From assembly GCA_002811645.1 (NCBI GenBank), contig PDIP01000038.1, positions 59,129-123,128 of the forward strand: a DNA stretch of 64,000 bases, written 5' to 3'. Each line of letters begins with the position of its first letter. Position 1 is the first letter of the stretch. A program made the translations under genes and the position numbers. This DNA is from Corallochytrium limacisporum Hawaii (Eukaryota; Protista; Pluriformea). The notes under the pieces are model-generated. The model ran no database searches, was not told where the DNA came from, and saw only the letters and a list, made by a program, of their open reading frames with translations. Shown here piece after piece: positions 1 to 64,000 of this stretch.

Positions 1-167
1 CCCACATGGCTTTCGGGACCAGAGTTTGCATTCGTAGGAATGATATTTCCACTATTACTCTTGCTACTTGTACTACTGACGTCGAATCCCGACGAGCTAA
101 GTTCGTTCACGCCACTACCGTTTCCCCAGGGCCCGAGACCTTTACTTGGGGGTGAGCTGGTCATCAT
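1..167 (-). CDS. Probable 5' end of a gene running off the left edge (Ser/Asn/Gly-rich N-terminus, product unknown)
   Basis: The minus strand from ATG at 167 reads MMTSSPPSKGLGPWGNGSGVNELSSSGFDVSSTSSKSNSGNIIPTNANSGPESHV with no stop to the window edge. It is absent from the ORF track because it is truncated. Confidence 0.45.
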   Translation of the reverse strand, partial: MMTSSPPSKGLGPWGNGSGVNELSSSGFDVSSTSSKSNSGNIIPTNANSGPESHV

Positions 168-3100
168 CCCGATGTGGATCAGGCGTATGAAAACTCTTTA
201 AATTTAAGTATGAGGAAGTCTCACTATAAGGTTTTGGTCACAAAGGACACAGTGTCATCTATGTTTCCCAAACATGTTTCCCGTCGTGTATGATATTCTC
301 TTTCTTGCTTTCTAAACGATTGTTGGAAACCACGAAGGCTGATGTATAGCACATACAATTATCCCTGTATCGACATTTGCTACTGTTCATGACGATTGTC
401 AAATACCACGGATGGTAGATGCCGGTGTGTTTGCGTCTTCACATGCAATCCAAATGCTCAACAGCGAGTGATAGTCCTGCCGGGAACTACAAAGGATCCT
501 GAGCGCTTATCCGCCGGCGAAGCGACTGGCACGCTGCACCAGGCACCTAAGAGAGAGAGCGAGTAATTGCAGCTGTGTGTGAATAAAGAACACTCACAAG
601 GCCGCCAAACCAACCGAAACGAAATAAAGATGAGGGCCAATGTGATTGTGTGTGTTTGCAACCTGGTGGCTCGGTTGCCCCCACATGCTTGTGATTAGTT
701 GGTGTCAGGAAGGAGATGATTATATTTGGTGAATATAGACAAGGGTAGGGGGAGCCCACCAATTTTTCTCTCCCCGATTTTCCGCCCATCACAAGGGGAG
801 GAAGAAATGCAGGATAGTTGATAGCGGAGGAAGAACGGGAGGGGCAAGGGACGAAAGGGAAAAAAAAATACAAGAAGGTAAGGGGGTACGGGGTGGAGGA
901 AGACGGGGACCAACACACTTCCACTCCTTTTGTTCCTTATGTTGGTACTAAGACGTGGGGAGAGGGGGGCAAGGGGGTGTGGGTGATTCTTTCTCAGAAC
1001 AAAGTATTGCCTGATTCCGGCCCTCGCTTTCCATTTGGTCCCCGCTGATGATTTACGCCGGGGGGGAAAACGGAAGGGAGGGGCTGAAATAGAAAAGATT
1101 TTCTAAAGATAGGACCATACATTTAGTATAGGAATGGACGAACGGAGAATTGGGCAGCGGGAAGGAGGAACCGACGAGAGAAAAGATTTTTCTCAGTATT
1201 TTCTGACCCTTTCCCCCTCCTCCCTTGGCCATGAAAGGAGCAGCACCTGTGTGACAAAAATGAACCGACGCGTTGCATGTCCGGTACATTGTGTTCCGAT
1301 TTGTGCAGCAAACTTTCTTTTTCTGGGTTGCCCGGACCTGAACATGCGGCCGATCCGCACAGGTCCTGCGGAGAAGTGAAATTTGGAAATGGACTGCATG
1401 TGGAAAATGGCGGGCTCTGCCATTGCTAGTTGGTAAAATCCAATAGAATACTTGGGAAACGAAATTTTTTACAACATCGTGCACGCATAAATTCTGACAG
1501 AGAGCGTAACACGGAAGAAAGTGACCTGTTGCGGTGTGTGCTTCTGTGTGTGCGGTTCCCTGCCGTCCTGTCCGTGAGTGTGTACGGGCTGCAAGAAAGG
1601 AACTTTTATGGGCGGGTGGCGGCCATCTGCCTGCGCTCAAAGACGGACGGCGACCCGTGGCCTGAGATTGTTTGCGAGCGTGCGAGAGCCCCGTCTCTGA
1701 TGGCAAGACGCTTTTTTGAGACAACATCCTATACTCAGTATTTGCCCTGGATGGACAAAAAAATCCATCAGTATTTAAAAGGTAGCAGCAAAACATGGCG
1801 CGTACGTTCGACAGACAATCCCCTGACCTCCGTTGCCGTTGTGTGTGTGTGTGGTTGTGCGTGCGAGTGATCGTAAATCATTGATTATTCTCCCAGGTAT
1901 ATTACCTATCAATAAAGAAGAGAAAAAAAAAGAGTGGGCAAGAAAAACTTGGTGCAGAGGGTCCGTCCACTGCTCCTTGCCGTGTCCGACGGCTTCGGTT
2001 GAGTAACTGAGTGATACCCCGTGTCTCTCGGTAATTACCTCACTGATACTTAATTTGCCCACAGCAACTGGTCCTTGACTATGTGCTGAGAAAGTGTTCA
2101 CCACTTTGGTTTCTCGAATTCTGTACTCATCCGCGGATGGGCAGAGAGAAAAAAATCCGAAGCGGAGGCACTCCGGTTATGGAACAAGCCTTCGGTCGAT
2201 GCCTGAACACTGTTCTGTGATTGGTGGGGGCGGGTTCGAGAGGCCGGTGGCGGAGCGTGTATGACTAGCAAATCAGTACTTTCAGTATGGCGCCCACCGC
2301 AGAGCACGCCGCCCAAGCGGGTGGCGTATCCGTGGCTCTTAACGGTAAGAGAAGGAAAGGAACGAAGATTCCAAGAGTGCGCACCAGATGGGAAATCCCC
2401 CAATACATTCATCATGTAGTTTAGGCCAACTTTGGTCACCAAACACCGCGGAAGGCGGGGTACTGTTGTAGACATAGCTTGTAATTTGCAGAAACAGGGC
2501 AAGCCCTACCCAGGCAATTGACCTATTAAAGGCCAAATGGGCTGCCAGGTCGGGGGTGTTCAGTTTGAAATGAACAGCAATTGAGCCAAAAAGTACTGCA
2601 GTACTGACGGTGGGGAAGGGACAGGACCTCCTGTGGGTTTGAGAAGGGGTGCATTTTGCCAGTTTGTATTGCTGGTGGATGGCCGCATTCTGGAATAACG
2701 CATCCGTCATTAAAACTGTCTTCCCCACCGAGGGACTCCTTCGCCGTTGTCGTACGTAATGTATTGATTTGTGTGAAATGTGTTTCGGCCATGCTCCGCA
2801 ATGCAATCCCTTTGTGGCAACCGAGCGGTCCCTCGCGAGACTCTGAATCGCTTTCTGTTTAATCTCAGACAACTTTGGAGCGGCGCGAAATCGATATTAA
2901 ATGTGTTGCATTTTTTAATTGAGGGGGACAACCAGAACACGTTGTGAGACAAGGAAAGCGGAGAGACCGACAAGAGGTACTCCGCTCTGCCCGTCCCGCT
3001 CTCCGACGACTCTCGCTTTCTTTCCGTATCATTGCAAAGAGCAAACCCAAGCCTCATCAAATCTCAATAGATTAAGTATGTGATATCAACAACAAAGCAC

Positions 3101-6100
3101 CGGAGTAAAATTGAATCTGGTCGATGATACCACCACCAGCACCACAGCATTGCCACCCGGGCGAATCCCCTGCGTTCCTTGACATCCTCGTCCGGGCGCG
3201 GGCGCGATAAACGGTTGCTGACTGCTCCGATCCTGTACACAGGCAGAGGCCCTTGTCCATAATGAATGTATAGGCATTTATTCATTGTTGTGGCTCTGTC
3301 CCAATTTTGTTTACAATCCATGTGCTGCGTACCGGGATGAGCCTGATTGTCACCTGGTGCATCGAAGTTTTCGTACTACCGAAGAACAGCAGCAAATCGT
3401 CATACAATCACTATAGATCGAAAATTTCCTGGAACGGAGCGGGCTGAGTCAGCCCCCAAGGGTGACCGGTGTGTACAATGACAACCCAAAAGGCTTAAAA
3501 CACTGAGGCCGAAACGGAAAACATTGTGACTTGAGCCATCCATGCATCAAGTGGTTCCTGTTTTTTTGTTGAGAGCATTCACTCTAATCGAGCGATCAGC
3601 TCTACTGAACAATAGCAAGAACGTCGCGGCTTTTTGCAGGCGTGTGATGAAATGTGCTTCACGGACAACTGATTGACGGAAAACTGATACAATCAAAATG
3701 ACAGGCGAAGTGGCATTTGTGTCGCTGGACCCCCTGCCCCAAAGTTTTGACACATCTCCACTTGTGATGTTCCAAAGTACGTATATTAAAGATACCCAAT
3801 AGTATTGACATTCGGTCGGTAATACTGGAAGAATTCAGAAGTGATTGCTCTCGCAATCAGAACCCATCGGTTCTCGTCGGCTCATATCCCCATATGGCAG
3901 AAGGGGACCTGTCATCACCAGGCACGTGAAGGGCACTTGCGGATCGTGTCTAATTTCCATAGTGTATGTATTGAGTCTGTGGTGTTCCTTCGACGCTGTC
4001 CGTCTTCACATGTCCGTCAAGAGCCGACCGCTGTCGCGCGTCTTGGTGTTCTGCGCCCCCACTCGCCCTGACTCGAATTGATTTGTTTTGTGGTAGATAG
4101 CCATTGAGCAATATTTGTTTCAACTTTCATAAATAGATTAGAGATAAGAACCGCACGTCAGATATGATCGTCCGTAGGAAGGTACGTATACTGCTGTTTT
4201 GATGTGTGGGTTCGCAGCTGGGGTGCGCGGTGGAGAAATTGTTTTCGTTTGGGACTGTCGCCCTCCCCCTCCGCAATGGCATCGAGACCTCCACACCGGC
4301 ATCAAGGCTTTCCAATTAATACATAGACTATGCTAGATTTGTTTGTTGCCCTTCGGTCCGACTTCAATGCGGCATCTCTGCAACATGTACGAAAAATAGA
4401 GAGAAAATTCTAGTCGCCCCCGTCTCGTTTTCCAACACGGGTTGACCATCCACCTTGGAGTTCATTCAGTTCGTATGGCAACGCACCCGTCTCTTGTTCC
4501 TTACCGATCGAGAGTTAAATCTTTGTATCGCAGCACGTTGTTCTCCATTTCTTTTTCAGGCAGCAGGTGTTCCCTCTTTTTCTTCCAGCTGTCGATGGTT
4601 TGAGGAACTCAATAATAGCACAGTCATATGGAGTACGACACCGCTCACGCGTTGTTATCACCCACGCCGAGAAGATACAGGAGAGGGTTGTCCGGGGAGA
4701 TCGCGAAAATTTCCAGCAGCAGATTCACTTTTTTCCCGCGTGTGTGCGAATGTCTGGTTTGGCTTCTTACGTATGGTAAATATACTGACAAAAACTTGAG
4801 GTTTTGTTAGAGCACACAACCTTGGCACGCAGTTGTAGCAAACTTGCTGCGTTTGTCCGCGACTAGATTTGCCTCTTTTGTTTTTCATCCAATCTTTTTC
4901 TGTTGTGTTTAACATCAATACGAACGCTATTTCAAGGGAATAGAGGTACAAAAGGGGCTGTTGTGAGACAAAATGGATGGGCAGACAAGATTGGGTGGGG
5001 AGTACGGCCCACCCTTGCAAGCGCGTGTGAGTTCTTTCAGCCTCCGTCTGGGCTTTCTTTTTTTTTTTTTTCTTTTTGGAGTACAGTGTCAGTATTGATC
5101 GAATTCACTGTTAGCATGCGCCGTGGCGTTGCCGCAACTGAGTCCATGTGCTGGATCCGCATGCCCGGCTCCTATGCCTGCTCCGGCTCTAACGATGAAT
5201 TAGAAGTTATCCGCAATATGTGGTGACTTTCTATACATTTTATATTAAGTCTGCGGGGCCATTCATTGTCCTTATTTCTGTCTTTCGTAATTTTCTCGTT
5301 CCTCCAAAAAGATCTCTTACTGTTCTCGACGTTTCACTGTGTGTTTTTTTGGTATAACAAAAAGCAAGTGGATCTATTGATCTTTTCGCGCCCTGCAGAG
5401 TCCAAGTTTCGCGCCTTGGGGAATACAATGAACAACGACTCTTACAGCGGATGTTCTGAATGTAGGGAACGTAGCGATGGTGCCAGCAAAGCGGTTAGAC
5501 GGGTCAGAACCAATTCTTTACCGCGGCCATATAGTCAGTGGTATCTGTCTGTGGTGCTGCCAGTCTCTAGCTCTCAGGGTAAGAACGGTAGTGCACTCTC
5601 TGCTCACCCTAAGATTGTTGAAAAACCCAAACAAAAAACTTTGCGATTGGTGAATGGGGCTGGCGTATTGTGCGCATAGTTCTGCAGCCAAGCCATTCGG
5701 CTGTCCTTTCTTGTTGGATCCCCCCCCGCCGGGTGTGAAATTAGGCCCCGAAATATGTAAGATCGGATGCACCGCGGTCTGTTTATGGCGCGATCGGTTG
5801 CTCTCGGCGACTGCTCAATGATACCCTGTTCAACAATCTGTGGCTAAACAAAAGCAGCTGACCAACCTGCATATGATCATTGGTTTCCTCAACGGTAGAG
5901 CGATCGGATACCGCATTCCCAAGAGCTAAACACACAATCCTCTTTTTCATTGTTGATGAAGCGTAAATTAGGGACATGCTAGCACTCTAACCGGTTGTCA
6001 TCAAAATTCAGCTGCAATGGGTATTGAGTGACATGTTGGATGCTGTGGGTACTGAATTACATACCACATCTGCCTACCCGGAGGCCTGCCATGGTCTTCT

Positions 6101-6615
6101 CGCCTACGCAGTTGGCCATATAAATCAACTGATAACCTAACCCGTCTGGTCCTAGTCCTTTGATTTGAATTAAGAGCAGCCATAAATTGGGGGAACGAAC
6201 AAGGCGGTGGACAGGTCTTTCTATAGTGAATGTACTCTGTGACATACATAGAAGGTGTGCAGGTTATTTGCAGTGGTACATTCACTGAAGTGGGGGATTG
6301 CGGTCCGGACGGGTGCTGAATGCGGGTTGGTTGGAAATCCAATTTAAGCGCTCAACTGCGTACACGAACTAGGCCGTCCACACCTGGCGCTGACGCTGCT
6401 GCTGCTGTTGTCACTACTGTCACGGATGCTGATCCTTGTTTTCTGTACAAGACCGATGGCCCAACATGCCCTACTATTTCATCTATTTCAGGACATGCCT
6501 GCCTGGACGGACGCGTGTGTCTATTACATCTCTCCAATGATCACAAAGGACTCTGTTGGGCGTGTACGGCACATTTGGATAGCTGCAGTCTTCCTTTGTG
6601 GCCGCCTACGCCAAA

Positions 6616-7719
6616 ATGGCAGACGAAACCTCTGGCTTCAGTAAGATTAGGGCTGGCATATACCAGCTGGCGGTCAATAACCCGGGTACATGGGCCATCG
6701 CTTGGGCGCTCCGCCAGATCAGCAGGCCGTTCACATACACCAAGGATCAGGCTGTCACGATAGGCAAGGAAGCAGCAGAGAGGGCGGGTGAGGCTGCAGC
6801 TGTTCTTCAGGCAATTACGATCCGCGTGATTATCGCGCTTTTCCTGGGTAGTATCTTGCTAGGCACAGCATTCTTCAATTACTTGGTGGTCTACTACTTG
6901 CTAATCCCGCAGGTGTCGCACCAGTACCCGATATACTTTGACTATGACCACGAAGGGTACGACCCCCCGAAGCCCACGGCTTTCCTTAAGATTGGCGATG
7001 GCTACCGGACGTTCAGTGCTTACCACATTTACGATGTGACGGTAGCCCTGGACATGCCAGAGACACCTTCCAATAGAGACTACGGGAACTTTATGATTGT
7101 CCTGACTCTGTACGATGATGCCAACAACATCGTTGCAATCAGCAAACGTCCGGCCATCATCCATTACTACTCAATACCCGTACGGTTATCAGCCATGTTC
7201 AGTGCAATGCCAGCATATATAACGGGATTTTTAGATCAACGACAGCTACTACAGATCCAGATGATGGAAGGATTTCAGGACTACCGCACCGTCACTACGG
7301 CATTTTCCGTGAGCCTGAGTAGTCAAGACATTCATACGTACTCAGCGATGCTGTCTTTTGATGTTCGCTTTAGTGGTATTCGTTACTATATGTATTGGTG
7401 GCCTATTACGTCTGCTATTATCGGTACGTCCATCATCTACGTCACGCTCAGTATGGCCCTTTGGATTGGCTACCTAAACATTTCACAGAACTTAGAAGGT
7501 GACGCTGACGATGTCTACCATATGCGTGACATCTCTCCACAGCTTGGCACAAAGACAAGGATGTCTGGGTATGATCCACACGAATATGATCGACCGGGTG
7601 GTAGCACATCCAGTCCGGGCGTGGAGGATGTGTTCACGTCCGGAAGAAAGCAAGAGGATACATCTTTCTTGCGGCAGCGGGCCGTGAAAAAGGAAGAAGA
7701 CGACGATGACGATGAGTAG
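6616..7719 (+). CDS. BSCL2: Seipin (lipid droplet biogenesis protein, BSCL2/Fld1 family)
   Basis: Two hydrophobic segments flank a lumenal domain containing YDVTVALDMPETPSNRDYGNFMI and FSGIRYYMYWWPITSAIIG, matching the seipin PESPxN and GLRYxxYxxP motifs. Start moved from the GTG at 6598 to the ATG at 6616 (context AAAATGG). Confidence 0.9.
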   Translation: MADETSGFSKIRAGIYQLAVNNPGTWAIAWALRQISRPFTYTKDQAVTIGKEAAERAGEAAAVLQAITIRVIIALFLGSILLGTAFFNYLVVYYLLIPQVSHQYPIYFDYDHEGYDPPKPTAFLKIGDGYRTFSAYHIYDVTVALDMPETPSNRDYGNFMIVLTLYDDANNIVAISKRPAIIHYYSIPVRLSAMFSAMPAYITGFLDQRQLLQIQMMEGFQDYRTVTTAFSVSLSSQDIHTYSAMLSFDVRFSGIRYYMYWWPITSAIIGTSIIYVTLSMALWIGYLNISQNLEGDADDVYHMRDISPQLGTKTRMSGYDPHEYDRPGGSTSSPGVEDVFTSGRKQEDTSFLRQRAVKKEEDDDDDE

Positions 7720-9312
7720 ATCACACCCATATCATAAACCATAGTTAAGGAATCAGTAGGTTTGGTCTTGATGCATGGGATATCACACAAATGGGTGCAC
7801 AGCATCGACGCTTGGACGGTTAGCCGCCGCTCTCATCTCCCGGGAGGAAATATTAAAAATGAGGGGGTCAGTTAAATTACGCCGAGCGGTAGTCTCTACT
7901 ACCTTTTGGCTCCCACATTCGTATGTTTGGGCCGGAGTCCTCCAGTAACTTAACACTACTCTCCGTAGGCCCTGTAGTCGCCACCAAAGATATGGGAAAT
8001 GGTGTGCGAACGCCGGCACAACAGACCTTGCTTCGCCTGCACACCGACGAGTTTAGCCGAATACTGAAGCTGACACCAATCGTGAAAATTGCTTTCTCCG
8101 TGCACAATGCGAATCGACAACTTGCCAGAAAAGTGTATCCTTGCTGCCCCATGTGCAATGCACTTTGCTCTGATATGTGAATGTCTGTCGGAGATGAGTC
8201 CATCGCTCATATTTGCATACATGGCCCATTACATACGCTTACGTTAGCCGCAGCAATGGTTTGATGGTGATGGATGTCTCACTGGCTCTGATTGTCAGAG
8301 ATGGTTTGCACAAAGAGTTGGTTTCTTCCCCGTCTACTGTGCCGGGACCGGGGAATACCGAAGCCAAAGGCTTCGCACGTGGTTGACAGTGACGGGTGAG
8401 ACACGTACCCCACTGTGTCCTCTGCCTGTGTGGTGCACCGCAGCTGGCTTTCGATTGGGGCCCCAGAGAACCAAAATTGGACCCCCACGGCCGTTGTCAT
8501 TTCCTTCTCTGCAGTCAGTAGTGAAAGTATGAAAATCAACGGGTGAGAAAAAACACACACAACAGTCACCTTTTCCGAAGGAACTTCTTTGGATTTGTTG
8601 GGCCGTTTCCATATGCTTTCGAGGTGTCCCAGTCACTGGTGTACACATGACGGCCGTTTGGTGGTTTGCTTCTTGCTCCTATGCTCTGGCTATGACTTGA
8701 GAATTTCAAAACAACACACACTCTCTCACCGGCGGGCTGTGAGTGGCTTTTGGTGGATTTCCTCCAACACGCCAAAATATGCTCGATAGACACAGGCCAT
8801 GACTTAGATATAGGACGTTCCAGGTCCGAAGTCAAACACCAAATGATCGTTCAATTGTCAACAGAACCCTATCAATTCATTAGAGACTACTTGCATAGCG
8901 GTTCAAGAAAGCATTCTGGAACACAAAAGGAAGCAGTGCACACGACACCACGCACAGCAGCAGCGTAGCGGACGGAGCAATATACCTCCCAAGTCGCCCC
9001 TTCTCCAACAGGGGCCTTCCTGGACCCCGCGAATCGAAAGTGGTCCCGATGGCCACCTTTTGGGGACTTCATGAACTGAAAACCGCGCATTTTTGTCTCA
9101 TCTTTCGTGTAAGTGGCCTGTTAACATTATCATTCCAAACGGGGACAGTTTTGCTTGTTATGTTGCCTGCGCGACTCAGGTCGACGCAGGAGTTCCTCTG
9201 TGTGCGACGAATACATTGTGGATACTATTTAACAGTTTGGATCCGAGGGACAAATTCTCGCCATAAGGCGTTTGTGCTTAATCTTATTTTGTACGAAAGT
9301 AAGTAGTTCAAA

Positions 9313-9780
9313 ATGGCTGACGAGGAAGTAGACTTCAACCAGGGTGATGCCGGTGCAGCCCTCACCATCCCCATGCAGTGCTCTGCTCTGCGTAAGGGTG
9401 GCCATGTTGTGATTAAGGGCCGTCCCTGCAAGATTGTGGACATGTCCACCTCTAAGACTGGTAAGCACGGTCACGCTAAGGTCCATCTGGTCGGTATTGA
9501 TATCTTCACCCAGAAGAAGTACGAAGATATCTCTCCCTCTACCCATAACATGGAGGTCCCCAACATCAAGCGCAATGACCTGCAGCTGATCGATATCCAG
9601 GACGATTTCCTGACCCTCATGCTGGACTCTGGTGAGACCAAGGAGGATCTGCGCCTGCCCGACGGTGAACTTGGTGATGAGATCAAGGCCAAGTACGACG
9701 AGGGTGAGGATATCCTCATTTCCGTTGTCGGTGCCATGGGTGAGGAGCACGCTCTGGGCTGGAAGTCTATGCCCAAATAA
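9313..9780 (+). CDS. EIF5A: Translation factor eIF5A
   Basis: 155 aa with the hypusination motif [12 protein letters not shown], the segment [24 protein letters not shown], strongly biased codon usage, and start context AAAATGG. Confidence 0.99.
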
Positions 9781-10128
9781 ATGCACCCAACCGCATTTGA
9801 GTGCTAGGGCTTGTTCATTTGGTTTCGTCAGCGGGGGTAAATGAGGCACGCACTATTGCCTCTTTAATGTTTATATATTATCTTGGTCCTTGAAGGGGCA
9901 ATTTACGCGAAGATATCTCGTTTGCCGCCTTCTAATCGCTTTGTCGGATCTATTTGATAGTACGGCCCACAGTTCATTGGTGTTTTCTGGGACCACTGCC
10001 CCGCGCAATGAACTAAGAGTCATCGCATTAAAGTTAAAATGATCAAACCCAACACATAATCCTTTCTGTCCTCCGTGTCTTTTTCATATTTGTTGTTTTC
10101 TTTGTCTATTGTACATAGTGAACAAGTC

Positions 10129-10988
10129 CTACTTTGTCTTCACAGGTGTCCTCCATGAACCTCCGGAAGAAACAGTGGACAACTGCTTGAGTCTTCTTTT
10201 GGTTTGTTGAGCAGATGCCGTCCGAACAATGCACATGATGATTGACCTGCATATCGTCATGTAGTCTTCCCATTCATCTTGTGTAAGCTGGCGTTCACCA
10301 TATACTGCCGCCTCGTACACATCCACAGCACGGCGCACTGCGAACTCGACGATACCCAGATCAGGCCTCTCCTGTAGGACTTCATGAAACCATGATCGGA
10401 TGCTCTGCTTTGGAGTTCTCTGCAGCTGTGGATACTCTCGGATCACAGTCTGCTCCACAGTTGCCATAGCTTTCATAACTCTCCGCCTGAAATGATGGTC
10501 TGACAGTGGACCATCTGGAAGTGTAAGAAAAGTACAATGAATAAATTTGTAGGTTAACTTTCCAATTCCGTTAATGAGATCATTTCTCACGATAACTCAA
10601 ACTATCCGTATCATAACTTACCTTGCGAACCCCATCCTTCCTCCTTCGCAACCTGCAAGTTTGGTGTGAGGGGAGTCTCCACAGACTGCCTCAGGTGCTC
10701 CTCAATCACCGACACAACCCTTTTTGACTTGACGTCTCGCCGCGAAACCGGTATTCGAGTTCGGAGATTCCGCCGATTCTTCGCCTTCGATAATCCACGA
10801 ATGCGTGCACCTACCCAAACCAAAATGAATATAACCTGTACGCAAAATAAAAGACAATTACCATGTTAGCTACCGCATACTTGTGACTTTCTAGCATGTT
10901 ATGATTCACCTTCAGTACCTACCGCCAATGAGAAAACGATCACAGTTGCTGTGATTAATGTGACCTGACGGTCGCTCTGGGGCGCCAT
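10129..10988 (-). CDS. Three-exon single-pass membrane protein, NICE-3/C1orf43-like (possibly also related to fungal Dlt1). Exons 10988-10923, 10835-10622, 10514-10129; 221 aa
   Basis: Joining across two GT-AG introns gives an uninterrupted 666-nt frame: MAPQSDRQVTLITATVIVFSLA|VIFILVWVGARIRG...EGWGSQ-D-GPLSDHHFRRRVMKA...SIRSW...VDVYEAAVYGERQLTQDEWEDYM. The N-terminal TM, the basic stretch and the YExAxYG motif resemble C1orf43/NICE-3. The gene model is more certain than the family call. Confidence 0.7.
10515..10621 (-). other. Spliceosomal intron 2 (107 nt, phase 1) of the NICE-3-like gene
   Basis: Donor GTAAGT, AT-rich body and pyrimidine tract ending TTCCAG; removal fuses ORF-track entries 10611-10823 and 10129-10590 in frame. 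Confidence 0.8.
10836..10922 (-). other. Spliceosomal intron 1 (87 nt, phase 0) of the NICE-3-like gene
   Basis: Donor GTAGGT, branch GCTAAC, T-rich tract and TACAG acceptor; removal joins two halves of one hydrophobic helix in frame. Confidence 0.75.
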
Positions 10989-11760
10989 TCTTAATTACTA
11001 AGTAGCTTCCAACGTTACGGCACACACATTATTCGAGCGTTCCTGGCTTACGTTCGATTGCGTCCGGGCTCATACTTGTTCCTGTCTCTCGTTTGAGCCT
11101 CTGTGGATCTGAAGATTAAAAGGCATCAGTCTATTCTTACAATTTCTCTATGTAGTACCTGTACATAACGTGTACAGCCAACTTTGAGAAGAAGTTAAAC
11201 TCCGAAACCCACGTTCAATAGAAAGACCAGAGAAACGTCATTTCAAAGGACCCGCAATCTGGTAGCAACAATGCAGTCCTATTCCGGGGGCAACCCACCC
11301 AAACCCTACCAGGGCCAATAAGCACTCCAGGCATTGTACCATTGGTATTTTTTAACTATTGCGAAGAGAGACCGGTCCGCTACTCTCCACAGCAACCCCC
11401 GCTAGCCCGGCCCTTCCTTCTTCTGCCTCCGAATGGGTTCCCCTCGTTTTCCGTCCCCGAGGCCCTCTCGACGTGTTTGGGGAGACCCGGCAAAGGTAGT
11501 CAATGTACTGGTACTGGCAGCCCCTGGGCAGCAGGGGGAGGTGCCGAACGGGCCCACCGGGACACCCCGCTCTCTCACCAGCGGGTCAACTGAACAGTTG
11601 GGAAGACAAGGCCAAAAGAGTGAACGGTTGCCCCGGGGGGGGGGGGGGAGCGCGGTCCCCGCTGCTCCGATTCAGTAACCGTATCCTTTTACTCTGAGTT
11701 CTCTTGGTACTGTTTCACAAGTAGCACCCTCGGGCGGTTCCATTGGACGATTAAGGGGGG

Positions 11761-11998
11761 NNNNNNNNNNNNNNNNNNNNNNNNNNNNNNNNNNNNNNNN
11801 NNNNNNNNNNNNNNNNNNNNNNNNNNNNNNNNNNNNNNNNNNNNNNNNNNNNNNNNNNNNNNNNNNNNNNNNNNNNNNNNNNNNNNNNNNNNNNNNNNNN
11901 NNNNNNNNNNNNNNNNNNNNNNNNNNNNNNNNNNNNNNNNNNNNNNNNNNNNNNNNNNNNNNNNNNNNNNNNNNNNNNNNNNNNNNNNNNNNNNNNNN
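11761..11998. other. Assembly gap (238 N)
   Basis: Run of N flanked by G-rich sequence. Confidence 1.
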
Positions 11999-12638
11999 TG
12001 GGTGGAAAGGGGGCCGGTGTTTGAGAACCGTGCCCGGCCCTCTTCCCTTTCGGAGGCGGGGCTCCCATCGTCCTTCCCGCTTCTCACCCCCTTCTGTGTG
12101 TCTGGTGACTTTTCTGGGTTCCCGCAATATTTGACGGTGTGCGCGGGGGCCGTGTACCCAAATTTTCTTGTGCGTGTCCGCTCATTCCCGGTCCACAAGC
12201 ACCGCAAGTTCTTTGTCCCTGTATGTCTCATCAGTCCACATATCTCGATTCCCAAAGGGGATATGCACACACAAGGTCACGGACCGCCAAAGACGGGTCC
12301 GGAAGAGTCATCGCTGACGTGTCGAAGTCATGAAAATTAGGGTTGCTCACCAATGGGTCTCTTTTCTTTCAACTGGAAGCTCAGGGAAACAATGACTTTG
12401 GTGACAGAGGAGAAAATGTTTGTTACCGCAAGGACCGTGTGCACAAAGTCTGCTATTTCTGATGCGACGGACTCCTATTGGCAGGCAAAGATTTATTCTG
12501 AGTACGATGAATCGGTGTGTATTGTGGGGAAGAAGCGTGGAACAAAGGCCTGGAAAGAAGAGGGAGACCTGCAGACCTCTGGAAGAATGTAAGCACAGCC
12601 GGTGAACTCCCCTCGAACAGTCCCAATAACAGAATAAG

Positions 12639-15083
12639 ATGTACAACGACGGGTACAGTCACTCAAACATCAACTACTTCGTTGATGCGTTGATCAGCCG
12701 GGACGAGGATGAAGCCGCTCTGGATGTGTTCGAATCGCATGGCGCAGTCCCCAATGGTACGTCACCAAACCCAGGAAACCCGCTGCCACCACCACCGGGA
12801 GGAGATGACTCCAGTTTCAACCTTACCTCCATGCAGGCTGCGTTTGTGCAGACCTTTGTGCTCATGTTCATTGGTTACTTTAGCGTACGGATAGGTTTTG
12901 TGCCTCATTCGCTAACTCGGGCCCTGAGTGTAGTCGTGACAAAGTTCACTTTACCGGCATTGATTTTCCTGGCTCTAGGAGAGGCACATATGGGTAAGAC
13001 CATGGGTGACTTTGTCCTGGGTGTTTTGGTGAGCAAGATGTTGGTTTTCATCGGAGTTGTGGTGGTAACATTTATTGCAAGCGGCAATAGTCTTGGATGG
13101 ACCTCGACTGCAGGCATTCGGGGTATCTTTGTGACCCAATCCAATGATTTTGCGGTTGCGCTTCCCATCTTGAGTTCCTTGTTCAAAGATCCTCATTCAA
13201 ACTATATTCAGATGATTTATGTTGTAGCGCCCTTGCAGCTGTTACTCATCAATTCGCTTGGCTACATTCTCATTGAAAATGGCAAGGCGTCCACAGATAT
13301 CAATTATTTCAGTACGGGAGCCGATCGGAGCAAGCTGTATCGGTACTGGGCTGTGTTTGCTTCGCTGGCACAAAACCCGATCACAGTCATGACCGTTGCC
13401 GGTCTACTCTGCAATTTGATATTCAACGGACATCTTCCTCGTATTTTCACCACGATTCTTCAGCCGCTGTCAGACGCATACATTGCAACAGCGTTGCTAA
13501 CTCTTGGTATGAGTCTGAGCGGAAGGGTTGGTGGTCTGAGCATCGATAAGTTCATGCTCCCGTTGATCCTTTCTGGAGTTAAGATCGTGATCCTCCCGGC
13601 AATCATGCGGCCTGTTGTGTCCATGATTGCTGGCAGTCGTGACCTGGCAGTCTTCTCGTTCCTTTACGGCATGGCGCCAACTGCTCCGAGTGTCTATTAC
13701 TACAGCCACTACTATGATATTGAGCCGGAGATCATTGCACCTGCGACGGTACTCTGTACCATATTGTCCGCACCCGTGCTCTACTTGAGCGCCGAGGTGG
13801 TAGCCATGGGATACGGTGACAGCAGTCGCCCCGGGGTTGTCAGTACTCTAGTGAACAGTCTGACGGGTATCTCAGAGGCCAGCTTTTTATGCATCGTGCT
13901 CCTGAGTCTGCTGTTCTTTGTGGCCCAGAAGCGCACAAAGTATCCGTATTATCGCTATTTGCCTTACATACTCAGCGTGCAGGCTGCGCTGAGCATCACC
14001 GTGACCATTCGTGAGTTTGCGAAGTTGAGCTACACTGTAATGGAGTTCAGGCAAGCATTTGAATTTTTCTTCTTGCAGCTGACTCGATACTTCACCATGG
14101 TTGTCTTTGTGCATATGGTGTACATGCACTCTACGGGACACATACATCTGCCCCGATGGGGTGAGTTCCTTGTCCACGGCATTGCCTGGATCATCCTACC
14201 AGCGGTGACCGTGATCCTCGGTGTTACCGGATCATTTCGTTACAACTGTGACTCGGAAATTGATCCCATTTATTGCTGGCCGTACCGGGTAAGCAGTCCA
14301 GCCACGCACATCAGTATGGCTTTCATGTGTCTTCTTGTTGGGACAGTGGGTGGATCTCTGATATGGCTTCGTCGAATTTCCTCCCGCGCAAGAAGTCCAG
14401 GAGGCCGTCCAGACTATGGCATATACTTCCGTCGCGACAGCACCACTCTGCCCGGCAGTGTCACGTCAGTTAACCAAGTCACGGACGGCGACAATATTAC
14501 CACCGACGGCGTCGTCAATCCTGCTCTGCTGGCCCAGAGCATGGAAGTCGAGCGCGACAGTGAGGAAGGCAGCGAGGATGAGGAGTGGAACAACTACAAT
14601 GTCCGAGTTTCCCTACAGCAGACTCCGTATGATGAAACGTACTATCGCAATACCATATGGGGGTTGTACATGATGATGCTGAGTCTGTGCGAGGTTAGTC
14701 TTGACACCTACACACTCTACCTCAGCAGCGATGCGCTGATCATGATTGAGTTTAAATACCTGGTCGGTGCGCTGCACTACGGTGCCGGCATAGTCGCTCT
14801 GCTGATCTTTGGCCTTGGTCCTCGGGTGCTCAACCCAGCGCGAAGCCTAATGTCCTGGATCCGCAATCCACGAGGCAACCCCGTCAACCTGCTTGATGAC
14901 ATTCGGAGCGGTGAACGTGACGGCCTTGATAGCGACGCAGTGATTGCGGACGAATGGACCTCCCTGCCAGTTGAGGGCATGGATGGAGAGATCGCGCCTG
15001 CGACCTACAGCAATCTGTTCGAGCGGCAATATGATGGCACGATGGGTCTGCGACGCAGTGATCTGCGAGGATCCTCTGGGTAG
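12639..15083 (+). CDS. GPR155: GPR155/LYCHOS-like membrane protein (PIN-like transporter domain plus GPCR-like domain), no DEP domain evident
   Basis: 814 aa, multi-pass. FVTQSNDFAVALP matches GPR155 FATQSNDFALGYP; QMIYVVAPLQLLLINSLGYI, NPITVMT and FLYGMAPTAPSV match the permease half. A second block of about 7 hydrophobic helices with a long cytosolic loop follows. Confidence 0.85.
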   Translation: MYNDGYSHSNINYFVDALISRDEDEAALDVFESHGAVPNGTSPNPGNPLPPPPGGDDSSFNLTSMQAAFVQTFVLMFIGYFSVRIGFVPHSLTRALSVVVTKFTLPALIFLALGEAHMGKTMGDFVLGVLVSKMLVFIGVVVVTFIASGNSLGWTSTAGIRGIFVTQSNDFAVALPILSSLFKDPHSNYIQMIYVVAPLQLLLINSLGYILIENGKASTDINYFSTGADRSKLYRYWAVFASLAQNPITVMTVAGLLCNLIFNGHLPRIFTTILQPLSDAYIATALLTLGMSLSGRVGGLSIDKFMLPLILSGVKIVILPAIMRPVVSMIAGSRDLAVFSFLYGMAPTAPSVYYYSHYYDIEPEIIAPATVLCTILSAPVLYLSAEVVAMGYGDSSRPGVVSTLVNSLTGISEASFLCIVLLSLLFFVAQKRTKYPYYRYLPYILSVQAALSITVTIREFAKLSYTVMEFRQAFEFFFLQLTRYFTMVVFVHMVYMHSTGHIHLPRWGEFLVHGIAWIILPAVTVILGVTGSFRYNCDSEIDPIYCWPYRVSSPATHISMAFMCLLVGTVGGSLIWLRRISSRARSPGGRPDYGIYFRRDSTTLPGSVTSVNQVTDGDNITTDGVVNPALLAQSMEVERDSEEGSEDEEWNNYNVRVSLQQTPYDETYYRNTIWGLYMMMLSLCEVSLDTYTLYLSSDALIMIEFKYLVGALHYGAGIVALLIFGLGPRVLNPARSLMSWIRNPRGNPVNLLDDIRSGERDGLDSDAVIADEWTSLPVEGMDGEIAPATYSNLFERQYDGTMGLRRSDLRGSSG

Positions 15084-15183
15084 AAACACTGATACATGTC
15101 ACTCTTACGTAAGACTTAATCATGTAATAATACATTTGTTTGGAATCCCTTATTCGATTGGGACAAGATAGTGAAAAAACTGG

Positions 15184-18100
15184 CTATGCAGAAGCGTCAT
15201 ACTGACGCAAAATTTCTGGATAGATGACTTCGAAGGGGATGCGCAGGGAGGTAAACAGCTCGTTCTGCTCCACAGCCTGAGCCACCAGCATTTCGATGCC
15301 GTAGACAACTGAGCAACCATGGCTCTGAGCGTACTGTAGCATGGGTGTGACCTTGGGACGGTAGGCAGCATCAAGTACCACGGGACCGTTGCGGAAAATC
15401 GCCGAGCTCTGGTCGAACGGCAGGTCAGAATTGCCCGGCACAGTGCTGCAAATGACATCGAAGGCAACCTCGTCGCCGTGAACTGCGTTCACACCGCTCT
15501 CCTCCGAAGCCGGCTGGCATCGCATTGTCGTCAAGTCCTCAAGGACGTACGCACCAAAATCTTCGGCCAGGGCCTGTGCCTTGGATGCGGTGCGATTCCA
15601 CACAACCAGGCGCCTGACGCCGAGCTGACGCAGGGCGTAGCAGGCCGCGCGGGCGGTACCACCAGCACCCAGGACGAGACCGTCGCGCAAGGGACCGGAG
15701 CGGTTCTTGGCGTTGAGGCGCGCCTGAATTGGGTTAAGCATGCCGAGCCAGTCTGTGTTGTCGCCCACGAGCATATCTTTCTCCTCGTTCGGCACAACAG
15801 TGTTCACTGCGCCGATCATGGTTGCGGCGGGCGTCAAATGATCCAACAGAGGCATGACATTTTGTTTGTGTGGTATGGTCACGCTGGCACCACCAAAGTC
15901 GGAACCGGAACCTTGCTTGCGCATGCGCCAAGCCTTGAGAATCTGCGTCATTGTCTCCGTACCGGCATCCTCGGCCAGACCATAGGTGTAGGGCAAACCG
16001 GTGAGAGCATAGCCCATGTTGTGGATAGCGGGCGACATACTCTTGCTAATCGGCGATCCAAATAGTACCATGGTCTTGTCTGGCAGCATACCAATACCGG
16101 CACGTAGTTGGTTAACCTCCTTCAGGCTTAACTGACCTGGAGCAGCCTTGAATGGTAGGGACGGATGGCTGACTGGAGTCATGTAAGTGTTTAAAACCCG
16201 ACTCAATTTGCCACACTCGCCCATAACCAGCGAGATGATCGGTGTATGCTTCGGCACTGGAGTGTCACGCACGACACGCTGCATTTCCTGGACGTCCTGC
16301 CTAGATCGTCCCTTGACCACAATCTTCACAATGTCACCGGCACCCTCATCCCAAGCGTTCACAAACTCAGCCTCGACTTCCTGCCACCTCCAGTCCGGAG
16401 TTGTGAAGTGGCACGAGGAAATGATACGGAAAGCATTGGTCTCCTGGCGGCGCTGAATGATATGCCTTCGAATTGGCTCCGGGTAAGTGGTCTCAACGTC
16501 AATGAACTCACAACCAGTGGCAATTCCCATGTCGAGTAAGTCATGTAGCTGGGTCTCGTACTTGCGGACTTTAACATCGCCGTTGTCCTCGACCTTAGGA
16601 CCCAGTGTCGGATGGTCCGGGTAGCGTCCACCTTGGGTCATGGTGCGGACAGTGAAAATAACGGGACGATCTGGGCACAGACGACGAAGGGCAAACACCT
16701 GTTCACCAACACTGATGGGGTCCCAGTCGCGCAGCAAATCGACACGGAGCTCCAGAGCAGTGACTCCAGCGGTGACCTCTGTAAAATCAACCGGCTTCCC
16801 ATTCAGGTCACGAGTTAGGCCAGCAACGGTACCAGCTGTCAGGCTGAGGAAGTAGGACGGCACCTCAGGCTCAGAGACCACTTGCTGGGACGGAGCCACT
16901 AGCAGAGACTCTGTGTGCAGAACAGGACGTCCCGTGTAGGCACGAATGGCCAACGGCAGGCTCTCTGCAATGTCTTTGCTTGTTATCCGCTTGATTAGAT
17001 CAGCAAGGCTGCGGTTGATCTTCATGCACAGCTGCTTTTCGTGGCTACTGAATGTCTCGTCTTCAAACTGTAGGTAGGTCAACTGTTCTCGCATGCTACC
17101 CACAAAGAAGGCGTACTTCGAGCACGCGTTGTACAGTGGCTTGCGGCGTTCGTATACATCTCGGGGGTGTACATCATATTGCGGACGATCTGTGTCCTTG
17201 GTCAAGTACTCGACGATATCATCAATGGGCCGGTATAGGGAAATGACACGAGGGTAGTTCCACAGCATTGTGCGGGCAGCCTCTGTCTCCACAATACCAC
17301 CACCACAGCTAATAACAGTCTTAGTAGGGTGTTCCTTGAGAACAGTGGCCAGAGTGTCGATTTCCAGATCACGAAAGGCATCCCAACCTCGAGAATGGAT
17401 GATGTCTTTAGCGGTGCATTCGTTCACACGCTCGATCTCATGATCAATATCCACAAAATGCCATCCTAGCAACTTGGCTGCCCCTTGTCCACAGCTTGTC
17501 TTGCCAGCACCGCGCATACCAATTATCACCACGCTTTCCGCCACCTCATGCTCGGTACTCTGGTTTGTGGTCTCCTTGTGCAGAGAGTCCCACTTAGGCT
17601 CTACACCGATGACATCGAATCCCATGTGCTTGGTAAGATCATCCCAGAAAGTTGGGTAAGTTTTCTCGACACAGTTTTTGTCCGTGATGATGATGCCAGG
17701 GACAACTGTGGCGAGCACAGCAAAGCTCATCGCAATGCGATGGTCATCGTAACATTCGACGGGGACACCAGTGATTTGATTGGGGTCTGTTCCAGTGATG
17801 GCTAACCCATCTTCAAGCTCCCAGCACTTGACACCCATGCGGGTCAGTTCCGTGACCATGGCAAGAATGCGGTTGCATTCCTTTACACGCTGGTTGGCAA
17901 TGTTCACAATCTTGGTCACCTGACCTTCCTCAGCAACTGCAGCCAGAACAGTCATCGTCATAAACGCATCGGTTGTGCTGGCCATATCAATGGTTCCAGG
18001 GGCCTGCAAGCGCTTTCCGTCTTTAGGTCCAGTTACAGTGGTGGTCCCTTCAGTCTGACTCACGGTACATCCCATCTTTGCAAGTAGTTGACAAAACTCT

Positions 18101-20034
18101 GCATCACCCTGCAATGACGCATTACCTACATTGGTTACGGTAATAGTGCGGCCAGTAATTGCCGCCAATGCCAGCGGATACGTGGAACTAGATGCATCGG
18201 CTTCCACCATGACCTTCCCGGGGCTCACGAAGCCCGCCTCGCCGTCAGATTTGAGCGGAACGGCATAGTCCGCAGAGCTCTTTTTGTCGACTGTTACTCC
18301 AAAAGTCTTCATTTGCTGCAAAGTCATGTCAATGTACTTTTCAGAGACCACCTCACCGCCGGCAAGCTTCAACTGGACCTTCTTCACGGCATACGGAGCC
18401 GAGAGAAGAATCGAACTAACGTACTGCGAAGACACAGAAGCTCCCAATTCCATTTCTCCGCCAGGGAGTCCTCCGGTCTTCCTTGCATCAATAGTAACAG
18501 GCAGACATCCAGGCCGTTCACAGTATTGGACGCCCAATCCATTCTTCTCCAAGCAATCCCCAAGATCGCGGATGGGGCGCACCTTCATTCGGTGGTTTCC
18601 GGTCAGAGTAACAGCATTTCCTGTCAACGAGACCGCGGTGGTCAAGAATCTGCTGGCAGTGCCGGCGTTACCCAAATAGAGTTCAGTGTCGTCCTGGGCA
18701 GTAAGCATACCATCTGCCCCTTGGATTGTAACAGTTTCACCTTTGTTACTGAGTGTGACTGAGATGCCGAGCCTCTTTAGTGCTTCCATCATGACCTGTG
18801 TGTCATCGCTGTGCAACAGGCCCTCGATTGTGGATTCGCCCTTTGCAAGTGCGGCTAAAATGAGCACTCGGTTGGACAGAGATTTCGAGCCCGGAACAAC
18901 GATTTCTACCGGTTTGCTTGAATCGAAGCTCTGCTGTGGGGTAACCTGGCACCATGGGCTGAGAATGTGCTCTGTGATAGCCCGCGGCACAGGGACGGCC
19001 TTGTTTTGATGCGTCACACCAATTGTCTCCAGCAATGACATGTTGATCTGACCCCCAGTATTCTTCTTATCCACAGCCATTTTGGCCATAAGGTCCTTAA
19101 GTTTTAAATGTCTTGGCATGGTGACCTTATGTCCGTAGGTGGTAACAATGGATTGCATTCGGTTGCAGTCTGCTTGACTGAGCAGGTTCATGGCCCGGGC
19201 AATCTCACATTCCTTGACTATGCCAATGGCAACGGCCTCGCCGTGGAGCATTTGCGGCTGGCACAGTGCCTCGATGGCGTGGCCAACAGTGTGACCATGG
19301 TTTAAAATTGCGCGCAATGCACCTTCCTTCTCATCGCGGGTGACTACTTCCGCCTTGATGGCAGCACTGCGCGCAATAATGTGCTGCAGGTGTGGGATGC
19401 TCTTTGCTTGAATAGCATCACTATGGGTCTCTAGGTAGGCAAATAAATCTGCATCCCAGATTGCACCCGTTTTGATCACCTCCACCATGCCATTCAACAG
19501 TTGGCGTTGGGGTAGGGAGTTGAGGAAGTGCAGGGAGATGTAGATCGCAGAAGGTTGATGGAATGCACCGATCAGGTTCTTCCCTGCCGGCACGTCCAAC
19601 CCGGTCTTACCTCCAATGCTACTGTCCACCATGGCCAGCAGAGATGTGGGCATCTGACATACTTTAATTCCCCGCATATACGTAGAAGCTATGTAGCCTC
19701 CCATATCACCAATGACGCCACCACCAAGGGCAAGGAGTAAGGCCTTGCGTGTCAGGGCAAGGCCGAGCATTGCATCTTCGATCCGTTCTTTGGTTAGGCG
19801 ATTCTTGGAGGATTCACCCGGGGGAATGGCCAAAATATTTGTTCTGATACCCAATGCTTCCAGAGCCGCCTTCACCTGCTGACCGTAGAGCTTGTCCAGG
19901 TGGTAGTCTGTGAATATCACCACTTGCTCAGGCTTTAGGCGCTCACTAATGTCCTTGGCTGCAAAGGCGAGGACATTCTCACCAACAAAGATGGTCTCAG
20001 AACCCAGAATTCGAATCTTTTCAATACTTCCCAT
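15184..20034 (-). CDS. ARO1: Pentafunctional AROM polypeptide (DHQ synthase, EPSP synthase, shikimate kinase, type I DHQase, shikimate dehydrogenase)
   Basis: 1616 aa with motifs in canonical order: LGGGVIGD, MVDSSIGGKT and LNHGHTVGHAIE; PGSKSLSNR, LGNAGTASR, SSQYVS, RVKECNRI and DDHRIAM; GMRGAGKT and GGGIVE; ELRVD, FTVRT and AAPGQ; SKSMSP, SVTIPHK, GAVNT, NTDW and GAGGTARA. Confidence 0.98.
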   Translation of the reverse strand: MGSIEKIRILGSETIFVGENVLAFAAKDISERLKPEQVVIFTDYHLDKLYGQQVKAALEALGIRTNILAIPPGESSKNRLTKERIEDAMLGLALTRKALLLALGGGVIGDMGGYIASTYMRGIKVCQMPTSLLAMVDSSIGGKTGLDVPAGKNLIGAFHQPSAIYISLHFLNSLPQRQLLNGMVEVIKTGAIWDADLFAYLETHSDAIQAKSIPHLQHIIARSAAIKAEVVTRDEKEGALRAILNHGHTVGHAIEALCQPQMLHGEAVAIGIVKECEIARAMNLLSQADCNRMQSIVTTYGHKVTMPRHLKLKDLMAKMAVDKKNTGGQINMSLLETIGVTHQNKAVPVPRAITEHILSPWCQVTPQQSFDSSKPVEIVVPGSKSLSNRVLILAALAKGESTIEGLLHSDDTQVMMEALKRLGISVTLSNKGETVTIQGADGMLTAQDDTELYLGNAGTASRFLTTAVSLTGNAVTLTGNHRMKVRPIRDLGDCLEKNGLGVQYCERPGCLPVTIDARKTGGLPGGEMELGASVSSQYVSSILLSAPYAVKKVQLKLAGGEVVSEKYIDMTLQQMKTFGVTVDKKSSADYAVPLKSDGEAGFVSPGKVMVEADASSSTYPLALAAITGRTITVTNVGNASLQGDAEFCQLLAKMGCTVSQTEGTTTVTGPKDGKRLQAPGTIDMASTTDAFMTMTVLAAVAEEGQVTKIVNIANQRVKECNRILAMVTELTRMGVKCWELEDGLAITGTDPNQITGVPVECYDDHRIAMSFAVLATVVPGIIITDKNCVEKTYPTFWDDLTKHMGFDVIGVEPKWDSLHKETTNQSTEHEVAESVVIIGMRGAGKTSCGQGAAKLLGWHFVDIDHEIERVNECTAKDIIHSRGWDAFRDLEIDTLATVLKEHPTKTVISCGGGIVETEAARTMLWNYPRVISLYRPIDDIVEYLTKDTDRPQYDVHPRDVYERRKPLYNACSKYAFFVGSMREQLTYLQFEDETFSSHEKQLCMKINRSLADLIKRITSKDIAESLPLAIRAYTGRPVLHTESLLVAPSQQVVSEPEVPSYFLSLTAGTVAGLTRDLNGKPVDFTEVTAGVTALELRVDLLRDWDPISVGEQVFALRRLCPDRPVIFTVRTMTQGGRYPDHPTLGPKVEDNGDVKVRKYETQLHDLLDMGIATGCEFIDVETTYPEPIRRHIIQRRQETNAFRIISSCHFTTPDWRWQEVEAEFVNAWDEGAGDIVKIVVKGRSRQDVQEMQRVVRDTPVPKHTPIISLVMGECGKLSRVLNTYMTPVSHPSLPFKAAPGQLSLKEVNQLRAGIGMLPDKTMVLFGSPISKSMSPAIHNMGYALTGLPYTYGLAEDAGTETMTQILKAWRMRKQGSGSDFGGASVTIPHKQNVMPLLDHLTPAATMIGAVNTVVPNEEKDMLVGDNTDWLGMLNPIQARLNAKNRSGPLRDGLVLGAGGTARAACYALRQLGVRRLVVWNRTASKAQALAEDFGAYVLEDLTTMRCQPASEESGVNAVHGDEVAFDVICSTVPGNSDLPFDQSSAIFRNGPVVLDAAYRPKVTPMLQYAQSHGCSVVYGIEMLVAQAVEQNELFTSLRIPFEVIYPEILRQYDASA

Positions 20035-21510
20035 AGTTGGAGCTGATTTCCGCGATATGTACTAAGTTGCTTATTTGGTCATTCAGCACCGCACAACCGG
20101 TTTCGCCGTCGTGTAAGTTTGCTGACAGAAGATGCTCCCTGATCGCAAATGTGCCTCTCCTAGCTTGTTGTAAAGTCAGGGCTGGCCTCATTCACAAAAT
20201 GCAGAACATAATTTCAGATGTCATCAATCAGAAGACGCTCTCCTTGATGTACCTGTGTGTTGCGTTGCTTGTGTGTCAAAGGTTCATCGCTTAGTGTGGC
20301 AAACTCAGGGACACTTCGGATTCCCCTCCCTCACGTGCGGGGTTGTGTACAAGCAGTAGTAAAAGACAAGGGTGGCTTTTGCCGGCGCAAGGAAAGGTAT
20401 CTCTCTGCCCGGCAAGTTTTTGATACTGAATGACCGTTGAAAATTTCCGCCAATTGCTTGGTGAGTTCTCCAGCTGAACACGCATCTCTTCTGGTGCTCT
20501 CGCCGCCGATTACCGAATGGAGCGGTGCATTCCGGAACTCTGGATATGTGTCAACATCATCACTCAATGGCTTCTTTGCCAATCCCAAATATATGAATAT
20601 CTAGCTGTCGGAATGGCACTTGGGCAGCGATGACCTATCAAGTGGGTCCCTTTCTTTGCGGAGGACGGGGAGAACCCACACTTTTATTTACACAACAAGA
20701 TGAGTAAGAATATGGGAGTCTATTTTATGCTCACTCCCGGATATGATATACGGATTGTTAAGGGCTCAGCAGGTCGCTAGGGTGAGTCTGTGCCTACGGC
20801 GGGTTTGGCCGGTGGTGGAGGTTGGGTGGATTGGGAGAGTGATTGTAAGCCACAGCACCGGCAGGGCAGAAGGCCCTCAGTATGTCATCAAGAAACCACA
20901 TGCCAATCTTTGGACAAGTCAGGCACGTGTGTAATAAGCACTGATTTCAATTTATATCCATGCAACACAGGAATCCGTGACAAGCGCGGAGTAGAAGAGA
21001 ATATTAGACGTGAGGTGAAAGGATCAATGTCGCAAATATACGGAGATAGCGTATGCTCTCTGTGTACGAGAGTCGCAGCAGGCTAGCAGCCGTGATAGGA
21101 TCTATGTCTTAAAACAATTAGCACACGATGGAAGCAATGGGGACCTGTGCAACGTCTGCAATGCGGAGACTCAAGCGACCCGCCTCTTGGAAGACCGTAG
21201 GCAGGTGGCGAAAGCTGAGAAAGCGCTCGATCGGGAACGGGACGATTTGGAGAGTCTAAGCTCACATGCACGCAGTGACCACCAGGCCGACAAGGGAGAA
21301 CTGCTCAAGACGGGTGAAGGTAACTTTGATGGTGGACCTCGCTCCATGTCATCACTACGTGGGTCATTTGGACAGTTACGCAACACCAACTCGCGATATG
21401 GATCAGGTAAGACGGGACGAGATATCGAAAGCACCACTACATCTCGACCATGTCATTCAATGGCAAGCTATTTTCGTTTTAATACAATAACCACAGGGTG
21501 CCGGGCAACT

Positions 21511-22521
21511 CTACTTCTTCCGATGTTTGCCTTCAGCAGCCTTAGCGCGGGCCACAGGTCCCTGGCGCTTCTTCCTTGCACCCTTCTCATCTCCGTTGGC
21601 AGCGGCCCGCTTGGCGGCCGCACGCTTGCGCTCCTGACCAGCAATGTGCTGATTAGTGGCTACGGTGGTGTTAAGAACGGATTTCGTTTTGCGGTTCAGG
21701 ATGCTATCCAAAATGCGAGTGTCGCGGTTCTTTTCTTCACCCTCCTTGAATACCACCGGGTCAAACTTCCTCTTCTTACCTTTCTGTTTAACTTCATTGC
21801 GCAGATTTTCTTGGAAGCGACCAAGGGAGGCAGTACTAGCCCGCGTGCGCAAAATGTTGTTCTTCAGGTACTGTTTCTTCTCAAACTTGTCCTTGTTGGT
21901 GACTTTGATATCGTCCATGGGTAATCCTGCCAGCTTGGCCCGCTTTTCTAGGTTGCGCTGTTGCTGGCTCTTGTTCTTGGCCACCCGGGCCTTCTTCTCC
22001 TGAGCCTTTTGCCCTAAATGATCTGCAAAAGGATCCGCCTGATCGGGCAATACTGTCAACCACGGGTTCTCGGTCTCCTTGCCCACTCGGTTACGACCAT
22101 GCCTTGCCCGCCATTCTCCAGCGTTCTCGTCGAACACCTTGACACTGCGCTTGCGCTTGGTAATACCACGCTTTTTGGCAAACTCTTCCCACTTTGTTAG
22201 TGTTTTGGGGGGAGGCAGAGGCAGCTTACGGGGAAACTTTGTGCTACCACCGGGGAGTTGAGCGACCACTACACGATCCACGTGTTCGGTGGGCAATTCC
22301 CAAATCTGGTTGACCAGGAGCTGAGCATTTTCTCGCAGGTGCTCATCAATTACTGCCCGGGCTTTCTTTCCCACAGAGCTTCCCTGGAATACTGACAAGT
22401 CGGGGCCGGCAGTATCGAAAACAGAAAGGTTGCCAACATCATAGTCGGGCTCAACCTCACGGTTCACCTCTGCGGAAGCGCACTGGCTTTTTGCCCGTTG
22501 AATGATCTCAGCCGCAGACAT
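21511..22521 (-). CDS. RRS1: Ribosome biogenesis regulatory protein RRS1
   Basis: YDVGNL, RENAQLLVNQIWELP, FPRKLPLPPPKTLTKWEEFAKKRGI and STASLGRFQ motifs; Lys/Arg-rich. Confidence 0.95.
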   Translation of the reverse strand: MSAAEIIQRAKSQCASAEVNREVEPDYDVGNLSVFDTAGPDLSVFQGSSVGKKARAVIDEHLRENAQLLVNQIWELPTEHVDRVVVAQLPGGSTKFPRKLPLPPPKTLTKWEEFAKKRGITKRKRSVKVFDENAGEWRARHGRNRVGKETENPWLTVLPDQADPFADHLGQKAQEKKARVAKNKSQQQRNLEKRAKLAGLPMDDIKVTNKDKFEKKQYLKNNILRTRASTASLGRFQENLRNEVKQKGKKRKFDPVVFKEGEEKNRDTRILDSILNRKTKSVLNTTVATNQHIAGQERKRAAAKRAAANGDEKGARKKRQGPVARAKAAEGKHRKK

Positions 22522-23033
22522 TGTGTTTTGATCTGGGCTGTACTAAACCTGTATCTCCTTTAACCACAATATGCTAATGAACAGCTCTACGATACTATGT
22601 CCAGCAAGATGTACCGTCTACTTTGGTTACCCGAAGTCAAGACCTAGCCCGTTCTCAACCACAGTACCCTTCACAGAGTCACCACACACAGCATTGGTAC
22701 TATACGTCGATAAACCTAGCATATGTAAATACCACTCAGGCCTTGCAAGATTCACTAGGCAATTCCAATGGACTGTTCGAACGAATATGCTTATATGGAC
22801 TCGGAACAGTGCTCGGCCGTGGTAGACCACCAGGTGACAAGCTAGTGTCGCGGGGCGCGGGACCGCGGATCCCCACCCACCACGCGGGTCTCTGGCCCGG
22901 AGGTGTGTGACCCGCGCGGCTGGTATTGGGAAGGGGCCACAGGAGGAAGCGAGAGAGTCCCTCCCAGAGGAACCTAAGAGGTAAGGAATTTTACTGGGGG
23001 GACTAAATGGAACGGGGTGTGCATTGGGATGGG

Positions 23034-23051
23034 GAGAGAGAGAGAGAGAGA
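23034..23051 (+). repeat. (GA)n microsatellite
   Basis: About 9 GA units in the spacer between RRS1 and the Bud21-like gene. Confidence 0.8.
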
Positions 23052-23331
23052 CGGGAAACGATGGCTCAGTTCATCGCAAGCGGCTGTCAACTTTATTCTT
23101 TGATGAGGAATCTGTTTCCCATGCATGGTCTGCGTTAAATGCTATTTCCAAACCATTCCTTGCGCTGTAGATACCCCCTTCCAACAGTGACAAGGTGATT
23201 TCTTCGCACCGTCGATCATGGATCTGGGCGCAAAGCACAAGCGAAAATAGGAAGGGCAAGCGAATGTAAAGTTGGAGGCGTACGTGTTGCGACCTGTGAA
23301 CCGAATGACGACGTAGTTTTCCGCTTTCAAA

Positions 23332-24339
23332 ATGGTGAAGAAACACTTGTTTGTAGACGGGGACGATTTGGATGACCCCCTTCGTGAAGTTGCTGCTTCC
23401 GGTTTGCAGAACAAGCAGAAGCGCAGAAATCCCGACATACCAATCCCTGAAGATTCAGAGGATGAAGCACCTGAGGAAGTCTCGGCCAAGGCAGCCAAAC
23501 GTTTTGTAAAATCTAAGGAATCTGACCAACAGAAGGCCATTCAAGCAAAGCAAAAGAGGGAGAAAAGAGTGCGCCGTCAGAAACAGCAAGCCGCTCTATT
23601 GGCAAAGACAGACAAGCAGAAGAAGCAGAAGATAGACACGGAAGTAGCCGATAACCCAGAATTGACCAGACGGGGTCCCACCGCCTTGCCTCAGCATATT
23701 CTTGACGCTGCTGCGGAGTCGGAAAATCTTGCGACTGATCGTTCCAGCAGCATCGAGTTGGGGCGTGTACTTGAGCGCAAGCGCTCCTTTGAAGAGGCGG
23801 ACGCCATCGGTGACGATGACGATGACTATATGGATCCTGAGCTGGTGGAGCTACTCAAGGATAGCGCAGGCTTCCCAGGAGCCAATGGATCTGAGGCCGG
23901 TGACGACTCGATCCTCGGCGACGAGGTCTTCCCGGAAGAGGGTAACTTGTCCGACGAAGCATTTGTCATGGGTCTTCATGACGATTATGAGTACGATGAA
24001 GAAGAAATGTCAGACCAGGAGGGAGCAAACACCGAATTCTATGAAGATCGCAACGGCGCAAAGGCCAGCACCAGCAACTCCACAACCAGCCACGCCGGGC
24101 TGGCGAAAAAGAACGGCGTTGTGGCAGTGCCCCTGTCCGCGTTCAGCGCACGCAGCCACATCACAAAGGACCACCGCGCGTCCGCCCTCGCCTGGCGTAA
24201 TAGACGCGTCTACCAGCAGATGGGAACAGGCGGCAACCGAGGGCATCCGGCATCCCGCATAAATGCCGTCGATGACAGAGGGCGCATGAAGTCCAAGAGG
24301 CACCGTCCTGGGGTTCGTTTCCGCTCTAATATGACATAG
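23332..24339 (+). CDS. Highly charged putative nucleolar protein, U3 snoRNA-associated (Bud21/Utp16/NOL7-like)
   Basis: 335 aa, start context TTCAAAATGG. DSEDEAPEEVS followed by a Lys/Arg/Gln coiled coil and LPQHIL resembles the U3-snoRNA-associated family; acidic middle and basic tail. Confidence 0.6.
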   Translation: MVKKHLFVDGDDLDDPLREVAASGLQNKQKRRNPDIPIPEDSEDEAPEEVSAKAAKRFVKSKESDQQKAIQAKQKREKRVRRQKQQAALLAKTDKQKKQKIDTEVADNPELTRRGPTALPQHILDAAAESENLATDRSSSIELGRVLERKRSFEEADAIGDDDDDYMDPELVELLKDSAGFPGANGSEAGDDSILGDEVFPEEGNLSDEAFVMGLHDDYEYDEEEMSDQEGANTEFYEDRNGAKASTSNSTTSHAGLAKKNGVVAVPLSAFSARSHITKDHRASALAWRNRRVYQQMGTGGNRGHPASRINAVDDRGRMKSKRHRPGVRFRSNMT

Positions 24340-24442
24340 TATACACAGGCTCGATTCAAATAAGAACGCGATTGCGCAATTGAAATAGAATTATATACAG
24401 AAACTGTTCTTTATCTTGTGCATGAAGATATCACTTCTCAAC

Positions 24443-27400
24443 TCATGCTGCTTCACGGGCATGGTTGTACTTTCCCAGAATTCTGCGCAACACTTGGAGG
24501 CTGAAGGGTTTAGACATATAGTCGTCCATGCCAACCCTAAGACACTTCTCCATGTCCTCGGGCATTGCATTTGCAGTGACGGCCACAATGTATGGCGGTC
24601 GGGAGTCGTTCAGAGTCTCCCGAATTTGACGAGTGGCGCCGAAGCCATCCATCAGTGGCATGTGCATGTCCATGAAGATCACATGCGGCACTTGATTCTG
24701 TGAATTAAGGACCATTTCGCAGGCTTCGATGCCATTGTTCGCAATGGAAATCTGAGCCGTCGTCTCATCAATGCCGACCTTCTCGAGAAACTTGATTAGG
24801 AGCATCTGGTTGATCTCGTTGTCTTCCACAATGAGCACGCGCCAGGGAACCTGGGAGCCGGTGCTCACAATGTCCACCACTTCGTCAGAATGAGGCACAT
24901 GATCAGCTGCGCCCAATCCCACATCCAGTGGCAGGACTGGCGCGGGTTCATTTGAGATCATGTGGAAGCCACGAACTTCCATGATGCGTTTAGCCACAGT
25001 CATGAATCGCACAGGTTTGTTCACATCGCAAACAATATGTTCCAGGATGGGATTGATGTCCTCGCTGAGACTGCTGGCACTGTCAGTCTTTCTGTTGTCC
25101 TCGCTCATGCGGGTCGCGGCTGGCACAGGAGAATCCATGAACGGCGTCTGGTTCTTATTGTGGCCCATAATGACAAAGCGCATGTCTGGGTTCGCGTCCA
25201 GTAGACGGACAATAGCATTTTGAGTGGCGTTGAAAGTGCAGTCCGACGTCTGGGAGCCCGTGAAGCTGCCTCTCCGGCTGCTGGTTCGTGTGGATTCCGA
25301 GCCAGAGTGACCGTCACTAGAAAGCAATACCAGATCGATGCCGCCTCGGGCGACCAGGGGAGTTGCCTCCTCGACTGTTGCACACCCGTTTATCCTAAGA
25401 CCCCAGTTCTGGAATTGCCGCACCATAGCTGTGCGCGATCCATTGTGGCTGTCCACAACTAGCACAGTGTTGCGGTGAGGAGTGAAAGGGTCCTTGGAGA
25501 TCTTCTTGAAGTCAGGAGGACCCTCACCTTCAGCGAGATAGCCAATAAAATTTGCCGGGAATTCCTCTGGACTAAGCTTGCAAGCCTCCACCCTGACATT
25601 GAAGCAGAAGCTGGAGCCTACGTCCACAGTGGATTGTTCTAGCCAAGCATCACCACCCATCAGGCGGGCCATCTGCCGACAAATAGCCAGACCCAGTCCA
25701 GTACCGCCGTAGACTCTCGAGGTCGAAGCATCAAGCTGGTGGAATGGTCTGAAGAGCATGCCTTGCTTTTCCGCAGGAATGCCGACACCAGTGTCGAGGA
25801 TCGTGAAACGGATTCTGACACCACTGCTGCTGGCCAGACCACGGCCGTCTGAGCTACATAAAGACTGAGACGGGGTCACGGGGCCCTGGGCCTCGTACAA
25901 CCCTGCTGAGATCGAGCTCTTTAGATGAGACTCTACTGGTTTCGCTACTGATGTGGTATGGACACTCAGATTCGGGGTCGAGCGGCTCTGTTCCTCTTCT
26001 GGGAGGCTACAGTCGTGCAGATAGTCCAGACTCTCTACCATTGCATTGGTTGCCGGCTGATGTTTCTGGCCCCGAGAGAAGGATCGGGACATGCGGCCTA
26101 TGCGATGGCTGCTTCCAGAGCCTCTCAGTAGACGATTTAGACCACGGTTACTAGTGTTCTCCGAATGGGATTGGACTGCCTCTTCGTTGGGTTCTGACAT
26201 GGCGGTGTCTGACATTGCGATGGAGTTGGTCTCCAAGCTGACCTGGACACTGACAGATCCGGTGTCCGTGAATTTCAAGGCGTTGCTTAGGAAATTGCAC
26301 AGAACCTGGCGCAGGCGATGCTCATCAGCCTCGATAAACTCGGGTACGGTATCATCCATGACATAGTATACATCCAAATGGGCGTTTTTCATGCCAGGGA
26401 CAGTGATGTGAAGGGCATCTTCGATACACGAGCGCAGACTGAAGCGAGTCTTTTGCAGTTCCATTTGCCCACTTTCTATCTTAGAAAAGTCGAGCAAATC
26501 ATTCACAACCATGAGAAGGTGGTGACCGCTGACCTTAATGTTCTTAAGGTATTCACGTTGCTGTAGATTGAGCTCCGCATCCTCAAGCAGAGAAGTCATA
26601 CCAATCACACCGGATATTGGCGTGCGCAGTTCGTGGCTCATGTTCGCCAGAAACAGGGTCTTCGCCTCACTCAGAGCCTTGGCCTTATCACGTTCAAGTT
26701 CGGCTATGCGCTGACGTTTACGGTATTTGATGTTCTTCTGCCTCTTCCACACGAGGAAGGCTAAGAAAGCAGCCGCACAGGTGGCCAACACAATCACCAC
26801 ATAAATCCACGTTGGAGTTGTATGTTGTGGTGGGAGACCAACATTGAGGCTAAGCTCTCCTTCTTGCACCACTTCATCTTCATAGAGGAATACCACGGAT
26901 GCCCGTCCTTCGGTTTTAAAGGTCAGCGAGAAGCAGAGCGTGTAACTATTCTGACGACTGAAAGACCGATCGCCGCAGTCGACTGGTTGAGCAATTTTGC
27001 GTTCACCGTCGCCATCTTCATAGGTAGCAACCAGTAAGTCCTCGTGGATAGAGGTAGGGTTGTCAAAGGAGTCTTGAGGATGTACGGCAATGATGAGATT
27101 GCTGCCCGCTTGCACAAGGCCATCCGGCAAACCATCTACGCGGAAGTGTGCTACATCAGGCGGGCCGGCAACGATCTCGCGAATAAACGAAGGACCGCCT
27201 TGCAAGGCTTCACCATTGATGATTACGGTAATGGTATAGACATCTGCTAGAGTAATATCAGCGTAAAATGTCTCACTACCATCGGGATTCACTTCAGAGA
27301 ATGGACGCACAAGTGTCTTCTGACCAGAGATGAAAACACGGACTCTCTCACCCGGCTCATTGCGGAGATTGCCAAACTGATCCGCAGTCGTGATAGTGAG

Positions 27401-29854
27401 ACTCTGGTTCAGGCTTGCCGGCAGCGTTGTAGATTCAATCAGAGGTCCAACGGCGGTACTGGTTTCACCAGCGGCAGGGCCAGGAACAGTGGTGATCGTA
27501 AACGGTGAATCCAGGAAAGCACCCACGGCGTCGGCACCCGCAACTTCGGTGGCATCGAAGCGGTTAGGCACGGACAGGTGGAAATCATGAGATGTTCCAC
27601 GCATGAAGATGATCGCCGTCTCAATGACGACTGTTCCTGTGGCAGTAGCCCTAAAGGGCGCCTGGAACGTCTGTGACTCTTCATCATACTGCCAGTCAAT
27701 TAGTGCTCCATCGGATAAGTCAAATTGGTTAGTCATGGCATCTCGTTCATCAGGACTGTCGGTGATGTTCAAGACGGACGAGACTATGCGGTATCGCGGA
27801 TGAGGTAGAACGATATCACCCTTCTTGTCACGTGCGTCGAAAATGAGTTTCAACTCAGTTCCGGCTGCAAAGGTTATCGCCATTCCGTCATTCTCAATGT
27901 TATCAGTCGTATTCGTATTGACCACACTGATCTTACACTTCATCACATCTGGGAAGAAAACACTGCGGTACGAACCAGGGAAGAGTACGCCTTGGTCGCT
28001 GTCACCGGCCAGCAATGCGATCGTCATTTCATGGCAGTTTTGAGTGAGGAAGGTCGTGGGTGGAATGACTGTGGATGCGCCGAGGACAGCACCAAGAGTC
28101 GGTACAGCAGTCGGCAATGTCTCAACTATGCCATCCATAACCACTGCAGTATCGTCCTTGTTCAAACGGACACTCTCGTGCCATATATCAAGTTCAATGG
28201 CCATGACGTCTGCAAAGTGAGGATGGATGTGGTAGAAGCATTTCTCACGCGGCTTGAAGGGCACAGGACTGAGAGAGCCAGGTAAGTTTCCGCTTTCTTC
28301 AGTAAGTTCAATAACACCGGAGCATTCCTTGCCAGCGTTGAGGTCCAACACGACATTCACTGGAGCCATTGAATTGTTCTCAACAGTGATATCGACGATG
28401 CAGCCCTCACCGATGAGAAATTCCATTTCTACCTCGCGCTCCGTGGGACCTAGAGTGACGGACTCTTGCAGTTGAACTTCTCCATCATGAGTGACTGTGA
28501 TGGAAGCAGAAAGATCAACATTGTAGACTACCTCCTCGTAAAAGATGAGATAGTCAAAGTCAATGTCATCCTTAGTCATGCCAGGTACATAAACAGGTCC
28601 TTCCAGCCGGTTGAGTAGCAAGTCGTTCAAGACGAAATTTACCGAAAAGAGCTGTTCCGGCAGGACAGTCGGTCCCAGACGCGCCGATTGGGACATATTT
28701 TGACCTATGGATAGCGGCTGAGTCTGCGGTCCGACTAGACCAAGTGTGTTGGGGCGAGTGAACGCCCAGGTTGCAGACCAACATGGTCTGTCCTCTCCTG
28801 CCATTGAACGACTATTCAACTTACTGTACATGATTACAACGCTCTGAAAAGGCACCTCCACTTGAAGCGTACTAGGAGGTGGATTATCTTCGTCGTAGAG
28901 CACACTGTTTGTTTTGAGAGTGGGGTCGTTCCAGACGTCTCCAACACCCCCACTCACTGTGTAGATTTCGAGGCTCTCATCTTCGCCAAAGGTGACATTA
29001 AAGAGAGATATGTCCATTACCAATCCTAATTCCTCATTGAGTACTGTCGGTGCACCAGCGCTTGGTAGAAAGACCGAGATACAATCCTTCTTCATAGTAT
29101 CGCGCGATGAGTCCAAGAGGTCACCGGAGAGTCCGGTATAGAGACCTGCTCCATTGCACCTCGCTCCGCGCGGCAGGACTTGAAAAGGACCGTATGCAGC
29201 ATCACTCTCCATGTACTGTGCATAGACTTGCTGCCCTTTGAAGAAGTATATGACGCCATCATTTCGGAAGACTCCATCAATGCCATCTGGTACACCTGGG
29301 TACAACTCGCCAATAGCTGTTGTCGATCCTCGTACGCGTTGTGGTCCGCTAAGGGTCAACGTGTAGTCGATGACAGTTGTCGGCAAGAACAGACGCAGAA
29401 TATCATCATCAACGACGAACGTTGCTGTAATGGTACCAGGGACAATACCTTCGATAGCGACCTCCTGGGCAACACACCCGAAAACACCCCGTCTCCAAAC
29501 GAGGTAAAGCAAATCTCCTACGATGATTACCGTGACGGTATTATTCTTGTACACGGCATCAACATCCTCCGGGCGCTCAAACCAGTCCCCACATTTACCT
29601 TCAACAGGCTTATGCGTTATGAAAAACTCATCTGTTGGCGTGATCTCTGTGCTGCGTTTTGTGAGGAAGTCGTAAACCTGTACGCCATCCTCGGAAATGA
29701 ATACGGCCCGCGCATCCCGAGTTGGTTCTGGAGTATCAATGTATACACCCTTCATAGGCAAACGTATCCCATCGAATGCACGTTGTGCCGCTGTCAGCAC
29801 TGCAAAGCTGCAGATCACTGCCAGCACGGCTGTAACCCATCTCTGCACTTGCAT
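24443..29854 (-). CDS. Single-pass receptor hybrid histidine kinase: signal peptide, hemopexin-like, CUB-like x2, filamin-type Ig repeats, TM, HisKA, HATPase, pseudo-receiver, receiver
   Basis: H-box FLANMSHELRTP (His1074), N-box LRQVLCNFLSNALKFT, G1 DTGVGI, F-box LFRPFHQ, G2 GGTGLGLAI. Terminal REC: VLIVEDN...FMDMHMP (Asp1729)...VTANA...SKP. TM WIYVVIVLATCAAAFLAFLVW followed by KRQK. The kinase call is firm; ectodomain names are less certain. Confidence 0.95.
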   Translation of the reverse strand: MQVQRWVTAVLAVICSFAVLTAAQRAFDGIRLPMKGVYIDTPEPTRDARAVFISEDGVQVYDFLTKRSTEITPTDEFFITHKPVEGKCGDWFERPEDVDAVYKNNTVTVIIVGDLLYLVWRRGVFGCVAQEVAIEGIVPGTITATFVVDDDILRLFLPTTVIDYTLTLSGPQRVRGSTTAIGELYPGVPDGIDGVFRNDGVIYFFKGQQVYAQYMESDAAYGPFQVLPRGARCNGAGLYTGLSGDLLDSSRDTMKKDCISVFLPSAGAPTVLNEELGLVMDISLFNVTFGEDESLEIYTVSGGVGDVWNDPTLKTNSVLYDEDNPPPSTLQVEVPFQSVVIMYSKLNSRSMAGEDRPCWSATWAFTRPNTLGLVGPQTQPLSIGQNMSQSARLGPTVLPEQLFSVNFVLNDLLLNRLEGPVYVPGMTKDDIDFDYLIFYEEVVYNVDLSASITVTHDGEVQLQESVTLGPTEREVEMEFLIGEGCIVDITVENNSMAPVNVVLDLNAGKECSGVIELTEESGNLPGSLSPVPFKPREKCFYHIHPHFADVMAIELDIWHESVRLNKDDTAVVMDGIVETLPTAVPTLGAVLGASTVIPPTTFLTQNCHEMTIALLAGDSDQGVLFPGSYRSVFFPDVMKCKISVVNTNTTDNIENDGMAITFAAGTELKLIFDARDKKGDIVLPHPRYRIVSSVLNITDSPDERDAMTNQFDLSDGALIDWQYDEESQTFQAPFRATATGTVVIETAIIFMRGTSHDFHLSVPNRFDATEVAGADAVGAFLDSPFTITTVPGPAAGETSTAVGPLIESTTLPASLNQSLTITTADQFGNLRNEPGERVRVFISGQKTLVRPFSEVNPDGSETFYADITLADVYTITVIINGEALQGGPSFIREIVAGPPDVAHFRVDGLPDGLVQAGSNLIIAVHPQDSFDNPTSIHEDLLVATYEDGDGERKIAQPVDCGDRSFSRQNSYTLCFSLTFKTEGRASVVFLYEDEVVQEGELSLNVGLPPQHTTPTWIYVVIVLATCAAAFLAFLVWKRQKNIKYRKRQRIAELERDKAKALSEAKTLFLANMSHELRTPISGVIGMTSLLEDAELNLQQREYLKNIKVSGHHLLMVVNDLLDFSKIESGQMELQKTRFSLRSCIEDALHITVPGMKNAHLDVYYVMDDTVPEFIEADEHRLRQVLCNFLSNALKFTDTGSVSVQVSLETNSIAMSDTAMSEPNEEAVQSHSENTSNRGLNRLLRGSGSSHRIGRMSRSFSRGQKHQPATNAMVESLDYLHDCSLPEEEQSRSTPNLSVHTTSVAKPVESHLKSSISAGLYEAQGPVTPSQSLCSSDGRGLASSSGVRIRFTILDTGVGIPAEKQGMLFRPFHQLDASTSRVYGGTGLGLAICRQMARLMGGDAWLEQSTVDVGSSFCFNVRVEACKLSPEEFPANFIGYLAEGEGPPDFKKISKDPFTPHRNTVLVVDSHNGSRTAMVRQFQNWGLRINGCATVEEATPLVARGGIDLVLLSSDGHSGSESTRTSSRRGSFTGSQTSDCTFNATQNAIVRLLDANPDMRFVIMGHNKNQTPFMDSPVPAATRMSEDNRKTDSASSLSEDINPILEHIVCDVNKPVRFMTVAKRIMEVRGFHMISNEPAPVLPLDVGLGAADHVPHSDEVVDIVSTGSQVPWRVLIVEDNEINQMLLIKFLEKVGIDETTAQISIANNGIEACEMVLNSQNQVPHVIFMDMHMPLMDGFGATRQIRETLNDSRPPYIVAVTANAMPEDMEKCLRVGMDDYMSKPFSLQVLRRILGKYNHAREAA

Positions 29855-32800
29855 CTTGCTAGTGTGATTTCTTCATAGGTATAACTTCCCTATTTTATTC
29901 GAAGCTACATACTTCTGTCGCTCTAAATTTCCCTTCAGTTCCACATACTCTGTCTTTGTTCTTGGTTCAATTGAATGTTATGACCGTTATTTGAAGTCAG
30001 GAATACAATTTCCTGGTTGTGGTAGACCCGAACCATCAAGTTCAAAGAATTACAAAATCGATCTCTACAATACCTTTCGTTTCCAGGCGCCGTGGAACAT
30101 CTCTATGCCCCAAGAGTTTTTTGGAAAATACATAATATCAACAAACAATATCCATCGACCATCTCCAACCCCGACCGTATCGATGCAAGAGCGGCAACGC
30201 TTACGTCGAAGTGGAGATTGGAACTAAAGATGAATGGTCCCGGACGCAGACAGACCTTTCCCCCCTCAGGCCCCTCCCGCGCTTCCACCCCTGCTCAGCT
30301 TGTTCCCTGTTTTTCTCTGTATTTTTTTCGCTGATCCATGATTCTCTCTTGAAAGCTCATCAAAACTCTCTGAACTTGGCCAGTGGAGCAAAAGGTTCCA
30401 TGGCCCTGTTCCCTTCCTCCCCTCGCTCCGTGGAGTATGAGTTGTACCATAAATTATGCACGTAGTGTGACAGTTGGTGTAGATCGTTCTTGGCTTGCTT
30501 CGCTCGGATGGATGGTGAGGCACGCAGAGCTCTGCGAAGGGGTGGACGGTTTATCGTCAACGTCATTTTGGCAGGCAAACGGATTAGTGGGCGAGCCGGG
30601 AAAAATATTCAGGCCAAAAACAACTGACACTGACCGTGACAGCACCGACCCTCCATATCCCCTGGACCTCCCCCTCTCCCGGGGAACCTACGCAGAGCCT
30701 GGCGAGAACGTGGCAGTGAAACCCGCTGAAAAGATTCTGAGGCAAAAGCACCAAAGATCGCGGCGCACATGTAAGGAATTTTAATACTGAAAGTAGGACG
30801 GATTGGAAGCGAGATCGAAAATTTGGATAGATTGCAGACGCTTCCCCCCCCCCCTCCTTCTCCCGTAACCCCCCGCGCACCGCGTTTGAAAGATCGATGG
30901 AGAGGGTTTTATCGGCAGGGAATTCCGCTGAGACACGCATGCGAACCTAAAAATCTAGCTTATATATTTTGTATGCAGAATGGCCCAAAGTCGGGAGTCT
31001 ATTTAAAATTCGATGGGAGTAGCGGGCTTTTTAGGTTAATCATCGACTTTAGCCTGGCCACTGAAGGTATGATGAGGTCAAGAGAACGGAAGAAAAAAGC
31101 AGGGTCCATCGGCTTCCAGGGCTACACAACAACCAAAAATTTGTTGACTGGAAGGCTAAATGTGATTGTTGAGGGATTGGAGGTACGTCCATTTCCTTCC
31201 ATTCCTTCGCCTAAAGTTGATTTTCAAGGTGTTTTGGCAGACCGCAGGTTTGGGTTGATGTTTTAGGCCTTCTTTCTGTCGGACGAATAAAATAGGGAGA
31301 GAGAAATTCTGGGACTTGGTGCTTTTTGGCTTCCCCACTCGCGATTTGTTTTGCGCCAGCCAACCAAAAAGTTGTTCTGCGGGCAAAAGGAAGTTCTACG
31401 TAGTGGTACCGTTGTCTTATCATTGGTCGGGGGTACCGGGGTGTTCGATCGGCAGAGCGACGCCAAGAGAGGGAACTGCTGGGAGGGGAGAGAGGGGGAG
31501 CGAGATCGAGACGGGCTGGGTCATTAGCTCACATGGTTACTGTGAGAGAAAGGATTTTGGCTGAGGTACCTGCTAAAGGTGCGGATGTGCCGTAGGAGAA
31601 CTGAAACTAAATATTAGGAAACCCGACGGCACGCGGAGAGGGAGGGTCCATCGAAGAAGTCCGCGCACCAAAGGACCATCAAACAAAGAAGCGCTGAACA
31701 AAACAAAGAGTGTAAGGGAGAGACGTCGTGTCCAAGCAAGAACAGACAAAGAAAACATAGAACAGGCACAGAGTGACATAGCGGTAAGTAGTGGGACAAG
31801 GATCTTTTGCTATCTTACTGGGGATGGGTACGGACACTCGCAGGACAAGACTGTGACGCAGAAAAGTCTCGATAGCATATGTACATATCATACTCGCACA
31901 CGTAGAGGACCAAATGCAGAACCCATACTGTGCGGAACCGCATGACAATGTCGTTGTCTGCGTAATCACAGCGCACATCCCCCGATCTTTACGTGCCATC
32001 AAATGACATCCTGAAACTCGTCAACTTCTTATAAAGGTGCAATATTTTTAATACCCAATACATTGTCAGCGGCGGCTCAATCCAGAGAGAACCGTTCTAA
32101 TTCTACATGCATCTTGACTTCGCAAGCGAGCGCGGCATTCTGTTCATGGGGATGTATGCGAAATACTGCCCCAGCTGTCCAGCGCCTGTTTATCTTAGTT
32201 AATATTCGATAGCCATTGGGGCCTACTTCTTCGAAGGAATGTGTGGCTTTATGGCTTTGTCGCCGTGCTACATTCACGACATCCCCGTTGCCTTTCGGAG
32301 TGGCCTTTGCCTTTGGTACTCAGAGTGGTCGGGAGAGTGTAAGCTCGTTCGTAGTGTATGAAAGATTGTGACACCAAAGCACGCAGCTACTGCGGTATCC
32401 TCACTCCTCGTGAGATCTCCCACATACTCCCCCATAGGGAACCACATTTGTTCCATTTCTTTCACACACGAACTTCAGAGGGCCAGTTCGTCCAAAACAT
32501 TCCAGCACAAAGCCGCCTCCATTTGTTCCAAAACCTAAACGGTTACTACTCACCCCACATTACTAAAATATTGTAGGACTGTGGGACGCTTATGCCTTAT
32601 GCCACCGGTGGCAGTCATTAAGTCGAAAACACTCGCTGTATTGGTAGCATCGCCATGGTCCGACATGTATGCGGGAGAGGGAGAGAGAGGTTGTGGATCG
32701 ATTGGTTTGGCCCTACATTAAGTACGCTGGTAGTATTCGATACATCTAAGCCGGTGGACACTTGTGATTCTAGAGTCACTATACCATTTCTACCCGCCCC

Positions 32801-35241
32801 ACTTCTGTTACCCTCTACCAACTTCCTACCATTTTACCCCCTTTGCCTATCCGTACCTCGCTTAAAGCAATTGTGTTCTCTATGCAACCTCCTTCCCGAT
32901 CTATCACCCACCACCTCCCAAGGCTCCTACCGCTGGTTGCCAATACTGATATAGTTTGTCAATCGGCACACACCATCATTTGCATCGCGCCGCTCCCAGG
33001 ACTCCCTTTCTCAAAGCCCCAACCTTCCCAGGTGTGCGACGATCAGCGGCCCACCCTTTCTGCCAATCCAGAAATGTGGTTCCCAACGCACAAAGCCGCT
33101 CTAATTTCCTACCGGTTTGGACGGACGGGTAGCACCTTGACCGCAAGAACGAAACCCCGAAAATACGCGAGACCCAGGTCCGGGTGAAGAGAATCAAAGC
33201 GAACGAAAGAGAATACAAGGTCTCTTACGTTTACTATAGGTGCGGTGTTTTCCACAGGGACGAGTTAGGACTTGCAACGATGGACAACCGCACAACCTGC
33301 CAAAGTACAGCCGGGCGAGAACGAATGGAAACCAGAAGCGCGGAGTCCAAGGGGACGCGAAGGGCAGTACTTTGGTAAGATTTGGTGTCCACCGATTCCC
33401 CTCTGTTGCTCTCCACTGCCTCATGATGTCCCTGCTCTCTTTGTTTGCATCTCAGTCACCCGAGTTGCTCTTGTCTCGTGGGTGTCGTTGTTGTGGTCAC
33501 CCGCGACAATCTCCGAGGGATGTAGCTCGTCCTTCACAGCAGTGTTCCTGAACTCACTGGATCTGACAGTGTCGTGACCAACTCGAATTCACATACTGTG
33601 TACGATTAGCATGCTAAGCAGGCTGTTAGGTCACTTCATGCAGCAACAAGCTTGCCTATGTGGATGACAGAGCACGCCCCAGCTCCACCTAAGTACAATC
33701 ATGAACTATGATCCAATGATACTTTTGTTGTTTAGATCCGTTGAAATTGATTCCACAGGCCTTGTCAGAACACGTACCCCCCAGCTGCCGATCGTCCCGG
33801 GAGATAGGAGAACACCACACATGAAACCAGCAGTCACTATGATGCACATTTATTGTCCGGGCTCGGTCTAGAACCAAACATCTATAGCCATGATCAGCCC
33901 TATCTGGTCCGGGTCTTTCGAATGGAACGACATGCAATATATGGTACTGTTACCGCAAACATCGTAGAATAAAGATGACCCAAAGTGCATCCACATCACG
34001 GTGGAAATCGGACGTCCCAAGCCCAGTTCCGCCCACCACACTCCACTCTCTCCAATGGACACCTAAGAATGGCCGGTCTTTTACGGTCCTGCAGTGAACT
34101 ACGAATTTGTACGGCTAAACTGAAACGGTTAAGCCTCGAAATCCCGAAGGCGCGTCCGCGAAGTCTCGCCAATGTGTCATACAAGAGCAACGGCGTACCT
34201 TCAAAAATCATGACCACCGTTATGGAACGATTTGGAAACGAAGGGTTTCCGCAAATGAATCTTTACAAAGTATCATTCTATGAACTGAATCCCTAAATTT
34301 TATCATTAGTAAATTTGATTCGTGAAATTTTAAGAATATGACTAAGGCGGTGGGTGACCCCGAGACCCTTCGAATGACGGACCGGGTATACCTTAGGTGG
34401 CCGGTGTCCCCCGCTTACCTCCGCTGTAACTGCCGGCCGTGGGGCGGTGGATTGGGTTGATGACACTGACAGGCACGGGGGATACCCACACACCGGCACT
34501 CTTGTCTTGCTGACCACCATTACCTGCATCCACCCCAATGACGTGCCAATGGGAGCCAGGATGCCCTTTACTCCTCAATCCGCGTTTTTCTGTGTGTTGC
34601 GCCGCTTAGCACAGGGCGAGCCTTGCACTTACGCACACTTGACTGCGCAGGTTCTTCCCGGTTCATGTTCCGGGGAATATGTTAACAATTCTGTTTTAGG
34701 CGGGACCATGGATGTGTATTTTGAACCTGGCCTTGCCCCCCCCGTTAATGAAGAATGTTAAAGCAGGGCCCAGCCTCGCACTGGTCCGGCGATTATAACA
34801 GGGAAGGGCGGCGGTTGCTGGAAGGCTGGGTGGTGGTTTTGCCCCAGTTCGGTCGTTTCACACGGGCTCTCCTCCACTCGCCCGGGAACTGCAGAGGCAC
34901 ACACAGTCCAAGGCAAAACGGCCGATGTTTTACTACGCAGGCACAACGACGAGAGGGGAGGGGGGCTAGAGCGGACAGGGTCCAGGGTTAATAACACAAG
35001 GTTGTCCGTCGTGTGTGAGTTCAATGGTGTCGTTGGGAGTGGTAACGTCAGGTGACTAGAGTCACTGCTGTTACTGATACAGGACATGGTTATGTAGCCA
35101 GGTAGGATGCCATGGGCTTGGGCGATGGATTGTTGCTGTCCTTTGGTAGCCTAGAAGAGACGATCCACCCCGTGATGACGATCATGGAGACAAGTTTTAC
35201 AGATGTTGGAGGTTGCTCAATTAGCAGAGGTTGCAGCATAG

Positions 35242-36534
35242 ATGACAGTGATGGTGCCAAGCGACGATTCGGTCTTGTCCTCTCGCGGACAGAGGGCCCT
35301 GGGCGATGTCGCCTCGTACTTTGGCAAGTTTGTTGAAGCAGGTGCCGATCCCTATCACGTGGAGACGAGCCCTGAGGGATATATAATCTTTGCCGTAGCG
35401 GCCAATAAGTTGGTTTGGCCGGCCTTCCAGGCGAAGCTGGCGGAAGTGACAAAGGCAGTACCGGATTGGGTCGGTGACTATACAGGCATGCGCGGTCATC
35501 CAGAGTTTAGGGAGGTGATCGCTAAGTGGATGACCCGCTATATGGCCAAGGGAACCTACACGGTTGACGCAGAGAGCCTTGCCCTGAGCAGTGGCTGCGG
35601 TGCCGTTGTGCACAATGTCTTCTGGGCGCTGTGCGAGGACGGTGATGCGGTCATTCTGCCTACTCCTGCTTATCCAGCTTTCGATAATGACCTTGCAGTC
35701 ATGTCGAACCTGCATTTGTACTACGCAACAACTGTGGCTCCCGAGTTCAAAGTAACGGAGGAGTGTTTGGAGGCTGCAGTCCAGAAAGCCAAGGCCGAAG
35801 GCCGGCGCGTACGTGCACTGCTGATCAGCACGCCGAACAATCCGATTGGCCACTGCTACAGTGCCGAAGAGATGCGCATGATGGTCCGTTTCTGCCGTAG
35901 GCTTGGGATCCATTTTGTGAGCGATGAAATCTACGCCTCCTCAGTATATCGCAAGCCTCCAGTCCCTTACGTCAGTCTCTTCGAAGTGTGCAAAGATGAA
36001 GGGGGCATGGGGAATGACATGCACGTGATTTGGGGATTCTCGAAGGACTTTGCTGTCAACGGCTTGCGAGTTGGATGTGTAGCGTCGGAGTGCAAGCCGT
36101 TGCTCAAGGCCTACGATAACCTGGGTTACTTCTTCACCGTCAGCAACCTGACACAGTACGTCCTTACCGAGATGCTTAAGGATGAGAAATGGACGGACGA
36201 GTATCTAAAGCAGTGCAATGCATCGCTTCTTGGCAACTACGAGCTCATCTCAAATCGATTGAAGGGCATGGGCATACCGTTCTTTGAGAGCTTTGCGGGT
36301 CAGTTCCTTTGCATTGACATGCGCCAGTACCTGCCCGAGCCTTCGTGGAAGGGCGAGGACCAGCTGTTTACAACACTGTTTGAAGAATGCAAGCTTCTGT
36401 TGACCCCTGGAGAAGCGTGCCACTTCGATTCTCCCGGATTCTTCCGCATTTGTTTCGCCTGGTTGTCACCGGAAGCTGTGACAGTGGGCATGGACCGGCT
36501 CGAGGACTGGTGTGCAAAGCAAGCTAAGGCGTAG
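35242..36534 (+). CDS. ACC-synthase-like PLP-dependent enzyme (aminotransferase class I/II)
   Basis: DPYH...PEGYI, DYTGMRG...FR, PTPAYPAF, TPNNPIG, SDEIY, PLP lysine motif WGFSKDF...GLRVG and PGFFRICFA. Confidence 0.88.
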   Translation: MTVMVPSDDSVLSSRGQRALGDVASYFGKFVEAGADPYHVETSPEGYIIFAVAANKLVWPAFQAKLAEVTKAVPDWVGDYTGMRGHPEFREVIAKWMTRYMAKGTYTVDAESLALSSGCGAVVHNVFWALCEDGDAVILPTPAYPAFDNDLAVMSNLHLYYATTVAPEFKVTEECLEAAVQKAKAEGRRVRALLISTPNNPIGHCYSAEEMRMMVRFCRRLGIHFVSDEIYASSVYRKPPVPYVSLFEVCKDEGGMGNDMHVIWGFSKDFAVNGLRVGCVASECKPLLKAYDNLGYFFTVSNLTQYVLTEMLKDEKWTDEYLKQCNASLLGNYELISNRLKGMGIPFFESFAGQFLCIDMRQYLPEPSWKGEDQLFTTLFEECKLLLTPGEACHFDSPGFFRICFAWLSPEAVTVGMDRLEDWCAKQAKA

Positions 36535-36731
36535 ATGCCATTGCCCAAGTTTCCGCTGTGTACATTAGAAGGTCGTTGAATATATTTGTATGAGGGCGTC
36601 TTTGCTATGTATATTTAGGAATTTATGTCTACCGCTTATGTGATTGAACAACTACCTGTTGGAAGGAAGAGAGGAGCTGCATAACTAATTTATTCCTCTA
36701 ACCCCTGTTCTTCCCGGCTAGATTGGCTTTT

Positions 36732-39206
36732 CTAGTATCCGGAGTACATGATCGAGTCAAACAGGTTACGACGAATCGCGGCAGAGCGGTGCATGACGCT
36801 GTAAATGTCACTCAAAAGCACCACGGGCAGTGCAATGATCCAGAGCAGCAAAACCAGGACCATAGGTGCCCGCTTCTGTTGGTGACAAATGGTGTAGAGT
36901 AGCAGGCCGATGACGTTACGGAAGTAATGGCGGATGCCAGAGTTGAGGCCCAGGACCAGCTCGTAGACAACGGGAAGGGCCAGGTACAGCAGGCCATTGA
37001 CCAAATTTCGGCGCACGTCCACAACGTTCTCAGGCGCAACTAACTGCAAATCGAGCGGCAGCTTCAGACTGCGCAGTACATCATCGGGTACTTCAAGGTA
37101 GCGCGCTCCACGCTTCACTAATGATGCCCACACACGAGACGCCGGTTTGCGGACAGTGCGTTCAAAGGAGCCCATCAGACTCACGGGCACAATCATAATG
37201 ATACAAATGACGCGAAGTAGCATCACAATAGCGGAGTCCACGACCTTGTTGACGGCATCCTCACCTCGACTGCGGATGGCCTGGCCACTGAGGAAGTCAG
37301 GCATCTGGCCGCTGGCCCGAGCAGCCATTCCAATACCGTCGGGGTCATTGTTGTTTTCGTGGTGGTCCAAAGAATTACGCTTCGGACTGAGGGCCGGGTT
37401 GGTGTACACGCGGCCGGTGCGGGGCACCACCACGTCCAGAACACTGGACAGGGGAGGATGAATGCACCGATTCGGTACTGAAGGTTGCGGCTGCTGAGGT
37501 GACTGATGGACATTGTTGTTACTGCTAACGCTTGGAGGCGGCGAAGAATTCAAGACTACACTGTTCCGCGGGGAAGGCTGGATAGACGGGACCAAACTGT
37601 ATCCGCCGCTTGTACTACCAGCCTTTAACGCATGCGCAGTATAGCTACGCTGGTGGACCGTGGCACCCTTGTACAGAATGCGATCAGTCCAACCCGGCTG
37701 GTACCGACCACTCGATGTGGACCAGCGGTTGCGGGCCTGCGGCTGATATCGAGCGGCCGCCTCACGGAGTTCTTCACGATCACGATCCTCCTTGCTCTGG
37801 ACTTTGCCGTTGCTGACCTTCTTCGTAGCCGGATTACTGCTGCTAGCGGCCAGGTCCGTGGGTAGGGCTTCGTGGACCGGTGGGAAGGTCATACTGCCTT
37901 CCTGAAGTTGGTTCAGGTACCGATTGCACTGCAGACGTAGCTGGTCACTCTTGCGCAGAGGCTCCCAGTCTTGCTCACGAATGCGACGCTCAATCTCGTC
38001 AATCGGCAGAGAGATGCGGTAGTTGAAGTTGCCACACCATACTACCACGTCGTGGTGTAGCAGACCATCAACAGTGGGTTCCATAGCTGCGTAACGCGAC
38101 GGCGGCAGAGCATGCTGGGCTACACTAGCAACATCACCTGCTGCAGCCTTACCACTTCCTCCATTCAATGTACAGGACAGATGGCAATTCACTAGGCAAA
38201 AGTGGGTTCGGAGAATGTGGAACTGAATGAGCACCGCTCCACGATCACCAAGGCGGCCAAAGGGCCCGAGGTGGGTGCCACGGGCTACGCTGCTAAAGCG
38301 GATGTCCGAGATATCCTGGGCCACACTCTGCCGCGCAAAGAGCCAACTTGAAATTCCCCCCAACTGATGCGCCGTTACCTTCACCCAGGCATCGTCACCA
38401 CACAAAGGAAAATCACTCACACTGCTACGAGCCGTGTCGGGTCCGTTGTTGTCTCCTGAACTGGTGCGCAGCTCTAAACTCTTGACGCTGCCGCTTGGAC
38501 TGTAAGGCCTGGCGATTCCGGAGCTATATGGACTCGGAGATGGACAAGGAGAACCGCGCTCACTGCTTTCCCGGCTACTCATATTGCTGGCTTGACTACT
38601 ACGATATTCTAGGTTGAGACTAGATACAATGGCCTCTGTCCACGCGTTTGTGACGCTCCGGTCCGGGATGAACAGGGACGATGGCCTTTTATCCATGTCC
38701 TGCAGACCAACGAACAAAATGTCGGACTCCAACCCCAAATGCACTAAAAAGGAGAAGTCGACATCATTTACGTCTATCCCGTCAATGTCCCATGTTACAG
38801 ACGTTAACCGTAGGTGCAAATCCGAACTGCGCGGACTCTGCATAGACCCGTTGGCAGTTTTCTTCATAATGCTCTTCGGCAAACGGTAAACCGTGCCATT
38901 CTTACCATGGTCCTTCGCAGTACCATTAGTGGCGCCAGCGCCATTACTAACGGTGCCATTCACGGCTGATTTTGCAGCAGTCTTACCTTGCACTCCATTG
39001 GCTGTGGTTTCCGAGTCCGAGGAGGTGGATGCAGTCTCAGAGATACTGTTGCTATCGACGTTCCACTGCCCTGTCGTCTTTATTTCTGCGAGTTTCATTT
39101 TATCAATTCGCACACCACCGGCAGTCTTGTCGGTGTGTACGGTAATGCTAGTCTTATCTGTTTGTGGTTGCGAAGTGAGCATCGTGTCGGCCGCCCGAAC
39201 CGGCAT
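36732..39206 (-). CDS. Inositol polyphosphate 5-phosphatase-like protein with degenerate active site and C-terminal membrane segments
   Basis: Motifs in EEP/5-phosphatase order: VTWD, VGLQD, GDRGAV, FCLVNCHL, HDVVVWCGNFNYRI, DQL, FPP, PGWTDRILY, HPP. Hydrophobic C-terminus. First ATG is at 39206 (the ORF track begins at GTG 39221). Confidence 0.8.
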   Translation of the reverse strand: MPVRAADTMLTSQPQTDKTSITVHTDKTAGGVRIDKMKLAEIKTTGQWNVDSNSISETASTSSDSETTANGVQGKTAAKSAVNGTVSNGAGATNGTAKDHGKNGTVYRLPKSIMKKTANGSMQSPRSSDLHLRLTSVTWDIDGIDVNDVDFSFLVHLGLESDILFVGLQDMDKRPSSLFIPDRSVTNAWTEAIVSSLNLEYRSSQASNMSSRESSERGSPCPSPSPYSSGIARPYSPSGSVKSLELRTSSGDNNGPDTARSSVSDFPLCGDDAWVKVTAHQLGGISSWLFARQSVAQDISDIRFSSVARGTHLGPFGRLGDRGAVLIQFHILRTHFCLVNCHLSCTLNGGSGKAAAGDVASVAQHALPPSRYAAMEPTVDGLLHHDVVVWCGNFNYRISLPIDEIERRIREQDWEPLRKSDQLRLQCNRYLNQLQEGSMTFPPVHEALPTDLAASSSNPATKKVSNGKVQSKEDRDREELREAAARYQPQARNRWSTSSGRYQPGWTDRILYKGATVHQRSYTAHALKAGSTSGGYSLVPSIQPSPRNSVVLNSSPPPSVSSNNNVHQSPQQPQPSVPNRCIHPPLSSVLDVVVPRTGRVYTNPALSPKRNSLDHHENNNDPDGIGMAARASGQMPDFLSGQAIRSRGEDAVNKVVDSAIVMLLRVICIIMIVPVSLMGSFERTVRKPASRVWASLVKRGARYLEVPDDVLRSLKLPLDLQLVAPENVVDVRRNLVNGLLYLALPVVYELVLGLNSGIRHYFRNVIGLLLYTICHQQKRAPMVLVLLLWIIALPVVLLSDIYSVMHRSAAIRRNLFDSIMYSGY

Positions 39207-39744
39207 CTTTATCAATGCCACTGTTCAATGATAACCGTACTCTACTTGCTACTCTATTGCGAGAACTCCTTTGTCAAAAATTAGGGGACACCATCATTGC
39301 TCTCAAAAAACTTTGCTTGCGAACCTAAAAGTGAATGCTAGCACAGATTACCACTCTGTTTCCGGCTATTAGTGATCTCAAAGTACGTTTTTGTGCATCA
39401 AACACTCCATGCACTAGTGTGACCCACGCACACTAGCTCATGGCTTCTCACACTGACACTCCAGGCTCGCGTGTTGGTCCGTGCGCTTGGATCTTTGCAT
39501 TCCTTGCAAACGGCAAAAGAGTAAGACATTTAGAACAAAGCAACAAACACACACAGAGGCATCGAGTTCCTCCAAGACATCGCAACAGTTCTTGCACACC
39601 GTCCATCAATCCATCGGCGCTATCAGTGGGACCCGTTTGTCGCAGAACGGCTTCCCCTTTCACCACCACCACCACCAACTAAAGCCATACCCACTCACCT
39701 TCTACCAAGAGACCCTATACGGTACACATTGAGAGAGATTAACA

Positions 39745-40205
39745 AAAAAACGGGGGAAGGAGGGGAAGGACGGGGAGGGGGGAGAAGACAGAAAAAGACA
39801 TTCCCCCCCCCCCCCCCTCTCCCCCCCAAACCCCAACAAAAACCTTCGCAAATGGAGCCTCCCCCTTTGGCCCAGTCGGCCATTCTTTTTTTTTTATTCT
39901 CTTTCTCCCATTCCCGAAGCTGCGCTCTCTCTCTCTCTCACTCGCAAAGTTTTTGTGTGCCCCTTTGCTTCGACCGCCCCTTCCTCCGCTGGAGAGGGGG
40001 GGGGGGGTTAAAGGTCTTTTTTTTGGGATCTGTCGCTGGTGGTCCGTCCACCTGGCTGGCACCTTCGCCGTGAGACCCGCTTGGGGTGGAGGGGGGGGAG
40101 GGCCGGAGGAGGGTGGTGGGGAGAGCCGCTGCTGTGCGAGATGTGTCTCGGGCGAAAGGAAACGGCAACCCCCCCCCCCGGGGGGCGGGGGAGGGGGAGA
40201 GAGAG
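39745..40205. repeat. Low-complexity G-tract/C-tract cluster with a short (CT)n run in a divergent intergenic region
   Basis: Multiple G and C homopolymer runs (for example near 39803-39817, 39996-40007, 40169-40198) and polypurine/polypyrimidine blocks. Confidence 0.8.
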
Positions 40206-40531
40206 TGCGTGTGGCTGGCACGGGGTGTGGGTGATGCGTGGCTTATCTGCGACGTGAGGTAGCGCCCAAAGGTGGGAGATGAGGTAGATCATAGGTGGCG
40301 GTGGCTAAGGGATTTAATATCACCCAAAGGTCTTGGATAGATTAGGACCCAAAAGGATCTGGACCCGGTGGAGCAAAAGAGGGATCCTTCGGACTTCAGA
40401 AAAACGAAACAGTGCTTCCTAGAAGAGGACGTTCATTGATTCTTTCAGGCACTGGGTTGGACCTTGTGAGACAATTCCAGAAGCATTACTATTTACAAAT
40501 TGTACATATTTCATAATTTATATACACAGGT

Positions 40532-41308
40532 ATGCATTTCGCAGCCCTGAATCTCTCAGAGCCGGACTCCGTCCTGGAACAGCGGGCACTGTACAGCGAC
40601 GAGGTCAATGTCACCAATGCCGGTGCGGCTGGGAGCGGGGATGCGCGCCTGAAAATTGGGGTGCTGGCGCTGCAGGGAGACTTCATGGAGCACCGTAATT
40701 TGCTCAAGCAAGTGTCTGACGATATCGAAGTCGTGGAAATGCGGAGCAAGGCCGATCTGGAGAGCACAGAAATTCAGGGCATGATTATTCCAGGTGGTGA
40801 AAGCACGACCATGGCGTTGATTGCTGAGATTGAAGGTCTCCTTGAGCCTTTGCGGGACTTTTGCCGTCGCAAGCCAGTGTGGGGCACATGTGCTGGCATG
40901 ATCTTCCTATCCACGGAGGTCACTCACGGCAAGAAGGGAGGACAGACTACCTTGGGCGTGCTGGATGCGACCGTTGATCGAAACCATTTTGGGCGGCAGA
41001 TCCATAGTTTCGAGGCCGACGTGGATATTCCCCTGTTTCATGACGTCGAATCCAACACTGCCAATTCAACACTGGTTTTCATTCGTGCACCCTCTGCCTC
41101 AGCCATCGGTCCAGGAGTCAAGGTCCTGGCCGAGGTCACCGACGTTCACCAAAACTGCCCCAGTGAGCGGTGCATGGTCGCGCTGCAGCAAGGCCACATC
41201 TTGGCCACCTCTTTCCATCCAGAACTGACCAATGACATGCGCTGGCATCAGTACTTTGTGCGTATGGTCGAACATGCCGAGCGGGAGCGCGTTACGGGAG
41301 GCCAGTAG
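40532..41308 (+). CDS. PDX2: Pyridoxal 5'-phosphate synthase glutaminase subunit (PDX2/SNO/PdxT)
   Basis: IGVLALQGDF, PGGESTT, WGTCAGMI (catalytic Cys), RNHFGRQ, FIRAP and FHPELT (catalytic His-Glu). Confidence 0.97.
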   Translation: MHFAALNLSEPDSVLEQRALYSDEVNVTNAGAAGSGDARLKIGVLALQGDFMEHRNLLKQVSDDIEVVEMRSKADLESTEIQGMIIPGGESTTMALIAEIEGLLEPLRDFCRRKPVWGTCAGMIFLSTEVTHGKKGGQTTLGVLDATVDRNHFGRQIHSFEADVDIPLFHDVESNTANSTLVFIRAPSASAIGPGVKVLAEVTDVHQNCPSERCMVALQQGHILATSFHPELTNDMRWHQYFVRMVEHAERERVTGGQ

Positions 41309-41514
41309 ACTAGCAACCATGATTTTGATCAAAAAACAGCCCAGACCACGTCACGTCCGACCGTTCTGTGACAGTACATTGCCAATTCCATTTCTAATGT
41401 GGTCCAAACGAGTAGTAATCATATTGACATCATTACAATACTTTTTTTTTCTTTTTGAAGTTTTGTCATAGAACAAAGCCGATAGTGATTAAGTGCGGCC
41501 AACACAAGTTGCCG

Positions 41515-44500
41515 TCACACGTGATCCCGAGACGCAATTATTGCAACACCACGACTTCTCACCTTAGCCAACGGTAGGTGCTGCGTATCAAGCATGAGCG
41601 GCAGAGTGCAAATCAAATGCTTGCGATGACTGTCTAAGTACATTGGGAAGGACACTCGCTTCGTGTGACTCTCGCCAACGGCTCCAACGGTCCAATGCAG
41701 CGTCACTGGTGGCAGTTCATTCTGCAGTGAAACACTGTCCGCCACGCCGCCGCGTGCATTGTCCCAAGTCGCACCCTCAAGCGTCAGACCATTGACAATA
41801 AATGCAAAGTTGCAATTCACCGCCTGGCAAGCATCTAGTTCGGCGCCGTCGACTGCCTCCGAGACCAGGCCGCTGACAGCGACGTCCTCTAGACTCCAAC
41901 CATTCGCCCGTGTCGCGTGTTGTTGCATGGCCGAGACATAGCCCTCAGGCACAAAGAGCAGGCCTAGATCAAGTGGCAGATTCTGCGCAAAGTGCGTGCC
42001 AATAGCACCGATTCGGCCACCTTCGGGTAGCACGGTCGCAGTATCAGCAATCGCCCGGTGCTGTTGCAGACGAGCAGCGAGGTTCTGGGCCCAAGCACGC
42101 GGGCTCAGATCTGCGGGGATGCGGTACGGGGCGGTCCAGGCCGCGGGTACGCGACCAGCAGACAAGAGAACGCAGTACTCGCGAAGGCGATTGTCGAGTT
42201 TTGCGCGTGCGTTTAGGGCCCGATCAAGGACCTCCAGGTCGTTAAGGACAGTTGACTGCAGCGCCACGGCTTGACTGACCTCACGGTCGAGTGATCGGAA
42301 TATTGGGTCAGCGATGCGAGCCGGGCTGCGGGACAGGGGCTCCGTTGGGCCCTGGGCCTCAGTAATGACTGCACGCCAGATCTGCACATCACCGCGGAGG
42401 ATGCGGAAACGGGCTGGCACGTAAAAGCGCTCCTGTTTGGCATGTGCTGCGTCCAGATGGTAAGCCTCGGCGTCGGCGTCGTCCGCGCCATCCGCTGCTG
42501 CTGTAACAGCGATCTCTTCCTCGTCCTCGTCGCCGAATGGAGCTGTCTCGTCATCTGCTAACGAGGTTAGGAACTGTACTTTGCGCAAAATAGCACCGCC
42601 GTCCTCAATGCGCAAGCGCGTCTCCGCGTGCGCGGGTAGACCGAGCCACGCAGGGGAATTGCGCGATGGTAGTCCACGGGCCCAGGCTAGAAATTCAGCG
42701 TGAGTCTTGCCTTCCGGTGTGGTCAGGTCGCGACCCTCCGGCCCACCGGAAGCCAGGACAAAGTCTAGACGATAACAACCGGGATGGAAAAGGTCTTCGA
42801 GCAGGCCATTGAGTACCTGCTGGTCAAATTCATTGTCTAGGCGCCCACCATATACGCTCTCCCGCAACAGGGCGCGCAGGGCCTGCCAAGGGATACGGTC
42901 TGGGCTCAAGTTTGTTCCAGCGCCACCAGTGGTCAGGGACAGCCATTCATCGACCGTCTTCAGAGCCATGGCCAGGTCTGCATCGCCAAATTCGTACATT
43001 TGACTCCAGCCCAGAGGCGCGTAGCGTAGGCGCTCGAGCACATTAACGTGCAGCCAGCACACCATGAAATAAAGGCGCGCTCTCTCGCGAGGATTAGCAT
43101 CCATTGCCGACGCGTCCACAGTCGCAAGACAATGCAGAAGCTGGCTTCTAAGCCCCGGGGGTGCCTCGAAGGTAAATAGTCGGCTCTGTCGAAGGAGCTT
43201 CGGTGGCAACTTCGGAGAAATCTCGGCTGTAAGAATCACACGGAAGCCATCCTTAGCCTGGATAGTTTGCAGGCGCTTGGCATACGACTGTAGCCACTGA
43301 GGCGCGAGGTGGACATTTCTCAAGAGGACCCAATGGCCACTACGAGCGGCCTGGGCGATGGCCTGGTCAGCCGCAGTGGTAGCCTCACTGCTTCCCAACG
43401 CAATACTCAGGCACTTTTTCCCTAGCTTAGCGGCAGCGTCAATCAATTTGTTCGACGCATCGTAGCCGGGGGCGCAGGCCAGAACCACGGGGCTTACGGT
43501 GCCAGAACGGAGGTCGGCAAGGTCCGGTTCGGAGTCAAGCATCTCCGTCGTACCCGAACCAAGCACAGTGTCAATAAAGCGCTGAGTGGCGGTCAGGAAG
43601 CGGTCTGGCCGCACACTCTGCACGACAACCAGTCCAAAGAGCTGCTGTGTGTGCGCATGCAGCTCATCCCTCAGGCCTGTCAAATCACCGGCGCTGAGGT
43701 TGGCAGTGATGGCTGGCGGTGCTGGCTCTCTCCAGCAGCGAGGTACCTCATCTTCGGCTACAAATGTGGCGTAGAATGAGCGCCAGGAAACAGCGTTGGC
43801 CTGAACATGCTCTATGGTCTCCGATGTGAACACAGACGCGAGTCCCTGAGTTTGGGCTGTTTGTACCATTTCCTCGAGTACTCGAGTTATTGTGCCGATG
43901 GTTTCGGAGACGTCATCTATAGCATCACGCTGCCCACGCAGGAGGGCGGTGGCGCCTCCGTGGTTCACGCAACGCATCAATGTGTCCAAACCAGCTTGAA
44001 CGAGGGCCATGTAGTCCTCTTGTTCGTCCTCGGAGTCTCTTTCGCGACCGGAATAGGCCGTCAGCTTACGGTTCATGTTCTCCAAGACCAATCCACACAG
44101 TTGCAAAGCAAACGCAGTGCGGTCATGCTGCTTCATTGCAGGCGTAAAATTCTTGACAACTGCTTGCGGGAGAGTCTTTTCCATAATACGTAGACGCTGA
44201 TCGTGCCCCTTAACTCCGTCCAGCGCAGAGTTGGCCACCACAACATTGTCGTATACCTCGAGGAAGGCGTCTAGGCTGAAATGATACAGGTAGTGTACCT
44301 GTGCCATGCGGTCCAAGGCGAAGTAGAGGTTGGCAGCCACGGACGCTAGTGGAGTATAGCCGTTACTGACGCGATCAATCTCCCTCATGGTCACACTGGA
44401 CTCTGTCATGCGGTGGCCCACCTCTTGGGCCTCCGACTTTAGCGTCTCCAGATGGGACAGCACTGCATCATCGTCCAAAATACTGGATGCGGTATCTGAC

Positions 44501-47500
44501 TCGCTCAACGCATCCAACAGTTGCTTTTCCAGTCTGCGCAGGCGCACCTGGAACTCGCCCTGCAAACGCATCTGATCACGGCGCTTTTGTTCGAGGTCAG
44601 GGCGCTCTGCTTGGAGCACACGGTCAAGGCACTGATTCTGTAGTGAGGACGGCGTCACGGTGAAGTTCACGAACGTCACGCGGGAGCACAGATCCGGTCC
44701 AAACTTGGCCGTGGGGTCACGCGTGCTGAGGTACAACTGGAACGACGGGCTGAAGTCAACCTCTCCATCGGCCACGGGCATGAAAACGCGACCAAGGGCG
44801 CGTCGTACCTCACGGTTGAGCACTGGATTGAGGATGGGATCATAGTACTCGGCATCCTGTACGAGTAACGCGTTGCCGAAACGTAGCGCAGACTCGAGAT
44901 TCTTGCGGAACGATGCGTCGAGGAAAGATGTTTTGATGAGACGCTGCTGTGGCTGTCCACTTGCGACACCACCACGGGACGGCGAGGCACTACCAGACTG
45001 GTTGTAGTAGTTTTCCAAAAAGCGCAGCGCCTGGTCGCTGGGGTCAATAATGAGCGGGTACCGCGCTGTGGCACTGTGACCACCAGACGAGGTGTTGCCG
45101 GCGACGGTGTATCCAAGGCCTCCCGCGCGCTGCTGCAACAGGAGCACAGCGTTCTCGCGACAGAGTGCATCGTTCGGCAATCCGCACTCCTGATGCCAGT
45201 ACAGCTGCTGGTCCGCTGTACTTAGCATGCCGGCAAAACTAAAGGTGTCCGACATCGGGATTCCTGCGTTGAGGAAATGTAGGCGCCACATTTGCACAAT
45301 ACCTTCGCGGTAATGTTGGTCAAGGTAGCCTCCGTACGTTGCAAATCCAGCGGCTAGCAATGCATCTCCCGCAATGGTGCTCATGGCCGCATCAAAGGAG
45401 CTTGACTCTGTGGTCCAGCGCTCCTGTTCGCTCTGGAGGGACTCCAAAATCTGCAGAGAGCGCTGGACCTTGGTCTCGACTGTGTTCAGCTCCTGCTTAA
45501 GACTTTCGGCCTGACTGATGAGAACCGCGTACTCTTCTTTATAGGCGGCAATTGAAGTCTCCAGTTCTTCCAATTTAGCCTGCAACGCCTTCAGCTTCTC
45601 ATCCGACTCGGCAACTTCCTCGTCTGCTGCCTTTAGTTCCTTGCGTAAAGGTCCAACCTTGAGCAGCATTTCAGAGTACTCAACCTGTGCAATTACCCAT
45701 TTGGCCAGAGGACCGCAGGCACGGCTGGCCTTATTGATTTTCTCGTAGCTATAGTCCGGATTGTCTAAGAACTCCTTCATCATTTGTTTGCGCAGATCCT
45801 CCGTCACACGATCTGTGTCGAAGTTAAGAATAGAACTGGTGAAGTTCTCCCTCGCAATTGCACTGCGGATGCTCTTCCAGTCCTTCTGCTTTTCACCCAG
45901 CAGAGTTACCACAGACTCCAAGGCCAGTTTGACCATAGGCGGAGGGTTGGTAAGCGCTCGAATTTCATTCAGTTGGGTCTTCTTGATACCCTGCACTGCC
46001 TCCTTTGCGTCCTGTACGGCAGGTTCAACACCTGCTAACTCTTCCGTGACCTGCGCTCGGCGCTCATTGGCAATGCGACTCTTCTCCTCGACAATGGCGG
46101 AAACACGTACGGCCTCGTCACGCTGCCTTTCGGCCGCCTGCTGGTCCCCAAGCATTTGCTGAAGTTTCTCATTGGCCTCGTGCTGCTTCTGTTGCAGCTC
46201 ATGGCGTTTCACGGCCAGAGACTCCTGCATTACAGTAACCTGCTCCAAGGTCTGCTGCAGCTTGCGGAGACCCGTGTTCAAATGACGCTGTTGATCTTCC
46301 AGGTCAGAACGCTTCATCTGGAAGAGGTGGTTGAAATGATTCACCATATCCAGGTAGTGCCTGGGTGTGATGACGGTTGAAGTGCCACGCTGGCGCTGAA
46401 GACGGCGCATGATGCCCACCATGCTATGGTGCATGTATACAAGGGTATTTACAACCACTGTGCGGAAATCAAAGCCATTCGATGCATCTTCGTCACCGGA
46501 GGGTCGCTTCCAGGTGCTGTCGTGCACGTGGAAGTTGAAAGACGTTGGAGGACTGTAGTCCCTGCGGTCCAGGTCCAATTTCATCGTGAATTCATAAGCA
46601 ACCTGGTTCAGAGCCTGCTGAGACCAATCACCGAACCAGTCGACGACACAGCGATTAAACAGAGCAGGAGATGCACTGGCACGGTCACGCAGACCACCTT
46701 CTCCAGTGGGAGGATTCATTGTGAAGACCACATGCAGGTTTGTCATGATTCGATCCATGAAGAATGCATAACATTCCTCTTCGGTATCTGCACTCATGTC
46801 CTGTCGACGAGCCGCATCGCGCATCTGGCTGATCAGCTGCTGGTACTCATCCCCGTCGAACAGACCAGGAATCTCACCGTTGGCCAGCAGAGTATTGATG
46901 CGTTCCAGGAAACTGGAGTCCAGGATATTGCCTTCATCGATTATGAGACAGATTCGCTCGCCCTGTACAGCACAGCGGCGCAGTACGTTCCGCAGGTCAT
47001 CGTCAAAGTCCTGGGCCCGATAGCGACCATGAACCTTAAGGCTCACGGTGTTCAAACCGTCCAACCACGCAGTAAAGCGAGTCAATGTGGTCTTGCCCGA
47101 ACCACTGAGACCGATCAATAAAGCATGACCCTGTTTCTGTTTCAACACCCGATCGATACGCAAGACTTGGTCAAAGACGTCATCGAACAAAACAAGGGGT
47201 ACATCAAGCTCTTCTTCGTAGAACGTGCGGAGACGGGCCTTCACATAGTCTCGCAGTTCTTCACGATCCACGGAACTGTATTGGCGGCTGAGCCAGTCCG
47301 AATACAAAATCGGAGGTTTCAGAGCTTGCTCCCCATCTACGTTAGGGAAGTGATGCAACACAATTCCCTGGATCATTTCACTGAGGGCCAGACGTTCTTT
47401 TTCATCGACAAGGCGATCCTGGAAGAGGCGAAGAGCTTCATGGGCCCAAATGCGCACAAGATCCTCCAAAGTCAAGTATTCTGTATCCTTCAGAGTCATA

Positions 47501-50500
47501 TAGATGCCTTTGCACCAACGGGTCATCTCACGTGGACTGTAGACATAGTGAGCTTGCATGTCCTGTGTGTACTTCCGCTGGCACCGTGTGTACAGATCAA
47601 TTTGAGCATCTGTTAGTGGCATAGCGTATCCACGCAGGGACGGCTGCAGGCGCATAATTGCCCGGTTGAATGTACCATAGATTTGCTGCAGGGAAGTCTT
47701 CTGTGGATAGTCAACAAAGATAACCGGCACGTGACGCAAGAAGCGCTCAGGTAGAGGCTTGCGGCCAGGATCCGTGGGTGGGTTACAGGCACCGATGAAT
47801 TGAACTCGGTCTAGTTTGATGAACTGTGGTCCGGAGCCAGAGCCCCCAACATCTTTCTGGATATCACCATCTCCTGAGCCACCTGCTTTTCCTACTCCGC
47901 GAAGACCGCCGGTCGGCAACCAGAAGCCGCCTAGCTCAATCATTTGACGCAGGAAGGTTAGTGCACGCTGAGTGCCATATTCATCCGTGGCGGGTAGGTT
48001 TATCTCGTCACAGAAAAGAACTAACCAACGACCTGGGTTGCGAGGGCTCATCACCGTACCAGACGGAGTGCGAGTTGTTCGGCAGTGTTGAACAAGATTC
48101 TTGAGGATGAGCTCAGGAGACGTGGACGAAGAGAAGTTCAAGGTTGTGACATCAACGTTTGGAATGCAACGCAAACTGTTGAGAAGCGACATGGTCTTTC
48201 CACTTCCTGGGGGACCACATAGAACCATAGGATGTCGCTCCTCGAGCCACGTCATCAACAAAGCTTCATGGCGCACGGTGTCCACAGTAGGTACTACGAC
48301 ATCCGGTGCACCAACGCGGTGCGTCTCAATCTCAATCTGCGCAATGCTAGCGCGCCAAGGTACCCATTCACCTGTGACAGCGACATCGTAGTCGATCAAC
48401 ATCGTTGCCTCGGTTCCATCTGAATCCTCACTACCCGACATCATGGGAGGTAACTCGGCAGTGGTGGATTTGGCGAGAGCATCACTGAGCACCTGACGAT
48501 CCTTGAAGGGGCAGTCGCCAGCGAATGCCCACACCAAAGAGTGCAGGAGCCACTTGTTTAGGAAGTCTTCTGTCTGGTTCTCTTCTAGTGGGAAATCAGG
48601 GTGACTCACATTATATGCGTGAATCTTGTGGATGCCACGACTCAACAGGGCACACAGGGAGTTAATGGCTCGCTGTGGAGTGTAGCTCATGATGTGATTG
48701 AGGCACTCTGCGGTGTCGAGCACAATCTGCAGGAGACCAGTCTCCTCCGGCACCGGTGTGTCACATTCCAGAGCATGTATTTCGGTGGCCTCCAGTGAGT
48801 CATGGTCCTCATGGGCGCTCCGCTCAATCAGCTTCTCGACCTTCGAGGCTGACAAACCCAGACGAGGACCCAGGAAGCGGGCTGCTGTCTCCTGAACATT
48901 GCGGAGAACCGCCGTAGACAGTGTGCCATCGCTGTCCAGAAAGTCCACCGACAGCACAGAGGATAGGTACCGCTGGAAGAGCATAGAAAGAGAGACAACG
49001 TCTTCGCTGAACCAGATCATACCACATCGACTGACTGTGGCAAGTGTAGCATATTTGAGATCCTGCGTCTCAAAAATGATTCGTACATTGGGAGGGATGC
49101 CGATGCGCTCACCATTCGGTAAAGTCAGCAGCTTGTTGTCGTCTAACACGGAGTTCAGATTCTCTACCCACTCTGGGTCGACATCACCGTCAAAGATGAT
49201 CCACTGCCGTTTGTTAAGCTCACCTCGAACGTTATCCAGAATTCGACGAAGAATAGATGTAAAGATACCATCTGTCCATTCCCTCGTTGTGTTGTCCATA
49301 AAACCGTACAAGTCGGCCTTAGTGATGGCCTTGGGGTCGATAGTATGAAGCACCGTGTCAACCCCGTCAATATCAAACATGGTCTTTGCGAGACCGCGCA
49401 AGGCTGTGCTCTTGCCACTGCCACTTGGACCGACCAACATGATGCCGTGACTAATGGACTGAATACGGTAAACCTGCAGAACCTTGTCCCGCCAATTGTT
49501 GGTGTACTGGAGTCCATGCTCGCTGCAGTACGTTGCCAGCGCCTTGTCAAGATCTTCTGCTTCCTGTGACATCAACTCTACATCAGGGAAGACATCTTCT
49601 ACGAGAGACTCTAGAAGTGGGCGATCTTGTGGTACGGCCTTCGGCATCACTGTCTCCACCACACTCTGCATGAGAATTTTACGCTCATAAAGTGCTGGTT
49701 CTTTGTCCTGGTGCTGTCCGCTGTCTACCACTTGGCGCTTCAGTGCGCCAGCTGTACCCAGTACTGACTTCAGCGCACGCAAACCAAAGTCATAGTGTGG
49801 TTGTGCGCTAAGCTGTTCCTTGCACATTTGGAAGAATGGCACCACCTTACGCGCCAATGCTTCGGCGCTTTGAAATCCCAAACTAAAGAGCATGACCTCT
49901 GAAATGAGCCGCACATCGGGTACGGTCATGGCTATACTTCGGAACAGCTTCTTCAAATTGTCGGGCAAGTGTGAGCGACCGGCATAGCCTGGGTTCATAG
50001 TCACAAAGATGGCCACTTGTTCATTCAGAGCTAGATCCTTACCCATAAGGTCAGCCTTCAGAGAACCGCTCTGCAGTCCCAACTGAATGTTCTGGATCTG
50101 CTGGCTGACTGCACTGAGGATACGCTCCTCGAGACGATTGAATTCGTCGAAGCAGCCCCAGGCACCGACACGGCATAGACCTGTGAGAATACGGCCCATG
50201 GAACCAAAGTCAAAGGTTTCGTCACAGTTGAACACAACAACGAACTTTCCAAACTGAGCACCCAATGCCTTCACAGATTCTGTTTTACCTGTGCCGGCTG
50301 GGCCGAACGGAGAACCCCCCAGCTTGGCATGCAAGGCTTGGGTGAGAGTGAGGTAACAACGATCTGTGAGAGGCGTCTGCACAAGCTTCTCGGCAACACC
50401 CAGGTACTCAAATCCGTATTTGAAACTAGCATCAGCAATGCGGATAATCAGGCTTTCAGTAACTCCTGATGCAGATGGATCCCAGTAGAACCGCATCTGG

Positions 50501-53500
50501 CATAGCCATTCAAAGTCTTGGGCATCGGTTACCTGGCAGTTGATAAGGTGACGAATGACCTGGCGTTCATGGACTAGCTCAGTGATGATTTGTTCCATCT
50601 TCTTTCGCAGAATGGTTGCCTGATCGCTCAGGACAGCTTTTGCAAACCAGTCCAGCATGTCGTCAATATCAGCTAGGGTCTGCTCAAGCCTCGCCCCGCC
50701 ACCAGCTTCGAGAGCCGCTTCAACTAGGTCAGTCCACCGAACTTGGAAGGCAATATTTATGACTTGGGCAGGGTAAGACTCCAACCATTGCTCCAGCTCT
50801 TCGTTTGCATTACTAACCACGTCATTCAGGGTCGTCACAGCCTTCCCGAGCAGTGAGGCCAGGGTTTGGCACATCTGTTCCTCTACTTTGCCCAACCACT
50901 GGTGGATGGCGGGATGGCGATCAAGTGCGATGGGATCCGAAAAGGCCACCTTCTCACCCTCACGGCTTTCCATGCCCAGTATGGCACGAGCATTTGCATC
51001 GTACGTTAGGGAATGAATGCCTGCATACATTTTGCGGAAATGTCGCTGTATCTTTGTGATGTCGCTGCTGCCATTGCCTACGATCTCGAGCAAATCTTCA
51101 TCGCCAACAAAGTAGAAACGGCTGCAACGGGAACGCTCTCGCTCGAGATAGTTGCCTAATGCCTTCTGGATTTTGTGAATCAAATCCAGGAGACGAGTTA
51201 GAGTCGCATGCAAGTTGTCAATAGCCACAATATCCAGTACGCGTGCCTTTCTTGTGACTTGCTTCATGAGTTGCAAGTATTCACTGGATATGTTCGAGAA
51301 CTTGTTGCTCTCTGACGGAAGCAGACTGCGGATTTCAGAGGAGACAGCTCCGAATATGCCATCTAGGTAAACCCACATGCGCTGCACATCAATCCATGAG
51401 TCGAAAACAACGACCACTTTTTCTAGCTTGTCGATCCATGTCTTAGCTTCTTCCTCAAATATCTTGAAGTACGGACTGTGTTTCATGCTCTGTAGAGCGC
51501 TGATATGCTCGTTAGCCTTTTCGAATAGTTCGTCCCAACCACTGATCAATTTTGTGCGCTGTTTATATCCCACAAGTGTCAGCTCATAGTTGAACCAGAA
51601 CTCTCGGACGTCGATCAAGTACTGCTCAAGGGCCATCTCGCCCTGTGCCGTACTGATCAAATTCTTGACCAATTCCTCATGCTGAGCATTGGCCACAATA
51701 TCAAGAACTCCGGCCATAGTCAATTCAGAAATACTCGCTTTGGAGTTTATGGACCGCAACAGTTGGCGCCAATGCCGCTCTTTAAAGGCATCCGACTTCA
51801 AACTGAACAATGTAGGGCACATTTTAAGACGGTCATTGTACTGTTGCAGACGATGTTCCCATGCTGCATATTGCAAAACTTCCGGAGGCATTCCGCGAAG
51901 CTTCTCAATCAACCTATCAAGGATCTCCTTTGTCTTTCGAGGAATGACGGCTGACCACTGCTGCTCGCCGTAGTCATCATATTCTGCGTCTACAACGTTC
52001 AGATGTTCCCAAACATTTTGTAGATTGCGTAATTCGTCCATGGCAGCATCAATGACTGTGGTCTTCGATTCTGCGGAGAATGTTGCTAGATCCAGACTCT
52101 CCTTTGCCTGAAGGAGATGCTGTTCCTCTTTGTGGACCTTAGCAAGCTTGCTTTCGAATACAAGAATTGCACTGAGAGCCTGGTCAGACTTGAATTGAAA
52201 CCCACTGAGAGGACGTCCAGCAGCCCATTCCCTTACAATTATAGTCGATGACTCACTGAGCCGCTTGTCCTCTTCCAAAATGCGCTCCTTCAGCTCAGCC
52301 ATTCCATCTTGAATAGCATTCTCCCGTCTCTGCAAAATCGACTGGTAAGTTTGCCACTCACTCAGCAGATTGTCAGCGTACAACCAGTTGGACGCCAAAG
52401 TGAACTTTGTCTCTGATTGCAGTGCGCGTGACATCAAAAACTTTTCACCCTTCCCAAACACTTCGATGAGGTCCATGTTACGAGTCTGATTATGGCGACA
52501 TTGACGTACAAGATTTACCATTTCAATCGCACTCGCAGTGTCCCCTGTCTGACCCAGGAACTTGAGGCGTTCAAGCTGAGTGCGCGTTCCGTTGATGTCT
52601 TCTCGTAATGATGCCATTGCTTCCTGCAAGCGGTCGGCAAAACGGTGAACCAGGTCAGTCTGCCAGTGAGCATATTGTTCAGTCATCTTAGACAGAAGTG
52701 CCCCGTAGTCGACGACGCTTAGAGGACCAAATGATTGTAAGGTCTGCGAGCTCCCCATTGATTGTTTGACTGATACCATGTCCTTAACCAGTCGATACCA
52801 CTTACGGATATCTCCCAGGACATGTGATTCAACAGCGTCCATGTCCACAATCCACAAACTTTGGTAGTTGAACCACTGCTTGATGTATGCCTCCACCTTC
52901 TGACTCTGACGCTCGATAATACTTACACACAGGGCCATGGCTTTCTTAACCGACCTTGGCTTTTGTATCTCCGGCTCAATTTCATCATTTGGCGTTTGTG
53001 GCGTCTGCGGAAGCGCATCCAGGGATAGATCGCTTTCTAGAAGACTCACATAGTCTGTGCTCTTCACATTCATGTCCTGCCCAAATCGAGCATCGCGATA
53101 CGTCAACCTCGGAAGAGAAACTATGCTAGTGACCGCATCATTAAGCAACTCATAACCATGGGACCGAACTTGACCAGCAGGTGGTTCACACGAAATTTGG
53201 TTGCCCTTGATGCGCAAACTCACACGAAGTGGATCCAAGAATTGCTCACCACCAGTGATCTTTACTTCACCTGAATCGCCCTCTTGAGAAGTCTGCTCCT
53301 CCCGAATAGCAGCACCCCACCAGTTCAACAGGGACACTACATGGTGGGCAAGGATTTTCTCAATCGCCATGTCCAATCTGTGTGTCCAGACCTTCATATT
53401 TTGGGATCCATGACCTGTGATGCGCAGTGCCAGAAAGTTGACTACGTCTTCTTGAAGCACCCGTAAACAGTCTTTCATCACGGTCGGTCCTTCAGTGAAA

Positions 53501-56232
53501 GATGCACTACGCAGTATTTCCAACTGTGCGCGGACATTCTGGCCAATACGCATCAGATCATCAGCAAATGTGCGATAGGAAATAATGGCCGCGCTGAGTC
53601 TGCGACTGTGCTCTGTCACTGTCTTCAAGTTGTTCTCCCATTTGAGACTCATGCCATCACTGATCACGCTGCGCACAGACTTCTGTTCCGTCAACAGGAG
53701 TCGCCGCAAATCCAGGCGGAACAAATCGGGAGATTTGCTGTTCGGACCCATATCGAGAGCATCCAATTGAGCAGCAGTACTGCTGTACGCGTGAAGGCTC
53801 TCCTTCATGATTGTTGCCTGTGGAAGGATGAGTTTCATCTTTTCCGCAGCCTGCACGACAACAAAACTGATAGTGAAGCCGAGAGGAACCAGATATTTGT
53901 ACTCTTGATAAACGTTGACCCGTTCCCTATCCACATTAATTCCCAGGGAATATGAAGTCTCAGTACTTGCTCCCTTGCGACGACGGTGTTCCATCAATGA
54001 GTAGACGGGGCCCCTCAAAGAGAGGTCTTTCTGTTTCGCTGCTTTCAGCCAATCGTCAAAGAAAGCCTGGGGGTCCAGACGACTAAGCAGTAAGTCTGCC
54101 TGCTCATAGATGGCCTTGCCCTCGATATGATTCTCCCATCCCTCGCCGAGAACCATCCGCATACGGCGTTTGTAAAGTTCCACACGATTGCGCAGCTGGT
54201 TGGCCCAGATAATGGCACCAGCAATGCCTGGAATGTCACGCATTTCACTTGTTCTTGCAGCATCGCTGGTCGCATACTGCCTCTGGAACCGCTGCTGGAG
54301 CCGCTGTAAATCCTGTTGCGTGCGCTCGACGAGCATGGTCTGGTATCGCCGGACACTCTGGCGAATACGTGGCCGATCAAAAAGCATGCTAAAGCGATTG
54401 AAGGTTTCAAACATATCCTGGGAGCTCACTGCCGAATTCAGCAATCGCTGCAGAATTACAATGAGCTCTGCCTCCACAAGTCCTACTTGTTCATCGTAAC
54501 GAGCAAGAGCGTTGGCCCAGCTTTCAGAACCCGACTCTGTCAAGTCAAATTCTTGAGCTACTCGAGCCACATCCGCAAACGCATCGCTCAGGACTGCCCC
54601 TACCTCTTGACCTTTGTCTTTGCCGTGATTCTCCTCCTTAAGGTTGGCTGCTAGGGCTGAATTCTCGTCGTTTCCACCGACTTCGTCTGTGTTCAAATGT
54701 TCAAGTACCCTTTGAAGCTGTTGATGCCGGTCCTTGAATTGCGTGATTGACGTGACACGCTGCCGTAAAACCTCAGCTTCCTGACATAGCATATTGTTCA
54801 CGGTCGGTAACGTTCCGAGACGCATCGCAGCACCCTTGTCTACCGTTCCGGATTCCTTCAGCACCTTTGACAAAGCCAGAAGTTGAGTGCGAACATTCTT
54901 CATCAAAGATAAGAAGCCCACCAGAGCCTCGCTTGAGCTGTCGTTCACTGCACCTTTCTCAGAAGTAATGGCCAATACATTACTTCGACGCAAAATGTGT
55001 TGAGCTCTTTCAACAACGTCCCGGGTCAAGTTTCGAGTGAACAGAACACAGCGATCACTGGGATAGGAGGATCCACGCATCCTAGACTCAAGGTGTCCAA
55101 AACAAGCTTCTTCTGCCTCTCGCAGTGTATCCATGGTGTCAGCAGCCAACAGATTTTGGATAGGAAAATCTCTCATCACCGCTGCGTAATCCTTTACCTT
55201 GCCCAATGTCTCATCTAGGCGCCTTATTTCCTCTTGGAAGTTTGTTGAGGTCATGCGGCCTTTGAAGTTACCACTATCCGCCAGAAGATTCAACATCGCA
55301 CCCACAGCGGAGTTGGGACTGCTGATACGATCCTTTACGCTTTGCAAGGCAGTTTCCATTGTAGTCCAGAGCTGAATCTCCTGAATGGCAGTGCTAGTGG
55401 CCGGATCCCGATCATGGGATACTAACGTCCTGATCTCCTGCGCCCAGTCGCTTACTTGTCGGGCCAAAAGCTCTATTAGAGCATCGTCACTGTCATCCAG
55501 TCTGGTTGCTATATTGGTTTTCACTGCACTTGCATCAAATTCAATACCAGCAAGTCCTGCGAAACGACTGAGCAGCGTCGCAGACGGTTTGAGTGTAACA
55601 TGGGGCACCGACACCTCATCCTGCATGTGACTTAGCAGTAAATCAAGTTCCGCTAACCTTTTTCGCAGAGCCATCAGAGACTTCCGCGTGTTCTCATCAC
55701 TAGCGTCACCGCTATCCTTTCCACGAGTCTCGTCTTCCAGGGCGCCACTGACCGCCGGATGTCCATCAATATACGCGGTAAATAGAGGAGCAATAGCTCG
55801 ATGTAACGTCGCCTGCAAGCTGTTCAAAGGCCGGCCACCCGCGAACGTCATCACATCCACCTGTGGAGCGACACCGCCCATGTTGGCCAATAAACCCGAA
55901 GTATTGCGACGCACAAGAACAACTAGAAGGTCATTGCTGATCTGCCCAGCCCGCTTGGATTTGCCTACAATCGCACCGCTGATGTCATCGCTGAGGAACA
56001 AATTTGATTTGTTGTCATATCCGACAGCTAAAGCCCCTGTTGTCGGGTCGGTTGCGAAACTTTGGAGCCTGCGCTTGGACTCGTCCCGGCCAAGTAGTTC
56101 TGACACTGCGTCCTTGGGACACCCGAGCATATATGGTAGGCATCCGACCAAATACACCTCAACGTCAGCGGCCGTAGGAGCGGTCGCTGGAGTTGTGGCA
56201 CCTCCGTTCTGTTCCATATTGTACAATGTCAT
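41515..56232 (-). CDS. DYNC1H1: Cytoplasmic dynein-1 heavy chain (intronless, 4905 aa)
   Basis: Four P-loops ([32 protein letters not shown]). Cytoplasmic-dynein-type sequences [33 protein letters not shown] and [14 protein letters not shown]; stalk region KASRACGPL; full C-terminal domain retained. Confidence 0.97.
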   Translation of the reverse strand: [4905 protein letters not shown]

Positions 56233-56854
56233 GCTTTCCTATTTGCACATCATATTCCTCTTGCTGATCGTACACAACACAAAGAGAAGAGATGCCAACT
56301 TAGTCAAATGTGTACTGCACACTGCGATAGGGGCGGCGCGTCCTCATTCAAAAGTACCTGATCTTGTCGGTTTGTGTAAGATTTTACATGGAAGAGAAGA
56401 CTGTAAACTCTTGTCATCTTCATGATCTTGCACCATTCCATTCAGCAAACAGCGTTCATGTTTCCTGGTTTACGCGCTTGGGGTGTACGCTGTGATGTTG
56501 TCTAGTACTATCCCCACGCGATTGCTGGGTACTCTGCCCAGCGACCCGAAAAGCCAAAACAACGGTCCCAGCGTCCGAGGTCCCGGGGCCTGAAAACTCG
56601 GGAGTCAAGAGGGTCTCACCCTGAGGGTCATCGTCGAACAAAATTTGGCGCGAGAATTTCGAAAGCTTGAAAATAGGCCCCAGGAAAATTCGGGGTTCTA
56701 CATTTTTCACTTCTTACCAAAAGGAGGAGGAGGGGGGCTTCAGCGGGGGCGGCAAGTTCACGTCGCAAGCAACATATTGCCACTGTATTTCTACGAGTCG
56801 TTAGGCTTGTACGTATGATGATAATAGAGTAAAACATTTATGAACTGAGAATAT

Positions 56855-59800
56855 TTACATTTCAGCAGTATCCAGCTGCTTTTGGATCTCTTCAGCGCTA
56901 ACATAAGGCGCTGCATTCGTCAAAAACGAAATGCGTCCCTTCAGACTTTCAGGTAGTACCTGGAAAATGATCTCCGGTTCGTCGATGCCCTTCATTTTGT
57001 AGGCACCCAGCAGACTAATGGTGATGTTCTCCAATTTCTCGGCCGGCAACACGTCCTGAATCTCTTGCAGTGTGCGGCGGCTGAGCACGACCTGACCTCC
57101 GTCGGCAACGCCAGAAATACGCGCACTCCGGTTAACCATAGGACCGTAGTAATCCATTCGGCCTGTTGTCGGATCCCGTTCGCAGTCAGGACGCCCAGAG
57201 TGGATGCCCATGCGCACCAACAGACCGTTGATCACCTTGTTACCCTTATCATCGCTCTTGTTGCACTCCTCTAGGTTGAGCAGAGCCTGCGGCCATGCCA
57301 TTTCCATGAGATGCCGTTGGCAGTCCATGCACCATAGAAGTGCATTAACGGGGGAGCTAAAGGCCACCATAAATGCATCACCCTCGGTCTTGACTTCGTA
57401 GCCATGTCGGTACAATAGAATCTTGCGCATAAGCTCGTGGTGCATGCGAACTGCAGATCGCATGGCTGTCTCTTGGGTTTCCCAAAGCAAGGTGGAGTTC
57501 TTAATATCGGTGAAAACCAGTGTGACGTCTCCAGTAGGAGGTTCCACATTGGCGCCCGTCAGAATTGCCTTCTCAAGGGCCTCCGGGCCCTCCTTTATTT
57601 CCAGCAGACTCCACACTTTACGCATTTCCTGAACGCTGGACATGCTGATTTGGCCCTTCTTGGTCCTTGCCGTGACCTTTGGGGGATAAATGACAGTAAC
57701 GGCAATGTTGCCCTTGCCTTTGTATAACATGACGTAATCCCGGATCTTGCGGCTGGCAGCGTGGGGATTGGGTGCACTGCGGACCATGCAGCACACCATT
57801 TTCGGGGTCACCACCTCCCAAACAGCACTGTTGGCAATGATGATTACCTCATCGCTATTGTTCAAGGTCACGGTGGATGAGGTGCCTTTGGCACTTATGT
57901 AGGGTTTAGAGAACAACCCTAGAGCCCGTGAGAGCGGGCCACGGTCATCACCGGGACTCTCTGGAGGCTCTGCCCCAAAGCAACCCAACCTCTTTCGTTC
58001 TTTAGGTGTGGTTGTGGTGTGGTCTTGGGTCAACACGACGGGCTGTCCTGCACGGCAGAGGACTACCTTTGCGGTGCCCAAATTACAGACGTGCAGCTTG
58101 TTCCTGTGAATGTAGACGCCAGCTGCCATGGCACCGCACCGATAGGACGCCTGGTCCAGTCCCGCAATCTGCCTATTGATGGCCAGGAACGTACTGACGA
58201 GAGTATGTGCAGGGTCATCCTGGTTACGGTCGACCTCGTTCATAAATACCTTATGGAAAATACCGGCGGCCTTGGCAGCACACGCATCGCCGTTGATACC
58301 CTCAAAAAGAACATATGCAGCATCACAGGGAGCAGTCGGGAGGGCTTCGAGAACCACCGGTCGCGCGCAGATCAGTTCCGGCACTGCAGACAAAAGTGTG
58401 GTCCCCGAACGACCTGAATAGGCGGGCATTTCCTCCGTAAATTCCTCCTGAACTTCCTCCTGTATCACGGTCAAGGCTGGTAATTCCTCTTCCCCTCCGC
58501 AGGGGACAGATGTGACCGTACCACATGGTGGAATCACTTGCATTGTATCCGGATAGATTATTGGCTTTCCCAGATGTACATTGCCGCTCAAATCAATAAT
58601 CCGAAGGGTGGGCGACTCCTGCCAGCAGTAGGCGCCTAAAGCGGAATCCAAGTACTCGGGGGCAATCTTCGGTGATCCCTTCGGCAATGCGATCTGGATT
58701 TGGCGCTGGTGACGAGTGGAAAAGACGTTGTTCGCCACATCGAGGATCTGCAAACGATTCAAACCTTCCATCTCTCGTGGAAGCGACATCAAATGATTGT
58801 CACCAACAAAGAAGGCTTCCAGGCGTTGTAAGTGAAGGATATCTGAAGAAATGTCTGCGAGGTTGCATCCAGCACACCAGAAACGCTGCAGATTGGTTAG
58901 ATGCATCAATGGACCAATGTCGTTTACAGCATTGTTGCTGATGTTAAGACACCTCAGAGACCGAATCCTGCCAATTGTATACAGTGCCTCTGGAGACAGG
59001 CGGTTATCACCCAGGTAAAGTTCCTCGAGAAAACAGTTTCCAAAATCGCCCTCAGAATAGTCTTGACTGTCAGGGGATTCGGATGGCGTATTTTTACTCT
59101 GCTCCTGGCTGCGACAGCGAACTGGCTTGACCCGCCTCTTCATTCTCCTGTACAGGAACTTTGATGGAGACGAAGAGCGTCTGAACTTCTTGCGCTCAGT
59201 GGATTGATCCGTCTCAGTGATGCTGTGCTCTGGCACACTCGGCAAACCACTACGGTCACCATGCTTGGCCAGTTGTGGTACGGATTGGATATAATTTGAA
59301 CCAGCCTGTAGCACCCGCAGAGAGGCCATGCGGAAAATGTCATCGGGCAGGCAGGTCAGGAAGTTCATCTGCACGTTGAGCACCCGGAGGGCGGACATTC
59401 TTGCAATGTCGATTGGAAGAGAGAATAGGTTATTGCGAGCGGCACTAAACCATTGAAGCGAATCCAATTGGCAAATATCCTTTGGCAGGGAGTTGAGTTG
59501 ATTGTGTTCTACGTTCAACATTTGTAGAGCATACAAGTTTCCAATTTCAGCTGGCAAGGTCAGCAAGTTGTTGCGACTGATGTCTAACACTGTCAGATTG
59601 GCCCAATTTTGATACTCGTCGATGCTCAGCGATGTGATATTGTTTCGTCCTATCGTAATCTCGTACGCAGTTGACGGTCCCAACTCATAGGAGCCGATTG
59701 CGTTCTCCTGGAAGCTAACCATTTCCAGTCCATGAGTATGATTTACTTGCGGCAAGCGATCCACTCGATTCTTGGCGATCGTGAGAATCTTAAGCGAGGG

Positions 59801-61090
59801 TTGCTCCAAGATGTCATGCGGAAGATGCTCAATAACATTTCGGCTGAGATCTAGGTATTCCAGGTTTGGAAGTTTCTTACCCAACCCGGGTTCGGCGTTC
59901 TCAATGAAGTTTGCTGACAGATTGACATGCCGCAATTGCTTCAGACCCAAGACTTGCTGTGGAATTTGCACGAATTTGTTTTGGCTCAGATCAAGTGTAG
60001 TCAAGGACTGCAGCGAGGTAAAACTGGCAGGTAACTCTTTTAGACGATTTTCACTAAGGTCCAGATGCACCAAATTCTCCAAAATGGATAGCCACTGGCT
60101 AGGAACACTGTAGAGGAGATTTGCACGAGCGAGTAAGACGCCTACTTCCGCAACTTCCTGGAGGAATTGGGCTTTGAATGCCTTATCCTTCAGTGCCTGT
60201 CCCAGGAACAACCCTGAAAGGTCCAATAGTTTCAATTGCGAGCCCCTGGATGAATTACTTCCGTTGGCGTAGATGTTCGGATTCTCGACCATGACGTGGG
60301 CCGGAATCTTACCATTTTCAACCATAGCTAACGCGGGAGTGACTGTGTCGCTGGCCTGTGCCCGCTTGGCGAGCACAAACTGAAAGAATTTGTTGTACTC
60401 GTTACCCTTTTGAATACTCACGTTGTCCTCCTCTGTATAGCCCATGTCGGCCAACCATTCAATCTGCAGTGCCAAAGGATTCTCTTCTTCTTCAAGCAGA
60501 CGCTCCACGCCGTAGCGCCTGACCCAAAGATTGTACTCATCCCACTCCTTTGAATCCAACTTGAACTTCTTGCATGCGCGCCCAACAACATCGGCGGTCA
60601 GCATGGTTAAATCGACCTCAATGGTCTTGAAGCTTGCAAATGACTCACTTCGAAGGTAAATCCGCATAGTGCTCTTCTGCTGCAAGAAGCGGAACGCGAG
60701 ATCGTCAACAGTTGAACTCCCACATCTCTCTGCTACTCCATTCTTCTCCAGTTTCCTGCGAAGGTACAGTACATTCCGAGGTTGTCGCAGACCCAGCTGC
60801 GTGTCCCGTGTCATACTGAAGGGATTCGGGATTTCTGAGACGTTACCGGAGCGCATCCATCGGGATTGGTCGTCGTCTGTGTCCTTTGTGTTTGTGGTTG
60901 TTGCTGAATCGCGTTGATAAGACTTTAGCTCTTCATACCTCATGCTGACACTATGTTTCACCAGGTGCAAGGCACCCAACTGCCCGACTTGCATGCTGCT
61001 TCCATTCCTCAGACATGCGTACCAGCTCAGCCGCCTCAGAATCAAGGAGTCCGTGACCTCGTCGGTCTGACTGGCTTCGAGGGGAACCAT
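56855..61090 (-). CDS. CYR1: Fungal-type (Cyr1-like) adenylate cyclase: Ras-association, LRRs, PP2C-like, class III cyclase
   Basis: RA domain (MRIY...EENPLALQIEWLADMGYTEED), many LxxLxLxxNxL repeats and a PP2C-like fold (LHVCNLG...LTQDH...LSRALG). Cyclase motifs LVFTDIKNST, YEVKTEGDAFMV, RMGIHSG and MDYYGPMVNRSARI. Confidence 0.95.
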   Translation of the reverse strand: MVPLEASQTDEVTDSLILRRLSWYACLRNGSSMQVGQLGALHLVKHSVSMRYEELKSYQRDSATTTNTKDTDDDQSRWMRSGNVSEIPNPFSMTRDTQLGLRQPRNVLYLRRKLEKNGVAERCGSSTVDDLAFRFLQQKSTMRIYLRSESFASFKTIEVDLTMLTADVVGRACKKFKLDSKEWDEYNLWVRRYGVERLLEEEENPLALQIEWLADMGYTEEDNVSIQKGNEYNKFFQFVLAKRAQASDTVTPALAMVENGKIPAHVMVENPNIYANGSNSSRGSQLKLLDLSGLFLGQALKDKAFKAQFLQEVAEVGVLLARANLLYSVPSQWLSILENLVHLDLSENRLKELPASFTSLQSLTTLDLSQNKFVQIPQQVLGLKQLRHVNLSANFIENAEPGLGKKLPNLEYLDLSRNVIEHLPHDILEQPSLKILTIAKNRVDRLPQVNHTHGLEMVSFQENAIGSYELGPSTAYEITIGRNNITSLSIDEYQNWANLTVLDISRNNLLTLPAEIGNLYALQMLNVEHNQLNSLPKDICQLDSLQWFSAARNNLFSLPIDIARMSALRVLNVQMNFLTCLPDDIFRMASLRVLQAGSNYIQSVPQLAKHGDRSGLPSVPEHSITETDQSTERKKFRRSSSPSKFLYRRMKRRVKPVRCRSQEQSKNTPSESPDSQDYSEGDFGNCFLEELYLGDNRLSPEALYTIGRIRSLRCLNISNNAVNDIGPLMHLTNLQRFWCAGCNLADISSDILHLQRLEAFFVGDNHLMSLPREMEGLNRLQILDVANNVFSTRHQRQIQIALPKGSPKIAPEYLDSALGAYCWQESPTLRIIDLSGNVHLGKPIIYPDTMQVIPPCGTVTSVPCGGEEELPALTVIQEEVQEEFTEEMPAYSGRSGTTLLSAVPELICARPVVLEALPTAPCDAAYVLFEGINGDACAAKAAGIFHKVFMNEVDRNQDDPAHTLVSTFLAINRQIAGLDQASYRCGAMAAGVYIHRNKLHVCNLGTAKVVLCRAGQPVVLTQDHTTTTPKERKRLGCFGAEPPESPGDDRGPLSRALGLFSKPYISAKGTSSTVTLNNSDEVIIIANSAVWEVVTPKMVCCMVRSAPNPHAASRKIRDYVMLYKGKGNIAVTVIYPPKVTARTKKGQISMSSVQEMRKVWSLLEIKEGPEALEKAILTGANVEPPTGDVTLVFTDIKNSTLLWETQETAMRSAVRMHHELMRKILLYRHGYEVKTEGDAFMVAFSSPVNALLWCMDCQRHLMEMAWPQALLNLEECNKSDDKGNKVINGLLVRMGIHSGRPDCERDPTTGRMDYYGPMVNRSARISGVADGGQVVLSRRTLQEIQDVLPAEKLENITISLLGAYKMKGIDEPEIIFQVLPESLKGRISFLTNAAPYVSAEEIQKQLDTAEM

Positions 61091-62032
61091 GTTGCTTTCC
61101 GTCTATCTGGCCGATCGGACACTCAATCCGGGCCTACGGCGGAGTCAATTGTGCTACAGGAAGGTAGCTCAGTACCCAAACTCAAACTCCGTCACAAGTT
61201 GTTACCTCGTCGATGTAGATTCTCGGCGCCATCTACACAGACTACGAGTCTACTTTGCCCATGGCTTAACATACCTTCTTCTATCATCTGCAAAGAATCG
61301 TTCGGTACTCCTGCCAAAGAATGAGAGTGCTGAACGCGTCGTCAGTTTCCCTTGGCGGTGGGCGGACTCGTCCGGACGCAACCCGAGCCAACTGTTCCCT
61401 CCTCACACACACCCACCCAGCCTTCGCTAGGATCGAGACCGACCTGAGAACATACATCGTTTAAACAAATCTACCTGGAGCTGGAGGCCCAGTCCCCACC
61501 TCCCAAGCAACATTGCACCACACGCAATTCGCCACAAACAGGCAGGCAGCAAGCCTTGTTTCACGGGACTCGCGAAGATATTAAGCGGTGTGCATGCGAT
61601 CCCGCCAGGGAGGGTACCACGGTACGACTGGAGTTTTTCGTCTTGGGCCCCGCGGGGCCGCGCTCGGGGCAACTCCCTGCCGGTACTGAATATACCAGTT
61701 CTGCCCTGGCAACCATTTTCCATAATCCCCTTTGGGCGTATCCGTGTGCGGGTGCACGGGGAAAATAAATAGACTCCGGGCACACATTTTAATATACTTC
61801 AATTTTGCATTCGTGAACTGATGCGAATGTAGCTGGCGCGAGCTCCATATTGATCTGTCCTACCTTGCGCGGCATTTTCGGGGGGTCAAAGTCCATGATT
61901 ATGGGCATGTATTTAAGCAATGAAGATCACTTCCAAGGCAGTCCCGTCTCGACTTTGAAGTAAACGGTATGCCACCATGTGATAGAAGAGAGAAGGTGGC
62001 ACAACGGGAAGACAAAGTTTAAGCAGACCACG

Positions 62033-63076
62033 ATGGCGGCAGTGGGCTCGCAAAGTGGGCGGATACGAAAGCTTCAGGCCGAATACCTGCGCAATCCTAC
62101 AGTTTATCTCACAAATTTGCAACAGTCTCTTGCCGATGTATTCAATGAAGCGGGAATCGCGGTGGATACAACCTCCTTTGATCAGTTAGATCGCGAGGAG
62201 GAGGCAAGACGGGCAGCAGCGGAGGTTGAGCGCAAGGTTCAGGAAGAGAAGCGAAGGAAGGCCGAGGCGAAGCGCAAAGCTGCGGCTGATGTGTATGATT
62301 TTGACGAAGATGAAGAAGACGACGAGGCACATTTTGCGACGTCAACTAGCGGTGGTGCTTTGCGGCGAGCGATGCGGGACGACGAAGATGACATTGAAGA
62401 GATGACGCCCTCTACGACAATGCTATCTGGGGAAATGCAACAACAACCAGGTACGACACCTGAAAGACGAGACAGGGATCCGCGAAAGTTGTCACCAAAT
62501 CGCTTGAAGTCACTAAAGAGTGGTCAACCATCAGCAGTAGTAGCAGGTATTCTCGGCAAGCGCGAGCGTGGGGCCACAACCAGCACAGACCACGACGACT
62601 GGGAAGACATCTTGGCCGGTGCCCGCAAACTGACCCAAGCAAACCGCGCCCTGGAGAAAGAGCAAGGCGGCTTAAAAAAGCACAGAGAGGAAGAAGGTGG
62701 AGACCCTAACGATTCAATGGAAGTCGACAATGTGCCCAAGGAGTCCAGTCCCACAGGGAAGTCAGAGCCAGAGAAACCCGACAGCGGTGGGAAGAGCACA
62801 TCGACTGAGGAAACGGCCAAACTACCACCCAAGGAGGGGGCAGCAGGGACAGCAAACGCCCCGCATATGATCCCTGCCACCGCGGATGAGATGACAAAGT
62901 CGAACGCCGAGGCAGAATCTGCGGAGAAGGGCGACAATGCCACGCCAATGCGAGGTCAGATTAGCAGCCAGCTCGGTCCACCTGAGAGCAGCGGCAGCCA
63001 CGGGGAGCCGCTGACGACGCTCTCACTGCCGGTTCGCACAAAGACCAGCGCTGACGATGAATCGTCTGGCCCATAA
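62033..63076 (+). CDS. Hypothetical acidic, largely disordered protein with an N-terminal coiled coil
   Basis: 347 aa from the first ATG (ACGATGG); E/K/R-rich helix followed by low-complexity sequence; ends 99 bp from the convergent MRPL43 stop. Confidence 0.7.
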   Translation: MAAVGSQSGRIRKLQAEYLRNPTVYLTNLQQSLADVFNEAGIAVDTTSFDQLDREEEARRAAAEVERKVQEEKRRKAEAKRKAAADVYDFDEDEEDDEAHFATSTSGGALRRAMRDDEDDIEEMTPSTTMLSGEMQQQPGTTPERRDRDPRKLSPNRLKSLKSGQPSAVVAGILGKRERGATTSTDHDDWEDILAGARKLTQANRALEKEQGGLKKHREEEGGDPNDSMEVDNVPKESSPTGKSEPEKPDSGGKSTSTEETAKLPPKEGAAGTANAPHMIPATADEMTKSNAEAESAEKGDNATPMRGQISSQLGPPESSGSHGEPLTTLSLPVRTKTSADDESSGP

Positions 63077-63175
63077 TCGTGACACGCAAAACAGTGAATC
63101 TAACAAATGACCGTTTAAAGAAATACTATTTACATTATATTGAGTTTTTTGTTTGTACTTTCGCGAATCTGATTT

Positions 63176-63598
63176 TCAGTAGTCCTGGAATACGTTCCAG
63201 ACACCTTGGATTGACGGTCGCGACGACGTCTGATGCTTTGTGTGACGAACTCGTTGTGCTCCACTGCGATTTCGCAGATTTTCCAGCTTTTCACGCACTT
63301 CCTCAGCGGTCTTCATGTGCAGGGGAATCGGAATGCGACGATTGAACTCGTACACGCCGACTGCCCGGGCCGTCTCCCCTGGCTTGTCATGGAGCACAAA
63401 TGATACCATTGGATTCTGTCGTGCGTACTGCTTCATATGTTCATTAAGAAACTCCACTACACCTCGACTGCCGCCATTTAGTGAGTTAAAATAGATCCGA
63501 ACCTGCTGCAGCTTCTGAGTCCATGGGTCGAACTGCCGGACGCCGTCCACGCGGGTCCGTGACATCTGAACAAGCCTCCTTGCCGCCGGCGTCGACAT
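63176..63598 (-). CDS. MRPL43: Mitochondrial ribosomal protein mL43 (MRPL43/yeast MrpL51)
   Basis: GVRQF, LQQVRIYF, GGSRGVVEFL, NPMVSF, LRNRSG and SSRPSIQGVWN fit the L51/S25/CI-B8 family. Basic presequence-like start at ATG 63598 (TTCAAGATG). Confidence 0.88.
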   Translation of the reverse strand: MSTPAARRLVQMSRTRVDGVRQFDPWTQKLQQVRIYFNSLNGGSRGVVEFLNEHMKQYARQNPMVSFVLHDKPGETARAVGVYEFNRRIPIPLHMKTAEEVREKLENLRNRSGAQRVRHTKHQTSSRPSIQGVWNVFQDY

Positions 63599-64000
63599 CT
63601 TGAAATATTTGCTTCTCTCTCTAGTCAATAAGGACTGTGATCTGCTGTACTGCTCTTAAATATTTACCACCTGATATATCTCTTCTCATAACTTCCTGAG
63701 GGGAACTGGAAATCCTTACACGAAAATACTTGGACACTATGTTCTTTTTTGAATAACGTAATATCCTCTAACTACCTTGACGGTAACAATATGTCCTCAA
63801 GTGTCACTTAATTAACGACTCCCATTCGCGCTGTCTGACGCTCAATTGCAGCTAGTTCTTCGATAAGCGACAAGCTGAAAGCTCACGGACAACCAAATGA
63901 CCGCACTGTGTACTTCGGTGGACCACGCGACCCTCTGAACATCCCCACCCAACTCAAGGACACTGGGGCCGGCCCCCCCCCCTTCCCGGGACTCCCCCCC

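What the first reader, a model, noticed from the sequence alone, without database searches (positions are those of the whole stretch)
24443..29854. Receptor histidine kinase with an animal-style hemopexin/CUB/filamin ectodomain: candidate undescribed two-component receptor class
Seen: one 1803-aa ORF with a signal peptide and about 1000 aa of predicted ectodomain. It holds hemopexin-like repeats (PEDVDAVYK; YPGVPDGIDGVFRNDGVIYFFKGQQVY, ~29300-29220), two CUB-like modules (RCNGAGLYTGLSGDL...; ECSGVIELTEESGNL...PREKCFYHI, ~28330) and about three filamin-type Ig repeats (AGTELKLIFDARDKKGD, DSPFTITTVPG, TTADQFGN, YTITVIINGEALQGGP). One TM helix (~26747-26809) leads through a short coiled coil, with no visible HAMP/PAS/GAF, into an intact HisKA-HATPase and receiver. 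Established: eukaryotic sensor HKs typically use PAS, GAF, HAMP, CHASE or ethylene-binding inputs; animals lack such HKs; hemopexin and CUB modules are typical of animal extracellular protein recognition. Inference: this is an RTK-like type I receptor wired to a His-Asp phosphorelay, possibly sensing proteins, matrix or cell contact. I know of no description of this architecture but cannot search for one.
Basis: partly seen in the sequence, partly recalled or inferred. Interest (0 to 1): 0.9.

Follow-up and report, generated by a model that had tools for sequence, protein, structure and literature searches.

The report
Histidine kinase with adhesion-receptor-like ectodomain
A single-celled relative of animals has a surface receptor whose outside part is built from protein-binding modules typical of animal adhesion and matrix proteins, while its inside part is a bacterial-style histidine kinase; I found no earlier description of this combination, and what it senses is unknown.

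Summary
The gene is real: one intronless 1803-aa ORF (24443-29854, minus). It encodes a predicted signal peptide, a ~990-aa ectodomain, one TM helix, an intact HisKA/HATPase, a dead receiver and an intact receiver. RNA-like contigs join ectodomain, TM and kinase. Ectodomain tests: hemopexin-type propeller (supported), two divergent CUB-like domains (moderate and weak-to-moderate), an unassigned beta domain, two clear filamin-type Ig repeats plus one divergent. No known HK sensor fold was detected. The genome (24.1 Mb, intronless) is probably Corallochytrium limacisporum (inferred). It has ten other HK-type genes with ordinary sensors, two HPt proteins and response regulators, so a relay exists. 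No homologue of the ectodomain was found among 1.84 billion representatives, in metagenome or viral contigs, or in the genome itself, so 'receptor class' is unsupported: it is a single orphan. Single-pass propeller+Ig HKs exist in Bacteroidota, a surface-protein ectodomain HK exists in Thecamonas, and CUB is common in Bacteroidota, so 'animal-style' is overstated. Best reading: a lineage-specific, domain-shuffled hybrid HK that senses a macromolecule or surface. The scan noted only this gene's cytoplasmic insert before, not the ectodomain on other DNA.

The parts
24443..29854 (-). Intronless ORF, 1803 aa, single-pass hybrid histidine kinase
   Evidence: one DNA contig spans it and RNA-like contigs cover it without joints
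29786..29854 (-). Predicted signal peptide (aa 1-23)
   Evidence: hydropathy peak aa 3-27; small residues at -3/-1; SignalP not run
29177..29713 (-). Hemopexin-like beta-propeller (aa ~48-226; Cys88/Cys127)
   Evidence: phmmer hits to hemopexin proteins, best E 5.8e-7; PF00045 22.4 bits in the genome search; AF2 model pLDDT 65, best Foldseek and VIA matches are MMP/vitronectin hemopexin domains; the alignment used for the model was hemopexin-biased
28763..29158 (-). CUB-like module 1 (aa 233-364; Cys233, Cys258), divergent
   Evidence: hhalign to a 30-sequence CUB profile end to end, 107 columns; 0/300 shuffles reach 90 columns but 14/300 reach the score; HMM score not significant
28331..28747 (-). 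Unassigned beta-rich module (aa ~370-508), possibly a third CUB/jelly-roll
   Evidence: no Pfam hit; ESM lead CUB 0.82, lead only; CUB HMM 11-16/500 shuffles, short alignment only
27956..28324 (-). CUB-like module 2 (aa 511-633; Cys511, Cys539; acidic residues E560, D567/D568, D618 near the calcium-site positions of ligand-binding CUBs)
   Evidence: best region of the whole protein against the CUB HMM, 0/500 and 1/500 shuffles; hhalign 108 columns, 0/300 shuffles; calcium-site reading is from my own knowledge of CUB domains
27485..27877 (-). Divergent filamin-type Ig repeat (aa ~660-790, with insertions)
   Evidence: 3/300 shuffles reach the score; shares the D-x-x-G motif in alignment
27188..27481 (-). 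Filamin-type Ig repeat (aa 792-889)
   Evidence: E 6e-15 to an HMM of filamin repeats, 0/300 shuffles; PF00630 E 0.014; phmmer hits to E 5e-18
26852..27166 (-). Filamin-type Ig repeat (aa 897-1001)
   Evidence: E 5e-6, 0/300 shuffles
26747..26809 (-). Single transmembrane helix (aa 1016-1036), basic residues on the C-terminal side
26666..26746 (-). Short charged helical linker, no HAMP/PAS/GAF (38 aa from TM end to His1074)
26468..26665 (-). HisKA; phospho-acceptor His1074 at 26633-26635
   Evidence: PF00512 E 5.5e-21; H-box intact
25589..26329 (-). HATPase_c with intact N, G1, F, G2, G3 boxes, split by a 137-aa Ser-rich insert (25823-26233)
   Evidence: PF02518 E 5e-23; motifs; inserts at the same place in paralogues L015, L017, L019, L021
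24980..25471 (-). Pseudo-receiver domain (Ser at the phospho-Asp position)
   Evidence: weak PF00072; motif check
24482..24838 (-). Receiver domain, Asp1729 at 24668-24670, acidic pair, Thr and Lys intact
   Evidence: PF00072 E 3.3e-24

Best explanation
An expressed, single-copy, type I membrane hybrid histidine kinase of a unicellular holozoan (probably Corallochytrium limacisporum). It arose by lineage-specific shuffling of generic extracellular modules onto a hybrid HK core. Proposed working: the HisKA dimer holds two ectodomains together, and the filamin-type Ig repeats form a stalk that presents the distal hemopexin propeller and CUB-like domains. Binding of a macromolecule (protein, peptide, glycan or a surface, possibly calcium-dependent at CUB2) changes how the two stalks pack. 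With no HAMP/PAS, that change passes through the single TM helix and a 38-residue helix straight to the kinase, as proposed for the Bacteroides single-pass sensor BT4663. Phosphate then moves His1074 -> Asp1729 -> one of two HPt proteins -> response regulators (including a REC-REC-bHLH factor and a Ser/Thr kinase-REC). Shown: ORF, topology pattern, intact catalytic motifs, continuity in RNA-like contigs, module similarities, presence of relay partners. Inferred: dimer, stalk role, ligand type, signalling motion, which partner is used.
For: ORF and topology; catalytic motifs intact. An RNA-like contig spans 25656-28531 from HATPase through TM into CUB2, with no joints; coverage stops at the gene's ends. 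In a second isolate or sample 6 of 9 ectodomain/TM differences are synonymous against 24% expected, P=0.008, which suggests the ectodomain is under constraint. Hemopexin, filamin, CUB. Twelve ectodomain Cys and seven N-glycosylation sequons fit a secreted, disulfide-bonded region. Two HPt proteins and several response regulators in the genome. Eukaryotic neighbours (dynein, AROM, RRS1) on the same contig exclude bacterial contamination.
Against: No ligand or activity data. No homologue, so there is no conservation to map a binding face. CUB calls rest on weak profile scores and a criterion (full-length alignment) chosen after seeing the result; Pfam and PDB sequence searches did not detect them. 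The whole-ectodomain fold failed (pLDDT 33). The tool only guesses that runs X3/X4 are RNA. Hemopexin folds also bind haem and small ligands, and CUB/Ig arrays can be mere spacers (own knowledge).
Confidence: 0.55

Rival explanations
1. A wall-, coat- or mechano-sensor. The ectodomain is a long stalk anchored in the cell coat or substrate, and it reports turgor, stretch or attachment (an Sln1-like role) rather than a specific ligand.
For: Filamin-type Ig repeats are force-bearing modules and sit next to the membrane with a direct TM-to-kinase link (mechanical role from own knowledge). SLN1-type osmosensing is retained in animal relatives (PMC6040629).
Against: Sln1/AHK1-type osmosensors have two TM helices around a loop (PMC6324907), unlike this protein. 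The distal hemopexin and CUB-like modules with paired Cys are more typical of binding modules.
Confidence: 0.2
2. A small-molecule or oligosaccharide sensor that works like a Bacteroidota hybrid two-component sensor (propeller binds sugar or haem; nutrient sensing in an osmotroph).
For: Same overall layout: signal peptide, propeller, Ig-like domain, one TM, hybrid kinase (PMC3243724). Such proteins are among the kinase-core hits (PF07494/PF07495). One shape match of the propeller model is a Reg_prop cluster.
Against: No sequence similarity between this ectodomain and those sensors or any of 129 HKs. The propeller is ~180 aa with hemopexin-type matches, not two 7-bladed Reg_prop propellers. The kinase core does not group with them.
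Confidence: 0.15
3. A recent or drifting chimera: a surface-protein gene fused to an HK, with the ectodomain not coupled to kinase output (constitutive or regulated from inside).
For: Orphan status, strongly diverged modules, lower GC3 in the ectodomain (0.51) than in the cytoplasmic part (0.60).
Against: Excess of synonymous differences in the ectodomain, paired cysteines kept, ORF intact in two samples, no donor paralogue in the genome.
Confidence: 0.08
4. Assembly or annotation artefact (two genes joined, or a bacterial contaminant).
For: The kinase core's best hits are bacterial, which is usual for eukaryotic HKs in this database.
Against: No stop in 5.4 kb; an independent 2015 data set bridges the junction in one contig; eukaryotic neighbours.
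Confidence: 0.02

Closest known systems
Eukaryotic hybrid sensor histidine kinases (HisKA-HATPase_c-REC; survey PMC6324907)
   Same: Cytoplasmic core, His-Asp-HPt-response regulator relay; present in animal relatives (11 HKs in Capsaspora) and absent from animals.
   Different: Surveyed inputs are PAS, GAF, HAMP, CHASE, ethylene-binding, phytochrome, rhodopsin, MASE1, NarX-like or multi-TM. The survey text has no hemopexin, filamin or CUB-domain mention; Corallochytrium is not in the holozoan part of its sample.
Bacteroidota hybrid two-component sensors (BT4663 type; Reg_prop propellers + Y_Y_Y)
   Same: Large (700-900 aa) ectodomain of propeller plus a membrane-proximal beta domain, hybrid kinase (PMC3243724); single TM directly before the HisKA helix in the members retrieved here.
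   Different: Two 7-bladed Reg_prop propellers binding oligosaccharides and an AraC output, versus a hemopexin-type propeller, CUB-like and filamin-type repeats and no DNA-binding domain. No ectodomain similarity and no grouping of the kinase core.
Thecamonas trahens TtrahHK8 (VSP-CYCc-GAF-HisKA-HATPase-REC)
   Same: A protist HK carrying a surface-protein type of extracellular module not otherwise seen in HKs (PMC6324907).
   Different: Different modules (Giardia VSP-like), with cyclase and GAF domains between sensor and kinase.
Dictyostelium DhkA
   Same: Eukaryotic membrane HK that detects a peptide (SDF-2), so peptide sensing by a eukaryotic HK is known (PMC6324907).
   Different: Uses a CHASE domain, not protein-recognition modules on a type I stalk.
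Animal and holozoan type I receptors with CUB/Ig/hemopexin modules (neuropilins, CDCP1, membrane-type MMPs, receptor tyrosine kinases)
   Same: Signal peptide, modular beta-rich ectodomain, one TM; the best structural matches of the propeller are MMP and vitronectin hemopexin domains.
   Different: They signal through Tyr/Ser kinases, adaptors or proteolysis, not a His-Asp relay (own knowledge); no such protein aligns along the ectodomain.

Membership tests
Hybrid sensor histidine kinase | HisKA with phospho-acceptor His | tested here: met
   PF00512 74.8 bits, His1074 in an intact H-box
Hybrid sensor histidine kinase | HATPase_c with N, G1, F, G2 boxes | tested here: met
   PF02518 82 bits; boxes intact around a 137-aa insert
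Hybrid sensor histidine kinase | Fused receiver with phospho-Asp, acidic pair, Thr, Lys | tested here: met
   PF00072 85.6 bits; Asp1729
Hybrid sensor histidine kinase | HPt and response regulators in the genome | tested here: met
   2 HPt; REC-only, REC-REC-bHLH and kinase-REC proteins
Hybrid sensor histidine kinase | Autokinase and phosphotransfer activity | not testable with these tools
   needs biochemistry
Known eukaryotic HK sensor groups (CHASE, Cache, ETR, PAS/GAF, HAMP, Sln1-type) | Sensor domain of one of these families or 2-3 TM layout | tested here: not met
   no such Pfam hit, one TM only, no similarity to 129 HKs including own paralogues
Bacteroidota hybrid two-component sensor | Reg_prop repeats + Y_Y_Y domain + AraC output | tested here: not met
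Bacteroidota hybrid two-component sensor | Kinase core descended from these proteins | tested here: inconclusive
   quick tree only; the query is a long branch in an unresolved fork, outside the 7-member propeller-sensor clade
Hemopexin-like domain | Hemopexin repeat sequence and four-bladed propeller fold | tested here: met
   sequence E 5.8e-7, last blade clear, first blades divergent; top 22 Foldseek rows are all hemopexin-type domains, VIA Z 11; model built on a hemopexin-biased alignment
CUB domain (module 2, aa 511-633) | Full-length match to a CUB profile with Cys1/Cys2 in register | tested here: met
   0-1/500 and 0/300 shuffles; below Pfam detection
CUB domain (module 1, aa 233-364) | Full-length match to a CUB profile with Cys1/Cys2 in register | tested here: inconclusive
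   end-to-end alignment (0/300 shuffles that long) but score reached by 14/300; HMM not significant
CUB domain | Ten-stranded jelly-roll fold | tested here: inconclusive
   single-sequence model unusable, pLDDT 33; no natural homologues for an alignment
Filamin-type Ig repeat | Match to filamin repeat profile | tested here: met
   two repeats E 6e-15 and 5e-6, third weak; the source hits are PF00630-positive
Type I membrane protein | Cleaved signal peptide, one TM, positive-inside | tested here: inconclusive
   hydropathy and charge pattern fit; SignalP/DeepTMHMM not available; surface location untested

The most novel reading that the evidence does not exclude
This is a working receptor-tyrosine-kinase analogue built on His-Asp chemistry. 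It binds a protein or cell-surface ligand through hemopexin and CUB modules and controls transcription through HPt and a REC-bHLH factor. That would show that animal relatives wired protein-recognition ectodomains to two-component relays before animals lost them. Further members may lie undetected in other holozoans because their modules fall below Pfam thresholds.
Probability: 0.25. Interest if true: 0.85.

Novelty: new variant of a known kind. Interest (0 to 1): 0.62.

Why it matters
Animals signal across the membrane with modular type I receptors and have lost histidine kinases; their unicellular relatives keep both toolkits. This gene mixes them: an adhesion/matrix-type ectodomain on a His kinase. 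If it binds a macromolecule, it extends eukaryotic two-component inputs from small molecules, light and osmotic stress to cell-cell or cell-surface recognition. It would also give a natural single-pass HK for studying how a signal crosses the membrane without HAMP. It is testable: stable transfection exists for Corallochytrium (bioRxiv 10.1101/2020.11.12.379420, title and abstract only), and the relay partners are few (2 HPt). Its weight is limited by being a single orphan gene with no known ligand.

Tried and rejected
Single-sequence AlphaFold of the whole ectodomain: unusable (pLDDT 33). Word-index homologue search with the ectodomain: self only. Exhaustive phmmer over 1.84 billion representatives: only repeat-level hits, none with an H-box. 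Pattern scans of metagenome and viral contigs: nothing. Paralogues of the ectodomain or its modules in the genome: none; the genome's only Pfam-level CUB is in an attractin-like protein. Pfam and PDB sequence searches of the CUB-like segments: no CUB hit; weak hits to CD55 and WDR5 treated as chance. BLAST of CUB1 against CUB2: E 0.28, not significant. A search for CUB homologues with the attractin CUB found nothing, so a CUB profile was built from Bacteroidota domains instead. Kinase-core tree: the careful search did not finish and the quick tree is unresolved; the sample is biased to the query's own best hits, so no donor or gene-transfer claim is made. The idea that this genome lacks tyrosine kinases was dropped: high-scoring PF07714 matches exist and were not classified.

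Full report
Observation. The window holds one uninterrupted ORF at 24443-29854 on the minus strand, 1803 aa. Hydropathy shows two segments only: an N-terminal one (aa ~3-27) that reads as a signal peptide, and aa 1016-1036 followed by a basic stretch, the pattern of a type I membrane protein. Pfam finds HisKA (aa 1064-1129), HATPase_c and a receiver (aa 1673-1791) above cut-off, and no HAMP, PAS, GAF, CHASE or Cache domain. H, N, G1, F, G2 and G3 boxes and the receiver's acidic pair, Asp1729, Thr and Lys are intact. A 137-aa Ser-rich insert splits the ATPase, and a first receiver (aa ~1462-1625) has Ser at the phospho-Asp position.

Is it one gene? One DNA contig spans the stretch. Two 2015 runs that the tool guesses to be RNA cover the ORF with no joints, and their coverage stops close to the gene's ends. 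One contig runs from 25656 to 28531, from the ATPase across the TM into the second CUB-like module. The second run differs at 17 coding positions. In the signal/ectodomain/TM part 6 of 9 differences are synonymous where 24% would be expected (P=0.008; small numbers), which suggests the ectodomain is under constraint. Neighbours are eukaryotic (dynein heavy chain, pentafunctional AROM, RRS1), so this is no bacterial contaminant.

Organism. The assembly has 24.11 Mb in 286 contigs and its genes are intronless. That matches the published Corallochytrium limacisporum genome (24.1 Mb, 0.0 introns per kb; PMC5560861). This is an inference, not a database identification.

Ectodomain modules. Hemopexin: exhaustive phmmer gives five hits to the N-terminal region (best E 5.8e-7), four of them checked and Pfam hemopexin-positive, one a sea-cucumber MMP-17. 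A model built on an alignment with these hits (pLDDT 65) has four groups of strands; its top 22 Foldseek matches are hemopexin-type domains, and VIA gives Z 11 to MMP9/MMP2. The alignment biases the model towards that fold, and only the last blade is a clear sequence match. Filamin-type Ig: most phmmer hits are filamin-repeat proteins (to E 5e-18), from a protist and metagenomes. A profile of those repeats finds aa 792-889 (E 6e-15) and 897-1001 (E 5e-6), plus a weak third repeat at aa ~660-790. CUB: Pfam and PDB sequence searches miss both modules, and the ESM Atlas gives CUB only as a lead (0.79). I built a CUB profile from 29 bacterial domains plus the genome's own attractin-like CUB. Module 2 (aa 511-633) is the best-scoring region of the whole protein, reached by 0-1 of 500 shuffles. 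With hhalign both modules align end to end with the first two cysteines in register (107 and 108 columns). No shuffle of 300 gives an alignment of 90 columns, and the other beta segments give short ones. On score alone module 2 is reached by 0 of 300 shuffles and module 1 by 14 of 300. The length criterion was chosen after seeing the result. So CUB2 is moderately supported and CUB1 weakly to moderately. CUB2 keeps acidic residues near the positions of the calcium site of ligand-binding CUBs (family knowledge from memory). The 140 aa between them are unassigned. The whole-ectodomain fold failed. The ectodomain has no similarity to any of 129 HKs, including the genome's own.

Distribution. The ectodomain has no full-length homologue among 1.84 billion cluster representatives (the linked protein collection holds EukProt entries), none by word index, none in metagenome or viral contigs and no paralogue in the genome. 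None of the 119 best kinase-core hits carries CUB, filamin or hemopexin annotation. The kinase core is ~50% identical to many bacterial hybrid HKs and 24-45% to its paralogues; the quick tree leaves it unplaced. It is therefore a single orphan, not a demonstrated class.

Context. The genome has 11 HisKA matches. The others carry conventional inputs: NarX/PilJ-like, Cache-type, and by inspection ethylene-receptor-like, phytochrome, CHASE-like and PAS/GAF. Two HPt proteins and several response regulators exist, among them a REC-REC-bHLH factor and a Ser/Thr kinase-REC. A full relay is available; which partners this kinase uses is unknown.

Mechanism. The most likely reading (0.55) is a macromolecule- or surface-sensing receptor. 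Filamin-type repeats form a stalk, hemopexin and CUB-like modules bind the ligand, and the change passes through one TM helix and a 38-residue linker to the HisKA dimer, as in the scissor-like model reported for Bacteroides BT4663 (PMC8534201). Phosphate then moves to Asp1729, HPt and a regulator. The ORF, motifs, continuity and partners are shown; ligand, motion and output are inferred. Rivals are a wall/mechano-sensor (0.2), a small-molecule or sugar sensor (0.15), an uncoupled chimera (0.08) and an artefact (0.02).

Comparison with what is known. It is a member of the hybrid HK family by every sequence test. It fits none of the described eukaryotic sensor groups. The 2019 survey of eukaryotic HKs has no hemopexin, filamin or CUB-domain mention (PMC6324907), and full-text searches for this combination found nothing relevant. 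I could not read Hehenberger 2017, and the library lacks most subscription papers. Precedents limit the novelty. Bacteroidota hybrid sensors have a 700-900-aa propeller + Y_Y_Y ectodomain on a hybrid kinase (PMC3243724). Thecamonas has an HK with a surface-protein (VSP) ectodomain. Dictyostelium DhkA detects a peptide. The modules are also not animal-specific: CUB was found in 128 of 151 genomes sampled from one bacterial order.

Verdict. A real, probably expressed, apparently undescribed architecture: a new variant of a known kind. A specialist in two-component signalling or animal origins would find it striking, and it is experimentally reachable, but it is a single gene with an unknown ligand and partly weak domain calls. 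Interest 0.62.

Noticed in passing
L032:829-2817 (+) (G000:C7): Response regulator with two receiver domains and a C-terminal bHLH domain: an unusual direct His-Asp output to a bHLH transcription factor.
   Followed up: partly
window 56855-61090 (-): Fungal-type (Cyr1-like) adenylate cyclase layout: RA + LRR + PP2C + cyclase, in a probable holozoan.
   Followed up: no
L015:2996-6028 (-) (G000:C229): Ethylene-receptor-like hybrid HK with three N-terminal TM helices, judged by inspection; similar proteins are described in Capsaspora (PMC6324907).
   Followed up: no
L022:3302-6127 (+) (G000:C110): Phytochrome-like protein with a degenerate H-box region and a HATPase-like domain.
   Followed up: no
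L013:781-3750 (+) and L017:2734-5967 (-): Hybrid HKs with bacterial-type PilJ/NarX-like and Cache-type (PF21623) sensors.
   Followed up: partly
L030:1-1935 (+) (G000:C176): Ser/Thr kinase with a C-terminal receiver (Rim15-like layout), a second possible relay output.
   Followed up: no
L024:1312-3267 (+) (G000:C182): Attractin-like protein (signal peptide, CUB, Cys-rich segment, kelch propeller): the genome's only Pfam-level CUB.
   Followed up: partly
L050-L079 (bacterial genomes G001-G150): CUB domains in 128 of 151 genomes sampled from the order of a Taishania (Bacteroidota) genome, mostly in 1000-aa proteins.
   Followed up: no
window 12639-15083 (+): 814-aa protein with a Mem_trans (auxin-carrier-like) domain; possibly GPR155/LYCHOS-like, not tested.
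   Followed up: no
window 28398-28653 and 29278-29500: A 2025 marine metagenome run holds two short, low-depth pieces 99-100% identical to the ectodomain DNA, a possible environmental trace of this organism.
   Followed up: no
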